From assembly GCA_013112575.1 (NCBI GenBank), contig JABFGG010000021.1:15663-79662 (forward strand): DNA of 64,000 nucleotides, given 5' to 3'. Position numbers and translations under genes: made by a program. Below, piece after piece: positions 1 through 64,000 of this stretch. This stretch comes from Chloroflexota bacterium (GTDB lineage Bacteria; Chloroflexota; Anaerolineae; Anaerolineales; UBA11579). Below the pieces are notes generated by a model, which saw only the letters and a list, made by a program, of their open reading frames with translations, made no database searches and was not told where the DNA came from. Position 1 is the stretch's first letter. Every line of letters begins with the position of its first letter.

Positions 1-145
1 TCCTGTAGGATTTATAAAACCAATCAGAGTATTTTGCAAACCTATATAGCTGCCCCTTCGATAAACGGCTTAGATAGGAAAGGTCTTCCAACGAGTCAAT
101 CTTTGGTAAATCGAACAATGATAAACGATATTTATCGGAAGACAT
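1..145 (-). CDS. Retron reverse transcriptase, N-terminus only (runs off the window)
   Basis: Manual translation from ATG at 145: MSSDKYRLSLFDLPKIDSLEDLSYLSRLSKGQLYRFAKYSDWFYKSYR. Resembles the Ec86 RT N-terminus as I recall it (FRLRNLGLPVMNNLHDMSKATRIS...FRYRIY) and lies directly downstream of the msr/msd. Catalytic YADD is not visible in the window. Confidence 0.8.
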   Translation of the reverse strand, partial: MSSDKYRLSLFDLPKIDSLEDLSYLSRLSKGQLYRFAKYSDWFYKSYR

Positions 146-162
146 AACAAATGGAAAAAGTG

Positions 163-312
163 TAGCACTACCCTTACTTCAACCACCAATGCAAGCGAAC
201 TTAATCCATGGCGGAGCCATGGTGGGTGTTCGCTTGCAAATAATGAACTGGTTTTAGCCTCGGGCGACGAATCATCACCCACTGATGCAAGCATCGTCTA
301 AGGGTAGTGCTA
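163..312 (-). ncRNA. Retron msr-msd ncRNA
   Basis: Perfect 14-bp a1/a2 inverted repeat: tagcactaccctta (163-176) / taagggtagtgcta (299-312). Minus strand reads ACCCTTAG with the putative branching G at 298. Two short msr hairpins (284-295, 262-280). Long msd hairpin: 190-200 pairs with 228-238, inner stem 206-212/216-222. Confidence 0.9.
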
Positions 313-331
313 AATATAATTATTCATATTA

Positions 332-1243
332 TTATCGAGAATGCAAGGGCTTATCTCTCAGTTGCCAATTTAATATTCGCATACGTATTGAATCCATAGA
401 TTCCAAATCAAACGTATACCCCTTAGTCCCACTCGTTCCTAATTCATGAAATGTTTCTAGTCCAGAGGGAGTCAACTCGATACCATTGGGACTTATTGTT
501 ATATCTTTTCTTCTGGTTAAGACTGAAATTGCCGTTCGCGTTAAGGCTTCAGCAACTTTCTTTTCTTTATTTGATGCATGCATTACAAGGTCAATGAGGT
601 CATCCATAATTATTGGTTCGAGCAAATATACGCATGAAAGTACATAAAGGTATGCATCCACAATATTTGAAACACCTGAAGGCTTTTCAGATTTTTGAGC
701 AACTTGCTTTATTGCTTTGCGAATATTTGCCATTTCTGATGCGATATCATCGAAATCGGCGAATACAACTTTTCCTTCTTTTGTATCTTTCATCAATCTT
801 AATGGCCCGTAATTTATGAAGCTTTTGTCTTTCTTAAACTCTCTATTCACAACACAAACTATTTTCTTACGTAACTCTTTGTGGCTTGAAAAAACCCCCA
901 ACTCAGCGACTGCCCCGTAGCTTTCAAGAGCTATTAATATAACATCAACACTTTCAGCTAATATACTCTCTAGTGAAATTAAGTCCTGTCTTGAATGCCC
1001 GAGAAGTAAGTTCTCAAAGATTTCTTCAGCAAAAACAATTTGATAGGCATACCTATACCAAATTAACTCTGGCAAGTATTCTGCAATCTGTTGACGTATG
1101 CTACCTTCATCATTGTCACCAGCTCCACACAAAAATATTGTTACTCGTGAGTCTTTATATCTTTTATAAGCCGCTTCGTGAATTTGATTTGCTAACTTCC
1201 TCATAAAAAATGTCCAATATTTATAATCCTTGTGGTTCCCCAA
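332..1243 (-). CDS. Retron type II-A effector (NDT-like N-glycosidase + winged helix; Ec86/St85 effector family)
   Basis: Motifs TIFLCG, LLLG..QDLISLESILAESVDVI, ESYGAVAELGVFS, KSFINYGPLRL and C-terminal ELTPSG parallel the Ec86 effector; ~300 aa; AT-rich. Start may be TTG 1243 or ATG 1204. Confidence 0.88.
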   Translation of the reverse strand: MGNHKDYKYWTFFMRKLANQIHEAAYKRYKDSRVTIFLCGAGDNDEGSIRQQIAEYLPELIWYRYAYQIVFAEEIFENLLLGHSRQDLISLESILAESVDVILIALESYGAVAELGVFSSHKELRKKIVCVVNREFKKDKSFINYGPLRLMKDTKEGKVVFADFDDIASEMANIRKAIKQVAQKSEKPSGVSNIVDAYLYVLSCVYLLEPIIMDDLIDLVMHASNKEKKVAEALTRTAISVLTRRKDITISPNGIELTPSGLETFHELGTSGTKGYTFDLESMDSIRMRILNWQLRDKPLHSR

Positions 1244-1439
1244 TATGACTATCTCATGATCGTTTATTCAAAATCATATTTGTGGGAGTTAAAAAAACAT
1301 TAGTCTTCATAATACGAGATTTGTTGTAATGTATCAATAGGAAAAGAAGTTAATAGTATGGAAACTCTGGCGGAAGTAAATAATATTTGTTATTGTATAA
1401 ATATGGTATTTTTATCGTACTTCCCGAAACAACACGAAG

Positions 1440-1614
1440 TACATTAAGGGTACATACGGGTACATTAATTAGCCCCTTTTTCGCCCTTTCCACCACCAGT
1501 ACCGCCACATCCTCCGCCCTCTCTTCCCTCACCCCCCACATCTGTTATTCCGGCAAAAACCCGCCAGCCCAAATCATGCAACACCCTACATTAACTACAT
1601 ACGGTACATTAATT
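1440..1614. repeat. Imperfect direct repeat pair at the retron island boundary
   Basis: tacattaagggtacatacgggtacattaatt (1440-1470) and tacattaactacatacggtacattaatt (1587-1614). Confidence 0.6.
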
Positions 1615-1702
1615 GGGTAGAGTTTCTGCAGGAAACTCTGAGGTCAAACCGAAGGTTTGACACAAGTACTAGTCCCCCCCTACACATACAGCAACCAACT
1701 GG

Positions 1703-2698
1703 TTAGCTGTTTTCCAGGTCACGTATTGCAGGGATACCGCCAAGAGAAGTCGCCGCCCGCACTCCCCGCAAAATGGCCTCCGTCACCACCTGCGCCGCAA
1801 AAGCCCCCACAATATTGACATCCGCTTTTTTCTTACCCGTCGCCAGTGAAAAGATCGTATCCCCATCCATCATCGTGTTCGCCGGGCGGATGCTGCGCAC
1901 CAACCCATTTTGCGCCATCTGCGCCATTTTAGTGGCCTGCTCCTTATTCAATTTCGCATTGGTTGCCACCACACCGATCACCGTATTCTGCCGTGACGCC
2001 AACCCCATGATCGTCCTGCCCACCAAGCCCCGCGTCACCTCAAGCGTATCCGCAAATAACCCCTCCCCGATCTTCAGCGGGCCTTTCTTGATGCTGCGCG
2101 CCCCCGCAATGATCTCATTTTTTTCCGGGTTGATCACATCCCCAAAGGCATTCACCGCCACAATGGCACCCACCACCACGCCCCCGCCGATCTCCATGCT
2201 GGCCGTACCAATGCCGCTTTTCACAGCTTGCCCGCCCCCCAGTATCTTCCCCACCGTTGCTCCTGTGCCGGCCCCCACGCTGCCCTCTGCTGGCGCATCA
2301 CTGTTGGCGTTCAAGCAGGCCTGATAACCCATGTCAGCATCGGGGCGCACGTCCGCGCTGCCAATGCCCAGGTCAAACAAGATGGCTGCTGGCACGATAG
2401 GCACGCGCGCCACACCCACATTGAATCCGATCTTCTTTTCTTCCAGGTATCGCACCGCACCGCCGGCTGAGTCAAGTCCAAAAGCCGAACCCCCGGAAAG
2501 CACAATGGCATGCGCCTTATCCACCAGATGCACGGGATGCATGGCATCCACCTCGCGGGTACCGGGTGCCCCGCCGCGTTGGTCCACACCGCCCACGGCC
2601 CCATCGGGGCAGAGAATAACCGTACAACCTGTGATAGCCTCCAAGTCCTGCGCATGCCCTACTTGAATGCCTTTGATATCTGTAATTGAATTATTCAT
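1703..2698 (-). CDS. P1 family peptidase (DmpA-like Ntn hydrolase)
   Basis: NSITDI.GIQVGHA, RGGAPGTRE, LSGGSAFGL, GSVGAGTGA, NT nucleophile site, DGDTIF. Confidence 0.9.
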   Translation of the reverse strand: MNNSITDIKGIQVGHAQDLEAITGCTVILCPDGAVGGVDQRGGAPGTREVDAMHPVHLVDKAHAIVLSGGSAFGLDSAGGAVRYLEEKKIGFNVGVARVPIVPAAILFDLGIGSADVRPDADMGYQACLNANSDAPAEGSVGAGTGATVGKILGGGQAVKSGIGTASMEIGGGVVVGAIVAVNAFGDVINPEKNEIIAGARSIKKGPLKIGEGLFADTLEVTRGLVGRTIMGLASRQNTVIGVVATNAKLNKEQATKMAQMAQNGLVRSIRPANTMMDGDTIFSLATGKKKADVNIVGAFAAQVVTEAILRGVRAATSLGGIPAIRDLENS

Positions 2699-2714
2699 TG
2701 ACTTTCCTCTACCT

Positions 2715-3899
2715 CTATTTCACGATCAACTCTGTCTGTGGCTCACTCAGGAACACGCAGCCATCATCGGTAACCAGCACATCTTCTTCCAGACCGATGT
2801 AGCCGTAGCCTTCGACCATCAGGCCCGGTTCAACTGTAAAAACCTGCCCGGCTTCGAGGGGCATGTCGGGTAAGTTGCCGTACTTCTCCCACTTGGGGCC
2901 CAATAGCGCGCCGCCATCGTGAGCTTCGCGGCCCAGTTGGTGACCGAGCGCATATTTGAATTCGGGGTAGCCCGCGTCTGTGACGATGTCGCGGGCGATG
3001 TCGTCAATACTTTTACCGGTGACACCGGGCCGCATGGCCTTGACGGCTTCCTGAACGGCCAGCACGATGGTATCGAAACCGCGCTGTACAGCTTCTGGAA
3101 CCTGATCTTCGTCCTCTGCCTTTACATACATGACACGCTGGATGTCGGAACAGTATTCGTCCTGACGCACACCAAAATCAAAGTGCACAAGTTGGCCTGC
3201 TTTGACTTCGAGCTCTGTAGGGCCGACGTGACCAATGGGACTGTCTGCCCCGGCGTTGACGGTGGGGCAGTGGTTCAACTCCCAGGCAGGTTCAACACCG
3301 TATTCTTGCAGCTTGCCGTGCATAAAAGCACTGATATCCAATTCACTGCGACCCGGCTGCGTATAGCCAAAGGCTTCCTGGTAGATAGCTTCGGTGGTGT
3401 GAATGGCTTGTTTGACGCGTTCAATCTCGCTGGGAGTTTTGCGGCCGCGCAGTGCGCCGATCACATCTGCGGCTGAGACAAGCCGGCTTGCATAGGGCGT
3501 ACCCTCAAAATGTTCGAGCAAGGTCAGGTACATACCGTGGCTGAGGCCGTCGGCATGCACGTTGTCGGTAGAATAATTGATGGCAATCTGAGCCGGGTCG
3601 AGCCGCGTGATGGTTTCCAACAATAGCTCGCGGATGCCTTCATCATAGGTCAGGATAGTGTTGTAGGCTCCCAGGCGCTGCACTGTGTCCTCTTCCAGCC
3701 GCCCGGCGATGGCGATGCTCTCACCCGTTTTGGTGATGATCAGGGCACTGGGCCAGGTCAGATTGTGACCATAGATCAAAGGCAGAATGGGGTCTTCGCC
3801 CGCACTGGTCTCGCGCACGAAAGTCATCCAGAGGTCGACGTCCAGTTCCTGGAGGATGCCAATAGCCTGCTTTACTTTTTCCTGTACGATGCTGGTCAT
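2715..3899 (-). CDS. M24 family Xaa-Pro peptidase
   Basis: DFGV..DEYCSDIQR, GHQLGREAHD, TVEPG, LEEDVLVT metal-binding motifs. Confidence 0.9.
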   Translation of the reverse strand: MTSIVQEKVKQAIGILQELDVDLWMTFVRETSAGEDPILPLIYGHNLTWPSALIITKTGESIAIAGRLEEDTVQRLGAYNTILTYDEGIRELLLETITRLDPAQIAINYSTDNVHADGLSHGMYLTLLEHFEGTPYASRLVSAADVIGALRGRKTPSEIERVKQAIHTTEAIYQEAFGYTQPGRSELDISAFMHGKLQEYGVEPAWELNHCPTVNAGADSPIGHVGPTELEVKAGQLVHFDFGVRQDEYCSDIQRVMYVKAEDEDQVPEAVQRGFDTIVLAVQEAVKAMRPGVTGKSIDDIARDIVTDAGYPEFKYALGHQLGREAHDGGALLGPKWEKYGNLPDMPLEAGQVFTVEPGLMVEGYGYIGLEEDVLVTDDGCVFLSEPQTELIVK

Positions 3900-6088
3900 G
3901 CGTCTTCCTCACCTGTTTTTATTGGTCGACTATCATCCGTGATCCACTCGCTCCATGAACCGGGATATATTTTGGCCTCGCCCAATCCGGCATGCAATAC
4001 TGCGAGGGCGTTGTGTGCGGCGGTTACACCGGAACCGCAATAGAAGATCAGATTCTCGGCAGCATGTTTCTCTAGGAGGGATGCAAATCGGCCACGTAAT
4101 TCATCAGGGGTCTTAAAGCCAGTTTCGTTTACGTTGCCAGCGTAGGGGAGGTTGACTGCCCCGGGGATGTGCCCGGCAACGGGATCGATGGGTTCCTCAT
4201 CACCGCGGTAACGCTCCGGCCCGCGCGAATCGACCACAACGTAATTGGGGTCAAGTAAGACACCTAAGACCTTATCTGCATCTGCTGCCAGCTCATCTTG
4301 CAGGGATGGGCTAAATGTCCGGGGTTGATTTCCTTCTTCCCCGGAAACCGTATCAAATTTAGCAGCCTGCCAGGCGGCCCAGCCCCCATCGAGCACGGCC
4401 ACGGCATTATGCCCCAGCCAGCGCAGCATCCACCATAAGCGAGCTGCATAGGCGCCACTCAGGTCGTCGTAAACCACCACCTGCACATTTTCATCAATGC
4501 CCCAGTTTGACAGTTTGTCGACGAATTCATCGATGGATGGCAGGGGGTGGCGGCTGGTCTTTCCTGGGATGATTTGGCCGGACAGGTCTTCGTCCAGGTG
4601 AGCGTAGACCGCGCCCGGGATGTGGGCCTGCAAGTAGGCCTTTCTTCCATATTCCGTATCGTCTAGAGAAAAGCGGCAATCTACGATCACCCATTCCTTA
4701 TTTCCTGATTGGGTTTGAAGCTCATTTACAGAAATCAGGGTTTCAAACTTCATCTTGCACCTTTGCAGTAAACGGCGGTTGCTTATAAAGAGGGTCAGTG
4801 CATCCGCACCCATCGAGAGGGTCACGGCCAGCACGGCCATGGTGATGCCCGGCATCTGGATGCTGACCCCAATCGTCAGCACGGTGATGAGGACGATCAG
4901 ATCAACGATCATGCCTAATGTAACAGGTAACGTATTTCCTTTAGCCGTCAGCGTACCGCGATAATAGCTCATCCAGGCCATGAAAATGGGTAAGAGAATG
5001 CCCAATTGCGCACCCGTTTTTGCCAGGCCCGCCAGGGTGTCATTGACCCCGATCATATCCTTGAAGTAGAAATCGGACAGTGGCGTAAAGACAACCAGCA
5101 ACAAGAGGCCGATGACCACCAGGCTCATACGCAGGCTGAAGGTCCACAGAGCATTGCGGCTATCCTTCTCTTCATGTAAGGCAATGACGACTTCAGGCAA
5201 GGCCATGCCGGGCGCTCGCGAATAAAACAACAGACCGTTGAGCACTGGCCAGGCAGCCAGGTTGATCTCCGGGTTGGGGCTGCGCGCAAGGGCTGCCCCG
5301 ATCAGCGGGTAGGTGAAGAGGAAGAGGGTGCTGGTGGCTGCCAGGGGGGTGTGAAACCTGACCAGCCCGTTATAGCTTAAATCGGGCAAATCACGTTGTT
5401 CAGCTTGTGGGCCAAAATGCTCTTTGAGCGTGGCACGGGAGACCCAATGGGCGTAGACCGCTTCGAAGATGACGCCCACGCTGAGAGCTAAGGTTCCGAC
5501 CTCCACACCGGAAAACAGACCAGAAAAGGCAGCGAGTGTCGCCACGCCCACTGAGCCGACCAGGCGTACAATTGTGCCCTGGCCGACGTAACGCGTTTTT
5601 CCATAACGAATGAGGATGCCCTGAATGAAACGTCGCCAGGCGATGGCCGCGCTCCATGGAATCATCAATTGCAAGCCCAGGCGAATGGGTTCGATCAGGG
5701 TTTCCGGGACGCGCATCAATTGCACGATGACCAGGTCGAAGAGGGGTGTAAACCCCATGAGGATGTGCACGATGGTGGTCAGGATCATTAGATGGATCGT
5801 GAAACGCCTAAGCACCAGATAATGCTGGCGGTTGCGCGCCTTGGCCGTACTGGTGGAGAGCAGATTGATGACGGGGCTTTCAATAGTGATGCTGATAGCG
5901 GCCACCACACCAAAGGCGGCGATCATACGCTCGGCTTCTGAGATGCGCGCCAGCATAGCGTTGACGTAGGGCATCTCACTGGCCATCAAGAGCCAACTGG
6001 CTGCCAGGGGTAACCAGTACAGGAAAATGCGACGCTGGCTGAGCGAAGGCGCTGGTGTTGTGTTGAGGGCTTCAACGTTTTGTGCCAT
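3896..6088 (-). CDS. MATE/ANKH-like membrane protein in one frame with a tandem-rhodanese sulfurtransferase (SseA-like; internal ATG at 4753)
   Basis: N-terminal ~445 aa multi-TM. C-terminal part has HIPGA, RHPLP, ARLWW, GHIPGA, YCGSGVTA and YPGSWSEW. Confidence 0.75.
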   Translation of the reverse strand: MAQNVEALNTTPAPSLSQRRIFLYWLPLAASWLLMASEMPYVNAMLARISEAERMIAAFGVVAAISITIESPVINLLSTSTAKARNRQHYLVLRRFTIHLMILTTIVHILMGFTPLFDLVIVQLMRVPETLIEPIRLGLQLMIPWSAAIAWRRFIQGILIRYGKTRYVGQGTIVRLVGSVGVATLAAFSGLFSGVEVGTLALSVGVIFEAVYAHWVSRATLKEHFGPQAEQRDLPDLSYNGLVRFHTPLAATSTLFLFTYPLIGAALARSPNPEINLAAWPVLNGLLFYSRAPGMALPEVVIALHEEKDSRNALWTFSLRMSLVVIGLLLLVVFTPLSDFYFKDMIGVNDTLAGLAKTGAQLGILLPIFMAWMSYYRGTLTAKGNTLPVTLGMIVDLIVLITVLTIGVSIQMPGITMAVLAVTLSMGADALTLFISNRRLLQRCKMKFETLISVNELQTQSGNKEWVIVDCRFSLDDTEYGRKAYLQAHIPGAVYAHLDEDLSGQIIPGKTSRHPLPSIDEFVDKLSNWGIDENVQVVVYDDLSGAYAARLWWMLRWLGHNAVAVLDGGWAAWQAAKFDTVSGEEGNQPRTFSPSLQDELAADADKVLGVLLDPNYVVVDSRGPERYRGDEEPIDPVAGHIPGAVNLPYAGNVNETGFKTPDELRGRFASLLEKHAAENLIFYCGSGVTAAHNALAVLHAGLGEAKIYPGSWSEWITDDSRPIKTGEEDA

Positions 6089-6227
6089 GGCGTCAGTTTA
6101 CCATTGCCATAGTCACGGTACAATGTGAGGGAAAGTGAATAGTTATTTGTTATCAGTTATTAGGGATATGTATGTTTTGAAATTTGGAGTTTTGCACTTA
6201 CCCATAACCAATAATCAATAACTCACA

Positions 6228-9200
6228 ATGCACTTACAACTCTCTAACCTTCCTTTTCCCGGCAACTACGAATTCCATATCTCGCGACGAGCGCGTGACC
6301 GCTACGCTTTTGATGCAACGATATTCCAATTGAACGGCAATGTGCTTTTCGCTGATTTCCGCGCTGCCCGCGAATTCACCCAACGCATGAATCTGGAACG
6401 CGATGTGGTTGCCGACCCACAATTGGCCGTGCGCGCCGGGGACATCAATGCCCTGGGCCTGATCGATGAGATCCTGCATTACGTGGCAGGTCTGTATAAG
6501 CAGCAGGAAAACATAAAAGTTTTTGAGGAAGGACTGTCCTACCTTTACGCGCGCCTGGGGCCGGAGATGGTGGACGCCGCACTGATGAGTTTCACCGGGC
6601 AATTCCCTGCAGTAGCCGTGTATCAAGGGGAGCTATCGCCTTCCGAGTATCTGGAAGGTCAAAGTGGTGGGGTACCGAATCGTTTGATCGTGCTAGAGGA
6701 AATGCTGCTGTTGTGGCTGGCGAATGCCAACCCGGCCTTCGAACCATTCAGTGAACTATTTGATGATAAAGACCTGCGTATGCATTCGGTCTATGCCCAG
6801 ATGATCGATGGCCTGCAGGATTTCTTTGATGAACAGCCACCCTTTGGGCCTGAACATCAAAACCTGGTGAGCATGTTGCGCACACCAGCAGTCATGGTGC
6901 CTAACTCACTTTCAGGGCAATTAGAGTACATCCGGGCGCATTGGGCTGACCTACTGGGTGATTATCTGTTGCGTTTGTTGACCAGCCTGGATCTGATTGC
7001 CGAGGAAAGCCGACTACCTTTTACAGGCTTTGGCCCGCCTGATGTATACGATTTCAGCGCCTGGGGGATGAGCATTGATGAAGAGCCGGAGCGTTTCAGC
7101 CCCGATAAAGATTGGATGCCCAGCCTGGTGCTTATGGCCAAGAACGCTTACGTGTGGCTCGACCAGCTTTCCAAAACTTATGGGCGCGAGATCAAACAGC
7201 TCGACCAGATACCGGATGAAGAACTGGATAAACTGGCAGACTGGGGTTTTAACGGCTTGTGGTTGATCGGTTTGTGGGAGCGTAGCACGGCCTCCAAAAA
7301 GATCAAGCAGATGCGTGGCAATGAGGATGCCATCGCCTCGGCTTATTCACTCTACGATTACACTATCGCCCATGACCTGGGGGGCGAGGAGGCGGTAAAC
7401 AACTTGCGAGAACGCGCTTGGCAGCGCGGTATGCGCCTGGCCAGCGACATGGTGCCCAACCACATGGGCATTGATTCGCGTTGGGTCTTGGAACACCCTG
7501 ACTGGTTCCTGAGCCTGCCACAGAGTCCCTATCCCTCTTATTCCTTCAATGGCGTTGACCTGACAGACAATGACAATGTAGGCATCTATCTGGAAGACCA
7601 TTACTATGACGACAGCGATGCCGCCGTGGTCTTCAAGCGCGTCGATGCTTTAGGGGAAGCGCGCTACATTTATCATGGCAACGACGGCACGGGCCTGCCG
7701 TGGAATGACACCGCCCAACTGGATTTCCTCAAAGCCGAAGTGCGTGAGGGTGTTATACAGACTATCTTACACGTGGCGCGCCAGTTCCCAGTGATCCGCT
7801 TCGACGCTGCCATGACCCTGGCAAAAAAACATATCCAACGTTTATGGTTCCCCAAGCCCGGGGAAGGAGGGGCGGTGCCCTCACGCGCGGAACATGCCAT
7901 GAGCCAGGCCGCCTTTGATGCTGCTATCCCGGAGGAGTTCTGGCGCGAGGTGGTGGACCGCATAGCCCAGGAAGTGCCCGACACGCTCTTGCTGGCCGAG
8001 GCTTTCTGGATGATGGAAGGCTATTTTGTGCGTACGCTGGGTATGCATCGTGTATATAACAGTGCCTTCATGCACATGCTGCGCGATGAAGACAATGCTA
8101 AATACCGCGCTGTGATGAAGAACACGCTTGAGTTCAACCCACAGATCCTCAAACGCTTTGTCAACTTCATGAATAACCCGGATGAGGATACTGCTGAGGC
8201 CCAGTTCGGCAAGGGCGACAAATACTTTGGGGTGGCCGTGATGATGGCGACCTTACCCGGCCTGCCCATGTTCGGCCATGGGCAAATCGAAGGCTTTACC
8301 GAAAAATATGGCATGGAATACCAGCGCGCTTATTATGATGAACAACCCGATGAAGGGCTGGTAAACCATCACCAACGCGTGATCTTCCCACTGTTGCGCC
8401 GCCGCCGCTTATTCGCCGAAGTAGATGATTTTCTGCTCTACGATTTCTTTTCACCACATAGTTTGGTCAATGAGGACGTGTTCGCTTATTCCAACCGTTT
8501 GGGCGATCAACGCGCATTGGTGGTGTATCACAATAAGTTCGGGGAGGCACAGGGCTGGATGCGCACTTCGGCAGCTTACGCGCAAACAGATGGTGAGGAA
8601 AGTGCCCTGGTGCAGCGCAAGCTAGGGGAGGGGCTGGGGTTGGATGGGGGGCATAACGTGTTCTGGGTCTTCCGCGACTATGTTAGCGGCTTACAATATA
8701 TCCGCAATGCTAGAGATCTTTCAGAGGGTGGCCTGTATCTGGAATTAGGTGCTTACCAGGCGCAAGTCTTCCTGGATTTTGATAAGGTCTACGATAGTCC
8801 TGAGACCCCATATGCCCAACTGAATGCTGAGCTGGATGGCAAAGGCGTCCCTAATATCTATCAGGCTTTGAGGGAACTCGAATTGCGCCCGGTGCTGCAG
8901 CCTTTCCGGGAGTTGGTCAACGCTGGCATGATGAACTACCTGATCGATAACCGTGCCCAAAAACCAAGGGCCAGGCTGCCCAAAGCATTGCTTGACGAAA
9001 CCCGGCAGAAGACGGGGAATCTACTACAGGCTACCAAAGCCTTTTCCAATGGGGCAGGGGACCCAACCAAACTGGAAAAGAAGATATTGACAGACCTTAA
9101 AGCTGTGCTGGCCTTGCCCGTATTGTATGAAAAATATCCTCTGCCGCGCTCGCGTAAATATAAGATTGTGGTCAACATGCTGTTAGAGGGCCTGGATGAG

Positions 9201-9731
9201 AACAAAGGTGCCTGGGCCACGTTACTTAGCTGGGTATTGGTTTCAAAGTTAGGCGCTGTCGCTGATCCGGAAAATGCCTTACAAACCAGCCGCGCCTGGT
9301 TGGATGAATGGTTGCTGGACCGACAGATCGCGGCAATGCTTCAAGAAACTGGCGTGGATGAAGGGGCAGCCTGGCAGCGTGTGGCCCTATTGAGGGCAAT
9401 AATCGGTCAAAGGCATTGGTACCGAGATGATGGCAGCCTGCGACGGAAAGCCTACCGTATCATGCGCAGGTTGTTGGAAGATGTAGAAGTCCGCCAATAC
9501 CTCAATATCAACGAACACGAAAGTGTGGTGTGGTTCAACAAAGAAGCCATGGAGGATTTATTGTGGTGGCTGCTGGCCATTGGCGTTGGTGACATTACAG
9601 CTAACCCTAAGATCAAAAAAGCCGACAAGCCAGAACGAATCGTGGCCGTGTACGACATCATAAAGAAGGTGCTACAATCTTTGGAGGCCTCGGCTTACCA
9701 GGTCGAAAAACTCCTTGAGGAGCTTGCCTGA
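6228..9731 (+). CDS. GH13 alpha-amylase family glycosyl hydrolase
   Basis: DMVPNH, RFDAAM, LLAEAFW catalytic regions; clustered with glgA and malQ. Confidence 0.85.
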   Translation: MHLQLSNLPFPGNYEFHISRRARDRYAFDATIFQLNGNVLFADFRAAREFTQRMNLERDVVADPQLAVRAGDINALGLIDEILHYVAGLYKQQENIKVFEEGLSYLYARLGPEMVDAALMSFTGQFPAVAVYQGELSPSEYLEGQSGGVPNRLIVLEEMLLLWLANANPAFEPFSELFDDKDLRMHSVYAQMIDGLQDFFDEQPPFGPEHQNLVSMLRTPAVMVPNSLSGQLEYIRAHWADLLGDYLLRLLTSLDLIAEESRLPFTGFGPPDVYDFSAWGMSIDEEPERFSPDKDWMPSLVLMAKNAYVWLDQLSKTYGREIKQLDQIPDEELDKLADWGFNGLWLIGLWERSTASKKIKQMRGNEDAIASAYSLYDYTIAHDLGGEEAVNNLRERAWQRGMRLASDMVPNHMGIDSRWVLEHPDWFLSLPQSPYPSYSFNGVDLTDNDNVGIYLEDHYYDDSDAAVVFKRVDALGEARYIYHGNDGTGLPWNDTAQLDFLKAEVREGVIQTILHVARQFPVIRFDAAMTLAKKHIQRLWFPKPGEGGAVPSRAEHAMSQAAFDAAIPEEFWREVVDRIAQEVPDTLLLAEAFWMMEGYFVRTLGMHRVYNSAFMHMLRDEDNAKYRAVMKNTLEFNPQILKRFVNFMNNPDEDTAEAQFGKGDKYFGVAVMMATLPGLPMFGHGQIEGFTEKYGMEYQRAYYDEQPDEGLVNHHQRVIFPLLRRRRLFAEVDDFLLYDFFSPHSLVNEDVFAYSNRLGDQRALVVYHNKFGEAQGWMRTSAAYAQTDGEESALVQRKLGEGLGLDGGHNVFWVFRDYVSGLQYIRNARDLSEGGLYLELGAYQAQVFLDFDKVYDSPETPYAQLNAELDGKGVPNIYQALRELELRPVLQPFRELVNAGMMNYLIDNRAQKPRARLPKALLDETRQKTGNLLQATKAFSNGAGDPTKLEKKILTDLKAVLALPVLYEKYPLPRSRKYKIVVNMLLEGLDENKGAWATLLSWVLVSKLGAVADPENALQTSRAWLDEWLLDRQIAAMLQETGVDEGAAWQRVALLRAIIGQRHWYRDDGSLRRKAYRIMRRLLEDVEVRQYLNINEHESVVWFNKEAMEDLLWWLLAIGVGDITANPKIKKADKPERIVAVYDIIKKVLQSLEASAYQVEKLLEELA

Positions 9732-9732
9732 C

Positions 9733-11184
9733 ATGGATCCCTTGCGGGTGCTATTCATCTCTGCTGAAGCTGTCCCTTTTGTTAAAGTGGGCGGTCTTGC
9801 TGACGTAGCCGGTTCATTACCCAAAGCCCTACGTGCTTTGCAAGAAGCCCCCGATGTGCGTCTGGCAGTGCCCTTATACGGGCAGATCAACCGCAAAGGC
9901 CTCGACCTGGAGCTAGTCGCCGATTTCACCATCCCACATGACTACGGCCCCATGCCGACGCGCGTGTACCTGACGCAGGTGGATGACTTGCCCGTTTATC
10001 TGATGGAAGGGCCACCCATCAACCCCCGCGACCCGATCTACTCCCATGATGCCCGTGAGAACGGCGCCAAGTTCACTTTTTTCTCGCTCGCTGCATTGGA
10101 ACTGCCGCGTTACATCGATTGGCAACCACATGTCCTGCATGCCCATGACTGGCACACGGCTCCGGCAGTGTATTGCGTGGCTTCTAACCGTAAGGGTGAA
10201 GATGACTATTACGATCAATTAGCGACCTTGCTTACGGTCCACAACTTGCCATTCCTGGGTGTGGGCGCGGGACCATCAATGGGGGCCTTTGGTTTAGAGG
10301 CTGCCAGCGGCTCGCCATTACCGGATTGGGCAGAGCACATGCCTCTACCTTTGGGATTATTGACGGCAGATCACATCAATGCTGTGTCTCCAGGTTATGC
10401 TGCCGAGATGCTCACCCCTGAATTTAGTTCTAACCTGCACGATTTCCTGGCCTCTCGGAAAGACACGCTTTCCGGCATCCTCAATGGTCTGGACGTCGAG
10501 CGCTGGGACCCGGCAATAGATGCTGCATTGCATAAGAACTTTGATGAAGACAGCCTCAACGACCGTACAGAAAATAAACTGAGTTTGCAAAGCGAACTTT
10601 CCTTTGGGGCCAATACGCGTATTCCTTTGCTTGCCATCATCTCCCGTATGGACCATCAAAAGGGCATCGACATTGCCCTGCAGGGACTAAAGCAGATCGC
10701 GGATAAGCCCTGGCGTGCTGTCATCCTGGGGACTGGGGCCCCTCATATTGAAGATGAAGCTAGGCAATTGAGCCGGGACTTTCCCGACAAAGTGCGCGTG
10801 ATCGTCGATTTTGACCGTGCCCTGGCGCGGCGAATCTATGCCGGTTCCGATGCTCTGTTAATCCCCTCGCGTTATGAGCCTTGCGGTCTTACCCAAATGA
10901 TCGCCATGCGCTACGGTAGTGTGCCGATCGCACGAGCCACGGGTGGCCTCAAGGACACGATCATCGATCATGATGCCGATGAAGTTGAGGGCAATGGTTT
11001 CTTGTTTGACGAAGCCACGCCGGAAGCTTTGGTGGACGCAATCGGTCGGGCCATGGACGTTTTCCATGACCAGAGACGGTGGCGGGCCATTCAGCGGCAC
11101 GGCATGAAACGCGATTTTTCCTGGGGCAAATCTGCAGGGGAGTATTACAATTTGTATAAATCTTTGGTAGAGAGGAAAAAATAG
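9733..11184 (+). CDS. glgA: Glycogen synthase
   Basis: KVGGLADV, HAHDWH, QKG, PSRYEPCGLTQM. Confidence 0.95.
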   Translation: MDPLRVLFISAEAVPFVKVGGLADVAGSLPKALRALQEAPDVRLAVPLYGQINRKGLDLELVADFTIPHDYGPMPTRVYLTQVDDLPVYLMEGPPINPRDPIYSHDARENGAKFTFFSLAALELPRYIDWQPHVLHAHDWHTAPAVYCVASNRKGEDDYYDQLATLLTVHNLPFLGVGAGPSMGAFGLEAASGSPLPDWAEHMPLPLGLLTADHINAVSPGYAAEMLTPEFSSNLHDFLASRKDTLSGILNGLDVERWDPAIDAALHKNFDEDSLNDRTENKLSLQSELSFGANTRIPLLAIISRMDHQKGIDIALQGLKQIADKPWRAVILGTGAPHIEDEARQLSRDFPDKVRVIVDFDRALARRIYAGSDALLIPSRYEPCGLTQMIAMRYGSVPIARATGGLKDTIIDHDADEVEGNGFLFDEATPEALVDAIGRAMDVFHDQRRWRAIQRHGMKRDFSWGKSAGEYYNLYKSLVERKK

Positions 11185-11265
11185 AAGTCCCAAGTCTGTA
11201 GTTTAATTTTGGCTATCCCAACATGCTACTTATGACTTCGGACTTTAGCCCCCGGACTTATTTCT

Positions 11266-12756
11266 ATGCAATATTCACGTTCCTCTGGCATCCTTTTGCA
11301 TCCCACCAGCCTGGCCAGTGCTTATGGTATCGGTGACCTGGGCCCCGAAGCTTATCGCTTTGTTGATTTCTTGAAACGAAGCGGTACGGGTTTGTGGCAA
11401 ATGCTGCCGCTTAATCCCACCGGCTACGGAGATTCCCCCTACCAGTCCTTTTCGGCTTTTGCTGGCAACCACTACCTCATCAGCCCGGAATTATTGATCG
11501 AAGATGGTTTGCTGGTACAGGAGGACTTGGCCGATTTGCCCAACTATCCTCCTGACCGTATATCTTTTGGCGATCTGATCCCCTGGAAAATGAAGATTTT
11601 GAAAGCGGCCAACCAACGCTTCTTAGACTCCAGTATCTTTCAAAGAGAAGTTGAGACTTTCAAGCAAGGAAATGAAGGGTGGCTTAGTGATTACGCCCTC
11701 TTCATGGCACTCAAAGATGCACATGGTGGTATACCTTGGACGGACTGGGAGCAGCCTTTACGCGAGAGGGAAAGCACAGCTCTGGAAGAAGCCAGAGCCA
11801 CCCATGCGGAAACGATTGCTGCGCATGAATTCTGGCAGTTCATCTTTTTCCGCCAATGGGAACAGTTGCACCAGTACGCCAAAGACAACGATGTCAAAAT
11901 GATCGGTGACATTCCCATCTACGTGGCGCACGACAGCGCCGATGTATGGGCCCACCCCGATATGTACTACCTTGATGAGGCAGGGCAACCAACAATGGTT
12001 GCCGGTGTGCCGCCGGATTATTTTTCGCCCACAGGACAGTTGTGGGGCAACCCCATCTATCGTTGGGATAAACATGCCGAAACAGGTTATGCCTGGTGGA
12101 TCAAGCGTTTCCGTGCTTCATTGGAACTGGTTGAAATTGTGCGTCTCGACCACTTTCGCGGTTTTGCAGGGTATTGGGCCGTGCCCGGTGAAGCTGAAAC
12201 TGCAGAAGGTGGGGAATGGATTCCCGGTCCTGGAGCGCATTTTTTTGAGGCTATCAAAGAAGCCTTGGGTGGCCTGCCGATCATTGCCGAAGACCTGGGC
12301 GAGATCACGCCTGATGTGATCGAATTGCGCGACCAGTTCGACCTTCCTGGGATGAAAATCTTGCAGTTTGCCTTCGATGGTGCCGCGGACCACCCCTTTT
12401 TACCGCATACCTATCCTGAGAACAGCACGGCATATACCGGCGTGCACGATAATGAAACGATACGCGGCTGGTATTTGGGAGCGAACGAACATAATAAAGA
12501 TATTGCTCGAAGATACCTTAGTGTCGATGGCAGTGACATCGCCTGGGATATGATCCGCTCTGCCTGGAACTCGCCAGCGGTTTATGCACTGGCCCAGATG
12601 CAGGACTTGCTCGACCTCGACAATTATGCGCGTATGAACTACCCTAGTACCCTCGGCGGTAACTGGCAGTGGCGCATGATGCCCGGTGTGCTGACCCCTG
12701 AACTGGAAAACAAATTGAGGGAGTTGAACCAGGTCACCAACCGGTTTAGCTCTTGA
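11266..12756 (+). CDS. malQ: 4-alpha-glucanotransferase (amylomaltase, GH77)
   Basis: GILLHPTSL, GVPPDYFSPTGQLWGNP, RLDHFRGF, AEDLG. Confidence 0.95.
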   Translation: MQYSRSSGILLHPTSLASAYGIGDLGPEAYRFVDFLKRSGTGLWQMLPLNPTGYGDSPYQSFSAFAGNHYLISPELLIEDGLLVQEDLADLPNYPPDRISFGDLIPWKMKILKAANQRFLDSSIFQREVETFKQGNEGWLSDYALFMALKDAHGGIPWTDWEQPLRERESTALEEARATHAETIAAHEFWQFIFFRQWEQLHQYAKDNDVKMIGDIPIYVAHDSADVWAHPDMYYLDEAGQPTMVAGVPPDYFSPTGQLWGNPIYRWDKHAETGYAWWIKRFRASLELVEIVRLDHFRGFAGYWAVPGEAETAEGGEWIPGPGAHFFEAIKEALGGLPIIAEDLGEITPDVIELRDQFDLPGMKILQFAFDGAADHPFLPHTYPENSTAYTGVHDNETIRGWYLGANEHNKDIARRYLSVDGSDIAWDMIRSAWNSPAVYALAQMQDLLDLDNYARMNYPSTLGGNWQWRMMPGVLTPELENKLRELNQVTNRFSS

Positions 12757-12767
12757 GTGCTTAAATG

Positions 12768-12797
12768 AAAAACGGACGGCCATTTGGCCGCCCGTTT
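12768..12797. terminator. Bidirectional intrinsic terminator
   Basis: aaacggacggcc-attt-ggccgcccgttt hairpin between convergent genes. Confidence 0.65.
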
Positions 12798-12804
12798 GCA
12801 TTTA

Positions 12805-13014
12805 CTACTTTTTCTCTTCCGCCTTTTCACCCGGTTTCCAGGTGGGCGCCCAGCGCTTGATCTGCTTTTGCGAAACTTTATTAGTCTTGCGGCAGCGTGG
12901 GCAATGTAAGTTGTAGTGATTGTGACCTTCATCGTGCATCTCATCCAGCGCAGCGTGGACGATTTCACGGTTCAGGTTGATGGGGGTGTTGCAGAAGGTG
13001 CAACGAATATTCAT
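12805..13014 (-). CDS. Small zinc-ribbon protein
   Basis: CTFC...CPRC; aaggag RBS upstream. Confidence 0.7.
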   Translation of the reverse strand: MNIRCTFCNTPINLNREIVHAALDEMHDEGHNHYNLHCPRCRKTNKVSQKQIKRWAPTWKPGEKAEEKK

Positions 13015-13181
13015 GATGTACTCCTTTTGAAGCGGCCAATTGCTGCTGTTTCATGATTACAATAAGCTTTGGCCGTGAGCATTGTACTCAAAACAGGTTG
13101 AGTATAGCATGCTTCAAATTACTGATGCGCTTTCCAATGTTATTCTTATGAGGTGAAAGCAAAAACTTCAAAAACCAGGAA

Positions 13182-14210
13182 GTGCCCATGAACTGGACCT
13201 CACCCGACCACTGGACCAAGATCACAGCCATAGATGCCCACACGGCGGGCGAACCCTTGCGCATCATCACCAGCGGTTTCCCTGAGTTGCCTGGTGATAC
13301 TATCCTTGCCAAACGCCAATATGCCAAGGAACATCACGATGGTCTACGACGGGCCTTGATGTGGGAACCGCGCGGACATGCAGATATGTATGGTTGCATC
13401 TTCACCGAGCCAGTCACTGAGGATGGGGATATGGGAGTACTCTTCCTGCACAATGAAGGCTTCAGTACCATGTGCGGACACGGCATCATCGGCATGGTCA
13501 AGGTGGGTGTGGAAACTGGCCTGCTACCCAAGCGCGGGCCGTTAACGGAAATCAAGATCGATACCCCCGCCGGACGCGTCACAGCCACGGCGCATATGCA
13601 GGGGGAGATTGTTGAGAAGGTTTCCTTCCTGAATGTGCCTTCGTTCGTGCTGGAAAAGGGCCTCAGTGTGGAGGTGGAAGGCTTGGGAGAAGTGCGTTAC
13701 TCGATTGCCTTTGGTGGCGCTTTTTATGCCTTTGTGGATGCTGACGCTGTGGCTGTAGATGTCTACTCTCAAAAACAGGCTCCCATAGCGGAAGTGGGTA
13801 TGCGTATAAAACGCGCCGTGATGGATTCCTACGTCATTCAGCACCCCCATGGCGACCCGGACCTGAATTTCCTCTACGGCACTATCTTCGTGAAGATGCT
13901 GGGGGATGGCGTACATTCACGCAACGTCTGCATCTTTGCAGAGGGTGAGGTTGACCGCTGCCCTACGGGTACCGGGGTGAGTGCCCGCGCCGCTATCCAT
14001 CATGCTGCGGGAGAACTGGGCCTGAATGAACGCGTCACCATCGAAAGCCTGATCGGGACGGCTTTTGACGTTCAGGTGGTTGAAGAAACTATGGTTGGAA
14101 ACCTGCCTGCGGTCATTCCCGAGGTGACCGGCACGGCGTACATCACAGGCATAAACACGCTTTTGATAGATCCCGACGACCCCTTGCGGGACGGGTTTAT
14201 ACTGCGCTAA
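13182..14210 (+). CDS. Proline racemase family, Cys/Thr type (probable trans-3-hydroxy-L-proline dehydratase)
   Basis: HTAGEPLR, EPRGH, MCGHG, DRCPTGTG. Confidence 0.85.
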   Translation: MPMNWTSPDHWTKITAIDAHTAGEPLRIITSGFPELPGDTILAKRQYAKEHHDGLRRALMWEPRGHADMYGCIFTEPVTEDGDMGVLFLHNEGFSTMCGHGIIGMVKVGVETGLLPKRGPLTEIKIDTPAGRVTATAHMQGEIVEKVSFLNVPSFVLEKGLSVEVEGLGEVRYSIAFGGAFYAFVDADAVAVDVYSQKQAPIAEVGMRIKRAVMDSYVIQHPHGDPDLNFLYGTIFVKMLGDGVHSRNVCIFAEGEVDRCPTGTGVSARAAIHHAAGELGLNERVTIESLIGTAFDVQVVEETMVGNLPAVIPEVTGTAYITGINTLLIDPDDPLRDGFILR

Positions 14211-14347
14211 GTATGTGTTTTTTGCGGGTGATTTGTGCATTTCTTGACAAAGCCCAACTGCCCGACTACAATCAAACCCGCACAACTAATTTCGTCTTTT
14301 TGCGTCCCAGACGCATTTTCACCAACCAACTTAGATAGGAGACCATA

Positions 14348-14956
14348 ATGGCATTTGAACTACCTGCCCTGCCGTATGCCCATGATGCATTAGAACCACA
14401 TATCGATGCCCGCACCATGGAGATCCATCATGGCAAACACCACCAGGCTTATACCAACAACCTCAACGCGGCCATCGAGAAACACCCCGAGCTGGCCGAT
14501 AAGTCTGCCGACGACCTTGTCAAAGACCTGAGCAGCCTTCCCGAAGATATCCGCACCGCTGTGCGCAACAATGGCGGCGGCTTTGTGAACCATCGCGATT
14601 TCTGGACAGCCATGTCACCCGATGGCGGCGGCGAACCCAGCGGCGCGCTGGCCGATGCCATCAATGCTGCCTTTGGCGATTTTGCCAGTTTCAAAGATGC
14701 TTTCAGCAAAGCCGGTGGCGGCCAATTTGGCAGCGGCTGGGGCTGGCTGGTCAAAAAGAGCGACGGCAGTGTGGCTGTGACTGGGACCGCCAACCAGGAT
14801 AACCCCATGTCGGATGGCGATACACCTTTACTGGGTGTGGATGTGTGGGAACACGCCTATTATTTGAACTACCAGAACCGCCGCCCCGACTACATTGCAG
14901 CCTTCTTCAACGTGGTTAACTGGGATGAAGTTGGCCGCCGATTTGATGCCAGTTAG
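14348..14956 (+). CDS. sodA: Superoxide dismutase, Mn/Fe family (Mn-type signatures)
   Basis: [24 protein letters not shown]. Confidence 0.9.
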
Positions 14957-14991
14957 CGTATAATACGCACAAATCACGGAGGATTTGATAC

Positions 14992-15423
14992 ATGACTCAC
15001 ATCATCACAAGTTTGTGTTTGCGCGACGGTGGTTGCGTGGACGTCTGCCCGGTAGAGTGTATCGTTCCGGGTAAACCCCAGGAGCAATGGCCCTGGTACT
15101 ACATTGACCCCGATACCTGCATTGATTGCGGCGCATGCATCCCCGAATGCCCCTACGAGGCCATCTTCACAGAAGATGAAACCCCGGATGCATATGAAGC
15201 CACTGGTGGCGAATATCAGAGCATGCCTGCTGGTACTGCTGGTTTTGAGACTGCTTACGCAGGCGAAGACCATCACGGTCGTGAAGTCCAGTTGGCCTCC
15301 ACCAAGGTTTTGGAAGCCGGCGAAGTTGTTGACTTGACTGCTGATATCAAGCCCAACTACGACTTCTTCGAAGGTGATGCCCCTGGTTATTGGGACGGCT
15401 GGACGGATTTCGTCAATCCCTAG
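14992..15423 (+). CDS. Dicluster ferredoxin with C-terminal extension
   Basis: CVDVCPVECI and CIDCGACIPECP. Confidence 0.85.
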   Translation: MTHIITSLCLRDGGCVDVCPVECIVPGKPQEQWPWYYIDPDTCIDCGACIPECPYEAIFTEDETPDAYEATGGEYQSMPAGTAGFETAYAGEDHHGREVQLASTKVLEAGEVVDLTADIKPNYDFFEGDAPGYWDGWTDFVNP

Positions 15424-15444
15424 CCTATAGACACTATACTGAAG

Positions 15445-15475
15445 AAAAGAGGAAGCCATTTAGCTTCCTCTTTTT
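15445..15475 (+). terminator. Intrinsic terminator
   Basis: aaaagaggaagc-cattta-gcttcctc-ttttt. Confidence 0.8.
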
Positions 15476-15600
15476 GTTGTCTCATGGACAATCATCCAGG
15501 GATATTGAGGACATCTGCACCTTTTATTACCTTGATAAATCCGCTATCTTCAATATATAAGCAGTTTTGCCTGGATGGATTTTAGCGTTTAGGAGTTCTC

Positions 15601-16473
15601 ATGCAAGACCTTACCCAACAATTTCTTGAGCTAGTGCGTTTGGCAGCTACCAGCTTGCCCCCCGATGTTGAAAAAGCTCTGGGGGAAGCCGTGGAGCGCG
15701 AGGAAGAAGGTTCCGCTGCCAAAGGCGCTCTGGACACGATCCTGACCAATGTTGAGATGGCGCGCGAGAATGCCACCCCCATTTGCCAGGATACCGGCAC
15801 ACCCATCTTTTACGTGCATTATCCTGAAGGCTGGAGCACACGCAAGCTCAAGCAACAGATTCGTGATGCGGTGGTCGAAGCGACTAAAAAATCTTATCTG
15901 CGGCCCAATGCAGTTGATTCAATTACCGGGACGAACACAGGCGATAACCTCGGGGATGAACACTATCCCACTATCCATTTTGAAGAGGTGGATGGCGATA
16001 CGTTGACCGTTGAGTTGATGCTCAAAGGGGGCGGCTGTGAGAATGTGGGCGCGCAGTACAAATTGCCAGATGCAAAATTGGGCGCAGGGCGTGACCTGGA
16101 AGGTGTTCGCAGGGCGGCGCTGGATGCCGTGTACCAGGCACAGGGTAAAGGCTGCGCACCGGGCATCCTGGGTATTGCTGTAGGCGGTGACCGTGGCTCT
16201 TCTTTCCTGGCATCCAAAGAGGCTTTGCTGCGTACGATTGACGACAACAACCCTAATCCCCAATTGGATGAGCTGGAAAAGACCATCACCAAGGAAGCCA
16301 ACCAATTGGGCATCGGGCCGATGGGCTTTGGCGGCCAGACAACCGTGATCGATACCAAGATCAAAGCCGCACACCGTTTACCGGCCAGTTATTTTGTGTC
16401 GGTGTCTTACATGTGTTGGGCTTATCGCCGCCGCAAGATGACTATTAACGGTGATGAAGTCATTTACGCTTGA
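15601..16473 (+). CDS. Class I fumarate hydratase, alpha (N-terminal) subunit
   Basis: PICQDTG, KGGGCEN, GIGPMGFGG, HRLPAS. Confidence 0.9.
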   Translation: MQDLTQQFLELVRLAATSLPPDVEKALGEAVEREEEGSAAKGALDTILTNVEMARENATPICQDTGTPIFYVHYPEGWSTRKLKQQIRDAVVEATKKSYLRPNAVDSITGTNTGDNLGDEHYPTIHFEEVDGDTLTVELMLKGGGCENVGAQYKLPDAKLGAGRDLEGVRRAALDAVYQAQGKGCAPGILGIAVGGDRGSSFLASKEALLRTIDDNNPNPQLDELEKTITKEANQLGIGPMGFGGQTTVIDTKIKAAHRLPASYFVSVSYMCWAYRRRKMTINGDEVIYA

Positions 16474-16483
16474 GGAGGATAAG

Positions 16484-17107
16484 ATGATTAAATTAACTAC
16501 CCCTATTGCAGACGATCAAATCCGCGCCCTCAAGGTCGGTGATACGGTTTCTCTGAATGGCACCATTCTGACTGGCCGCGATGCGGTGCACAAATGGATG
16601 ATCGACATCTTTATTGAAAAGAACTATGCTCCAGAGGGGGATGACCAGGAAGTTTATGAGTCCATCAAGCCCATGCTGGAGGGTGGCGTGATCTATCATT
16701 GCGGGCCGGTAGTATCAGGTTTAGATACAGGTGATTACAAGTTCGTGGCCGCCGGACCGACCACCAGTATCCGCGAAGAACCCTACCAGGGCCGTGTGAT
16801 GGAGCACTTCAACATCAAGGGCGTGATCGGCAAAGGTGGCATGGGACCCAAGACGCTGGCGGCCTGCCAGGAAAACCCCGGTGTGTATCTGCATGCCATT
16901 GGTGGGGCAGCTTCGCTGATCGCTCAATCGGTCAAACAGGTTACTGGCGTGTACAAGTTGGACTTTGGTGTGCCTGAGGCTATCTGGGTCCTGGAGGTTG
17001 AGGACTTTCCGGTGGTCGTGACGATGGACAGTCACGGTAACAGCCTGCATGATGAGATCGAAAGCCGTTCACAGGAAGTCTTGGAAGAATTGCTCGCCAA
17101 AGCTTGA
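16484..17107 (+). CDS. Class I fumarate hydratase, beta (C-terminal) subunit
   Basis: TGRDAVH, YHCGP, AGPTTSIREE, GKGGM. Confidence 0.9.
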   Translation: MIKLTTPIADDQIRALKVGDTVSLNGTILTGRDAVHKWMIDIFIEKNYAPEGDDQEVYESIKPMLEGGVIYHCGPVVSGLDTGDYKFVAAGPTTSIREEPYQGRVMEHFNIKGVIGKGGMGPKTLAACQENPGVYLHAIGGAASLIAQSVKQVTGVYKLDFGVPEAIWVLEVEDFPVVVTMDSHGNSLHDEIESRSQEVLEELLAKA

Positions 17108-17133
17108 CCCATACCAATACACCGCGATAACAT

Positions 17134-17159
17134 AGCCGCTGGATTAGCCAGCGGCTTTT
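17134..17159 (+). terminator. Intrinsic terminator
   Basis: agccgctgg-attag-ccagcggct-ttt. Confidence 0.7.
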
Positions 17160-17207
17160 CCTTATTAAATCGAACCCATTAGAAGGAAATTATTGGAGGC
17201 CCCTCCC

Positions 17208-18647
17208 GTGACCAACCCTGCAACCCGCACAGAAAAAGATTCCCTCGGTGATGTCCAGGTCCCTGCCGACGCCCTTTATGGCGCGCAAACCCAGCGTGCT
17301 GTGCTCAATTTCCCTGTTTCCGGCCTTAAACCCTGGCGCGCCTTCATTTGGAGCATAGCCGCCATCAAACGCGCTGCTGCCGATGTCAATGGTGGGCTGG
17401 GCTTGCTTGATGCAGATAAGGCGGAAGCGATTGCTAAAGCGGGGGAAGAGGTAATGGAGGGTAAATGGGATGAAAACTTTGTGGTTGATCCCTTCCAGGC
17501 CGGGGCAGGCACCAGCCATAACATGAACACCAACGAGGTCATGGCCAACCGCGCAACCCAGATCCTTGGCGGTGAGATTGGCAATTACATCGCTCACCCC
17601 AACGACCATGTCAACATGGCCCAGTCCACAAATGACACCATTCCCACAGCTATTCGTTTGGGCTGCTTGTGGCGGCTGGATGAGTTGCTGGGAGTAGTCA
17701 CTGGTCTGGCAGATGCCCTGGATGATAAAGCCAAAGAGTTTGATGATGTCGTCAAATCGGGTCGTACCCATTTGCAGGATGCTGTCCCTGTGCGATTGGG
17801 GCAGGAGTTTGGTGGTTACGCTAAAGCGGTGCGCCGCGATGGTGAGCGTATCCAGCGCGCCGCTGAGGGTTTGCGCCGTTTAGGCATCGGTGGCACGGCC
17901 ACCGGTACGGGCTTGAACGCCCATCCTGAATATCACGAGCGCATGGTCAAGCGACTCGGTGAGATCACGGGCCTGGAACTGCAAACTTCGGATAACTTAT
18001 TTGAAAGCATGCAATCATTGGCAGACGCGGCTGATTTCTCAGCATCCATCCGCACGTTGGCGATTACAGTAACGCGCATCGCCAACGACATTCGTCTATT
18101 GTCTTCTGGGCCATCCACCGGCCTGGCTGAGATCCAGTTGCCTGCCGTGCAGCCGGGTTCCAGCATAATGCCCGGCAAGGTCAACCCCGTGCTGGCCGAG
18201 ATGACCAATCAGGCCATGTTCCACGTGCAGGGTTGTGATTTAGCTGTATCCTTGTCGGCGCAGGCGGGACAGCTTGAACTTAATGTGATGATGCCTGTCA
18301 TCGCCCACAACCTTTTTGAGATGATGCAGGTCATGATTGGCACTTTGCGGGCCTTTACGGAAAAATGCATTGTGGGTATCACCGCCAACAAAGACAAGGC
18401 GGAGGGCTGGCTATCCAGGAACGCCATTGTCGTGACGGCCCTCAACCCGGTGATCGGTTACCAGGCTGGCGCTGAGATGGTCAAACAGGCCATCAAGGAA
18501 GACCGCACGGTTGGCGAAGTTACTGTGGAAAAAGCACAGGCCGGTGAACTAAAGCACGTTAGCGAAGACCGCCAGGTAAGCCCTGAAGAGATCGAAGCGG
18601 CCCTCAGCGACCTGCGTAAACTGACCGAGGGTGGCATCATTAAATAA
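17208..18647 (+). CDS. Aspartate ammonia-lyase / class II fumarate hydratase family
   Basis: GSSIMPGKVNP signature. QAGAGTS, QSTND and GQLELNVM lean towards aspartase. Confidence 0.85.
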   Translation: MTNPATRTEKDSLGDVQVPADALYGAQTQRAVLNFPVSGLKPWRAFIWSIAAIKRAAADVNGGLGLLDADKAEAIAKAGEEVMEGKWDENFVVDPFQAGAGTSHNMNTNEVMANRATQILGGEIGNYIAHPNDHVNMAQSTNDTIPTAIRLGCLWRLDELLGVVTGLADALDDKAKEFDDVVKSGRTHLQDAVPVRLGQEFGGYAKAVRRDGERIQRAAEGLRRLGIGGTATGTGLNAHPEYHERMVKRLGEITGLELQTSDNLFESMQSLADAADFSASIRTLAITVTRIANDIRLLSSGPSTGLAEIQLPAVQPGSSIMPGKVNPVLAEMTNQAMFHVQGCDLAVSLSAQAGQLELNVMMPVIAHNLFEMMQVMIGTLRAFTEKCIVGITANKDKAEGWLSRNAIVVTALNPVIGYQAGAEMVKQAIKEDRTVGEVTVEKAQAGELKHVSEDRQVSPEEIEAALSDLRKLTEGGIIK

Positions 18648-18728
18648 AACCCATTCTTACACCTTTGTAGGGCGAATGTCTGAAGCTGTTACGACATTCG
18701 CCCTTTTCTTTTGCTATAATTCTAGCTA

Positions 18729-19346
18729 ATGAGCGACGAATTCTTTTATCCAAACGTGTGGGGCCTCAGCATTTTGTTGGCGCTTGAAGAGATCCTCGGC
18801 AAGAATGGCGTGTCTGCCGCCCTGAACCTGGCCGGCTTAACGCATTACGTAAACAACTACCCCCCGGATAACATCAAAAAAGAATTTCCTTTTGAGGCTG
18901 TGTCCAAGCTGCAACAGGCCTTGTGGGATATGAACGGCTCGCGCGGCGCGCAGGTCTTAGCCGTGCGCAGCGGCGAATCGACCTTTACCTATTCTCTTGA
19001 GAAGTTTGGCAAGGTGCAACAGGCTGCGGCCGCAGCTATGAAAGTCGGCACCAAGCACATGCGTATCAAGGCGGGTTTGCTTTTCTTTGCCAAATTCTTC
19101 AACGCCGTCAGCGACCAGCAGGTGCGCGTGGATGAGGATGACACCCACTGGCTGTGGGTCATCGAACGCTGCCCTATGTGCTGGCAGCGCACAACGGATG
19201 AACCGGTTTGCCTGCTGGGCGTGGGTGTGCTTAATGCTGCTACCAAATGGGCCACCAGTGGCGACCAGTTCCGCATCAAGGCTGTACAGTGTATCGGCAT
19301 GGGGGCTGAAGAAGGCATCATCAAGATCGAAAAGCCGAGTGGCTGA
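18729..19346 (+). CDS. V4R domain protein
   Basis: CPMC...EPVC...QCIGMG; TATAAT at 18715-18720 just upstream. Confidence 0.8.
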   Translation: MSDEFFYPNVWGLSILLALEEILGKNGVSAALNLAGLTHYVNNYPPDNIKKEFPFEAVSKLQQALWDMNGSRGAQVLAVRSGESTFTYSLEKFGKVQQAAAAAMKVGTKHMRIKAGLLFFAKFFNAVSDQQVRVDEDDTHWLWVIERCPMCWQRTTDEPVCLLGVGVLNAATKWATSGDQFRIKAVQCIGMGAEEGIIKIEKPSG

Positions 19347-19608
19347 TCCCACCCCGATAAAACAAGTACGTAACATAGGTCCTAAAACCGCCGAATGGCT
19401 TGAAGCCATTGGTATATTTACTTTCGAAGACCTCGAACGCCTGGGTGCCATTGAGGCTTATAAACTTTTGGTAGAACGTTACCCACACAAAGTTTCGATG
19501 AACGCCTTATGGGGTTTGCAAGGAGCGTTGATAGGTATACCCTGGAACGAAATCTCTCCTGTGGTGAAAGATAAATTGAAGGCTGAGTTAGAAGAATCCG
19601 GTTCGTAG
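19339..19608 (+). CDS. TfoX/Sxy C-terminal domain protein
   Basis: NIGPKTAEWLEAIGI...LGAIEAY...LWGLQGAL; GTG start overlapping the previous gene. Confidence 0.8.
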   Translation: MADPTPIKQVRNIGPKTAEWLEAIGIFTFEDLERLGAIEAYKLLVERYPHKVSMNALWGLQGALIGIPWNEISPVVKDKLKAELEESGS

Positions 19609-19654
19609 AGGCAACGCATGCGTTGCTCCTACTGTGTACGATGAAAGGTTTAAT

Positions 19655-20164
19655 ATGATCTCAGAAGTTGAACAATATCTAACCATGATCGAAGACCTGC
19701 GCGCCCAGATCGCAGATCAGGTGCGTGACATGTCTGCCGAAGCCCTAAATTGGAAACCCATCGAAGGAGAAGGCGAGCGTGCAACTAATTCGTTGGCAGT
19801 GCTGGCTGTGCACGTAGCAGGCGCAGAGCATTTCTGGATCGGTGAGTTCGTAGGCAAACTGCCGCCCACCCGCGACCGTGATGCGGAATTCAGGACGGTG
19901 GTGGATTCGCCCCAGCCGTGCCTGGATGCTTTGGAGGCTGTGGGCATCGAGACACGCGAAATCCTGAGCAAGCTCACTCCAGAAGAACTGGATGAAGTAC
20001 GGGAAGTGAGAGGCAAGCAAGTGGCAGTGCGCTGGGGCATCCTGCACGTTATCGACCATACGGCCTTGCATTTAGGGCATATGCAAATCACTTATCAACT
20101 GTGGAATGAAGGTAAGGCCAATCCCATGCCACGCTGGTTCGAGCGGGTGGGGGCTGGTAAATAG
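19655..20164 (+). CDS. DinB/DUF664 family protein
   Basis: NSLAVLAVHVAGAE, RDRDAEF, HVIDHTALHLGH. Confidence 0.8.
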   Translation: MISEVEQYLTMIEDLRAQIADQVRDMSAEALNWKPIEGEGERATNSLAVLAVHVAGAEHFWIGEFVGKLPPTRDRDAEFRTVVDSPQPCLDALEAVGIETREILSKLTPEELDEVREVRGKQVAVRWGILHVIDHTALHLGHMQITYQLWNEGKANPMPRWFERVGAGK

Positions 20165-20375
20165 TAATTACTCACGCTAAGAACGCCAAGTTCGCAAAGC
20201 TATTCCGGATTCCCTAATCTCGAATCTCTATTCTTATTTTCCTCTGTGTCTCTGTGGTTAAATCTTTTTCACAAAAATTCGTGTAATTAATCCATTGGTG
20301 TCATTCGTGATTAACTCCTCACCTCAGTAATAAAGCTCCTTGACGCAAACGCATTTCCCCTTTAGGCTTTAGTCC

Positions 20376-22124
20376 ATGCCCATACAAATCCTGCCGGATG
20401 AAGTTGCCTCCCAGATCGCTGCCGGGGAAGTGGTTGAACGCCCTGCCTCTGTGGTCAAAGAACTGGTCGAGAACAGCCTGGATGCTGGGGCCAGCTATAT
20501 TTCTATCACGATTGAAGGGGCCGGCCAAAAGCTCATTGAGGTGGCCGACGACGGCGTTGGCATCTCCCCTGACCAGTTGGAGCTGGCCCTCTCCCGGCAT
20601 GCCACCAGCAAACTACACAATGCCGCTGACTTGCAGCATATCGCCACACTCGGTTTTCGCGGCGAAGCTTTGGCTTCAATAGCTTCCGTTTCGCGTTTCA
20701 GCATTGTTTCGCGCCCCAAAGATTCGGAAGCCGGTGCCCAGTTGCAAGTGGATGGTGGCGAGGCGGGAACTTTAGAGCCAATCGGTGCTCCTGCGGGTAC
20801 TGTCGTGCGCGTCGAAGACCTTTTCTACAATGTGCCTGCTCGCCGTAAGTTCCTCAAAAAAGATGCCACCGAACGCCGCCAGATTGATGCATTGGTGACA
20901 CGTTATGCCCTAGCCTATCCCAATGTGCGTTTCCAATTGCGCCAGGAAAACCGCAGTAGTTTACAGACCAGCGGCAACGGCGATGCCCGTGAAGTGCTGG
21001 CCGCTCTTTACGGGGCTGATATCGCCCGCCAGATGCTGGAAGTCAACGCGGATTACGATGAAGTCAAGCTCACTGGTTTTATAAGTCCCACGGGTGTGAC
21101 GCGCGGCAACCGCCGTGAGATCACCTTTTTTGTTAATGGCCGCTGGGTACAGGACTATACATTGACTGCGGCCCTAGTGCAGGCCTACCACACCATGCTG
21201 ATGGTCGGGCGTTATCCTGTGGCTGTAGTCTTCTTGCAGGTTGACCCCGAATTGGTAGATGTCAACGTGCATCCGGCCAAATCAGAGGTGCGTTTCCAGC
21301 AGCGCGACCAGATCTTCAGCAGCGTGCAGCGTGCTACCCGGCGTGCTTTGCTGGCTTACACGCCAGTGCCCACCATGGACTTTAACGCCCAAACACGCTG
21401 GACACCTGCCGAGCCTCAAACCTACCAGCAACGCACTGTTGGCCCCGCCTGGGATATGGCAGGTGAGGCATCTGGTGAAGAACAGGACCAAGAAGAAACG
21501 ACTGAAACCCAAACACCTCTGCCGCGCAGTGATGTACCTTTATTACGATTGGTGGGGCAGGTGGGCAGTGCTTATCTGGTGGCGGAAGGACCTGACGGCT
21601 TGTACCTGATCGACCAGCATGCCGCTCACGAACGTGTGCTCTTCGAGCGTTTCATGCAGCAGCTTAAAGAACAGGTCAACGCCATCCCCTCACAGGCATT
21701 GCTGGAGCCGGTGACTGTAGAACTATCCTCTCAGGAAACACGCTTGCTTGAAGACCAACTCAGTGTGATGCAATCTCTGGGCTTTGGGGTTGAACCATTT
21801 GGGCCTGACACCTTCATCTTGCGGGCTATGCCTGCCTTGTTATTAGGCAGCGATCCAATGGAAGCTTTGCGTGTGGTGATCGAGGATTTTGAAGAAGATG
21901 AAACTCCTCTGCAAGATCAAATAGAAGCAAAAGTCATCGCGCGTGTATGCAAACGTGCTGCCGTCAAAGCCGGTCAAAATCTTTCCCAAGAAGAACAGCG
22001 CGCCTTGCTGCGCGACCTGGAAAACAGCAAGTCGCCGCGTACCTGCCCACATGGCAGACCGACCATGATCCACTTGTCTATTGATTTACTAGAAGGGCAA
22101 TTTGGGCGGAAGGGTGCGCGTTAG
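20376..22124 (+). CDS. mutL: DNA mismatch repair endonuclease MutL
   Basis: IAAGEVVERP, GFRGEAL, DQHAAHER, CPHGRP. Confidence 0.97.
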   Translation: MPIQILPDEVASQIAAGEVVERPASVVKELVENSLDAGASYISITIEGAGQKLIEVADDGVGISPDQLELALSRHATSKLHNAADLQHIATLGFRGEALASIASVSRFSIVSRPKDSEAGAQLQVDGGEAGTLEPIGAPAGTVVRVEDLFYNVPARRKFLKKDATERRQIDALVTRYALAYPNVRFQLRQENRSSLQTSGNGDAREVLAALYGADIARQMLEVNADYDEVKLTGFISPTGVTRGNRREITFFVNGRWVQDYTLTAALVQAYHTMLMVGRYPVAVVFLQVDPELVDVNVHPAKSEVRFQQRDQIFSSVQRATRRALLAYTPVPTMDFNAQTRWTPAEPQTYQQRTVGPAWDMAGEASGEEQDQEETTETQTPLPRSDVPLLRLVGQVGSAYLVAEGPDGLYLIDQHAAHERVLFERFMQQLKEQVNAIPSQALLEPVTVELSSQETRLLEDQLSVMQSLGFGVEPFGPDTFILRAMPALLLGSDPMEALRVVIEDFEEDETPLQDQIEAKVIARVCKRAAVKAGQNLSQEEQRALLRDLENSKSPRTCPHGRPTMIHLSIDLLEGQFGRKGAR

Positions 22125-23311
22125 CCACTGACCGGTAGGCTGACTGTCACTAGCGTACCTACGCTGACTTCGCTGTCCAGTTCGATCTGGCCCCCGTGAG
22201 CTTCCACGATCTTTTTACAGATAGATAGACCGAGGCCCGTACCTGTGGCATGTTGGTCGGAACCCGGCACACGATAGAACTTCTGAAAGAGCTCGCGGCG
22301 GTGTTCGGGCAATATGCCATGCCCAGTGTCTCGTATCTGGATGTTGATCGTCTTACCGTCAACCTGTGAACTGATGTGGATCGTCCCGCTGGGGCGGTTG
22401 TATTTAATGGCATTGCTGATCAGGTTCAGCAGGACTTGCTTGAGTTTGTCATAGTCCCCCTGCACCTTCGGCAGGCTGTCAGGCAGGTCTAGACCGACTT
22501 GTATGTTGCGTTCTTCAAGGCGGCTTTGCATCGTGTTGACGGCTTCTTTGAGCAGCACAACCAGATCTATTTCCTCAACCCGGAATTGGTAACGCCCCGA
22601 TTCCAGACGGGCGATATCCAGGAAGGCCGTGGTCATCTCAGATAAGCGCTGTGTTTCTTTGAAGATGGTTTCAGCCATCTGCATGCGTTGCTCTTCGGAG
22701 ATCTCCGGGCGCATGGACAGGTGGGCAGCAGTATTTAATGATGCCAACGGTGTGCGCAATTCATGTACCAGCTCGGCAATCAGGTCGGATTGCTGGAAGA
22801 GGCGTGCATTAACAATCGCAATGGCTGCCTGGGAACCCAATGCGCTGAGTACTTCCTGGTCTTCCTGGGTGAACTCGCCGACCTGTTTGTTGATCGCTTC
22901 TAGCACACCAATGACCTTGTCCTGCGTGATCATAGGGATACCCAGTAAGGAGATCGTCTTCACCTCTGTAGTTTCCCCGACCTCCCCAAAATGTTGCGGT
23001 TCATCACTGACATTGGAGATGCGTTCTGCGCGCCGCTCACGTACGATCTTTCCGGCGATGCTGCCGTCTACCGGCACGATCAAGCCACGCATCAAGCCGC
23101 TGTCCATATTGGTGGCTGCCTGGAAATACAGTTCTTCGTTGTTCTCGTCGTAGAGCAAGATCGAGGCTTCCTGCGCCCCGGTCAAGTCTGCAGCAGTGTG
23201 CACAATGCGGTTAAGCAACACGTCCAGGTCAAGGGTCGAAGAGAGGTTCCCGGCGACTTCGATCAGGCGCAGGAAACGCGCCGGGCGAGTGATTGGGTCG
23301 AGGTTAGACAT
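22121..23311 (-). CDS. GAF sensor histidine kinase
   Basis: GAF; HELRTPL; NLISNAIKY; GTGLGL. Confidence 0.9.
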   Translation of the reverse strand: MSNLDPITRPARFLRLIEVAGNLSSTLDLDVLLNRIVHTAADLTGAQEASILLYDENNEELYFQAATNMDSGLMRGLIVPVDGSIAGKIVRERRAERISNVSDEPQHFGEVGETTEVKTISLLGIPMITQDKVIGVLEAINKQVGEFTQEDQEVLSALGSQAAIAIVNARLFQQSDLIAELVHELRTPLASLNTAAHLSMRPEISEEQRMQMAETIFKETQRLSEMTTAFLDIARLESGRYQFRVEEIDLVVLLKEAVNTMQSRLEERNIQVGLDLPDSLPKVQGDYDKLKQVLLNLISNAIKYNRPSGTIHISSQVDGKTINIQIRDTGHGILPEHRRELFQKFYRVPGSDQHATGTGLGLSICKKIVEAHGGQIELDSEVSVGTLVTVSLPVSG

Positions 23312-24080
23312 TTGCAACGCTTTCCAGAATAGCAGGGAGAACTTCGGCAACGTCGGTGCGTAGTACTGCATCTGCACGCTCATCGAGGTAAGTAGCTGCG
23401 TTGTTTATGATGATCAAACTTGCTCCATTCTCCAGGCTGCGCATGGGTAAACCTGCAACAGGCATAACTTCCAATGATGAACCAACTACTAATATTACAT
23501 CAGCTTTGCGGGCGTGTGCCTCTGCCTTTTGAAACGTTTTTACGGGCAATTGTTCTCCCAATAAAATGGCATCCGGTTTGAGTACGTGCCCACAATCCCG
23601 GCAATGAGGGATTTCTCCATCTCGCACGTAGCTCTCCAAAAATTCGTTTACATTATAGGTTACATAACAACTCACGCAGGTTAGCGTGGATACAGTCCCA
23701 TGCACTTCGTGGACACGTTTGGAGCCAGCTTTTTGATGCAAGCCATCGATGTTTTGGGTGATGATGGCTTTGATGGAGCCAGAGCTTTCCAGCTTCGCCA
23801 GGGTGATGTGAGCTGCATTGGGTTCCGCCTGTGTGATACGTTCTGCCATCGGCTGAAACCAATTGTAAAAGCCTTCCGGCGAATGGCGGAAACTGATTAA
23901 TGAAGCCACTTCCCAGGGGTCATGATGGTGCCAAAGACCATCATCTTCTGAGCGGAAATCAGGGATGCCGGAAGGGGTTGAAATGCCTGCGCCGGATAGC
24001 ACGATTGCATGTTTCCCTTGCTGGATGATCTCGGCAGCCAGATTGATATTTTCTTGTTCGGTAATTGCCTGGGATGTCAC
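23304..24080 (-). CDS. cobB: NAD-dependent deacylase, Sir2 family
   Basis: GAGISTPSGIPDFRS, TQNIDGLH, HG, two CxxC, GSSL. Confidence 0.92.
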   Translation of the reverse strand: MTSQAITEQENINLAAEIIQQGKHAIVLSGAGISTPSGIPDFRSEDDGLWHHHDPWEVASLISFRHSPEGFYNWFQPMAERITQAEPNAAHITLAKLESSGSIKAIITQNIDGLHQKAGSKRVHEVHGTVSTLTCVSCYVTYNVNEFLESYVRDGEIPHCRDCGHVLKPDAILLGEQLPVKTFQKAEAHARKADVILVVGSSLEVMPVAGLPMRSLENGASLIIINNAATYLDERADAVLRTDVAEVLPAILESVANV

Positions 24081-25246
24081 GATGGCGTGGCTTCAGCCTC
24101 ACGCGCGAAAGTATCCGCTAATTTGTTGAATTGCTGAGCAGTGAGACTATCGGCCTGTTGGTTGATCATGGCCACGTGCCGCGCTGCAGCCTGGTATGCC
24201 AATTCGGGGGCTGGCGTGAAAACTCCCGCCAGGGGGATACGTACAGCTTCTTCCACCTTGGCGCTGGGTAGGGTGATCTCCAAACGGCTGCGGTTGATAA
24301 GGACGGGCCTGATCTTGTCTTTTTCAACCCCTAAGGTTTCCAGACCTTCCAGTAGTAACTGTGTCTTTTGCAAAGTTAAACGACGGGGGTCAACCACTAC
24401 GATGATCTCATCGCACATAGGGATCAACTTGCGGTTGCTCAGTGTTAATCCGGTACCCATATCCAATATCGTGTAAGGGGCTAGCCGTGACAGATGGCCT
24501 GCCATGGCTTGTAACTGTTCCCAGGAATTGCTTAAATCTTCATCCATAGGCAATGCAGAGGAAACCATCAGCAGGATGCCTGATCCGTGGGCGATCAGTT
24601 CGTCCTCTACGTCTTTCAGGCCGATCTCCTGAGGGGGACGTTTCAGCAAATTAATCTGTCCGTCCGACTCGGAGTATCCTAAGTAGAAGCCAATGTCCCC
24701 TTTGCCAGGGCGTGTCTCTGCCACGATCACATATTCATCGGTGCGCTGGTGAAGACTAATGCCGAGGTTGATAGCCAGGGTAGAAACACCAAGGCCGCCT
24801 TTAGCGGAGAGGATGCCGATTACGTGACCCGGCTTGAGATGTTCGGCTGTATCTTCGAGGTTCAGCGAACCCGTCTTGGGACGGTTGAGGATCGTTTTGA
24901 CACGGGCAATCAATTCGGCAGGATGTGTGGGTTTTGTCAAGTAGTCATCTGCCCCAGCTTCAAAGCCTTCGACTTTATCATCCACCTGGGCCTTAGCTGT
25001 GAACAAGACGATTGGGATAAAGGCCGTATTGTCCATCATACGCAGGCGGCGCGTGACTTCATAGCCATCCATACCCGGCATCATTACGTCGAGCAGGATC
25101 AGGTCTGGCGTTTCGTTTTGGGCGATTTCCAGGGCTTTAACGCCGTTGTTGGCGGCCAAGATCTGAAAACCCTGGCGTTCCAGCATCGTACCAACGAGTT
25201 GTAGGGTGTCGATATCGTCATCTACAATGAGGATTTTGCCGGACAT
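24077..25246 (-). CDS. Response regulator with CpaE/TadZ-like (MinD/ParA-type) domain
   Basis: Intact REC domain; SAKGGLGVST deviant P-loop. Confidence 0.8.
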   Translation of the reverse strand: MSGKILIVDDDIDTLQLVGTMLERQGFQILAANNGVKALEIAQNETPDLILLDVMMPGMDGYEVTRRLRMMDNTAFIPIVLFTAKAQVDDKVEGFEAGADDYLTKPTHPAELIARVKTILNRPKTGSLNLEDTAEHLKPGHVIGILSAKGGLGVSTLAINLGISLHQRTDEYVIVAETRPGKGDIGFYLGYSESDGQINLLKRPPQEIGLKDVEDELIAHGSGILLMVSSALPMDEDLSNSWEQLQAMAGHLSRLAPYTILDMGTGLTLSNRKLIPMCDEIIVVVDPRRLTLQKTQLLLEGLETLGVEKDKIRPVLINRSRLEITLPSAKVEEAVRIPLAGVFTPAPELAYQAAARHVAMINQQADSLTAQQFNKLADTFAREAEATPS

Positions 25247-25369
25247 TGAGGGGCTCCTGATGGATACAGCATTGTCTAATTAATCCAGTCTAGCATAAAG
25301 CCAATAATGCGACAAGGGCGGCCCTCTTAGAGCGAATTCCTTGCGGTCAGAATGCTATAATCGCCGTAA

Positions 25370-26809
25370 ATGCTGGAAAATCTGAGCCAAATCCTTGAAC
25401 ATGAGTGTGAATTGGATGCAACAAGCCCCATGGTTGTTGGGGTTTCGGGCGGCCCAGATAGTTTGTGTTTGTTGCATGCCATGCACACTTTGGGATATGA
25501 GCTTGTCGTAGCGCACTTTGACCACGCTTTACGCTCAGAATCAGCCGCCGATGCCGAAAAGGTAGAGCAGTTTTGCAAAGAAATGGGTTTGACCATTGAA
25601 ATTGAGCGGGAAGATACTGGTGTTTATGCTAAAGAAAACGCACTGTCTATCGAAGAAGCAGCCCGTGAATGTCGCTATACCTTTCTATATAAATTAGCTG
25701 AACGTCACAACGCTCAGGCCGTGGCTGTAGGGCACAATGCCGACGACCAGGTTGAAACTGTTCTGATGCACTTGTTGCGCGGCGCGGGACTGGATGGGCT
25801 TAGGGGTATGCAAATGCACAGTGTGGGCACAGGCTGGAGTCAAACCATTCCTCTTGTGCGGCCGCTGCTTTCAACCTGGCGCGACGATATCCTGGCCTAT
25901 TGTGAGCAAAATGACCTTGAGCCTCTTTTTGACCGCAGCAATCTGGATACCACCTACTTCCGTAACCGCCTGCGCCACGAACTCCTCCCAGACCTGGAAA
26001 GTTACAATCCACAAGTCAGGGCGCAATTATGGCGTATGGCGGAAACCCTCGGGGGCGATCAGCAGATTGTTGAACAGCATATCGATATTGTTTGGAATAG
26101 CATTCTAGTAGAAGAAAACATAACTCATTTGGCTGTAAATCGTGAAATTTTTTTGAAAGAGAACTCTGGGGTGCAACGCAGGCTTTTGAGACGTGCCCTG
26201 ACTCAGCTTCGCCCAGGTTTGCGCGACCTGGATTTTGCCTCAATCCAGAGAGCCATTGATGCGATCAAAGACCCGCCCGCCAGCGGCCAATGTGACCTTA
26301 TGGCTGGCTTACGCTTATTGGTTGAAAATGATCAGTTTTGGCTGGCTGGCTGGGAAGCGGAAATACCAGTGTCCGCAGATTGGCCGCAAATCCCTGAAGG
26401 TGAACCTTGTCGCGTTGACATCCCTGGAGAAATTACCGTGGGTGAAGGCTGGCGTTTGAAGGTTGAAGGGATTGCAGAAGCTGAAACAGATTTAGATACT
26501 GGGGACCCATTTCAAACTCTCCTGTCAGCCGACAACCTGGAAGATTCTCTGCTTATCAGAGGTAGGCAGTGGGGGGATCGCTTTGCACCTTTGGGGATGG
26601 ATGGACATTCCCTCAAACTAAGTGATTTCTTTATCAATGAGAAGCTACCCAAACGGGCGCGCGACGGCTGGCCTCTGCTGTGCGCTGGAGATGAGATTAT
26701 TTGGGTTTCCGGCTTTCGTCCTTCTCACCGTTTTCGTGTGACAGAGGCGACGGAGAAAATGATTCATCTGCATCTGTATCGTCAAAAAGATGACAAATTG
26801 ACAAATTAA
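25370..26809 (+). CDS. tilS: tRNA(Ile)-lysidine synthetase
   Basis: SGGPDS, HNADDQVET, RPLL, RNRLRH. Confidence 0.95.
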   Translation: MLENLSQILEHECELDATSPMVVGVSGGPDSLCLLHAMHTLGYELVVAHFDHALRSESAADAEKVEQFCKEMGLTIEIEREDTGVYAKENALSIEEAARECRYTFLYKLAERHNAQAVAVGHNADDQVETVLMHLLRGAGLDGLRGMQMHSVGTGWSQTIPLVRPLLSTWRDDILAYCEQNDLEPLFDRSNLDTTYFRNRLRHELLPDLESYNPQVRAQLWRMAETLGGDQQIVEQHIDIVWNSILVEENITHLAVNREIFLKENSGVQRRLLRRALTQLRPGLRDLDFASIQRAIDAIKDPPASGQCDLMAGLRLLVENDQFWLAGWEAEIPVSADWPQIPEGEPCRVDIPGEITVGEGWRLKVEGIAEAETDLDTGDPFQTLLSADNLEDSLLIRGRQWGDRFAPLGMDGHSLKLSDFFINEKLPKRARDGWPLLCAGDEIIWVSGFRPSHRFRVTEATEKMIHLHLYRQKDDKLTN

Positions 26810-26939
26810 AGCAATTTGTTCCTTTGAATGGAAACGGTGAATGCTCAATTATCTTTAGAGGAATTTCTCACAAGCTTGAAAAGACAAAAGTTGTCATCAG
26901 TATGATGAATAAAGAAAGGACAGGAAGATGGACTGTAAA

Positions 26940-27345
26940 TAGGTTCACAGAGACCGTCTTAGAGTGTGGATCGCTGTGTCCATCCAAAACCAGCCTGAAC
27001 AGGTCAGGGGTGTATGAGCGCGTAATGGCTAGTGTGGCCTCACTAGATTATTCCGAGGAAGGCCAATGAAGACGCAAGCCGCCTATGCAGGTATCGAGGT
27101 CAGTAAAGCCAGCCTGAAGCTAGTTAGGTGTGGCCAGACCGGCACAGAGCAATTCCAGCTGGTTACATATCATCCTGATAACCAGGACAGCATCTCGCGA
27201 CATCTGGCCTACATGCAAGCTGAACGGCACCAGCTCGAACAAGATGTCCGCAGCCCTGGCCAGTGTTGTCCCTTTGGTGATCGTAATTTCGTGCGCAGTG
27301 TCCTGTACAAGTCCGGCTTTTCCGCCCGCGGTTACAATAGGTTAA
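26940..27345 (+). pseudogene. Internally deleted IS110-family transposase remnant with upstream non-coding region
   Basis: From ATG 27066, YAGIEVSKASL resembles the IS110 N-terminal GIDVSK motif. It is followed shortly by GDRNFVRSVLYKSGFSARGYN, which resembles the IS110 C-terminal G..xVRxxLYMAAxxA.xxN motif. Boundaries approximate. Confidence 0.6.
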
Positions 27346-27383
27346 CAATAGTTTTGGTTTTAGATTGGAGAAGGAGAAAAAAC

Positions 27384-27707
27384 ATGTGGGAAGAAAAATT
27401 AGCATTCTACGATGAGTTGGTCGAAAAATGCCCCCGCTTTGAAAGAAAGGGAAAAACCGGGCCCTATACCTCTGCCAACGGGCACATGTTCTCCTTCCTC
27501 AACAAAGATGCTGAATTCGGTATCCGCTTTTCCAAAGAAGTCCAGGAAAAGTACATCGAGGAATTTGATACCACTCTCTTTAAATCCCACGGCGCCGTCA
27601 TGCGCGGCTATATTCTCATCCCCGATCACATGTTTGAAGACCTGGATAAATTGGCCGAATTACTTGACGAGAGCTACGACTACGTCATGTCGCTCAAACC
27701 AAAATAA
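27384..27707 (+). CDS. Small TfoX-N-like hypothetical protein
   Basis: aggag RBS then MWEEKL...; PYTSANGHMFSFL and GAVMRGY motifs. Confidence 0.7.
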   Translation: MWEEKLAFYDELVEKCPRFERKGKTGPYTSANGHMFSFLNKDAEFGIRFSKEVQEKYIEEFDTTLFKSHGAVMRGYILIPDHMFEDLDKLAELLDESYDYVMSLKPK

Positions 27708-27795
27708 CCACCGCCTCTCACCACCCAACAAACCGCCAATTTGCACCAGTGGGGTTTGCTTAGCAAACTCCATATGTAGATGCAAAGCATCTACG

Positions 27796-28887
27796 TCAGT
27801 TACTATGTGTAAAGATATCGATCAGGTGCCGTCGAACCTCATCTGCGTCCGGCTCCAGGCACACAGAGATATTCGGTCTGGCATTTGGAATAACGTAAGT
27901 TTGGCCGGAGTGCGCCGATATGGTCCCATCTTCAGTCACTACACCCAGGCGCAGCGGCACAAAATCGCATAGTTCGGGTTCCATCATCAGGATAGCCGCC
28001 GTGGCATCCCACATCACGCCCTCACCGCCCCAGGCAGCCAGCATCGAATCCCACAGGTCCGCCGCCAGGTCGCCTATCTGTCCTCCCTGTCGCCAATGGT
28101 GGGTATCCCAACCATCCACACGCACCAGGTTAGTTGCATCCAGTGGCACCAGGTAGAGTTCCATGCCAGAATTAAAGACTTCCTCAGCAGCTACAGGGTC
28201 CGCGTAGATATTCCATTCAGCCCACACATTGTGCGAATTGGGGATCAGTTCACGTATATTCCCGGGCACATACACTGCCCCACCCATCAAATAAACGGCT
28301 TCGATATTTTCACGGATGCTCGGGTCATCTCGCAAAGCCTGTGCCAGGCTGGTGTAGGCCCCTGCGAAAAACAACGTTATCGGTTCAGGCGAGCTATGCA
28401 CTGTTGAGATGATCAGGTCGGCTGCCGGCGTGCTGGTGTAGCTGTGCCCCAGGTCTGGGATAAAGTTTAAGTCATACATATTCCAGAAGTTGTCAGCCAT
28501 TTCGGTGATCCAGACGGGGAAACTGTTGTTGCCTGCCAGGGGGGCATTGTCTCCGTTCCCCAGATCGATGCCTTTTATCCCGAAAACCTCCAGCATGTTG
28601 CCAATATGCTGAATATAGGTCGAGGGGGTGGCCTCGCCGTACGAAATGCTGATGACCTTCAGGTCTGCTTCCGGGTTGGCCAATAAATAAAGGTTGGCCA
28701 AAGTGCCATCCGGGCTGCCGTCATCATCGTAGATGATTGCAACCCGCTCTAGCCGCTTGCTGGGTTGTGGGTGGTAAGCACTGCTGGGTGACCCACGTGT
28801 GTCTCCCTGGGCTTCTGGATTGTTCCATCCGCCAATTAATAATGACGAAAGTATGATGAGTGGGATCAGACCGAATAGCCGTTTCAT
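27796..28887 (-). CDS. Nucleoside hydrolase (IU-NH family) with N-terminal signal peptide
   Basis: DDDGSPDG, MGGA, AEWNIYADP.AA, LDAT, WD; MKRLFGLIPLIILSSLLIGG leader. Confidence 0.8.
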   Translation of the reverse strand: MKRLFGLIPLIILSSLLIGGWNNPEAQGDTRGSPSSAYHPQPSKRLERVAIIYDDDGSPDGTLANLYLLANPEADLKVISISYGEATPSTYIQHIGNMLEVFGIKGIDLGNGDNAPLAGNNSFPVWITEMADNFWNMYDLNFIPDLGHSYTSTPAADLIISTVHSSPEPITLFFAGAYTSLAQALRDDPSIRENIEAVYLMGGAVYVPGNIRELIPNSHNVWAEWNIYADPVAAEEVFNSGMELYLVPLDATNLVRVDGWDTHHWRQGGQIGDLAADLWDSMLAAWGGEGVMWDATAAILMMEPELCDFVPLRLGVVTEDGTISAHSGQTYVIPNARPNISVCLEPDADEVRRHLIDIFTHSN

Positions 28888-29204
28888 TTCATCCTCCTCA
28901 TTGCACAAAGCCAAAATTAAATTGTACAGACTATTTCACCCTTATTCAAATCCATAATAGATAAGCATTGTCCTAATCAATTATCCCTGCACACTGCAAG
29001 CTAACCCACCTTAGAAGCGCTCCCCGCTTTTGGCTATTCACCTCAAATTGCGTTTGTCAGACAAGTACTAGGACCACCCCCTTATACATCTACATGAACG
29101 ACGCAATAGTGCTATTGCGTCGTTATCTATTCTGCTTGGAGTTTGTTAACTATAATCTGGTAGAGTTTGGCATAGCCAAACTCTTAAAGCCAATCAAAGA
29201 TTGG

Positions 29205-29819
29205 CTAGGGGGCTTGTGCCTCTGGCGATTTATTCTGGTTAAAGGTCACAAAATCACGCGCCGCTACATGGTCAAAGCTTTCAAAAGGTTGGATCTGACC
29301 CCAGGAGGTCATCACTAACGGCACGTCAATCGAATTCCAGGGGAAGGCGATCACTTCCAGGAAATTGAAATCGCTCATCACACTCTGGATGCCCTCTTTT
29401 AGATCTGTACATTCATTTTCACTAATGATCTCGCAGTTGTACCAGAAGATCACATAGCCATGCTCCATGCTATGTACGATGTGTGCCTGGGGCTGTCCAG
29501 CATCATAACCTGCCGGTGTATCTTCAAAAAAACCGGCAGGCAAAGGGCGGGCATAATGTTCCCCCGAGGTTGGTGGATCGGTGTTGTAATCGACTGGCGT
29601 CCCCTCATCTACATGCAGGATGCTCTCCATCAATTCGGCAGTTTCCCCAGTCGTGGATTGAGATGAGCGCCACAGCGCAAAACCGACCTGCCATGCCGCA
29701 TAGCCAACGAAAGCCAGCGCGCCAATAATAAAAGCACCCCAGATGAATTGCGATCTGCGTTTCTGGCTCTGACGCTTTTGGCGGGAGCGCTCACGTCGGC
29801 TTTGCGGTTTGTTGGCCAT
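29205..29819 (-). CDS. DUF3105 family membrane-anchored protein
   Basis: YNTDPPTSGEH, VHSMEHG, SWG. Confidence 0.8.
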   Translation of the reverse strand: MANKPQSRRERSRQKRQSQKRRSQFIWGAFIIGALAFVGYAAWQVGFALWRSSQSTTGETAELMESILHVDEGTPVDYNTDPPTSGEHYARPLPAGFFEDTPAGYDAGQPQAHIVHSMEHGYVIFWYNCEIISENECTDLKEGIQSVMSDFNFLEVIAFPWNSIDVPLVMTSWGQIQPFESFDHVAARDFVTFNQNKSPEAQAP

Positions 29820-30505
29820 TAATTAGAGGAAGCCAGCAAGCTGTCGATCGTCTGTTGGAATGTGGAGAACGGCTGTGCACCGGAGATCTCAAGCCGTCCG
29901 TTGATCACGAAGGCTGGCGTACCTGTCACGCCCAGCCCGGAGGCATATTCCACGTTTCCCTGAACCAGTTCTGTTTTGGCACCAGAGTCCATACACTCAT
30001 TAAATGTATTTACATCCAGGCCAAGGTCCCGGGCGTGGTTGGTCATCGCCAGATTGTTCGGAGCCAGATTGAACTCATTGTATAGTTCGTCGTGGAAATC
30101 CCAAAAGCGGCCCTGGTCCCCAGCACAATAACTGGCCTCGGCCGTAATTTGTGAGCCAAGCCCTTGATATGGCAGCGCGTGAAAGATGTAGTAAACATCC
30201 CCAGTTGCCACGTATTGTTCAATGACTGCTTCGGATGTTTCCATGTAATAATCCTGGCAGTGACCGCAGAGAAAATCCCCAAATTCTTCGAGCACTACGG
30301 GAGCATCAGGGTTGCCCAGCCGGAAGCCATCTTCCATGGGGTGATTGCGCGGGGGAATTTCGGGGCCGGGCCGGAAGTTGGTCCAGGCGATCCAGCCGAC
30401 AATGGCAACTGCGGCGACCCCAATAAGGGCCATATTGCGCATCTGACCCTGGCGTTCTTTCTGACGACGAGCTTGCAAGCGTTCCTGACGTTTGTTTTGA
30501 GCCAT
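29819..30505 (-). CDS. DsbA/thioredoxin-fold membrane-anchored protein
   Basis: LGNPDAPV, CGHC, GVTGTPAF. Confidence 0.88.
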   Translation of the reverse strand: MAQNKRQERLQARRQKERQGQMRNMALIGVAAVAIVGWIAWTNFRPGPEIPPRNHPMEDGFRLGNPDAPVVLEEFGDFLCGHCQDYYMETSEAVIEQYVATGDVYYIFHALPYQGLGSQITAEASYCAGDQGRFWDFHDELYNEFNLAPNNLAMTNHARDLGLDVNTFNECMDSGAKTELVQGNVEYASGLGVTGTPAFVINGRLEISGAQPFSTFQQTIDSLLASSN

Positions 30506-30625
30506 ACTTAAATTTCCTCAATGAAATAATGATTTTTTTCCAGACGTTTTATTCTGCCATGAGTGACAAACTTTGTCTAGAAGATAGAGGATATTCTTAG
30601 CGAGTTTTAAGCTGGGAAAGGGTGA

Positions 30626-31486
30626 TCAGGATATCTCAAACTGGTATACGGGATACTCATCACCAGTGGCTTGAAACCCCGCTTTTTCGTAGAGCGACAG
30701 AGATACTTGATTATCGTTTTGGGTGTTCACGGAGATGCGCCGGTGGTGTGTATCCTTATATTCCAATAACAAATTACGCACCAGGGCATAGCCAACCCCT
30801 TGCCCTTGTGTTTCAGGATGCACGGCCAAACGTGCCAGGTGGGCCCCGGTAGGGCTGGGTGTACTAATTTGATAGCCGGAGATTTCCCCGTTCTCGTTTT
30901 CGGCAACAGTAGCAATCGCGGCTTGTGAAAAGGCCAGTTCAATGGATTGCAGCGAGTTGCGCCACAAGGTGCCAAAGGCCGCTTCATCAACGACAAGCAC
31001 CTTTTCGAGGTCTTCCTCAGTCATGGAACGGACGGAAGTATTTTTTTTAGCGGGCGGCAGGGTGTGCCCTGAATTTTCCCAGGCAAGCACGATAACGTTG
31101 TGCGTATGTGTAAAACCGTTATCTTGTAGTAAATCTCGGAACCAACCATGCAAAGGAATGGCCGCGGCATGCACAGAAGGGTGTTTGCGAAGCTGCTCAT
31201 GAGCCATGGGCCACAGTTTCTCCCAGGCCGCTTCAGGGGTGGTTTTGACTGTAGCTGCAAACATACGGATCCAGGCGATGCCGGGAGGGTCTGGTGGGCA
31301 AGCCAGGGCAGCTACGAGCCGTTCTGCTTTTTCAGCCACCAGATAAGGTTCATGGCCCAGCCAATCTAATGGCGGACGCCAGTCCAGGTGACGATGTACA
31401 TAAGTTTCAAATTGAATAAGGCTGGCAAGGTTGCGCCGGTCCTCTACTTCAGCAGGACGACAAAGTACCTTGGTAATTGGCATCAT
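30626..31486 (-). CDS. GNAT N-acetyltransferase
   Basis: RLAVHP..QGQGVG, NTQ.DN, LYEKAGF. Confidence 0.85.
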   Translation of the reverse strand: MMPITKVLCRPAEVEDRRNLASLIQFETYVHRHLDWRPPLDWLGHEPYLVAEKAERLVAALACPPDPPGIAWIRMFAATVKTTPEAAWEKLWPMAHEQLRKHPSVHAAAIPLHGWFRDLLQDNGFTHTHNVIVLAWENSGHTLPPAKKNTSVRSMTEEDLEKVLVVDEAAFGTLWRNSLQSIELAFSQAAIATVAENENGEISGYQISTPSPTGAHLARLAVHPETQGQGVGYALVRNLLLEYKDTHHRRISVNTQNDNQVSLSLYEKAGFQATGDEYPVYQFEIS

Positions 31487-31563
31487 ATCAAGGTGAGCCT
31501 TGGCGATGTCATTATGCAATTCTACCAGAGCATCAAAGATGTATTGTGACGCTTGACTCTAGC

Positions 31564-34557
31564 TTACTGGCTGTTATGGAGGTGTGTCAGGAAGGCTTCC
31601 ACAACCTTAGGGTCGAAGTGTTCCCCTGATTGCTCCCGAATGTATTCCAGCACCTTGTCTTCTGGCCAGGCTTTGCGGTACGGCCGGTCAGAGCGTAAGG
31701 CATCCCATACATCAACAATAGCGAAAATGCGGGCTGCCAATGGGATTTGTTCTCCCTTTAGGCCGGTTGGATAGCCACTACCATCCCATTTCTCGTGATG
31801 GCAATAAGGAATATCAATGGCAGCTTCGAGGTAAGCAATGGGTTTGATCAACTCATAAGCATACACAGGATGCATGCGCATAAGTTCCCATTCTTTATCG
31901 GTGAGTTTGCCAGGTTTGCGCAGGATCTCATCCGGGATGGCCATTTTGCCGATGTCGTGTAACAAAGCCCCGCGACTGATATGTGTCATCTCTTCGGGGG
32001 AAACTTTCATGACATTAGCCAGGCGTAGGGTCATTTCGGTCACGCGTTGAGTGTGTCCCTCGGTTTCATGGTCGCGCATGTCCAGGGCGCGTACCCAGCC
32101 TTCCAGGGTGGCCCCATAAGCCACTTCCAGTTCCAGTTTGGCTGATTGCAGGTTGTCGAACAAGTCGGCGTTATAAATTGCTGTGGCAGCCTGACTGGCA
32201 AGCGTCTCAAGGAAGCCGAGCCATTCGACATCTGCTTGGAGATGGCCGCGATGGAAGATTTCCAAAACACCCATAACCTGCCCCTTGGCAATCAGGGGGA
32301 TGGCGAAGTAGGTTTCAAAACCCTCCTCGCTCAGTAGCCGGGGACGCATGAACTCTGCACCGGTTTCCTGCAAGTTGGGCACGTGGATCAGTCTGCGTTC
32401 AAGGGCTGCGCGACCTGCATGATTGTTTCCGATGGGAATGTTGGTTTCTTCAATGGCACGTGATTGGAAACCGCGGCCAGCCGAGTAGCGCAGCATCTGC
32501 GATTCGTCGTTGAGCAAAACTGCCGCAGCATGAGCCTTGAGTTGTGATGTGGCCTGGTTGAGCAACATATTGAGGATCAGGCGCAGGTCCAAACTGGCAT
32601 TGATCGCCATACCGAGGTCGCGTTGGCCTTGCAATTGATCTAAGCGCCGGTGAGCTTCACCAAAAAGACGTGCATTCTCAATGGCGAGCGCAGCGCGTTC
32701 TGCGAAGAGCGACATAAGGCGCTGGTCTTCCTGGGAAAATGCATTGACTTCTGCGCTTTGCACATCGATCGCCCCGATGACGGTGGAACCCAATTTTAGG
32801 GGGATAGCCATCTCAGAACGGGCAGCCTCCCAGTTGGGGACATAATTACTATCGAGGGTCACATTGGGAACGTTGACGATTTCCCCTGTACGAATAGCCC
32901 TGGGAACGATGCCGGCGCCATCAATATATAATTTGCCCTGGCTGACTTCTTCGCTATAAGGTCCGGATGCGGCAATACGTTGCAACTTTGATTGGCTTGG
33001 GTCGATCATGATCAAACTGCAATTTGACTGACCGAACTCCTGCAATACGGTTTCTACGATGTTTTGGGCCAGGCTGTTTAGCTGTGGTGTGGCTGTGGAA
33101 ACGAGGTTGCCAAAAGCGCGATATAGACGGGCCAGTTCCAGGTTGCGGCTGGCAATGGCCTCTTTGGCTTCTTCAAGCTCGGCCAGTTTTTCTTCTAATT
33201 CTTTGGCGTAGGTCTGGCTTTCAGTAAATAGAGCACGGGTCTTTTCGTGTAGGGTTGTACGTTGCAAGGCAGTCGCAGCAATATTACTAATTACTTTCAG
33301 GTATTGCAGGTTTTCTTCAGTAAAGGCATTATCTCGACCAACCCACAAAGTTCCCAAAATCTCACCCTGCGCGCTTAGCGGAGCACAAGCAACTGCATTG
33401 GCGCGTTGCAAAGTTTCGGCGTTCATGAATCTTTGCTCTTTATTGTCCTGCACATCGTTATTTACATAAGTCTCCCCGCTTGAAAGAACGTAATCGACAA
33501 TTTCGTTGGAGGCAGGGACTGTTAGCTTGACCTGATCTTCCCAAATCAAGTTAGCGAATTCGACCACAAAATGAGCTTCGGAAGGATGTAAGGTGTTTAT
33601 GGTTGTGCCTGTGACATTGATCAGGGTTTCAAGTTGCTGGGCGATGACCGGGAACATAGCTGCGCGTGTTGTAGCTTGTCGCAATGCATTGCTGACCGAA
33701 GCGATCACTTCAAGTTCATTATATTTTTTATAACGTTCAGAGATATTGGTGATGCTGGCGCGGATCAACTTATTATCCGTATCGGGTAACGGCACTAAAC
33801 GAATTTCGCAGGGGATGTTCTCGCCTTCTGCGTTACGATGGGTCCACTCAAAGGTGATTGGCCCCTCTTCGCGGGCTGCTTTTATCCGTTTTACGGCAGC
33901 AGTATTTGAGTCTTCACCATCAGGCTGTTGCCTGGGTCCCAGGGTCCCAGGGTGCACCCCGACAAGGTCTTCGGCAGCAACCCCAAAAAGATTTCCAGCG
34001 TTACCACTAGCGCTTGTGATCACACCACTCTCGGCATCCAGAACAACAATGGCTTCAGGGGCATGTTCGATCAATGCGCGTAATTGAGCCTCGCTGTTGC
34101 GCAGGGCCTCTTCAGCAGCCATTTTTTCCGTGATGTCAAACGCTGTCCCTAGCACTCCAGGTGACCCACGAAATTCGATGACTGTGGCTGTATAGTCCAT
34201 CCAGCGTGTCTCTCCACCAGCCGTCAGAATCTTCACCTGATAACGGTTGGGGATATCTTCTCCCTGTTGGCGTGCCAGCCCTCTCTCTTTCACCATCTCG
34301 CGATGATCCGGATGAATGACTTCCCAGAAATCCATATCAAGCAGTTCTTCGCGTGAAAACCCCGTCATCTTTTCGGCATAAGCATTGATGAAGTACATGC
34401 GTGAACCTTGCATGATGAACACCGATGCGGCAGTCGAATCCGCTAAGATACGAAATAGTTCATTTTCGGCTGCCAGGTCGGAAAAAGAACTGGTAGGCAG
34501 CGAGAAAAGGTCTATTGCGTTTTCCTGATCGGATGGGGTCTTACTGTCTTTAGCCAT
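31564..34557 (-). CDS. PAS/GAF sensor HD-GYP cyclic-dinucleotide phosphodiesterase
   Basis: 2 PAS, 3 GAF, HDIGK, HHEKWDGSGYP, DRPYR. Confidence 0.9.
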   Translation of the reverse strand: MAKDSKTPSDQENAIDLFSLPTSSFSDLAAENELFRILADSTAASVFIMQGSRMYFINAYAEKMTGFSREELLDMDFWEVIHPDHREMVKERGLARQQGEDIPNRYQVKILTAGGETRWMDYTATVIEFRGSPGVLGTAFDITEKMAAEEALRNSEAQLRALIEHAPEAIVVLDAESGVITSASGNAGNLFGVAAEDLVGVHPGTLGPRQQPDGEDSNTAAVKRIKAAREEGPITFEWTHRNAEGENIPCEIRLVPLPDTDNKLIRASITNISERYKKYNELEVIASVSNALRQATTRAAMFPVIAQQLETLINVTGTTINTLHPSEAHFVVEFANLIWEDQVKLTVPASNEIVDYVLSSGETYVNNDVQDNKEQRFMNAETLQRANAVACAPLSAQGEILGTLWVGRDNAFTEENLQYLKVISNIAATALQRTTLHEKTRALFTESQTYAKELEEKLAELEEAKEAIASRNLELARLYRAFGNLVSTATPQLNSLAQNIVETVLQEFGQSNCSLIMIDPSQSKLQRIAASGPYSEEVSQGKLYIDGAGIVPRAIRTGEIVNVPNVTLDSNYVPNWEAARSEMAIPLKLGSTVIGAIDVQSAEVNAFSQEDQRLMSLFAERAALAIENARLFGEAHRRLDQLQGQRDLGMAINASLDLRLILNMLLNQATSQLKAHAAAVLLNDESQMLRYSAGRGFQSRAIEETNIPIGNNHAGRAALERRLIHVPNLQETGAEFMRPRLLSEEGFETYFAIPLIAKGQVMGVLEIFHRGHLQADVEWLGFLETLASQAATAIYNADLFDNLQSAKLELEVAYGATLEGWVRALDMRDHETEGHTQRVTEMTLRLANVMKVSPEEMTHISRGALLHDIGKMAIPDEILRKPGKLTDKEWELMRMHPVYAYELIKPIAYLEAAIDIPYCHHEKWDGSGYPTGLKGEQIPLAARIFAIVDVWDALRSDRPYRKAWPEDKVLEYIREQSGEHFDPKVVEAFLTHLHNSQ

Positions 34558-34740
34558 ATATGCCGCGGTTCCCGCAGTCAACAAATCCCCATCTGGTATT
34601 GGGGATGGTGTTTAGATTATATGGGATTGCCCTTATACTAAGATTATCGCTTTTGTTAGATTTTAAGAATAACCACTCAATTACAGTACTGTAAGTGTTA
34701 TTCGTACCCTAATTGGAGGGCATTTGTCATATTTCCCCGT

Positions 34741-35280
34741 CTAACGGTTCAGTAATCGCATCGGAATCTGCAATAGTCTTTTAAGAAAACGTTGCCATAG
34801 GCTGGGTTTCTTTGCATTGTCCACTCCGGCCTGCATGCTGGCCAATGCTTCTATTTGACGACCGGTGCGCATTTGAATCGCCGAAATTGATTGCATAACA
34901 GTAGCATAAAGTTCATCTTCCCCCACTGCCTTGAGTAGTTCGGCAGAATGTTGGTAGCCTTGCTCTGCCTCTTGAACCCGTTCTAAGGCTTCCAGGGCTG
35001 CCGCCTGGTTACCCAATGCCATGGCCTGCCTTTTTGTGTCTCCAAGTTCTTCAAAAACTTTGTCCGTGTTCAGGGTTGCTGCCAGGGCTGCCTCTGCGTC
35101 GCCTGATTGCAGCAAGGCCACACTCTGATTGTTGGACATTTCTGCTACAGAACCAGCATCGTCCTGTGCCTTAAACCCACTGGCGGCGGCTTCAAAGAGA
35201 TCGGCCGCTTTTTTAAATTCACCGCCTTGATAGGCGCTTTTGGCTTGTTCTGCTAACTGATTGGGGTTGTGTGCTTCCAC
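34741..35280 (-). CDS. TPR-like protein
   Basis: Ala-rich helical repeats (AMALGNQAAALEAL). Confidence 0.7.
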   Translation of the reverse strand: MEAHNPNQLAEQAKSAYQGGEFKKAADLFEAAASGFKAQDDAGSVAEMSNNQSVALLQSGDAEAALAATLNTDKVFEELGDTKRQAMALGNQAAALEALERVQEAEQGYQHSAELLKAVGEDELYATVMQSISAIQMRTGRQIEALASMQAGVDNAKKPSLWQRFLKRLLQIPMRLLNR

Positions 35281-35283
35281 GAC

Positions 35284-35961
35284 TTACAAGGAAATTTCCA
35301 GCAGATTCTCGGCCACTTCGCGTAGTTTATCTGCTGACATATGGCTGAGGCGCTCGGCTAATTCAACGTAAGGGCGGTTGATGGGTTTACTGAGAAAATC
35401 CTGTAACTCTTTCGGCAGGTCCAGAAAATCCTGCACGGCACTCTGCTCGACGATCCATTCACCTACCTGACTTTGTTGGTCGAGGAAATCGTAAGTAGAA
35501 CGGTCCAGTGTGCGGCTGATGACCTCCAATTCCGGTAAGGGAATGGCGTTTTTGCCGTCTTCATAGCGGCTGATGCGGCTTGAAGGGACGTCCGTGCGTT
35601 CACTGAGTTCTTTCAGGGAGTAGCCTTTTTCATTTCTTGCATTGCGTAACAAAACACCAATAATGCGGTTGCGCTTATCAAGAAAGCTCTCCATTTCGAT
35701 TTCTTCAGTAGGGTGGGGTGCCTCGGAGATGACTTGGTTGGCCCAGAAGTGTTTGATAGGAATGTCCAGATAGTAAGCTAAGATCTCAAGTTCTGGCAAA
35801 GACGGGGATTTTTCCCCGCGTTCAAAGGCGCCAAACATGTAGTTGGAAACTTCAAGAGCTTCGGCGCACTCCTTGATTTGTTTACCAGCAGCCTGACGCG
35901 CGTCACGGATCAATACCCCCAGCTTTTTGGCGCGTAAGATCAGAACTTGTTCGTTATCCAT
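35284..35961 (-). CDS. Tandem XRE-family HTH regulator
   Basis: Two HTH_3-like repeats ending FERGEKSPSLPELE and YEDGKNAIPLPELE. Confidence 0.85.
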   Translation of the reverse strand: MDNEQVLILRAKKLGVLIRDARQAAGKQIKECAEALEVSNYMFGAFERGEKSPSLPELEILAYYLDIPIKHFWANQVISEAPHPTEEIEMESFLDKRNRIIGVLLRNARNEKGYSLKELSERTDVPSSRISRYEDGKNAIPLPELEVISRTLDRSTYDFLDQQSQVGEWIVEQSAVQDFLDLPKELQDFLSKPINRPYVELAERLSHMSADKLREVAENLLEISL

Positions 35962-36052
35962 AGCAAATAGCTCCTACCAACAATAACTGGGGCTCATTAT
36001 AGCAAAAGGGCTTTATTCAGATACTTGTTTTCCCCCATCTATTTTTCCTAAA

Positions 36053-37381
36053 TTAGCGTCTTCTACGGCGCTCTACAAGGGGTTGGTTGTCAGTAGCAGG
36101 TAAAAAGATCTGTGCGCCTAACTTAAACCCGGCGGCCTCCAGGCGATGCATGAACATGGGGCGTATGCCTGTTGGGCGCAATTCGCCCAGGGCGTTGCCT
36201 TCTGCATCGGTACCGGTTTGTTCAAACTTGAAGACATCCGTCATCACAACCGTGTCGCCTTCCATGCCGCCAACTTCTGTGATGTAGGTGACTTTGCGGG
36301 CCCCATCCGGCAGCCGCGATTGCTGCACGATAACGTCGACAGCAGAGGCGATCTGTTCACGCACGATACGTAAGGGTAGTTCCATACCGGCCATCAGGGT
36401 AAGGGTCTCCAGCCGTGAGCTGGCATCACGCGGCGTGTTGGCGTGCACAGTAGTTAACGAGCCATCGTGACCAGTGTTCATAGCTTGCAGCATGTCAAGG
36501 GCTTCGCCGCCGCGCACTTCCCCCACCACAATGCGGTCAGGCCGCATACGCAGTGAGTTGCGCACTAACTGGCGAATGGTCATTTCACCCATGCCATCCA
36601 GGTTGGCGGCTTTGGTCTCCAGGCGCACAACGTGGTCCTGTTGCAGTTGCAACTCAGCCGCGTCCTCAATAGTGACGATGCGCTCTTCTTCGGGGATGAA
36701 GCCCGAGAGGATATTGAGTAATGTGGTTTTGCCGGAGCCGGTGCCCCCAGAGATGACAATGTTGAGGTGTGCTTTTACACAGGCTTCCAGAAATTCAGCC
36801 ATAGGCTCAGTGATCGAGCCGAAATTGATCAAATCCTGGATGCCCAGGCGTTCCTTCGAGAATTTGCGGATGGTTAGTGACGGACCGTCGATGGCTACCG
36901 GCGGCACGATAGCGTTCACGCGAGAACCATCTGGCAGCCGCGCGTCCACGGCCGGACTATCTGCGTCGATACGGCGACCTAATGGCAATACAATGCGTTC
37001 GATGACGCGCAACACATGAGCATCGTCGTCGAATTGCACACCGGTTTTTTCGAGACGGCCATTGCGTTCTACGTACACGCTATTGTAGGCATTGACCATG
37101 ACCTCGGTCACTTCGGGTTCGTCCAGCAGGGGTTGAATGGGGCCATAGCCCATCAAGTTATCTGTGACATCGTGGAAGACCTGCTCGCGTAAAGTGGGTG
37201 AGAGTTGTAAGCGGGTGCGTTCGTAGGCTTTTTCAAGCAATTCACTGATCATGCCCCCGTTGCTTTGCAGTGCGGCTGGGTTGTTTTCGAGTTCACGATG
37301 AACTGCCTGCATAAGGTAATCACGCAGTTTGTTCATCTCTTCTTGTTTCAGAGAAGTTCTAGCTGGATTTGCGTCGGACAT
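36053..37381 (-). CDS. CpaF/TadA family secretion ATPase
   Basis: DARLPDGSR, GGTGSGKTT, LRMRPDRIVVGEVRG, MNTGHDG. Confidence 0.93.
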   Translation of the reverse strand: MSDANPARTSLKQEEMNKLRDYLMQAVHRELENNPAALQSNGGMISELLEKAYERTRLQLSPTLREQVFHDVTDNLMGYGPIQPLLDEPEVTEVMVNAYNSVYVERNGRLEKTGVQFDDDAHVLRVIERIVLPLGRRIDADSPAVDARLPDGSRVNAIVPPVAIDGPSLTIRKFSKERLGIQDLINFGSITEPMAEFLEACVKAHLNIVISGGTGSGKTTLLNILSGFIPEEERIVTIEDAAELQLQQDHVVRLETKAANLDGMGEMTIRQLVRNSLRMRPDRIVVGEVRGGEALDMLQAMNTGHDGSLTTVHANTPRDASSRLETLTLMAGMELPLRIVREQIASAVDVIVQQSRLPDGARKVTYITEVGGMEGDTVVMTDVFKFEQTGTDAEGNALGELRPTGIRPMFMHRLEAAGFKLGAQIFLPATDNQPLVERRRRR

Positions 37382-37677
37382 TAATCTCCCGCATTTTCAG
37401 TGAGTTCATCTTCTGGAATCACCCAAATGATATGCGCCCGGTTGATGGCCATAAATTCACTTTCGTATTCCTGCTTCCCCTCCAGATTTGACACACTTAC
37501 ATCTGTCAGAGCCAAAAAGTCCTCCCTGGCATCCAATTCGTCTTTTAATCGCTGGTCGGGGCGTGTATGCAGGTAGCCTGAGACGCGATGGCTTGTCGTT
37601 TGCACAATGACAGCAACGCGCTCTTTGGAAACCACGTCAGTGAAGATTTTGCCTTTGTGATCGAAGTGTGTACTCAT
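37381..37677 (-). CDS. Small conserved protein (DUF6812-like)
   Basis: G.LH.RP..RLKDEL....FLALTD...INRAHIIW; overlaps the cpaF start. Confidence 0.65.
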   Translation of the reverse strand: MSTHFDHKGKIFTDVVSKERVAVIVQTTSHRVSGYLHTRPDQRLKDELDAREDFLALTDVSVSNLEGKQEYESEFMAINRAHIIWVIPEDELTENAGD

Positions 37678-37682
37678 AATGA

Positions 37683-38885
37683 TCAGATAGTTACTTTTTT
37701 ATGGTCTGGTACTTCTATTTCCAGGCGTTGCGTAATGTTCCGGGCTATTTCGCGTAAGGAGATGGTGCCCACCTCATCCGGGAATTTGTCACTAAGGGGA
37801 ACATTCATTGAGTTTGCAAAGCTGAGATTGTCATTCATGTTGGGAACAGCACCTGCTACTTTGATACCGAGCATGTCCTCGATCTCGTTGGGGCTCAAGC
37901 CTTTGACCGCATGAGTGCGGTTGAGTATGGGCATCACTATATCCAGGGAAACATCACTTATGTCCAGAAAATCCAGGACGTTTCGCGTTAGACGAGCCGC
38001 GGTTTCTTCGGGGCTGAGCGGGACTACGACCTGATTAGCTTCATGCAGAATGCTGAGGCTGATGTGGGAGAGGGTGCGGCCCAAGTCTATGAACACGAAA
38101 TCGAAGGCTTGCCGCATCGCATTGAATAGCGTAGGAAGGCGGGCTGTTTCCAATTCTTTTGAAGCCTGGGGTGTAGGTGAGCCGGCCAGGAATTGGAAAT
38201 TCCATAGGCCCATCTCAGGCAGATTTTTGTGCAGATAGGCCGGGCTGGCTTCCGATGTTGTCATGGCAGAGACTTCGATCACGTTGAGCGACCCTGTGTA
38301 ACCAACAAGGTCAGCCAAAGAACCCATCGGCAGCACCATATCAACAACCGCGATGCGTGCATCAGCATGTTCTTCTGCCATCAAGGTCGCTAGGTTGGCA
38401 CATAACGAGGAAGTCCCGATACCGCCCTGGGCATTTAAAAAAGCAATGATCTTGCCGTCCGTTTTCTTTTGCACGTAAGGTGGTGCCGATACTTTGGGAA
38501 GTTCCAGCACCTGTGGCGGTTTTTCTCCTGCAAGCAGGCTGCGCAATTTATCGACCGCATCACCCTCTTTGAGTAAAACGTGGTCGAAGTTCATAGCTTT
38601 GACGGCCTCGAACTTTTCTTCTTTTGTCGTGGGAACCAGGGCAATCAGGATGGCTTGCTCCGTACGTTTATCTTTGCGGAGCTTCTCTACCAGTTCTTTG
38701 GCTGAAATATCTTCCAATTTGGGATCTATGATGATCACATGGGGGCGATCCCGCCAGGCAGAGATCAAGCCTTCCTTGCCTGTGCCGGCAGTGAAGATCT
38801 GGTGTCCAGCTTTTTTGAGTTTGTGCGCCAGGAACTTGAGGCTGGATGGCCCGGCGTCGATGATGAGAACTCTGCGTGATTCCAA
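37683..38885 (-). CDS. REC + CpaE/TadZ-like protein
   Basis: Atypical REC (IIDAG); degenerate P-loop NAQGGIGTS. Confidence 0.78.
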   Translation of the reverse strand: MESRRVLIIDAGPSSLKFLAHKLKKAGHQIFTAGTGKEGLISAWRDRPHVIIIDPKLEDISAKELVEKLRKDKRTEQAILIALVPTTKEEKFEAVKAMNFDHVLLKEGDAVDKLRSLLAGEKPPQVLELPKVSAPPYVQKKTDGKIIAFLNAQGGIGTSSLCANLATLMAEEHADARIAVVDMVLPMGSLADLVGYTGSLNVIEVSAMTTSEASPAYLHKNLPEMGLWNFQFLAGSPTPQASKELETARLPTLFNAMRQAFDFVFIDLGRTLSHISLSILHEANQVVVPLSPEETAARLTRNVLDFLDISDVSLDIVMPILNRTHAVKGLSPNEIEDMLGIKVAGAVPNMNDNLSFANSMNVPLSDKFPDEVGTISLREIARNITQRLEIEVPDHKKVTI

Positions 38886-38903
38886 ATTAGCTCCTTTGAA
38901 ATC

Positions 38904-39593
38904 CTACTCTGCGGGCATGGTGTAGCCAGCACCCGATTTGGTGACAATGTGCTTGGGACTCTTGGGGTCTTCTTCTAGTTTTTGGCGCAAGCGCGAGATA
39001 CAAACCCACAAGATCTCTTTGTCTTCACTGTATTCAGCGCCCCACACATTGGAGAGTAGCTCCTCGGCACTGAGGGTTTTGCCAATATTGTGTGCGAATT
39101 GCAGCAGCAATCGATACTCCGTAGCGGAAAGGAAAACAGTCTCTTCCCCACGTTTGACTTCAGCCTTGGCAAAATCGATGGTCAGGTCATCATGGGAGAA
39201 TTGGCTTTGACGTGCCGTTTCTTCTGAAACCTGAGCCCTGCGCAAGACTGCCTCCACACGAGCGATCAACTCGCCTGCGGAGAAAGGTTTGACGACGTAG
39301 TCATCGGCCCCCAGGTTGAGGCCGCGCACACGGTGGATCTCTTCGCCCTTGGCGGTCAGCATGATGATAGGCACATTCGAAAATTCGCGGATGCGCTCGC
39401 AAGCTTCAAAGCCATCCAGCACAGGCATCATTACGTCCAGAAGCACCAGGTCGGGCACTTCATTGGATACAAATTCAAGGGCCTCCTGTCCGTTGGAGGC
39501 AGTGGCAACTTCGTATCCCTCTGTGGATAGATTAGCATCAACAAGGCGTACGAAACGCGGTTCATCGTCTACAACTAAGATGCGTCGGGTCAT
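38904..39593 (-). CDS. OmpR-family response regulator
   Basis: REC plus winged helix (LSATEYRLL, ISRLRQKLE, GAGY). Confidence 0.93.
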   Translation of the reverse strand: MTRRILVVDDEPRFVRLVDANLSTEGYEVATASNGQEALEFVSNEVPDLVLLDVMMPVLDGFEACERIREFSNVPIIMLTAKGEEIHRVRGLNLGADDYVVKPFSAGELIARVEAVLRRAQVSEETARQSQFSHDDLTIDFAKAEVKRGEETVFLSATEYRLLLQFAHNIGKTLSAEELLSNVWGAEYSEDKEILWVCISRLRQKLEEDPKSPKHIVTKSGAGYTMPAE

Positions 39594-40867
39594 GATTCGG
39601 TCTCCTCTTTGGGGGTTTTCAATGGGAGTAACGGTATTTCCACATGGAAGGTTGTACCCTCACCTAATTTTGATTCGGCGTAGATCTTGCCGTCATGTTC
39701 CTGCACGATCTGTTCACAGATGAATAATCCGAGGCCGCTGCCACGCACACCGGTGCTGTTTTCCGGCACCCGGTAAAAACGCTTAAAAATACTGTCCAGG
39801 TGTTCGTCGGAGATGCCCGGACCTTCATCTTCGATGGAGATACGCAAGCGCTTTTTGTTGGCTTTGAATTGAATGCGCGGCTTGCTTTGCGGCGCATATT
39901 TGGCAGCATTATTGATCAGATTGTCCAATACCTGGTTCAGACGCTTGGTGTCTGCTTTCAGGCGTTCCTCAGGGTTCGGGGCTTTTACGGTGATGTCCAA
40001 TTTTTCATAATGTGAGCGTAAACGGTTGACCACGCTACCCAGGAAGGAGCGAATATCCTGCTCCTGGATGTCCATGTGAAGATTGCCGGATTGCAAGCGG
40101 GATGAATCCAGTAGATTGCCGATCAATTCGCTGAGCCGGTCAGATTCTTCGTCGATGATCTGTAAGAACTCGTTGCGTGTTTTATCATCCCACTTGGTGT
40201 CGTCACGTAATAGGGTGGTTGTATAGCCTTTGATAAAACCAAGGGGCGTATTTAATTCGTGGGAGACCGCGGCGATGAAGTCGTCTTGCAGCTTCACCAG
40301 ACGACGTTCAGCTTCCAAGTTGGCAATGCGCTCTACCAGTTGTTTATGGCTCAAAAGCTGGGAGACGTGGGCGGCAATGAACTCTGCCAGATTGATCTGG
40401 TCTTTGTCAAAATTAGGACCACCGAAACGGATAAAGATCAATGCCCCAATGATCTCTCCGCTGACCAGCATGGGCAAACCTAGATAGAAATGCTGGCTCA
40501 AGCGATCCTCATCATCATTGATCGAGTCAGCTTCTTTGATGAAAATGCGCCCTGATTCATAGACTTCGAAGGCGGCTTTTTCACCCCACACCATTTCTTC
40601 TACCGAGGAACGGCCGCGGCCCACGGCGCGTGCAAAAGTGGGCTCAAGAGTGTCTTTTGGGTCAGAACTATGTTCGCTCTGGAGATACAGCACCACGTTA
40701 TCAAAGATCAGGACGGTGCGCGCTAGCCGGATAATGCGGTCGAGGCTTTCTTCAATGTCGATAGTTTCGGCCACCATACGACTGATGGCATATACGACCT
40801 CAAGCTCTGCCGGGCGCAGTGAACCGGTATCGGTGGTCGTTTGGAGTAAACGTTGGTTGTTATCCAT
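39590..40867 (-). CDS. GAF sensor histidine kinase
   Basis: SHELNTPL, NLINNAAKY, GSGLGL. Confidence 0.9.
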   Translation of the reverse strand: MDNNQRLLQTTTDTGSLRPAELEVVYAISRMVAETIDIEESLDRIIRLARTVLIFDNVVLYLQSEHSSDPKDTLEPTFARAVGRGRSSVEEMVWGEKAAFEVYESGRIFIKEADSINDDEDRLSQHFYLGLPMLVSGEIIGALIFIRFGGPNFDKDQINLAEFIAAHVSQLLSHKQLVERIANLEAERRLVKLQDDFIAAVSHELNTPLGFIKGYTTTLLRDDTKWDDKTRNEFLQIIDEESDRLSELIGNLLDSSRLQSGNLHMDIQEQDIRSFLGSVVNRLRSHYEKLDITVKAPNPEERLKADTKRLNQVLDNLINNAAKYAPQSKPRIQFKANKKRLRISIEDEGPGISDEHLDSIFKRFYRVPENSTGVRGSGLGLFICEQIVQEHDGKIYAESKLGEGTTFHVEIPLLPLKTPKEETES

Positions 40868-42008
40868 ATAGAGGCAGAGTGAAAGCGAAAATGGAACCCT
40901 GGTTTAGTTTTGATTGTACTTTAACCTCTGAGCCATGCATCTCTACGATGCGTTTAACCATAGTCAGACCCAACCCCGTCCCGCCATAGCGACGCGTGGA
41001 TGAGCTATCTAATTGGTGAAAAGATTCGAAGATGTCTTCCAATTTCTCATTGGGAATGCCAATACCACTATCCTTGACAAAGAGAGTAACATGCTGACCC
41101 TCACGGCGGGCTTCAAGCTGGACCTTCCCACCATCCTGATTAAATTTGATGGCATTGTCAAGTAATTGTTCGAGGACCCAGGCGATCTTTTCTGCATCAG
41201 CATTGATCACCATGGATTCTTGCGGTGCTTTGTGTCGGAGCTTGATCTGACGTTCGTCTGCGCGGCTTTGGGTCTTGGATAGAGCTACTTCAAGCATTTC
41301 ACGCACGCTCACAGGATGCATGCGTAACGAAGCCTGCCCTTGTGAGAGCATGGAGAATTCCAATAGATTATCGATCAATTTCTGGAGACGTTTATAGGCT
41401 TCCTGGAGGGTAGTAATGGCTTCGTTCTGTTCATTGTTGAGCGGCCCAAAAGCTTCCGCAGCGAAAAGGTCAATGTACCCGATCAAATGAGCCAGGGGGG
41501 TGCGTAGCTCGTGGGAGATGTTGGACACAAAATTGGATTTTAGTTGGTTCAGTTCGGTGAGTTTGTTGAGCGCTTCCTGCAACTCGGCTGTGCGTTCATC
41601 GACCCGGTGTTCCAATTCGGCGTTGCTCTGAGTAAGTGCTGCTTGCAATTGGGCGATCTGGTGGGTTACTGCTTCATCAAGAATTTCTTGCGGGATCAAA
41701 TCCAGCTGCACAAGGGCCTGCCCCAATAAAACTGGGCGTTGTTTCGCTAAACGCGTCTTTTGGTATTCGAGGGCACGGTCCAGATCACCTTGCGTGAGTA
41801 ATTTCTCTTCGATCAGGTAGTCGCCCAGGCGAGGGACCAGAACCTCGGGCGCCACGGGCGCGTCCTCCAGGCTTAACTCTGTGGTTACCAACTCCTGCTC
41901 GGCCAGAACGGCAGCATGGCCCAGGGGCGCCTTGCAATGCAGGCATACCTGGGCTTCGGCATCCGTCTCTAATAGACAATTGGGACAGGTAATCGTTGTT
42001 GCAAGCAT
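40860..42008 (-). CDS. Histidine kinase with N-terminal Zn ribbon and MshEN-like domain
   Basis: CPNC..CLHC; RLGDYLIEEKLLTQGDLDRALEYQ...LLGQALVQL; SHELRTPL; GGTGLGL. Confidence 0.85.
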   Translation of the reverse strand: MLATTITCPNCLLETDAEAQVCLHCKAPLGHAAVLAEQELVTTELSLEDAPVAPEVLVPRLGDYLIEEKLLTQGDLDRALEYQKTRLAKQRPVLLGQALVQLDLIPQEILDEAVTHQIAQLQAALTQSNAELEHRVDERTAELQEALNKLTELNQLKSNFVSNISHELRTPLAHLIGYIDLFAAEAFGPLNNEQNEAITTLQEAYKRLQKLIDNLLEFSMLSQGQASLRMHPVSVREMLEVALSKTQSRADERQIKLRHKAPQESMVINADAEKIAWVLEQLLDNAIKFNQDGGKVQLEARREGQHVTLFVKDSGIGIPNEKLEDIFESFHQLDSSSTRRYGGTGLGLTMVKRIVEMHGSEVKVQSKLNQGSIFAFTLPLYG

Positions 42009-42303
42009 GTAATATGAAGGGCAGACAACCGCAAATCGCGGCCTTCTACCATCTTATGGGAAAATCCTCCACAAATGCGTATGAATTCTTTATATTTTAT
42101 ATAACAATACACCTTTTTGGGGGCTTTTGATTGCTTACTAACAAAAGAGCAAGGCAAACTGCCTTTTTGAAGACAGGTTTTGTACAGGCATATTAAAGAA
42201 AAAGAGTGTGCTTTTCAAGGGGCTGCGGTATAATTAACCTGTGTGTGCCCTTTACGGCGCACACCCTTATTTTTAGCCAATATACCGGTTTTGAAAGGAC
42301 CCT

Positions 42304-44787
42304 ATGGAGATCGGTACAGTTCAAAATGTAGACATCAACGACGAAATGCGGTCGGCTTATCTTGATTACGCTATGAGTGTAATCGTGTCACGTGCTCTGC
42401 CGGACGCACGTGATGGTCTCAAACCCGTTCATCGCCGTATTCTATATGCCATGCAGGATATGGGTATCCGTGCTGGCACTCCTTACAAGAAATCAGCCCG
42501 CATCGTTGGCGAGGTCTTGGGTAAATACCATCCTCATAGTGATACCGCTGTATACGAATCCATGGCCCGCATGGCCCAGGAGTTCTCGCTGCGTTATCCC
42601 CTGGTTGATGGACAGGGCAACTTCGGTTCCATTGGTGGCGATCCCCCGGCCGCCATGCGCTACACAGAAGCACGCATGGGACGTCTGGCCGGCGAAATGC
42701 TGGTGGACATTCAGAAGGATACGGTTGACTTCGCGGAGAATTTTGATGCTTCCCTCGAAGAACCCACCGTTTTACCCAGCCGCATCCCCAATCTGTTGCT
42801 CAACGGTTCCTCCGGCATTGCCGTGGGCATGGCCAGCAACATCCCCCCGCACAATCTCAACGAATTGACTTCGGCCATTTCTTACATGATCGACAACTTC
42901 AGTGACCTGGACAATATCACTGTTGAAGATCTCTTAGAGCACGTTACGGGTCCTGATTTTCCCACAGGTGGCATCATTGTGGGTACAGAGGGCCTGCGCC
43001 AGGTATACAGCTCCGGGCGCGGCAAGATCATTGTTCGCGGCCGTGCGGAGATCGAAGAAGTAAAGGGACGTTTCCGTATTGTTATTAGCGAGATTCCTTA
43101 CCAGCTCAATCTGACTACATTGATTGAGCGTATTGCTGATCTGGTACGCAATGGCCGTTTAGACGGTATCTCTGACCTGCGTGATGAATCAGATCGCAAT
43201 GGTATGTCCATAATTCTTGAATTGAAACGTGGGGCGCAGCCCAATACGGTGCTGAACCGTTTGTACAAATACACGCCTCTGCAGTCGACATTTGCTGCTC
43301 AGGTTTTGGCGCTGGTTGATAACGAGCCGCGCCTGCTCTCCCTCAAACGTGCCTTACAACTCTTCATTGAACACCGGCAGGTAGTCATCACCCGTCGTTC
43401 GCAGTTCGATCTTGACAAAGCCAAAGCGCGTGCCCATATCCTTGAAGGTTTGCTGCTGGCACTGGCTGATATAGACGAGGTCATTAAGACCATTCGCGAA
43501 TCGAGTGATGTCGATCAGGCTAAAGAGCGCTTGATTTCACGCTTCAAACTCAGCGCTATTCAGGCCCAGGCCATTCTCGACATGCAGTTGCGCCGTTTGG
43601 CCGCCCTGGAACGCCAGAAAATCGAAGATGAGCATAAAGAAGTATTGGCCGAAATCGATTATCTCGAAGACCTTTTGGCTAACCCCGAGAAGATTCTGGC
43701 ATTGATCAAGGACGATATGGCTGAGCTGGTCGAGACCTACGGTGATGAGCGTCGTACGTCTATTGACCCGATGGGTTCCAGCGACCTCAATGAAGAAGAC
43801 CTCGTCAAAGATGAAGCCGTGCTCATCAGTATTACGGAGCGCGGATATGTCAAGCGTGTCTCTGCCAAGACATTCCGTGCCCAGGGGCGTGGCGGACGGG
43901 GTGTTAAGGGGCACGAAACCAAAGACGAAGACGAAGTGCTTTTGATGTTGCCGGCGCGTACATTGGATACGGTCTTGTTCTTCTCAGACCGTGGCAAGGT
44001 CTATTCCCAGAAAGCGTACCGCCTGCCGGACGCGGGCCGTACGGCCTCAGGGACACCTATCGTCAATATCCTGGCCTTAGGCCCCACAGAAACCATCACG
44101 GCTGCGGTCACAGTGCCCGACTTCAAAGCCGCCGACTTCTGTACGATGGCGACGCGTACAGGCCGCATCAAGCGTGTATCGCTAGCTGAATTCGAGTCAG
44201 TACGACCTTCGGGCCTGATTGCTATTAATCTGGCTGAAGATGATGAGTTAGGCTGGGTGCGTCTGACCAACGGCGAGAACGAGATCGTTTTCGTGACAGA
44301 GAAAGGCCAGGCCTTGCGTTATTCTGAACAACAGGTACGCTCAATGGGGCGCACGGCTGCCGGTGTTATTGGTATCCGCATCAAAGGTGACGACCGTGTA
44401 GCCAGCATGGAAGTGGTTGAACCCGGTGGCGATTTGTTAGTGGTCAGCACCAGGGGGATTGGAAAACGCTCCCCGCTAGAGGAATATACACCTAAGGGAC
44501 GTGGCACGATGGGTGTCAAGACCACTGACCACAAAGCCCTGGATACCATCGGGCGCATTGCCTCTGCACGCGTTGTGCAGGAAGCTGATGACCTGACTAT
44601 CATTTCTTCGCATGGTGTCGTCATTCGTACGAAAGTCAAAGACATCAAACGTGCCGGGCGTGCTACACGCGGGGTGCATATCATGAATCTAGATGAAGGC
44701 GATACAGTGGCAACGCTGGCGCGTATGGCTGCGGCTGACCTGAAGCAGGTAGGCGCCTCCACCCAGGATAATGGAGCCAGCGAATAA
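42304..44787 (+). CDS. gyrA: DNA gyrase subunit A
   Basis: [19 protein letters not shown], GyrA box QGRGGRG. Confidence 0.96.
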
Positions 44788-44803
44788 ATTAACCCAAGAA
44801 TCG

Positions 44804-44836
44804 AAAGACCCCATGACAACCCACGGGGTCTTTTTT
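44804..44836. terminator. Intrinsic terminator
   Basis: aaagacccc...ggggtctttttt. Confidence 0.75.
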
Positions 44837-44854
44837 ATTTAATGATTGTTTGAA

Positions 44855-45094
44855 TCAAAAAGGCAAACTGATCCTGTTAAATATCACCAGGCACATGGTG
44901 CTAGCGATGCAGGCCCAAAAGAAGAAGAGCAAAGAAAGTATCGCCCGTTGACGGGGCGTCATCCCCAGGAAATTTCCCCGCGATCGCGATGAAGATGCCG
45001 CGGAGGAACTGCTCTGACTTTCATCAAAGCCTTCTTCTTCCAGTTCATCCAGGAAGTTTGTAGAGTCGCCGTCGTCTAAAAAATCATCGAGCAT
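44855..45094 (-). CDS. Small membrane protein (acidic N-terminus, FLGMTP.QR motif, one TM)
   Basis: gaggag RBS; hydrophobic C-terminus. Confidence 0.7.
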   Translation of the reverse strand: MLDDFLDDGDSTNFLDELEEEGFDESQSSSSAASSSRSRGNFLGMTPRQRAILSLLFFFWACIASTMCLVIFNRISLPF

Positions 45095-45127
45095 GTAGTA
45101 CTCCTCGCCGCAATGCTTTAGTTTAGC

Positions 45128-45928
45128 TTAATTCGCCTGACTGTCAACGCGAGGGCGCAGGTGGATTTCGCTGGCCTCGAAGCTTTTTTCTTCGCTTGTT
45201 GACAGCCTCAGCCGGAGATAACCATGTTCATCGAGACCGATGAGTTGGCCGGAAATAGCTTTTATGCTTTCGCCGGTTGACCTGATTTCCACATCTTCGC
45301 CTTTATAGGCCAGGTGGTTTTCCCAGGCATTGATAAAGCCTGAGGTTTTCAGTTTTGGCCACCAATCTAATAATCTCGCCAATACCTCACGGATTAATGT
45401 TTCGCGTTGCACTTTGTGCCCGAGTATCTCTTCGACAGACGTTGCCGGAAAGTTCAGGCTCTCGGCAGGCGGCACAGATTGGGTTGCAACATTGATGCCC
45501 ATTCCAATTAAGACGTGTTCAAGCTCGTCACCACGCCAATGGGCTTCGGCCAGAACCCCGCACGCCTTTTTCCCAGCTAACAGCACATCATTGGGCCATT
45601 TGATCTGCGCAGCTGATTGATACCCCAGCAGAGCTTTGCACACCGCTAGTGCACCCAAACCGGTGATCTTGGGGATATCGGTGGCCGAAATGCGATTTGT
45701 GGGCAGTAACAGACTCATGGCTATCGCAGCCCCGGGTGGCGTATGCCAGCTACGCCCGGAGCGTCCGCGACCTTTAGTTTGCTCGTCGGCCACCACCAGG
45801 CTGAAGGGCTGTGCCCCACCTTGCGCCTGTTTGGTCACTTCATCATTGGTAGAACCCACCGTCGGTAGATAAAGGATGTCATTGATAGGGAGGTCTTGCA
45901 GGGCTTGGGCCAGGGAGTTTTGATCCAT
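45128..45928 (-). CDS. birA: Biotin-protein ligase (no HTH)
   Basis: [25 protein letters not shown]. Confidence 0.92.
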
Positions 45929-46143
45929 ACCTGGATTCTACTCGGCTAACCCCGCTTTTGAACACACTGGGATTTGGCTTATTGTTTGACTCATCTGGAC
46001 GGCATATGGCCCCTATGATATACTCCCGCCCGGCCTGCTACAGGCCAAAATCTCACACGCAGCCCGACTCAAACAGGTGTGCTGGTCAACCCAGTCCTGC
46101 TAGAGAAAGAAGGCTGCGGAGGAAAAAAACAAGGAGTTACCCT

Positions 46144-47211
46144 ATGGCCGACATTACCATGAAGGCCCTGTTGGAAAGCGGCGTCCACTTTGGTCATCGA
46201 ACCCATCGTTGGAACCCACACATGAGGCCGTACATCTTTACGGAACGTAACGGCATTCACATCATTGACCTCCAACAGACCGTCAAATATCTCGATGATG
46301 CATATAAATTAGTGCGTGACCTGGTCGCTGATGGCGGCACCATGTTATTCGTGGGCACCAAACGCCAGGCGCAAGAAACCATTGAGACCGAAGCCCAACG
46401 GGCTGGTATGCCGTACGTCACAGTACGCTGGCTGGGCGGCATGCTCACCAACTGGAAAACCATGCGCGAACGCATCCAGGAATTGGATCGTCTTGAGCGC
46501 ATGCGTGAGCGCGGCGACTTTGACCGCCTCACTAAAAAAGAAGGCTTGATGTTGAGCCGCAAGATCGAGAAGCTGGAAACACGCTTTGGCGGTATTCGCC
46601 ACATGCACAAGCTCCCCGACTTGATCTTCGTGGTGGACGTACGCCGCGAGGAGACCGCTGTCAAAGAGGCTAACGTCCTCGACATTCCTTTGCTGGCCCT
46701 GGTCGACACCAATTGTGATCCACGCGATATCGACCACGTCATACCTTCCAACGACGATGCCATTCGCGCCATCAAATTGATGGTCACCCATATGGCGGAT
46801 GCTGTTGAAGAAGGCCGCGCTATGCGCAAGGACGACTCCGAAGCTGCACCAGTCGCTGATTCTGTCCCCACTCAGGCCGATGTAGAAGGTGGTGAGATGG
46901 AAGAAGATCCCCTCACCGATGAAGAACTGTTGGGTACAGCTACTCTGGCAAAGATGGCTGAAGCAGCCGAGGCCGAAGAAGCCGCTGCCGCCGAGAAAGC
47001 TGCTGAAGAAGCCGCCGCAGCAGAAGAAGTTGCTGCCTCTGAAGAAGGGGCAGAGGGCACTGAAGAGACAGCAGAGGGCGAAGAAGTTGCAGAAAGTGAA
47101 GCAACTGAAGCAACCGAAGCTGCGGCTGAAGAGGCCGAGGCTCCTTCTGAAGAAGCAAGTGCAGATGAAGAAAAAAGTGAAGAAGAAGTAAAAGCGGGCG
47201 AGGAAGAATAG
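46144..47211 (+). CDS. rpsB: 30S ribosomal protein S2 with acidic tail
   Basis: [23 protein letters not shown]. Confidence 0.97.
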
Positions 47212-47214
47212 AAC

Positions 47215-47838
47215 ATGGCCATCACCACAGAACAGATCAAAGAACTGCGTAAAGCCACAGGCGCAGGCATTATGGACTGTCGCGAAGCCCTGGAAGATGC
47301 GGGTGGCGACTTTGACAAAGCTGTAGATTACTTACGCCAGAAGGGCCTTTCCAAAGCTGCCAAACGCGCCGGGCGCGAGGCTTCTGAAGGTGTCGTTGAA
47401 CTCTACTCGCATGGCAATGGACGCGTGGGTGTTATGGTTGAAGTCAATTGCGAGACCGATTTTGTGGCCCGCTCGGACTCGTTCCGAGAATTTGCTCACG
47501 AGATCGCCTTGCAGATCGCGGCCAATTCACCCGAGTTCGTCAGCGACGAGGATGTTCCGGAAGAAGTGCTGGAGCGTGAACGTCAGGTTGCTCGCAAGAG
47601 CGCGGAAGAAGAAGGCAAACCCGCCGATGTTATCGAGCGCATCGTTGACGGGCGTATCGACAAATATCGCCAGGAAGTGGTGCTGCTGCGCCAGGCTTAC
47701 ATCCGTGACGAAGACACCACTATTCAAGACCTGCTGAATGAAAAGGTCGGTAGTATTGGTGAAAACATCCTCGTGCGGCGCTTCGAGCGCTGGGAACTCG
47801 GCGAACGCGTCGAGTCGGATGATGAGGAAGAAGAATAG
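47215..47838 (+). CDS. tsf: Elongation factor Ts (short form)
   Basis: LRKATGAGIMDC, NCETDFVA. Confidence 0.97.
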   Translation: MAITTEQIKELRKATGAGIMDCREALEDAGGDFDKAVDYLRQKGLSKAAKRAGREASEGVVELYSHGNGRVGVMVEVNCETDFVARSDSFREFAHEIALQIAANSPEFVSDEDVPEEVLERERQVARKSAEEEGKPADVIERIVDGRIDKYRQEVVLLRQAYIRDEDTTIQDLLNEKVGSIGENILVRRFERWELGERVESDDEEEE

Positions 47839-47844
47839 TTTTTC

Positions 47845-47872
47845 AAGGCCAACCCCAGGGTTGGCCTTTTTT
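47845..47872 (+). terminator. Intrinsic terminator
   Basis: aaggccaacc-cca-gggttggcctttttt. Confidence 0.75.
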
Positions 47873-47885
47873 CTAGCATGAGTAA

Positions 47886-48638
<753 letters not shown>

Positions 48639-48812
48639 GGTAGGTAAGCCAGACACTCAGGTGCTTTTGTTTCAGTGATAAAATACCTAAACTATCAAAT
48701 ATCGTCTTTTAATACCGTTGACTTTGTGATTGAGAGCTTTTCGAGTATGCTTAAATAGCTGTTCGCACAGTGATTTTGTGCGCGCAGTCAATGCTTTTTG
48801 AGGAGAAATGCA

Positions 48813-49370
48813 GTGATAAATGATGCGCTCAAAGATGCAGAAGGCCGCATGAAAGCTTCCATTCAAGCTTTAGAAAATGACCTTTCGGCTATTCGTACAG
48901 GTCGTGCCAGCCCAGCCTTAGTTGAAAACTTGCCCGTGGAATACTACGGTACGCCTACGCCCTTGTTGCAGTTGGCTACCATCAGTGTACCGGAGCCGCG
49001 CTCCTTGCTCATCAAACCCTATGATGCCTCCAGCCTCAAGGATGTTGAGCGCGCTATTCAGGTTTCGGACCTGGGCCTGACGCCCAATAACGACGGCAAG
49101 AGTATCCGGCTGAATCTGCCCCCGCTGACAGAAGAACGCCGCAAGGATTTAGCCAAGGTCGTGCAGTCCCGTCTGGAAGAAGCACGCGTTTCTGTACGAA
49201 ATGTACGTCGCGATACCATCAAAGAAATGCGCGAATATGAAGATGAGAAATTGATCTCTGAGGATGATATGAAGCGTGGTGAGGATGATACGCAAAAGCT
49301 CACCGACCGTATGGTAGAAGAGATCAATGAGATTGGCGAGCGCAAAGAGAAAGAGATCATGGAGGTCTGA
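48813..49370 (+). CDS. frr: Ribosome recycling factor
   Basis: IRTGRA, PPLTEERR. Confidence 0.97.
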   Translation: MINDALKDAEGRMKASIQALENDLSAIRTGRASPALVENLPVEYYGTPTPLLQLATISVPEPRSLLIKPYDASSLKDVERAIQVSDLGLTPNNDGKSIRLNLPPLTEERRKDLAKVVQSRLEEARVSVRNVRRDTIKEMREYEDEKLISEDDMKRGEDDTQKLTDRMVEEINEIGERKEKEIMEV

Positions 49371-49383
49371 GCCTCCATTTCCA

Positions 49384-50115
49384 ATGAGCAATAACACTAA
49401 GCTAGACCTCCCTGAGATCGTGCCGCAGCACATCGCCATTATTATGGATGGCAATGGCCGCTGGGCGCGACGGCGCGGCTTGCCGCGTCTGGCAGGACAT
49501 CGTGCCGGGACGGAGAACTTGCGCCGTGTTATTGAAGCCTGTGTGGAATTTGGTGTTAAATATCTGACGATCTACGCTTTTTCTACAGAGAACTGGACAC
49601 GTCCACGCGACGAGGTCAGTGGTCTGATGCGTATTTTCGATGACGTATTTGACCGTGAGTTGGCCGAGTTGGACCGGCAGGGGGCTCAGTTGCGTCACAT
49701 TGGTCGCCTGGATGGCCTCAACGATTCTTTGCGCGAGAAAGTGCGCAATGGCATTGCCATGACAAAAGACAATGATCGCCTGGTGCTCAATGTGGCTTTC
49801 AATTACGGCTCTCGTGATGAGATCGTGCACGCAATTCAGGAAATGATCAAAGATGGCCTTGATTCTGAAGAGGTTGATGAGGATCTGGTTTCCAGCTATC
49901 TCTTCACTGCACAGTCGCCCGACCCGGATCTCGTTATCCGCACCTCGGGGGAGCAGCGCACCAGCAATTTTTTGCTGTGGCAATCGGCTTATTCAGAATG
50001 GATTTTCCCGGACGTCTACTGGCCTGACTTTGGTCGAGATGAATTGCTGGCAGCCATCCAGGAATTTGGCAGCCGCGAACGCCGGTATGGTGGTTTAGTA
50101 CCGCAACAAACCTGA
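49384..50115 (+). CDS. uppS: Isoprenyl transferase (undecaprenyl diphosphate synthase)
   Basis: IMDGNGRW, FSTENW, RTSGEQRTSNFLLWQ. Confidence 0.96.
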   Translation: MSNNTKLDLPEIVPQHIAIIMDGNGRWARRRGLPRLAGHRAGTENLRRVIEACVEFGVKYLTIYAFSTENWTRPRDEVSGLMRIFDDVFDRELAELDRQGAQLRHIGRLDGLNDSLREKVRNGIAMTKDNDRLVLNVAFNYGSRDEIVHAIQEMIKDGLDSEEVDEDLVSSYLFTAQSPDPDLVIRTSGEQRTSNFLLWQSAYSEWIFPDVYWPDFGRDELLAAIQEFGSRERRYGGLVPQQT

Positions 50116-50131
50116 GATAAAATACACATCT

Positions 50132-50941
50132 ATGCTGCTGCAACGCTTGCTGGTCTCACTTGTGATGCTGCCGGTCAGTTTGATCGTGGTCCTATACGGT
50201 GGCTGGCTGTATGCAGTTGTACTTGCTGTTTTTTTTGCCATAGCAGCTTCCGAATACACAACGTTAATGAAAGCCGGTGGGCATAGGCCCGCCGGTTTTA
50301 TCGTTATAAGTGCAGTATTGCTATTTATCCTGGCAAGACAATGGGATGAAAATAGCTGGTGGCTGCTGCCACTGGCCATTATGGTCACCATGATCTACCA
50401 CGTATGGGCTTATGATCGCGGTCGTGATGAGGCGGGTACAGATTTCATAACCAGTATTGCCGGTATTTTTTATATTGCTGTGTTGGCCTCGTATTACATT
50501 GTTTTGCGTGCTTTACCCAATGGCATGTGGTGGGTGCTGCTAACCCTGCCTGCCATCATGTTTGCGGATAGCGGAGCCTATCTCATAGGGTCCCGTTTTG
50601 GCCGCCACAAACTCACCCGCCGCGTCAGCCCCAAGAAATCCTGGGAAGGCTACATTGGTGGCATCCTTTCCTCCGCCATCGGTACGCCTTTGTTAGCCCT
50701 GGTCTATTACCAATTTGGTATGGATGCTCAGATTACCTGGTGGCACGCCGCGCTGCTTGGCTTAGTGTTAGGTGTCCTAACCTTGTTTGGAGACCTGGGT
50801 GTGAGTATGCTCAAGCGCCAGGTGGGGGTTAAGGACACAGGCAATGTCCTTCCCGGGCACGGCGGCATCTTTGATCGTACTGACTCCTGGCTATGGGGTG
50901 CGCCCCTGGCCTATTTTTTGATAATTTGGTTCTTTCAATGA
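50132..50941 (+). CDS. cdsA: Phosphatidate cytidylyltransferase
   Basis: SPKKSWEG, KDTG..LPGHGGIFDR.D. Confidence 0.95.
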   Translation: MLLQRLLVSLVMLPVSLIVVLYGGWLYAVVLAVFFAIAASEYTTLMKAGGHRPAGFIVISAVLLFILARQWDENSWWLLPLAIMVTMIYHVWAYDRGRDEAGTDFITSIAGIFYIAVLASYYIVLRALPNGMWWVLLTLPAIMFADSGAYLIGSRFGRHKLTRRVSPKKSWEGYIGGILSSAIGTPLLALVYYQFGMDAQITWWHAALLGLVLGVLTLFGDLGVSMLKRQVGVKDTGNVLPGHGGIFDRTDSWLWGAPLAYFLIIWFFQ

Positions 50942-50971
50942 GACGAAATTTTGCCAGAGGAGGCAATATTT

Positions 50972-51958
50972 ATGAATGACCTGGAACCCACACGCAACCT
51001 GGCCATGGAGTTCGGGCGTGTAACAGAAGCTGCTGCTTTATTAGCCGCGCGTTATATGGGGCGCGCCGCCAAAGAAGATGCCGATCAGGCTGCAGTGGAT
51101 GGCATGCGCTTGATCCTTAACAGCGTGGTCATGGAAGCAACTGTGGTGATCGGGGAGGGGGAAAAAGATGAAGCTCCTATGTTGTACAACGGGGAAGTTT
51201 TGGGGACAGGTGCAGGCCCACAGATGGACCTGGCTGTTGATCCTATTGATGGCACTCGCCCTCTGGCGCAGGGGCGCCCTAACTCGATCGCGACAGTGGC
51301 CGCGGCCCCGCGTGGCACCATGTACGATCCTGGCCCCTTTGTTTACATGGACAAGATCGCCGTAGGCCCGGCTTGTAAAGGGGTCATCGATATCGAAAAA
51401 CCGGTAGAGGATAACCTTACGGCGATTGCCAAGGCCCTTGATAAACGTCCCAGTGACGTAACTGTCGTTATCCTGGATCGCCCACGGCATGACGAACTAT
51501 TTACCGAAGTGCGCCGTTGTGGAGCCCGTATCCGCATGATCGATGATGGTGACGTGGCGGGTGCATTGATGACGGCCTGGCCGGATTCGGGTATCGATGT
51601 GCTCATGGGCATTGGCGGTACACCGGAGGGTGTCATCGCCGCCTGTGCTTTACGTGCCATGGGTGGCGAGATCCAGGGCAAGCTGTATGCCCGCAACGAA
51701 GAAGAACTCAAGCGGGGACGTGAGCTGGGCTTCGATTTTGATTCGATCATCACCATGGACAGCTTGGTTTCCTCCAACGACGTATTTTTCGCAGCCACCG
51801 GCATTACGGACGGCGAGTTGCTGGACGGCGTCAAGTATATTTCCAATGGCGCTCGTACGGAAACCATAGTGGTGCGCGGCATCACAGGCACTGTCAGGCG
51901 TATTAATGCCACACATAGCTTTGATAAGCTCGATATGATCAGTTCGTTGCACTATTGA
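50972..51958 (+). CDS. glpX: Class II fructose-1,6-bisphosphatase
   Basis: IGEGEKDEAPML, DPIDGT, DGDV, GGTPEGV. Confidence 0.95.
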   Translation: MNDLEPTRNLAMEFGRVTEAAALLAARYMGRAAKEDADQAAVDGMRLILNSVVMEATVVIGEGEKDEAPMLYNGEVLGTGAGPQMDLAVDPIDGTRPLAQGRPNSIATVAAAPRGTMYDPGPFVYMDKIAVGPACKGVIDIEKPVEDNLTAIAKALDKRPSDVTVVILDRPRHDELFTEVRRCGARIRMIDDGDVAGALMTAWPDSGIDVLMGIGGTPEGVIAACALRAMGGEIQGKLYARNEEELKRGRELGFDFDSIITMDSLVSSNDVFFAATGITDGELLDGVKYISNGARTETIVVRGITGTVRRINATHSFDKLDMISSLHY

Positions 51959-51977
51959 TATATTGACTGACTACAAA

Positions 51978-52009
51978 GCAAAAGGGACGAGCACGCTCGT
52001 CCCTTTTGC
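51978..52009. terminator. Bidirectional terminator
   Basis: gcaaaagggacgagc-ac-gctcgtcccttttgc. Confidence 0.8.
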
Positions 52010-52033
52010 CTTTAACTAAGTTTTGCCCCTTTG

Positions 52034-52534
52034 TTATTCTTCCATCTCTTCAAAAAGGTTCAGCCCTTCTTCAGGTACGTGGTCCAGGCCCCAATCCAGC
52101 CATTCAGGGATCTCGGCTTCGTTGACTCGGTCCATGATCGGGAAATAACCTTTGATATCCAGGATGGGGGAGCCTTCAAAGCCATCGATCATATTTACAT
52201 GGATGATGCCCTTCTCGTGATCAACAGCTTCGATCTTGCACGGCGTGCTGAGGATGGGGTTGGGACGTATTTGGGAGCGGGTTGCGAAGATGCCGGTCAT
52301 CTTGCCCGGTGCGTAGGGCGGTTCGACCTGCAGGTCAATGGCCTCTCTGGCTTCGATGCCGCCATGCTCGTGTGCCCAGAAGAGCACGGTCATGTGGCTG
52401 AATTGGTCGAGCACCTTGAGGGCCGGCCGAAATTGCGGCAGGACCTCAAGGTGAATATCGCCCTCGTCCCGGTGGATATACCCGATGGGGTAGACTTGAA
52501 ATGCCTCCAGGCCGCTAAACAATTTGTCGTTCAT
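52034..52534 (-). CDS. TrmO/TsaA-like SAM-binding protein
   Basis: PIG, GIFATRS..RPNPI, GSPILDIK. Confidence 0.85.
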   Translation of the reverse strand: MNDKLFSGLEAFQVYPIGYIHRDEGDIHLEVLPQFRPALKVLDQFSHMTVLFWAHEHGGIEAREAIDLQVEPPYAPGKMTGIFATRSQIRPNPILSTPCKIEAVDHEKGIIHVNMIDGFEGSPILDIKGYFPIMDRVNEAEIPEWLDWGLDHVPEEGLNLFEEMEE

Positions 52535-53106
52535 TCCGATCTCCTTTTGTGATCTAGCGCTTTTGGTTGTTTTTCTAGTCGTTCATTTAGCTTTTTCAGC
52601 CATTTGATCTCGGCGGCAAGCTGGTGCAACAGGTAATCAAAAAAGATGCCTATATAAAAATTCTCACGCATGGGGTGCTCTTCAACAGCCTGGCTGAGGA
52701 ATTTATGTGTGGCCTGCTGGTCCTTCAAATACGTTTGGATAGCTTGCTGTGCTCTCTTGGGTGGCAATGCTCCCAGGTTGTCGAGGCCCAGTAAAAAGGA
52801 TGAGTATTCGCGTTTTGGTTTGGCCAGCGTTTGTAGAGATGCTTGCTGCCACATCTTTTTCCCGGCAGGGGTCAGGTGGTAGACCTTGCGCGCCGGCCCG
52901 CGCCCTTTCGGTGGCTCCATCTTTCCACTCAGCCATCCCGCTTGCTCTAATTTTGAAAGCACGCGGTAGATGGAGGAAAATCCGATCTCGGTCCAGGAGC
53001 GCATGTTGCGTTCTTCGATGACTTGCTCGATCTCGTAGGCGTGGCGGGGTTGCTCTACGATCAGGCTAAGTAGCGCCAATTCCGCATTTGAGATTTCTGT
53101 TTCCAT
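52531..53106 (-). CDS. PadR family transcriptional regulator
   Basis: PRHAYEI, SIYRVL.KLE, RKVYHLT..G. Confidence 0.9.
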   Translation of the reverse strand: METEISNAELALLSLIVEQPRHAYEIEQVIEERNMRSWTEIGFSSIYRVLSKLEQAGWLSGKMEPPKGRGPARKVYHLTPAGKKMWQQASLQTLAKPKREYSSFLLGLDNLGALPPKRAQQAIQTYLKDQQATHKFLSQAVEEHPMRENFYIGIFFDYLLHQLAAEIKWLKKLNERLEKQPKALDHKRRSE

Positions 53107-53120
53107 AAATATCCTCATCT

Positions 53121-53132
53121 GATAATATTATC
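53121..53132. promoter_or_regulatory. Palindrome upstream of padR (candidate autoregulatory operator)
   Basis: gataatattatc perfect palindrome. Confidence 0.4.
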
Positions 53133-53292
53133 TATCAAGAATATACCTTGAGTCATAGAGTATGTCAAGTGGTAAATACGTTTATGGTCGATAACTCAAA
53201 TTCCAAAGAGAAGGTAGTTTGCAGCTATACGTTTCCCCACTAGCCTTGGTCAAGGAACTATTTGTTTACCCCTTTGCTTCGTGATCAGATGG

Positions 53293-53324
53293 CCTGAATG
53301 CTCCCTTTTGGGGGAGCATTCAGG
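53293..53324 (-). terminator. Terminator hairpin downstream of tpl
   Basis: cctgaatgctccc-ttttgg-gggagcattcagg. Confidence 0.7.
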
Positions 53325-53339
53325 TTTATAGAAATCTCT

Positions 53340-55257
<1,918 letters not shown>

Positions 55258-55512
55258 AATTATCCCAATTCCCTAATAATATTCTGCAATAGATACTATC
55301 AGAAGAATTATATTAAGTAAACAATGGTTTCTGTTTTGCTTCTTTTGTTTTTTTGGGGAAATGACATATGCTCTGCTGGATGAACAATTTCCGGTAGCCT
55401 AATCACTTTGAGCTTCCAGGTCTAGATGCTCGAAGGTTTTTTGATATTGATGTTTGACACTTATATGTAGGAGTGGTAAACTACCGCCCGAAATTAAATA
55501 GACCCATCTTGT

Positions 55513-55621
<109 letters not shown>

Positions 55622-55640
55622 GGAGTTTGTAAAAATGTGC

Positions 55641-55670
55641 AAATTGCCCTCGACAAGAGGGCAATTTTTT
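55641..55670 (+). terminator. Riboswitch-linked terminator
   Basis: aaattgccctc-gacaa-gagggcaatttttt. Confidence 0.8.
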
Positions 55671-55684
55671 ATGGAGGAAGCTTC

Positions 55685-56896
55685 ATGAGCACTACTTTTA
55701 TGCAGTCCCCCAGCCTGATGTTCACATCAGAGTCTGTCACGGAGGGACACCCCGACAAGATGTGTGACCAGATCAGTGATGCTGTTCTGGATGCCTGTCT
55801 TGAGCAAGACCCCTATTCACGTGTGGCCTGCGAAACGGCCATCAAAACCGGCTTTGTAATGTTACTGGGGGAGATCACCACGCAGGCTAATCTCAACTAC
55901 GATAAATTGGTACGCGAAGCAGTTAAGGAAATTGGCTATGATCGCGGCAAATACGGTTTCGACAGTGAGACATGTGGTGTGCAGGTTGCCATTGCCCAGC
56001 AGTCTGGCGACATAGCCATGGGCGTAGACAAGGCCCTGGAAGCTAAAGCCGGCGAAATGACCGAAGAGCAAATTGATGCCGTTGGAGCAGGTGACCAGGG
56101 CATGATGTTCGGTTACGCCTGTAACGAAACCGATACTCTGATGCCCTTACCCATTTACCTGGCCCACAAGTTGACCCGCCGTTTATCCGAAGTACGCCGT
56201 GATGGCACACTGCCCTGGCTGCGCCCTGATGGCAAAAGCCAGGTGACCGTTGAATATGCCAATGGCAGCCCCAAACGCATCGACACTGTGCTGATCAGCA
56301 CCCAGCACTCCCCCGACATTTCCCAGGAAGATATCCGCAAGGCCATCATCGAGCATGTGATCACGCCTGTGCTGCCTGAGGATATGGTGGACGATGAGTT
56401 GAAGATCTACGTCAATCCCACCGGCCGTTTTGTTATTGGTGGCCCGATGGGTGATGCCGGTGTGACCGGTCGTAAGATCATTGTGGATACTTATGGTGGT
56501 ATGGGCCGTCACGGCGGAGGCGCATTCAGCGGCAAGGATCCCACGAAGGTAGACCGCTCGGCGGCTTATGCTTCACGCTGGGCTGCCAAGAATGTGGTAG
56601 CGGCTGGTTTGGCCGACCGCATTGAAATTCAGGTGGCCTATGCCATTGGTGTGGCGCGCCCATTGAGCATCAATGTGGAGACTTTTGGCACCGGCAAGCT
56701 TCCTGATGAGAAGATCGCCGAGTTGATCGACGAACATTTTGATCTGCGCCCCGGCGCTATCATCCGCGACCTGGACCTGCGCCGCCCGATCTACAAGCAA
56801 ACTGCGGCATACGGCCACTTTGGCCGCGATGACCTCGATTTGCCCTGGGAGCGCACCGATAAGGCTGATGCACTAAAGAAAGCGGCTGGCGTATAA
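55685..56896 (+). CDS. metK: S-adenosylmethionine synthetase
   Basis: [28 protein letters not shown]. Confidence 0.97.
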
Positions 56897-56921
56897 TCTG
56901 GCAGCAAGTAATTTAAGCAAT

Positions 56922-56954
56922 AAAAAAAGCTCCCACAAGAGTGTGGGAGCTTTT
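56922..56954. terminator. Bidirectional terminator
   Basis: aaaagctcccac...gtgggagctttt. Confidence 0.8.
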
Positions 56955-56971
56955 GCTTTAAGGGTAATTGT

Positions 56972-57304
56972 TTATGCGAGGTGGGCTTCGAATTTCTGGA
57001 TGATCTTGTCTTTAGGTTGGTAGCCGGTCATGCGCTCTTTCATCTCACCGGCGTTGAAGACCATGAGGGTGGGAACGCCCATCACGCCGTATTGCATGGC
57101 GATGTCTGGGTTGTGGTCCACGTCTACTTTGACGACCTTGACGTTGTCGGCCCACTCATTAGCGGCCAGGTCATCGACGATGGGGTCGAGCATTTTGCAG
57201 GGGCCGCACCATACGGCGCCAAAATCTACAACTACCGGGCCTTCGGCCTGGATAACTTCATCTTGGAATGTGTCCTGCGTTACTTCGAGCATGTTGCTGC
57301 CCAT
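56972..57304 (-). CDS. trxA: Thioredoxin
   Basis: WCGPC. Confidence 0.95.
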   Translation of the reverse strand: MGSNMLEVTQDTFQDEVIQAEGPVVVDFGAVWCGPCKMLDPIVDDLAANEWADNVKVVKVDVDHNPDIAMQYGVMGVPTLMVFNAGEMKERMTGYQPKDKIIQKFEAHLA

Positions 57305-57602
57305 TGTGTTCCTCCGTGAAATTTGTAAAAGGTAGTTTTTATTTGAAATTTGCTATTCGCATAGCAATATAATCAGGGTTGGTGAAGATGTCAAGCGAAT
57401 AGCGTTAGTAATGTATTAAAACCAATATATAGATGGGGTGTTGGGGGTTTAACTTACGGCTAATTCACTAAACCTGGTCGGGCGACCGGTCGGTCGCCAC
57501 TACACAAATGGCCTGTTCAGCATCAGTAGCCATCAAGTTCAGTACTCCCATACGGTGCTTAGATTGACTGGCATTTTGCAGCATGATAAAATTCGGGCTT
57601 CT

Positions 57603-57674
57603 GGGCGCGTAGCTCAATGGTAGAGCAGTGGCCTTTTAAGCCATTGGTTGAAGGTTCGAGTCCTTCCGCGCTCA
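57603..57674 (+). tRNA. tRNA-Lys(UUU), CCA not encoded
   Basis: Acceptor gggcgcg/cgcgctc, D arm gctc..gagc, anticodon loop cttttaa, T loop ttcgagt. Confidence 0.95.
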
Positions 57675-57877
57675 CTCTAGGTTTTGCACAGATTTTCGCA
57701 ACCCTAGAAGAAATTTCTTACATAGCTGTGCTAAATATTCAGTTATTAAGGTGCAGTACCCAAATCTCCTGTTCTGACTTGCCGGTTGTTTCAGGATTTT
57801 GGGTGTAAAAAATCGGTTCTATGCTTTTTGCGTAGGCCACACAAGCGCTCCAGCCATTTAGGTTGGGGCGTTTTGTT

Positions 57878-58129
57878 TTAGGCGATCTCCGCTTCGTCCG
57901 CGATCAGATCCCGAGGGGTGATCTTGCGGCCCAATGCACTTGTTAATGCTGTAGCGATTTTTTTCAGTACTCGCTTGTCCATCAGCATAGGGTAGTCGCG
58001 AATATAGGATTGGGCAGTGCCATGAGCAATCTCAGCCTTTTCGGCAAGATCTGCAGCAGTCCACTCCAGCTCTTCAGTGAAAGCGGAAACCACCAAGAAC
58101 TGTGTCTTGGTAGCCATAACGTTTAGCAT
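57878..58129 (-). CDS. XRE/Cro-like HTH repressor
   Basis: WTAADLAEKAEIAHGTAQSY; aaggagg RBS before ATG 58129. Confidence 0.75.
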   Translation of the reverse strand: MLNVMATKTQFLVVSAFTEELEWTAADLAEKAEIAHGTAQSYIRDYPMLMDKRVLKKIATALTSALGRKITPRDLIADEAEIA

Positions 58130-58150
58130 CGAACCTCCTTTCGTAAACCG

Positions 58151-58226
58151 ATTGTAATTCCAAGATTTCAAGATGTCAAGTCTCAATATCTCAACATCTT
58201 GACATGTTAAAATATTAGATTATAAT
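58151..58226. promoter_or_regulatory. Back-to-back sigma70 promoters with operator repeats
   Basis: Plus: TTGACA 58199-58204, 16 bp, TATAAT 58221-58226. Minus: TTGACA 58179-58174, 17 bp, TACAAT 58156-58151. Confidence 0.8.
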
Positions 58227-58261
58227 ACGAGTATCTCAAACAACCGGCAAGTTGAACGGAG

Positions 58262-58624
58262 ATGCTCATGGATTTATACATTTCTTCAGTCAGTGACCTG
58301 TACGATCCCCGCAAATACATCCCGGAACCCCAGTCAAGCTTTTGGCGCAAACTGGCAGACGGTGAATGCCAGGCCTTGCGCGATAAGGTGGGTGAAGAAG
58401 ACTATCTTGAGTGGCTCAGCACAGTCTGGCCAGACAGTGAGATGATCCAACGCTTCACCTGGAGAACCATCTACGAGATGACCAGCGCGGCCTATCACGC
58501 CGCCAACTACGACCAGCCTGACATCGAGCGTATGGCGCGTGCCGCCCGGCATCGCTTACTGTCCACCATCCAGCAAACCCCCATTCCCGTTGAAAGAATT
58601 CAGGAGGACTTCTATGGCTGCTGA
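58262..58624 (+). CDS. Hypothetical phage-like protein
   Basis: First ORF after the rightward promoter; host-like codon usage. Confidence 0.65.
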   Translation: MLMDLYISSVSDLYDPRKYIPEPQSSFWRKLADGECQALRDKVGEEDYLEWLSTVWPDSEMIQRFTWRTIYEMTSAAYHAANYDQPDIERMARAARHRLLSTIQQTPIPVERIQEDFYGC

Positions 58625-58958
58625 GATCGAACTCCACGCCAAGGTCTTGTATCGCGGCAACCTGATCGAAGTCAAGATCGATGACGTGTACACGGATAGC
58701 CATGGCCACAAGCGAGTGGTCGTGCGCGCATTGGAAGGGAAGCCATTCCCCCAATGGAACGTGGTGATGGCTGACCCTAAATATGGCGGTGGCCACGGCT
58801 GGGAGAGCCGCTCGGCGTGGCACACGGTGAGTGTGATCCTGATCAAAGACGTCTGGGAGATGCAGGATGGGAAGATGATCAACCACCTGGGTCCTCCACC
58901 GATCGTAAAACAAATGTCACAGGAACTCGGTATAGACGTATCCTCAGGACAGGAGTGA
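58614..58958 (+). CDS. Hypothetical phage-like protein
   Basis: aggagg RBS; overlaps the upstream ORF. Confidence 0.65.
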   Translation: MAAEIELHAKVLYRGNLIEVKIDDVYTDSHGHKRVVVRALEGKPFPQWNVVMADPKYGGGHGWESRSAWHTVSVILIKDVWEMQDGKMINHLGPPPIVKQMSQELGIDVSSGQE

Positions 58959-58961
58959 ACC

Positions 58962-59597
58962 ATGACATCACTGGATGAGATCTATCCCAAACCCCACCTG
59001 CGTGTGTATGACCTGGATGGCAGGCCGCTGGTGCTGACGATCAAGAGCGTTACCCAGATCCCGATCTGGGATAAGAAAGCCGGCCGCAAGATGCCCAAGT
59101 GGGTGATCTATTTCCAGGAACACAAGAAGTACCTGATCGCAAAAGAGATCCTGCTCAATGCCGTTGCCGATATCGCCGGCTCAAGGCAGCTAAAAGATTG
59201 GATCGGGACACGCGTAGAACTCTACGAAGTTCAAGATGAATCCTTTGGCGATGTGTGGGATGTGATCCGCCTCCGTGCCCCCCAGCAGATCCAGGAGGGC
59301 AATGAGGGGGATGCTGCAGAAGAACGCAGAGCCAGGCAACGCAAGCCGCGCAACTGGCCTGCAGAAGTCGTCAAAGGGATCGTAGCAGAGAACCTGGCTG
59401 CGAGTGAACTAGAAGCCGTCAAAGCCTTGAACCTCAGCGACCTGACCATCAAGAACGCGGCTCAATTTGCCATGCGTTGGATGGCCTACGTATCACGCCT
59501 GATGGAAGAGAAGGAGCTTGATCTGGAACTGGCCGCGGAAAAGGCCAACAGCAAATTGCAGGGATTAATGAGCAATGGAAGTTCGAATAAAAAGTGA
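58962..59597 (+). CDS. Phage-type hypothetical protein (possible OB-fold/ssDNA-binding N-terminus)
   Basis: L...DL.G..LVLTIKSV...VIYF...DWIG.RVELY pattern recalled from phage replication/recombination modules. Confidence 0.55.
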   Translation: MTSLDEIYPKPHLRVYDLDGRPLVLTIKSVTQIPIWDKKAGRKMPKWVIYFQEHKKYLIAKEILLNAVADIAGSRQLKDWIGTRVELYEVQDESFGDVWDVIRLRAPQQIQEGNEGDAAEERRARQRKPRNWPAEVVKGIVAENLAASELEAVKALNLSDLTIKNAAQFAMRWMAYVSRLMEEKELDLELAAEKANSKLQGLMSNGSSNKK

Positions 59598-59845
59598 ACT
59601 CGCCCAGGTGAGGGGGGCACCCGGACGAGCTCATGATTACTCTAGCATATTTTAGCCAGGCGATTTCTTAACAAAACCGTTGGAATGCAATATCGTCTTG
59701 ACCGCTTTTCAGTGATCCGTTCATCTTTTCCACGGCAAATGGTCGTTGAAAGCTTCAAACAACAGGGGCAACGGAAATGGGTGTCGATCCAATGTAGCAA
59801 ATTTCTTCTGTTCACAATAATTTGATATAAGCAATCCAATGGTAA

Positions 59846-61684
59846 TTAATCGAAACCAAGGACAGCTTCAGTTGTCAAATTGCCATGAAAGAATACGCCA
59901 TTTGGGTTTATTTCAACCTCCCGAACTTCTGCACCTAGTGTGATGAACCCGGCAGTACTCTCATTCAAAGCGGCAAAAGAATCATTTAGCTGTTGCTCAA
60001 TGTTTGTCTCAATCTCAAATGAGTTGCCGATGTTATTTGCTACTTCTGATCCCAATATGCCTTCAGCTACAGCCGTCCCAACTAGACCCACAGTTCCGCC
60101 TACTACTCCGCCAATTGGACCACCCGCGGCTAGACCAATCGCCGCAAGAATGAGTCCATGAACGATATACATCCATGCGGGCAAATTGATACCTGACGAG
60201 ATGATAACTTCTTGAAGATCACCATTATTGTCAATTCGAAGACCTACATGAATCGAATAGCTAAAGTCCACATCAGGATAGCAATCGCCCGTTCGGTATC
60301 GACCATTCCCAGTGACTTCCACATAGCCAATGCCGTTAATATTGCCAACGCTCCACGGCCCTCCTCTTAATTCGATATCAATCGATTTGATTGTAATATT
60401 GGGGTCTTGCTCAGATACGAGAGGCAATTCTGGAAGGTCTCGACGGATTATGAACTGCATTGCAGCAGTTGATTGTCCAATTGTAAGATTGTGCCCTGGC
60501 CTTACTATGAAGCGATCATATGGATCTACCCTCTGCGTTGAGTCTCCAAAGGTCCACGTTAGGGCATTGAATGGACCGATTGAATCTACGCTATTTAGTC
60601 CAGATTGCTCAAAAAACAAGAATGGAGGATCATCTGGCAAAGTGAAAAGCTGAAGTGTCGGTACTTCTTTGTTGAAGTAATCATAAACGGCGAACGCCGC
60701 AAGGATTTCTAGAATTTCGTCGTTATTGCCCTCGATACTCACTTCTGGTGACTCCCGAGTGAAGTCTACGTAGTAACTACGTTGGTCCTCATCGCGGATT
60801 ATCCGGCCTTTCTGCGTCGCGACTCCCTCGAAGTTGGCAACTTGGTCCTCAATCATTATGTGGCCCTTTATTTTGAGACGAGCGGCTACCTCATCTGAGT
60901 CAACTGCCTCAATTGTTAGTCCTGGTTCGTCTGATTCCACGAACTCAATAGTGAAGTCAACAGCAAATGTAAAACCGAGCCATGCAGAGTATGAGTGCCA
61001 AGGTTCTGCTAAATTGGCAAAGTCATTATCCCCTGAAAAGACGGCAATAATTAACGCTATATTAAACTGAGTCTCTAGTATTTTCTCAAAAAGATCAGAT
61101 ATATAGTCTTCGGTGATTTGCATTACAACGGTCCAACCACGCATCACCGGAACTGGTGCAAAAGGGGAGTTGAAGAAGAGTGAGGAGTTTGTCCCACTGA
61201 AAGTAGACCCAGACTTTTTCTTCACTGGTAGCCGTAGTGGTGATTGCTTAGAGTTAAAAGTTGGATTGTCAAATTGTATTTTTTTCTTAATCTCTTCTAA
61301 AGACACTTGTTTTTTCAAGAAGCGATTTGGAACAAACTTTACTTCTCTTAGTCCGGGGATTCGCGAACCTTGCTTCAATTTCGAATAGAGTTCAGGGTCT
61401 ATGTATTTCATGATTGGTTCGCTGTTATCCAAATTGGTGCGTAGTTCTTTACTTACATCAATCTCAAGGTCTTCACAGAGCGCATATGGGTCTGATAGAA
61501 ACATGATCGCCAGGTTGGGTGCACTGTTCAGCAGGGGGAGGAACAATGAAAATGTATTGGCCCAATCAGCTTGTGTCTCAAGCCGCCGAATTTCTTTTGG
61601 CAAGTTCTTGAACGTACTTGCCATCATATCGAAACCTGATGTGTTAGCTTTTGTGTCCGTTAGATCTTTGCGTTTATTAGCCAT
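59846..61684 (-). CDS. Large hypothetical cargo protein with a glycine-zipper segment
   Basis: ggagga RBS; AT-rich; GLAAGGPIGGVVGGTVGLVG. Confidence 0.7.
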   Translation of the reverse strand: MANKRKDLTDTKANTSGFDMMASTFKNLPKEIRRLETQADWANTFSLFLPLLNSAPNLAIMFLSDPYALCEDLEIDVSKELRTNLDNSEPIMKYIDPELYSKLKQGSRIPGLREVKFVPNRFLKKQVSLEEIKKKIQFDNPTFNSKQSPLRLPVKKKSGSTFSGTNSSLFFNSPFAPVPVMRGWTVVMQITEDYISDLFEKILETQFNIALIIAVFSGDNDFANLAEPWHSYSAWLGFTFAVDFTIEFVESDEPGLTIEAVDSDEVAARLKIKGHIMIEDQVANFEGVATQKGRIIRDEDQRSYYVDFTRESPEVSIEGNNDEILEILAAFAVYDYFNKEVPTLQLFTLPDDPPFLFFEQSGLNSVDSIGPFNALTWTFGDSTQRVDPYDRFIVRPGHNLTIGQSTAAMQFIIRRDLPELPLVSEQDPNITIKSIDIELRGGPWSVGNINGIGYVEVTGNGRYRTGDCYPDVDFSYSIHVGLRIDNNGDLQEVIISSGINLPAWMYIVHGLILAAIGLAAGGPIGGVVGGTVGLVGTAVAEGILGSEVANNIGNSFEIETNIEQQLNDSFAALNESTAGFITLGAEVREVEINPNGVFFHGNLTTEAVLGFD

Positions 61685-61951
61685 GATTTGTCCTCCAAAT
61701 TTCACTAGTTAACGAGAAATCTTGATCATAAATCAGGTATCTGTAATTCTGAACTGGCCCACTAATCAAGGATTTGTAGGCAAAATACCAACAATCTCTG
61801 AATAGAGATTGTTTTGAAATCCCAAATTAGCAAGCATATTTAATTGTTGAGTTCGATGAAGACCAGAGCTTGGCAACACTATAATAGCATTTTTGGTTAC
61901 AGCTTGTCTATACATGTTTCGTGTTCAATTGTATGGATTTATAATCTCTAG

Positions 61952-62062
61952 GTGTCTGACAAGCGCTTCATTCTTATCCTGATCATCGTTGCAGTTTTGT
62001 TGCTCGGTTTCGTAGTGGGAATCGTTTTCTGGCCATCCCTTCTGGACTTGCTCGGCCTGTAA
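61952..62062 (+). CDS. 36-aa single-TM peptide (not in ORF track)
   Basis: GTG...TAA gives MSDKRFILILIIVAVLLLGFVVGIVFWPSLLDLLGL; TATAAT ends 6 nt upstream. Confidence 0.65.
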   Translation: MSDKRFILILIIVAVLLLGFVVGIVFWPSLLDLLGL

Positions 62063-62434
62063 ATGTTCAATATTACATTCCAGAACTCCATGAAGTACCG
62101 TGATCGCTTTGAAAGCCTTCTGTGGGGATTGTTAGGTTACATCCTCGTGTGGGTGCTCATATTGATCTTTGTGTTTCCCAGGGGGCGCGGCTGCATTTCT
62201 GTTTCTAAAAAAGAATGACGGCCTCCAGGTCGCTAGTTTGTATTTGATTGATGCTTTTCGGATGAACGAGGCAAATTCAAATCAAAAGTTTTTCACAAGC
62301 TGGTTAGGATCGTGTGTATGTGCGTTCCAGACTTCACAATATTGACTTTCTGATTGTTCATCGCAATAATGGTAATAAGAAGGGCGTGAACTCGCTTTAA
62401 CTTTGAGGGATTGACACTAATTGTGGAGGAACAA

Positions 62435-63352
62435 ATGGAAGCACTCAGAAAAATGGTCCAAGATATTATCAGAGGTTTCAACAAGCTCGCCGAATCGGTT
62501 ATGGATCGACTACTGAATCCTAAATCCGTGCTTGGATTACTTTTAGTTGCTGTAATTTCGCTTGGTTTAATGTCTTGGGCGATTACTGGTTTGCTAGGGG
62601 ATTCTCCTGAAATTCAAATATCATTGACAATTATTCTTGGCGTTGGCCTCTTAATGCTTTTCCTATTTGTTCTAGCGATCGGATTTGCCAGGATGAATCT
62701 GGCTGATTCATCTCAAGCTCTTGGTTTGCCAGGAGGGTCAATCAGGGCGATGATTGCACTTTCATTAATCGTGATATTTGTCATCGTTGGCATATACTTG
62801 TTTCGAGCTGTATCCGTCGGCCCAACTTCAACCTCAAGTGGTTTGACTATAGCAGATCTAGAAAAACTTCCACCGGCCATTGCAGAGAATATTATCGAAA
62901 TCGACAGATCCCCAGTGGATGGGAGCTACCAAATAAGAACTTCAAGAGATGTTGGGGAGGATGCAACGCGAATAGCTGAAGGCCTCACTTCCACAATAGG
63001 CACTTTAGTAGTTGCTGTTGCAGGTTTTTATTTTGGTACAAGATCAGTGGCTGTGGCAAAAGGGGAAACAATCAAACCCATAATATCTGTGAGTGATCCA
63101 AAACAAAATGATTTACAAGATGTATCTGAACCCTTCGTTATCACCGTAACTTCAGATCCTCCTGGTTATGCTATTAAAGCCAAATTTATAGAGGGAACGG
63201 GCGAGATAGAATTAATCGAGCACAATAAATTCAAATATACGCCAACAGTTTCTGGAAAGGTTAAGCTTAGTTTCTTGTTGGCTGCCTTTCCTGAATTGCC
63301 TTCTGCTGAAATATCTTTTACAAATAAAGTTGATCCAGGTCCAAAAAAATAA
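62435..63352 (+). CDS. Multi-TM hypothetical protein with beta-rich C-terminal domain
   Basis: ggagg RBS; LGLPGGSIRAMIAL and VAGFYFG segments. Confidence 0.7.
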   Translation: MEALRKMVQDIIRGFNKLAESVMDRLLNPKSVLGLLLVAVISLGLMSWAITGLLGDSPEIQISLTIILGVGLLMLFLFVLAIGFARMNLADSSQALGLPGGSIRAMIALSLIVIFVIVGIYLFRAVSVGPTSTSSGLTIADLEKLPPAIAENIIEIDRSPVDGSYQIRTSRDVGEDATRIAEGLTSTIGTLVVAVAGFYFGTRSVAVAKGETIKPIISVSDPKQNDLQDVSEPFVITVTSDPPGYAIKAKFIEGTGEIELIEHNKFKYTPTVSGKVKLSFLLAAFPELPSAEISFTNKVDPGPKK

Positions 63353-63516
63353 GCATTTACGAAAAATTCCAAAGAAAATGCAGCGACTATCTGGCCGCCA
63401 TTTTTGTTTTGATCGAGTGTCTGATCTGATGGCTAAGACTGTTGATTCAAATCCGATGATCCGGTCTGAGGATTGCGCGCGGAACGCCCTCTGCAATTTA
63501 CAAGTAGAATGCGTAA

Positions 63517-63627
63517 ATGCCTGAAAAACGCCTACTCCACCTCCTCATCATCATCGCTGTGCTGATCATCGGCTTCATCTTGGGATTATTCGTCGGGCCA
63601 CCCATCATTGCCCAGCTAGTCTTATAG
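63517..63627 (+). CDS. 36-aa single-TM peptide, paralog of 61952-62062 (not in ORF track)
   Basis: MPEKRLLHLLIIIAVLIIGFILGLFVGPPIIAQLVL; TAGAAT ends 6 nt upstream. Confidence 0.65.
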   Translation: MPEKRLLHLLIIIAVLIIGFILGLFVGPPIIAQLVL

Positions 63628-63861
63628 AAAGTTGCATCCCAATATGATCTATGGTAATCTGACCGCGATAACTTAATCCCTGGGGGTACTGCTGGCGATA
63701 TAAGCCCCACGACCGGCAGCATTTCTCTTGTGAGCGCGGCACTGACGTTGGCCTCCGACCAGCGTCATCCACCGCCCGAAGTGTCCAAGTACGCAGTTTT
63801 CTGCGCGCTTGGCGATTCGGGCGGTTTCGTTTAACCGCCTCCATTCCTCCTGGAGGTTCTC

Positions 63862-64000
63862 ATGTTGTATGTTCCCCTTCACCCCTTGAATTGGCGCACC
63901 TGGTTGCGCGTGGGCCTCGTGCTCTTGATTACCCTGATGATCGTCACGACTGTTAGTGCTGCGCCGGTCGCGCAGGAAGCTACCCCTGCGGACTTCCTGC
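63862..64000 (+). CDS. Exported/membrane protein, N-terminus only
   Basis: ggagg RBS; MLYVPLHPLNWRTWLRVGLVLLITLMIVTTVSAAPVAQE signal-peptide-like. Confidence 0.55.
   Translation, partial: MLYVPLHPLNWRTWLRVGLVLLITLMIVTTVSAAPVAQEATPADFL

Follow-up and report, generated by a model that had tools for sequence, protein, structure and literature searches.

The window, by which we mean the whole 64,000-nucleotide stretch of DNA that was analysed (positions 15663-79662 of contig C21 of genome G000), carries three consecutive features at its left end, all on the minus strand. In order of transcription these are: a gene for an NDT-like effector (332-1204); a structured ncRNA of the msr-msd type (163-312); and a reverse transcriptase (RT) gene that opens with an ATG at 145. 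Because the retron touches the left edge of the window, the contig was read farther left, in two extended pieces, L001 (C21 14163-18462) and L002 (C21 3663-19662), the latter numbered such that an L002 position is the window position plus 12000. A first-pass annotation, made from the letters of the window alone, had described an effector gene of about 300 amino acids on the minus strand, a 150-nt structured RNA with a perfect 14-bp inverted repeat, and an ATG at 145 opening an RT-like amino terminus, the whole set in AT-rich DNA. All of these elements are borne out: the effector frame spans 332-1243 and matches the NDT_II-A profile, the arms of the repeat lie at 163-176 and 299-312, the 48 amino acids of the RT encoded inside the window already match the RT_II-A profile (E 3.6e-6), and the GC content is 0.34-0.40 against about 0.5-0.6 in the flanks. 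The suggestion that the host is a member of the Chloroflexota also stands, since a genome of the same family (G016) is that of an Anaerolineales bacterium and Anaerolineales is an order of Chloroflexota.

The effector gene can be read on the minus strand from an ATG at 1204 (332-1204, 290 aa, the database form P0001) or from a TTG at 1243 (332-1243, 303 aa), the ATG being the more likely start. Its classification as NDT-like is based on the open reading frame, profile matches and a PDB match. The protein aligns with positions 5-271 of the 272 positions in the PADLOC NDT_II-A profile (PDLC02930, E 3.8e-74) and scores 163.6 bits against the NCBIfam model NF038232, 'retron St85 family effector' (cutoff 100). 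The sole PDB family that it matches is the Ec86 effector (7v9x_C, in two sequence variants; E 7.5e-38), to which it is 30% identical over the full length, with residues 16-298 aligned to residues 12-294 of the Ec86 protein. The aligned region includes E106, which is the active-site glutamate of Ec86 according to section 10 of 10.1101/2023.08.16.553469. The corresponding residue in the window copy is likewise a catalytic-type glutamate (codon at 902-904, minus strand), and the column is invariant across 20 homologues.

Only the first 48 codons of the RT fall within the window (1-145, minus strand). The gene extends 827 nt past the left window end and, on the extended contig, occupies L001 674-1645 (C21 14836-15807, minus strand), encoding 323 aa with no stops and no frameshifts. 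Its best PADLOC family is RT_II-A (PDLC02941, E 4.1e-114, 378.9 bits), the next being RT_XIII at 277 bits; two other RT_II-A models score about 157 bits below PDLC02941, and the best 25 PADLOC matches are all to retron RT models. The protein also matches Pfam RVT_1 (E 3.1e-24) and NCBIfam NF038233 (273.6 bits, cutoff 235), and its PDB matches are retron RTs, led by the Ec86 RT (E 1.8e-78) and followed by Ec78 (7e-31). Identity to the Ec86 RT of E. coli BL21 is 42% over 314 residues. The first-pass annotation had considered that the downstream frame might lack RT motifs or be frameshifted; the motifs are in fact present and the frame is open over all 323 aa. It had also named a YADD box and a VTG region as features to look for in the extended gene, and here the outcome is divided: the VTG region is found (RRVTGL), whereas the catalytic box reads YGDD rather than YADD, with the catalytic aspartates kept and glycine instead of alanine at the middle position. 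The region-X motif, NAxxH in retron RTs, reads NVKPH here.

A motif-pattern scan across 52 related loci matched 47, comprising 46 with YADD and one, the nearest relative of the window copy (L005), with YSDD; the pattern went unmatched in L032, L033, L037, L039 and L052. In a quick RT tree the window RT is sister to that of L005 (SH-aLRT 94), and the two are joined next by two loci from uncultured bacteria. This group adjoins the clade of Ec86 and gammaproteobacterial RTs at a fork with a support of 94 that is drawn open. The tree has 49 rows. Not included are L003, which duplicates L005; L039 and L052, in which the end of the contig truncates the RT; and the RT-less loci L032 and L037.

The ncRNA between the two genes (163-312, minus strand, 150 nt) was delimited by its a1/a2 repeat, its fold and a match to a covariance model, R1, described below. 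The a1 arm (299-312), which ends in TTA, and the a2 arm (163-176) form a perfect 14-bp inverted repeat with the arms 122 nt apart. Directly after a1 lies a G at 298, the predicted 2'-OH branching (priming) guanosine. The RNA from 155 to 315 has a predicted folding energy of -72 kcal/mol, compared with -41.1 +/- 3.8 for 200 shuffles (z -8.1), and none of the shuffles is as good. No Rfam family matched the locus at E <= 1.

Conservation of the RNA was assessed across 50 loci (49 relatives and Ec86), each of which was searched for a stem of 9 bp or more (G-U counted as a pair) that ends in TA and then G. A qualifying stem of the a1/a2 type is present in 32 of the 50 loci, and two loci gave no candidate. 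One locus, L051, was left out for its odd span, and the remaining 31 relatives were aligned with and without the window. In the alignment that excludes the window (A3; Ec86 and 30 others), the sequences were cut on the branching G and a2. The positions that are invariant in all 31 relatives are the TAG formed by the last two a1 bases and the branching G, several positions of the msr, and a GTA that consists of the G just before a2 and the first two bases of a2. The a1/a2 and msr stems are paired in 99.1% of 558 cells, and changes on both sides are seen in 13 of the 18 pairs; none of 500 shuffles pairs as highly, and controls in which the stems were slid reach 44.6-51.8%. The paired fraction for a1/a2 is partly circular, since rows were picked for a1/a2 complementarity. 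The msr stem-loop (261-281, minus strand), which is the best-conserved part of the RNA family, is free of this selection: 98.8% of its cells are paired, and five of its eight pairs show compensatory changes on both sides. RNAalifold applied to the first MAFFT alignment gave the msr stem-loop only, since the a1 arms of two groups of rows were misaligned with one another. A further shuffle control, with unanchored stems and G-U pairs, was dropped as too generous, given that a stem of at least 9 bp appeared in 2139 of 3060 shuffles.

The covariance model R1 provides an independent test, because it was built from the 31 relatives only, with the window excluded. It matches the window at 167-308 on the minus strand over the full length of the model (59.9 bits, E 5.1e-8). 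This is its one match in the 64-kb window and also in the whole genome, in which RT_II-A likewise has a single match. Outside its training set, R1 detects the RNA in 18 of 22 loci, the loci with no detection being L032, L033, L049 and L057.

Two promoter-like sites were noted on the minus strand. The first, TTGCAT (346-341) and AATAAT (324-319) separated by 16 nt, was read by eye; it overlaps the last codons of the effector gene and ends 20 nt before the branching G, such that an RNA initiated there would have its 5' end at approximately the first base of a1. A similar motif, TTGCAA-17-AATAAT, occurs in the nearest relative, L005, at an equal distance from its branching G. A scan for sigma-70-type consensus sites found no promoter in front of the ncRNA, and the motif at 319-346 is absent from its list. 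The second candidate, TTGATA-17-TATTAT (1309-1337), lies upstream of the effector gene and was found by the consensus scan with 10 of 12 matches. Consensus sites in the region number six, below the shuffled mean of 8.6. No RNA run is among those listed as containing the stretch, and the single RNA run from this sample contains almost none of its sequence words.

The cassette coincides with an AT-rich island of 2,476 bp, delimited from the GC profile, whose left end lies 1,036 nt outside the window and whose right end is at position 1439 (1-1439 inside the window). The GC content is 0.34-0.40 across L002 11001-13500 and about 0.45-0.61 outside. The island is bordered by ordinary genes on the same strand; no tRNA gene was found in the 16 kb around it, and no integrase-like frame was seen by eye among the open reading frames listed around it. 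Its right edge adjoins a repeat (1440-1612, about 175 nt) for which the genome yields 36 matches, this copy among them. In sequencing run X7, one contig (depth 44.6) joins L002 10963 to 13440, leaving out 2,476 nt that correspond exactly to the AT-rich island; it shows two base differences, at L002 10920 and 10925, and its joint is free of a target-site duplication. In that run, the contig that carries the island has a depth of 86.1. The joint is a hint only of a presence/absence polymorphism of the island, since its shorter side measures 28 letters, below the advised 30. This possible indel polymorphism is of modest interest, as are the YGDD/YSDD variant of the RT and an msd that lacks the Dcm site.

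The genes are intact, all three parts belong to the right families, the RNA structure and the catalytic-type glutamate are conserved, and the gene order is canonical. The first-pass reading of an intact Ec86-like type II-A retron is thus upheld by two full-length proteins that are matched both by II-A models and by the solved Ec86 proteins. Taken as a whole, the locus is very probably a complete type II-A3 retron of the Ec86/Retron-Eco1 kind, held in a horizontally acquired 2.5-kb cassette in a genome of the Anaerolineales (Chloroflexota). Both proteins score above the curated NCBIfam cutoffs, and standard annotation models already name them both. This is a real, intact retron of canonical architecture, a fresh member of a known family and not a new design.

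How such a retron may work can be proposed by homology to Ec86, in which the RT and msDNA hold an N-glycosidase effector in an inactive filament (PMC12673091; 10.1101/2023.08.16.553469, sections 8 and 10), and a phage-induced change to the msDNA activates the effector, leading to NAD(P)+ hydrolysis or the depletion of adenine derivatives (PMC12673091; 10.1101/2023.08.16.553469). By analogy, the ncRNA of the window would be transcribed from the effector-RT intergenic region, and its a1/a2 stem would present the G at 298. The RT would prime on the 2'-OH of this G and, with about 75 nt of the msd as template, synthesise a hairpin msDNA. The RT and msDNA would then bind the NDT-like effector and keep it inactive, until the msDNA is altered by some phage activity and the effector is thereby released or activated. 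The active effector may cleave the N-glycosidic bonds of NAD(P)+ or adenine nucleotides, with the infection being aborted as a result. In the sources cited, abortive infection through NAD(P)+ or nucleotide cleavage is known for Ec86 only (PMC12673091; 10.1101/2023.08.16.553469), and the synthesis and length of the msDNA, the toxicity of the effector, the defence function and its trigger are all predicted for the window copy from its homology to Ec86.

The msd template of the window copy is predicted to span about 75 nt (178-252, minus strand), by homology mapping of the 86-nt Ec86 template in alignment A2: in the Ec86 row, an 86-nt stretch was measured off upstream, starting at the base that precedes GTA-a2, and its columns were mapped onto the window. 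A later structural study gives the Ec86 msdDNA as 85 nt (PMC12673091). The corresponding DNA is predicted to fold into a hairpin with 11-bp and 7-bp stems (190-238, minus strand; -19.9 kcal/mol). Ec86 is triggered when phage Dcm methylates CCTGG in the stem of its msDNA (10.1101/2023.08.16.553469, section 6). The predicted msd of the window (178-252) contains no CCAGG or CCTGG (CCWGG) and no GATC, so the Ec86 trigger, phage Dcm, cannot apply here as such. Among 32 msd regions of the family, CCWGG occurs in only two, those of Ec86 and of a Pectobacterium copy. The Dcm site is therefore a feature of Ec86 and not of the family, and since it is missing in nearly all members, the known Ec86 trigger is not general.

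In place of the Dcm site, the predicted msd of the window carries CCATGG on both arms of its apical stem. This motif is present in 3 of the 32 family msd regions against a shuffled mean of 0.30, which is a post hoc observation. A more specific reading would be that the Anaerolineales branch is a naturally re-targeted sensor, marked by glycine or serine in the YxDD box and by a shorter msDNA with CCATGG for the Dcm site, which would respond to some other phage DNA-modifying activity, for example a CCATGG/CATG methyltransferase. On the same reading, the bare 2.5-kb cassette would be gained and lost beside the dispersed 175-nt repeat without a recombinase of its own. We regard this proposal as rather unlikely.

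A decaying or inactive retron, in which the frames are still open but the activity of the RT (through YGDD) or of the effector (through a Phe-Ala pair) has been lost, and in which the cassette is a relic leaving the population, seems to us distinctly improbable. The box of the window RT is the only YGDD, compared with YADD or YSDD in all of the pattern-matching relatives. The effector also departs at two near-invariant columns, having Phe-Ala in place of a Tyr-Pro pair conserved in at least 90% of 20 homologues, directly before an invariant Glu60, and the X7 contig that appears to skip the island would fit a cassette on its way out. Against this, both frames are full length with no stops and score above the curated family cutoffs, and the RNA keeps a perfect 14-bp a1/a2 repeat together with all of its conserved elements. 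Moreover, the residue at this position of the RT is small in L005 as well, which suggests a tolerated variant of the lineage.

It is also very unlikely, in our estimate, that the island is an artefact of assembly or binning, that is, AT-rich DNA of another organism misjoined to an Anaerolineales contig. The sharp drop in GC content and the high-copy repeat, which abuts the right edge and breaks contigs there, are what such a misjoin might leave. However, all sampled sequence words of the stretch are present in the 12 listed runs (X1-X12), and the left junction is crossed in run X7 by a contig of 2,579 nt that includes 74 nt of flanking sequence; in the contigs examined, the right junction is bridged by 29 letters only. 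In addition, the nearest relative of both proteins comes from another Anaerolineales genome that has a similar AT-rich island.

The order of the three parts was compared with that of native relatives. The native Ec86 locus was located by searching E. coli genomes with a Serratia relative, and in BL21 (L056) the annotation gives a 'retron St85 family effector protein' at 1417-2340 and, likewise on the plus strand, the RT at 2578-3465, with the a1/a2 repeat at 2328-2496 lying between them; translated from 2503, the BL21 RT has 320 aa. A scan of one genome per species identified 51 loci that encode a relative of the effector, and the RT is found downstream on the same strand in 49 of them, with an effector-RT gap of 116-210 nt in 48 loci; the remaining gap, in L050, is 481 nt, and the match to the effector there is truncated. 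The two loci that deviate are L032, which has a truncated effector with no RT and no ncRNA, and L037, which has an effector and an ncRNA but an unrelated 343-aa open reading frame on the opposite strand in the place of the RT. Mestre et al. 2020 place Ec86 in a type that their classification writes as 'II-A3 (Nuc_deoxy+Retron)' (PMC7736814). The idea that an effector-first order with an intergenic ncRNA is a new architecture distinct from Ec86, for which nothing was found in favour and which stemmed from the ncRNA-RT-effector order given for Ec86 in the first-pass annotation, is almost certainly wrong, given that BL21 itself, 49 of the 51 related loci and the wording of the II-A3 type all have the effector first.

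The Ec86-like family is rare in Chloroflexota, with two strong matches in the 461 genomes searched. Among close relatives of the host, the NDT_II-A profile matched 2 of 61 genomes (G000 and G016), and in a sample of the phylum it matched 2 of 401 (G000, and G116 with a partial match of 103 positions). Across bacteria, the 51 effector loci belong to about a dozen phyla, including Bacteroidota, Pseudomonadota, Nitrospinota, Nitrospirota, Planctomycetota, Bacillota, Chlorobiota, Ignavibacteriota, Thermodesulfobacteriota, Omnitrophota, Margulisiibacteriota and Chloroflexota. For II-A3, Proteobacteria and Firmicutes are the phyla entered in the classification table of Mestre et al. 2020 (PMC7736814). 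With the present locus, the Ec86-like (II-A3) retrons gain a well-supported member from Chloroflexota, and the survey reveals one cassette, with one order and a covarying ncRNA, across about a dozen phyla. The locus also supplies developers of retron tools with a divergent RT (42% identity to that of Ec86) and a compact predicted msd of about 75 nt. The general picture of how retrons are constructed is unchanged.

Among known systems, the type II-A1 retrons (Retron-Sen2/St85, Vch2 and Eco3) resemble the window copy in having an NDT-like effector with a C-terminal DNA-binding domain, and are set apart by RT clade (clade 1 versus clade 9) and by an ncRNA of type IA/IIA1, as classified in PMC7736814. 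The nearest relative is the uncharacterised retron L005 from an Anaerolineales metagenome-assembled genome (OY776212.2), which has an RT 56% identical and an effector 49% identical to those of the window. It shares the gene order, a 15-bp a1/a2 repeat and an AT-rich island of similar size, but differs in its YSDD box (YGDD in the window), in the sequence of its msd and in its genomic neighbours, as none of the four window flank proteins tested has a match at L005. The closest characterised counterpart in the comparison is Retron-Eco1 (Ec86) of E. coli B/BL21, type II-A3. Here the order of effector, ncRNA and RT is the same, the proteins are related over their full lengths (42% identity for the RT and 30% for the effector), a glutamate equivalent to E106 is kept, and the ncRNAs belong to one family, with an a1 that ends in TTA and is followed by the branching G, an msr stem-loop and a GTA before a2. 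The differences are these: Ec86 has YADD in its RT where the window has YGDD; its msd measures 85-86 nt, compared with a predicted 75 nt or so; and its msd stem contains a Dcm (CCWGG) site, in place of which the window has a duplex CCATGG. The effector gene of BL21 overlaps a1 at its end, and the retron there adjoins phage genes, whereas in the window the effector stop lies 19 nt before a1 and the cassette forms a bare 2.5-kb island in a Chloroflexota host.

The retron island, a 2,476-nt AT-rich block that extends from 1,036 nt left of the window to window position 1439 and carries the effector, ncRNA and RT genes, may be subject to strain-level presence/absence polymorphism. This suggestion comes from a single contig in the metagenome run X7, which connects position 10963 to position 13440 of the extended locus L002 (numbered as window position plus 12,000) and omits the island entirely, and whose joint has only 28 letters on its shorter side. 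The depth of this contig is 44.6, as compared to 86.1 for the contig that contains the island. A target-site duplication was looked for at the 10963/13440 joint and none was found. Directly abutting the right edge of the island is a dispersed, possibly MITE-like or REP-like, repeat of approximately 175 nt (window 1440-1612) that has 36 matches in the genome, including itself, at identities of 67-100%, and carries the direct repeat GGTACATTAATT at its ends. Depth in run X7 peaks at approximately 1900-2060 across this repeat.

The nearest relative of the retron, in the Anaerolineales MAG OY776212.2 (locus L005), encodes an RT (approximately 3555-4520) with the catalytic box YSDD and is also located on an AT-rich block (GC content of 0.30-0.35 versus 0.56-0.63). 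Its neighborhood is different: four proteins encoded in the flanks of the window retron were searched against this locus, and no match was obtained for any of them.

Several other loci carry matches to only some of the retron components. In a gammaproteobacterial locus (L037, 2477-4684), the effector and the ncRNA are retained, the latter as a match to the ncRNA covariance model built from 31 relatives (3369-3525; E-value 5.1e-6), while the RT is absent and its place is taken by a 343-residue open reading frame on the opposite strand. A locus from a Binatia MAG (L032, 2501-2986) contains an effector relative that is reduced to the first ~163 residues, and has neither an RT nor an ncRNA match; it is probably a remnant. 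Within the Chloroflexota, a 193-residue open frame in genome G116 (contig C1) contains a partial match (764668-764979; E-value 1.7e-16) to the PADLOC effector profile NDT_II-A, covering 103 of the 272 profile positions; the same ncRNA model had no match at this locus. The partial match may correspond to a remnant or to a different NDT-like protein.

The predicted msd hairpin (window 190-238), which lies within the putative template of the msDNA, contains the motif CCATGG on both arms of its apical stem. Across the family, CCATGG occurs in 3 of the 32 msd regions, against a mean of 0.30 in shuffled sequences, a post hoc count in which related rows are not independent. The Dcm site CCWGG, which is present in the Ec86 msDNA stem, is confined within the same 32 regions to Ec86 itself and the Pectobacterium copy.
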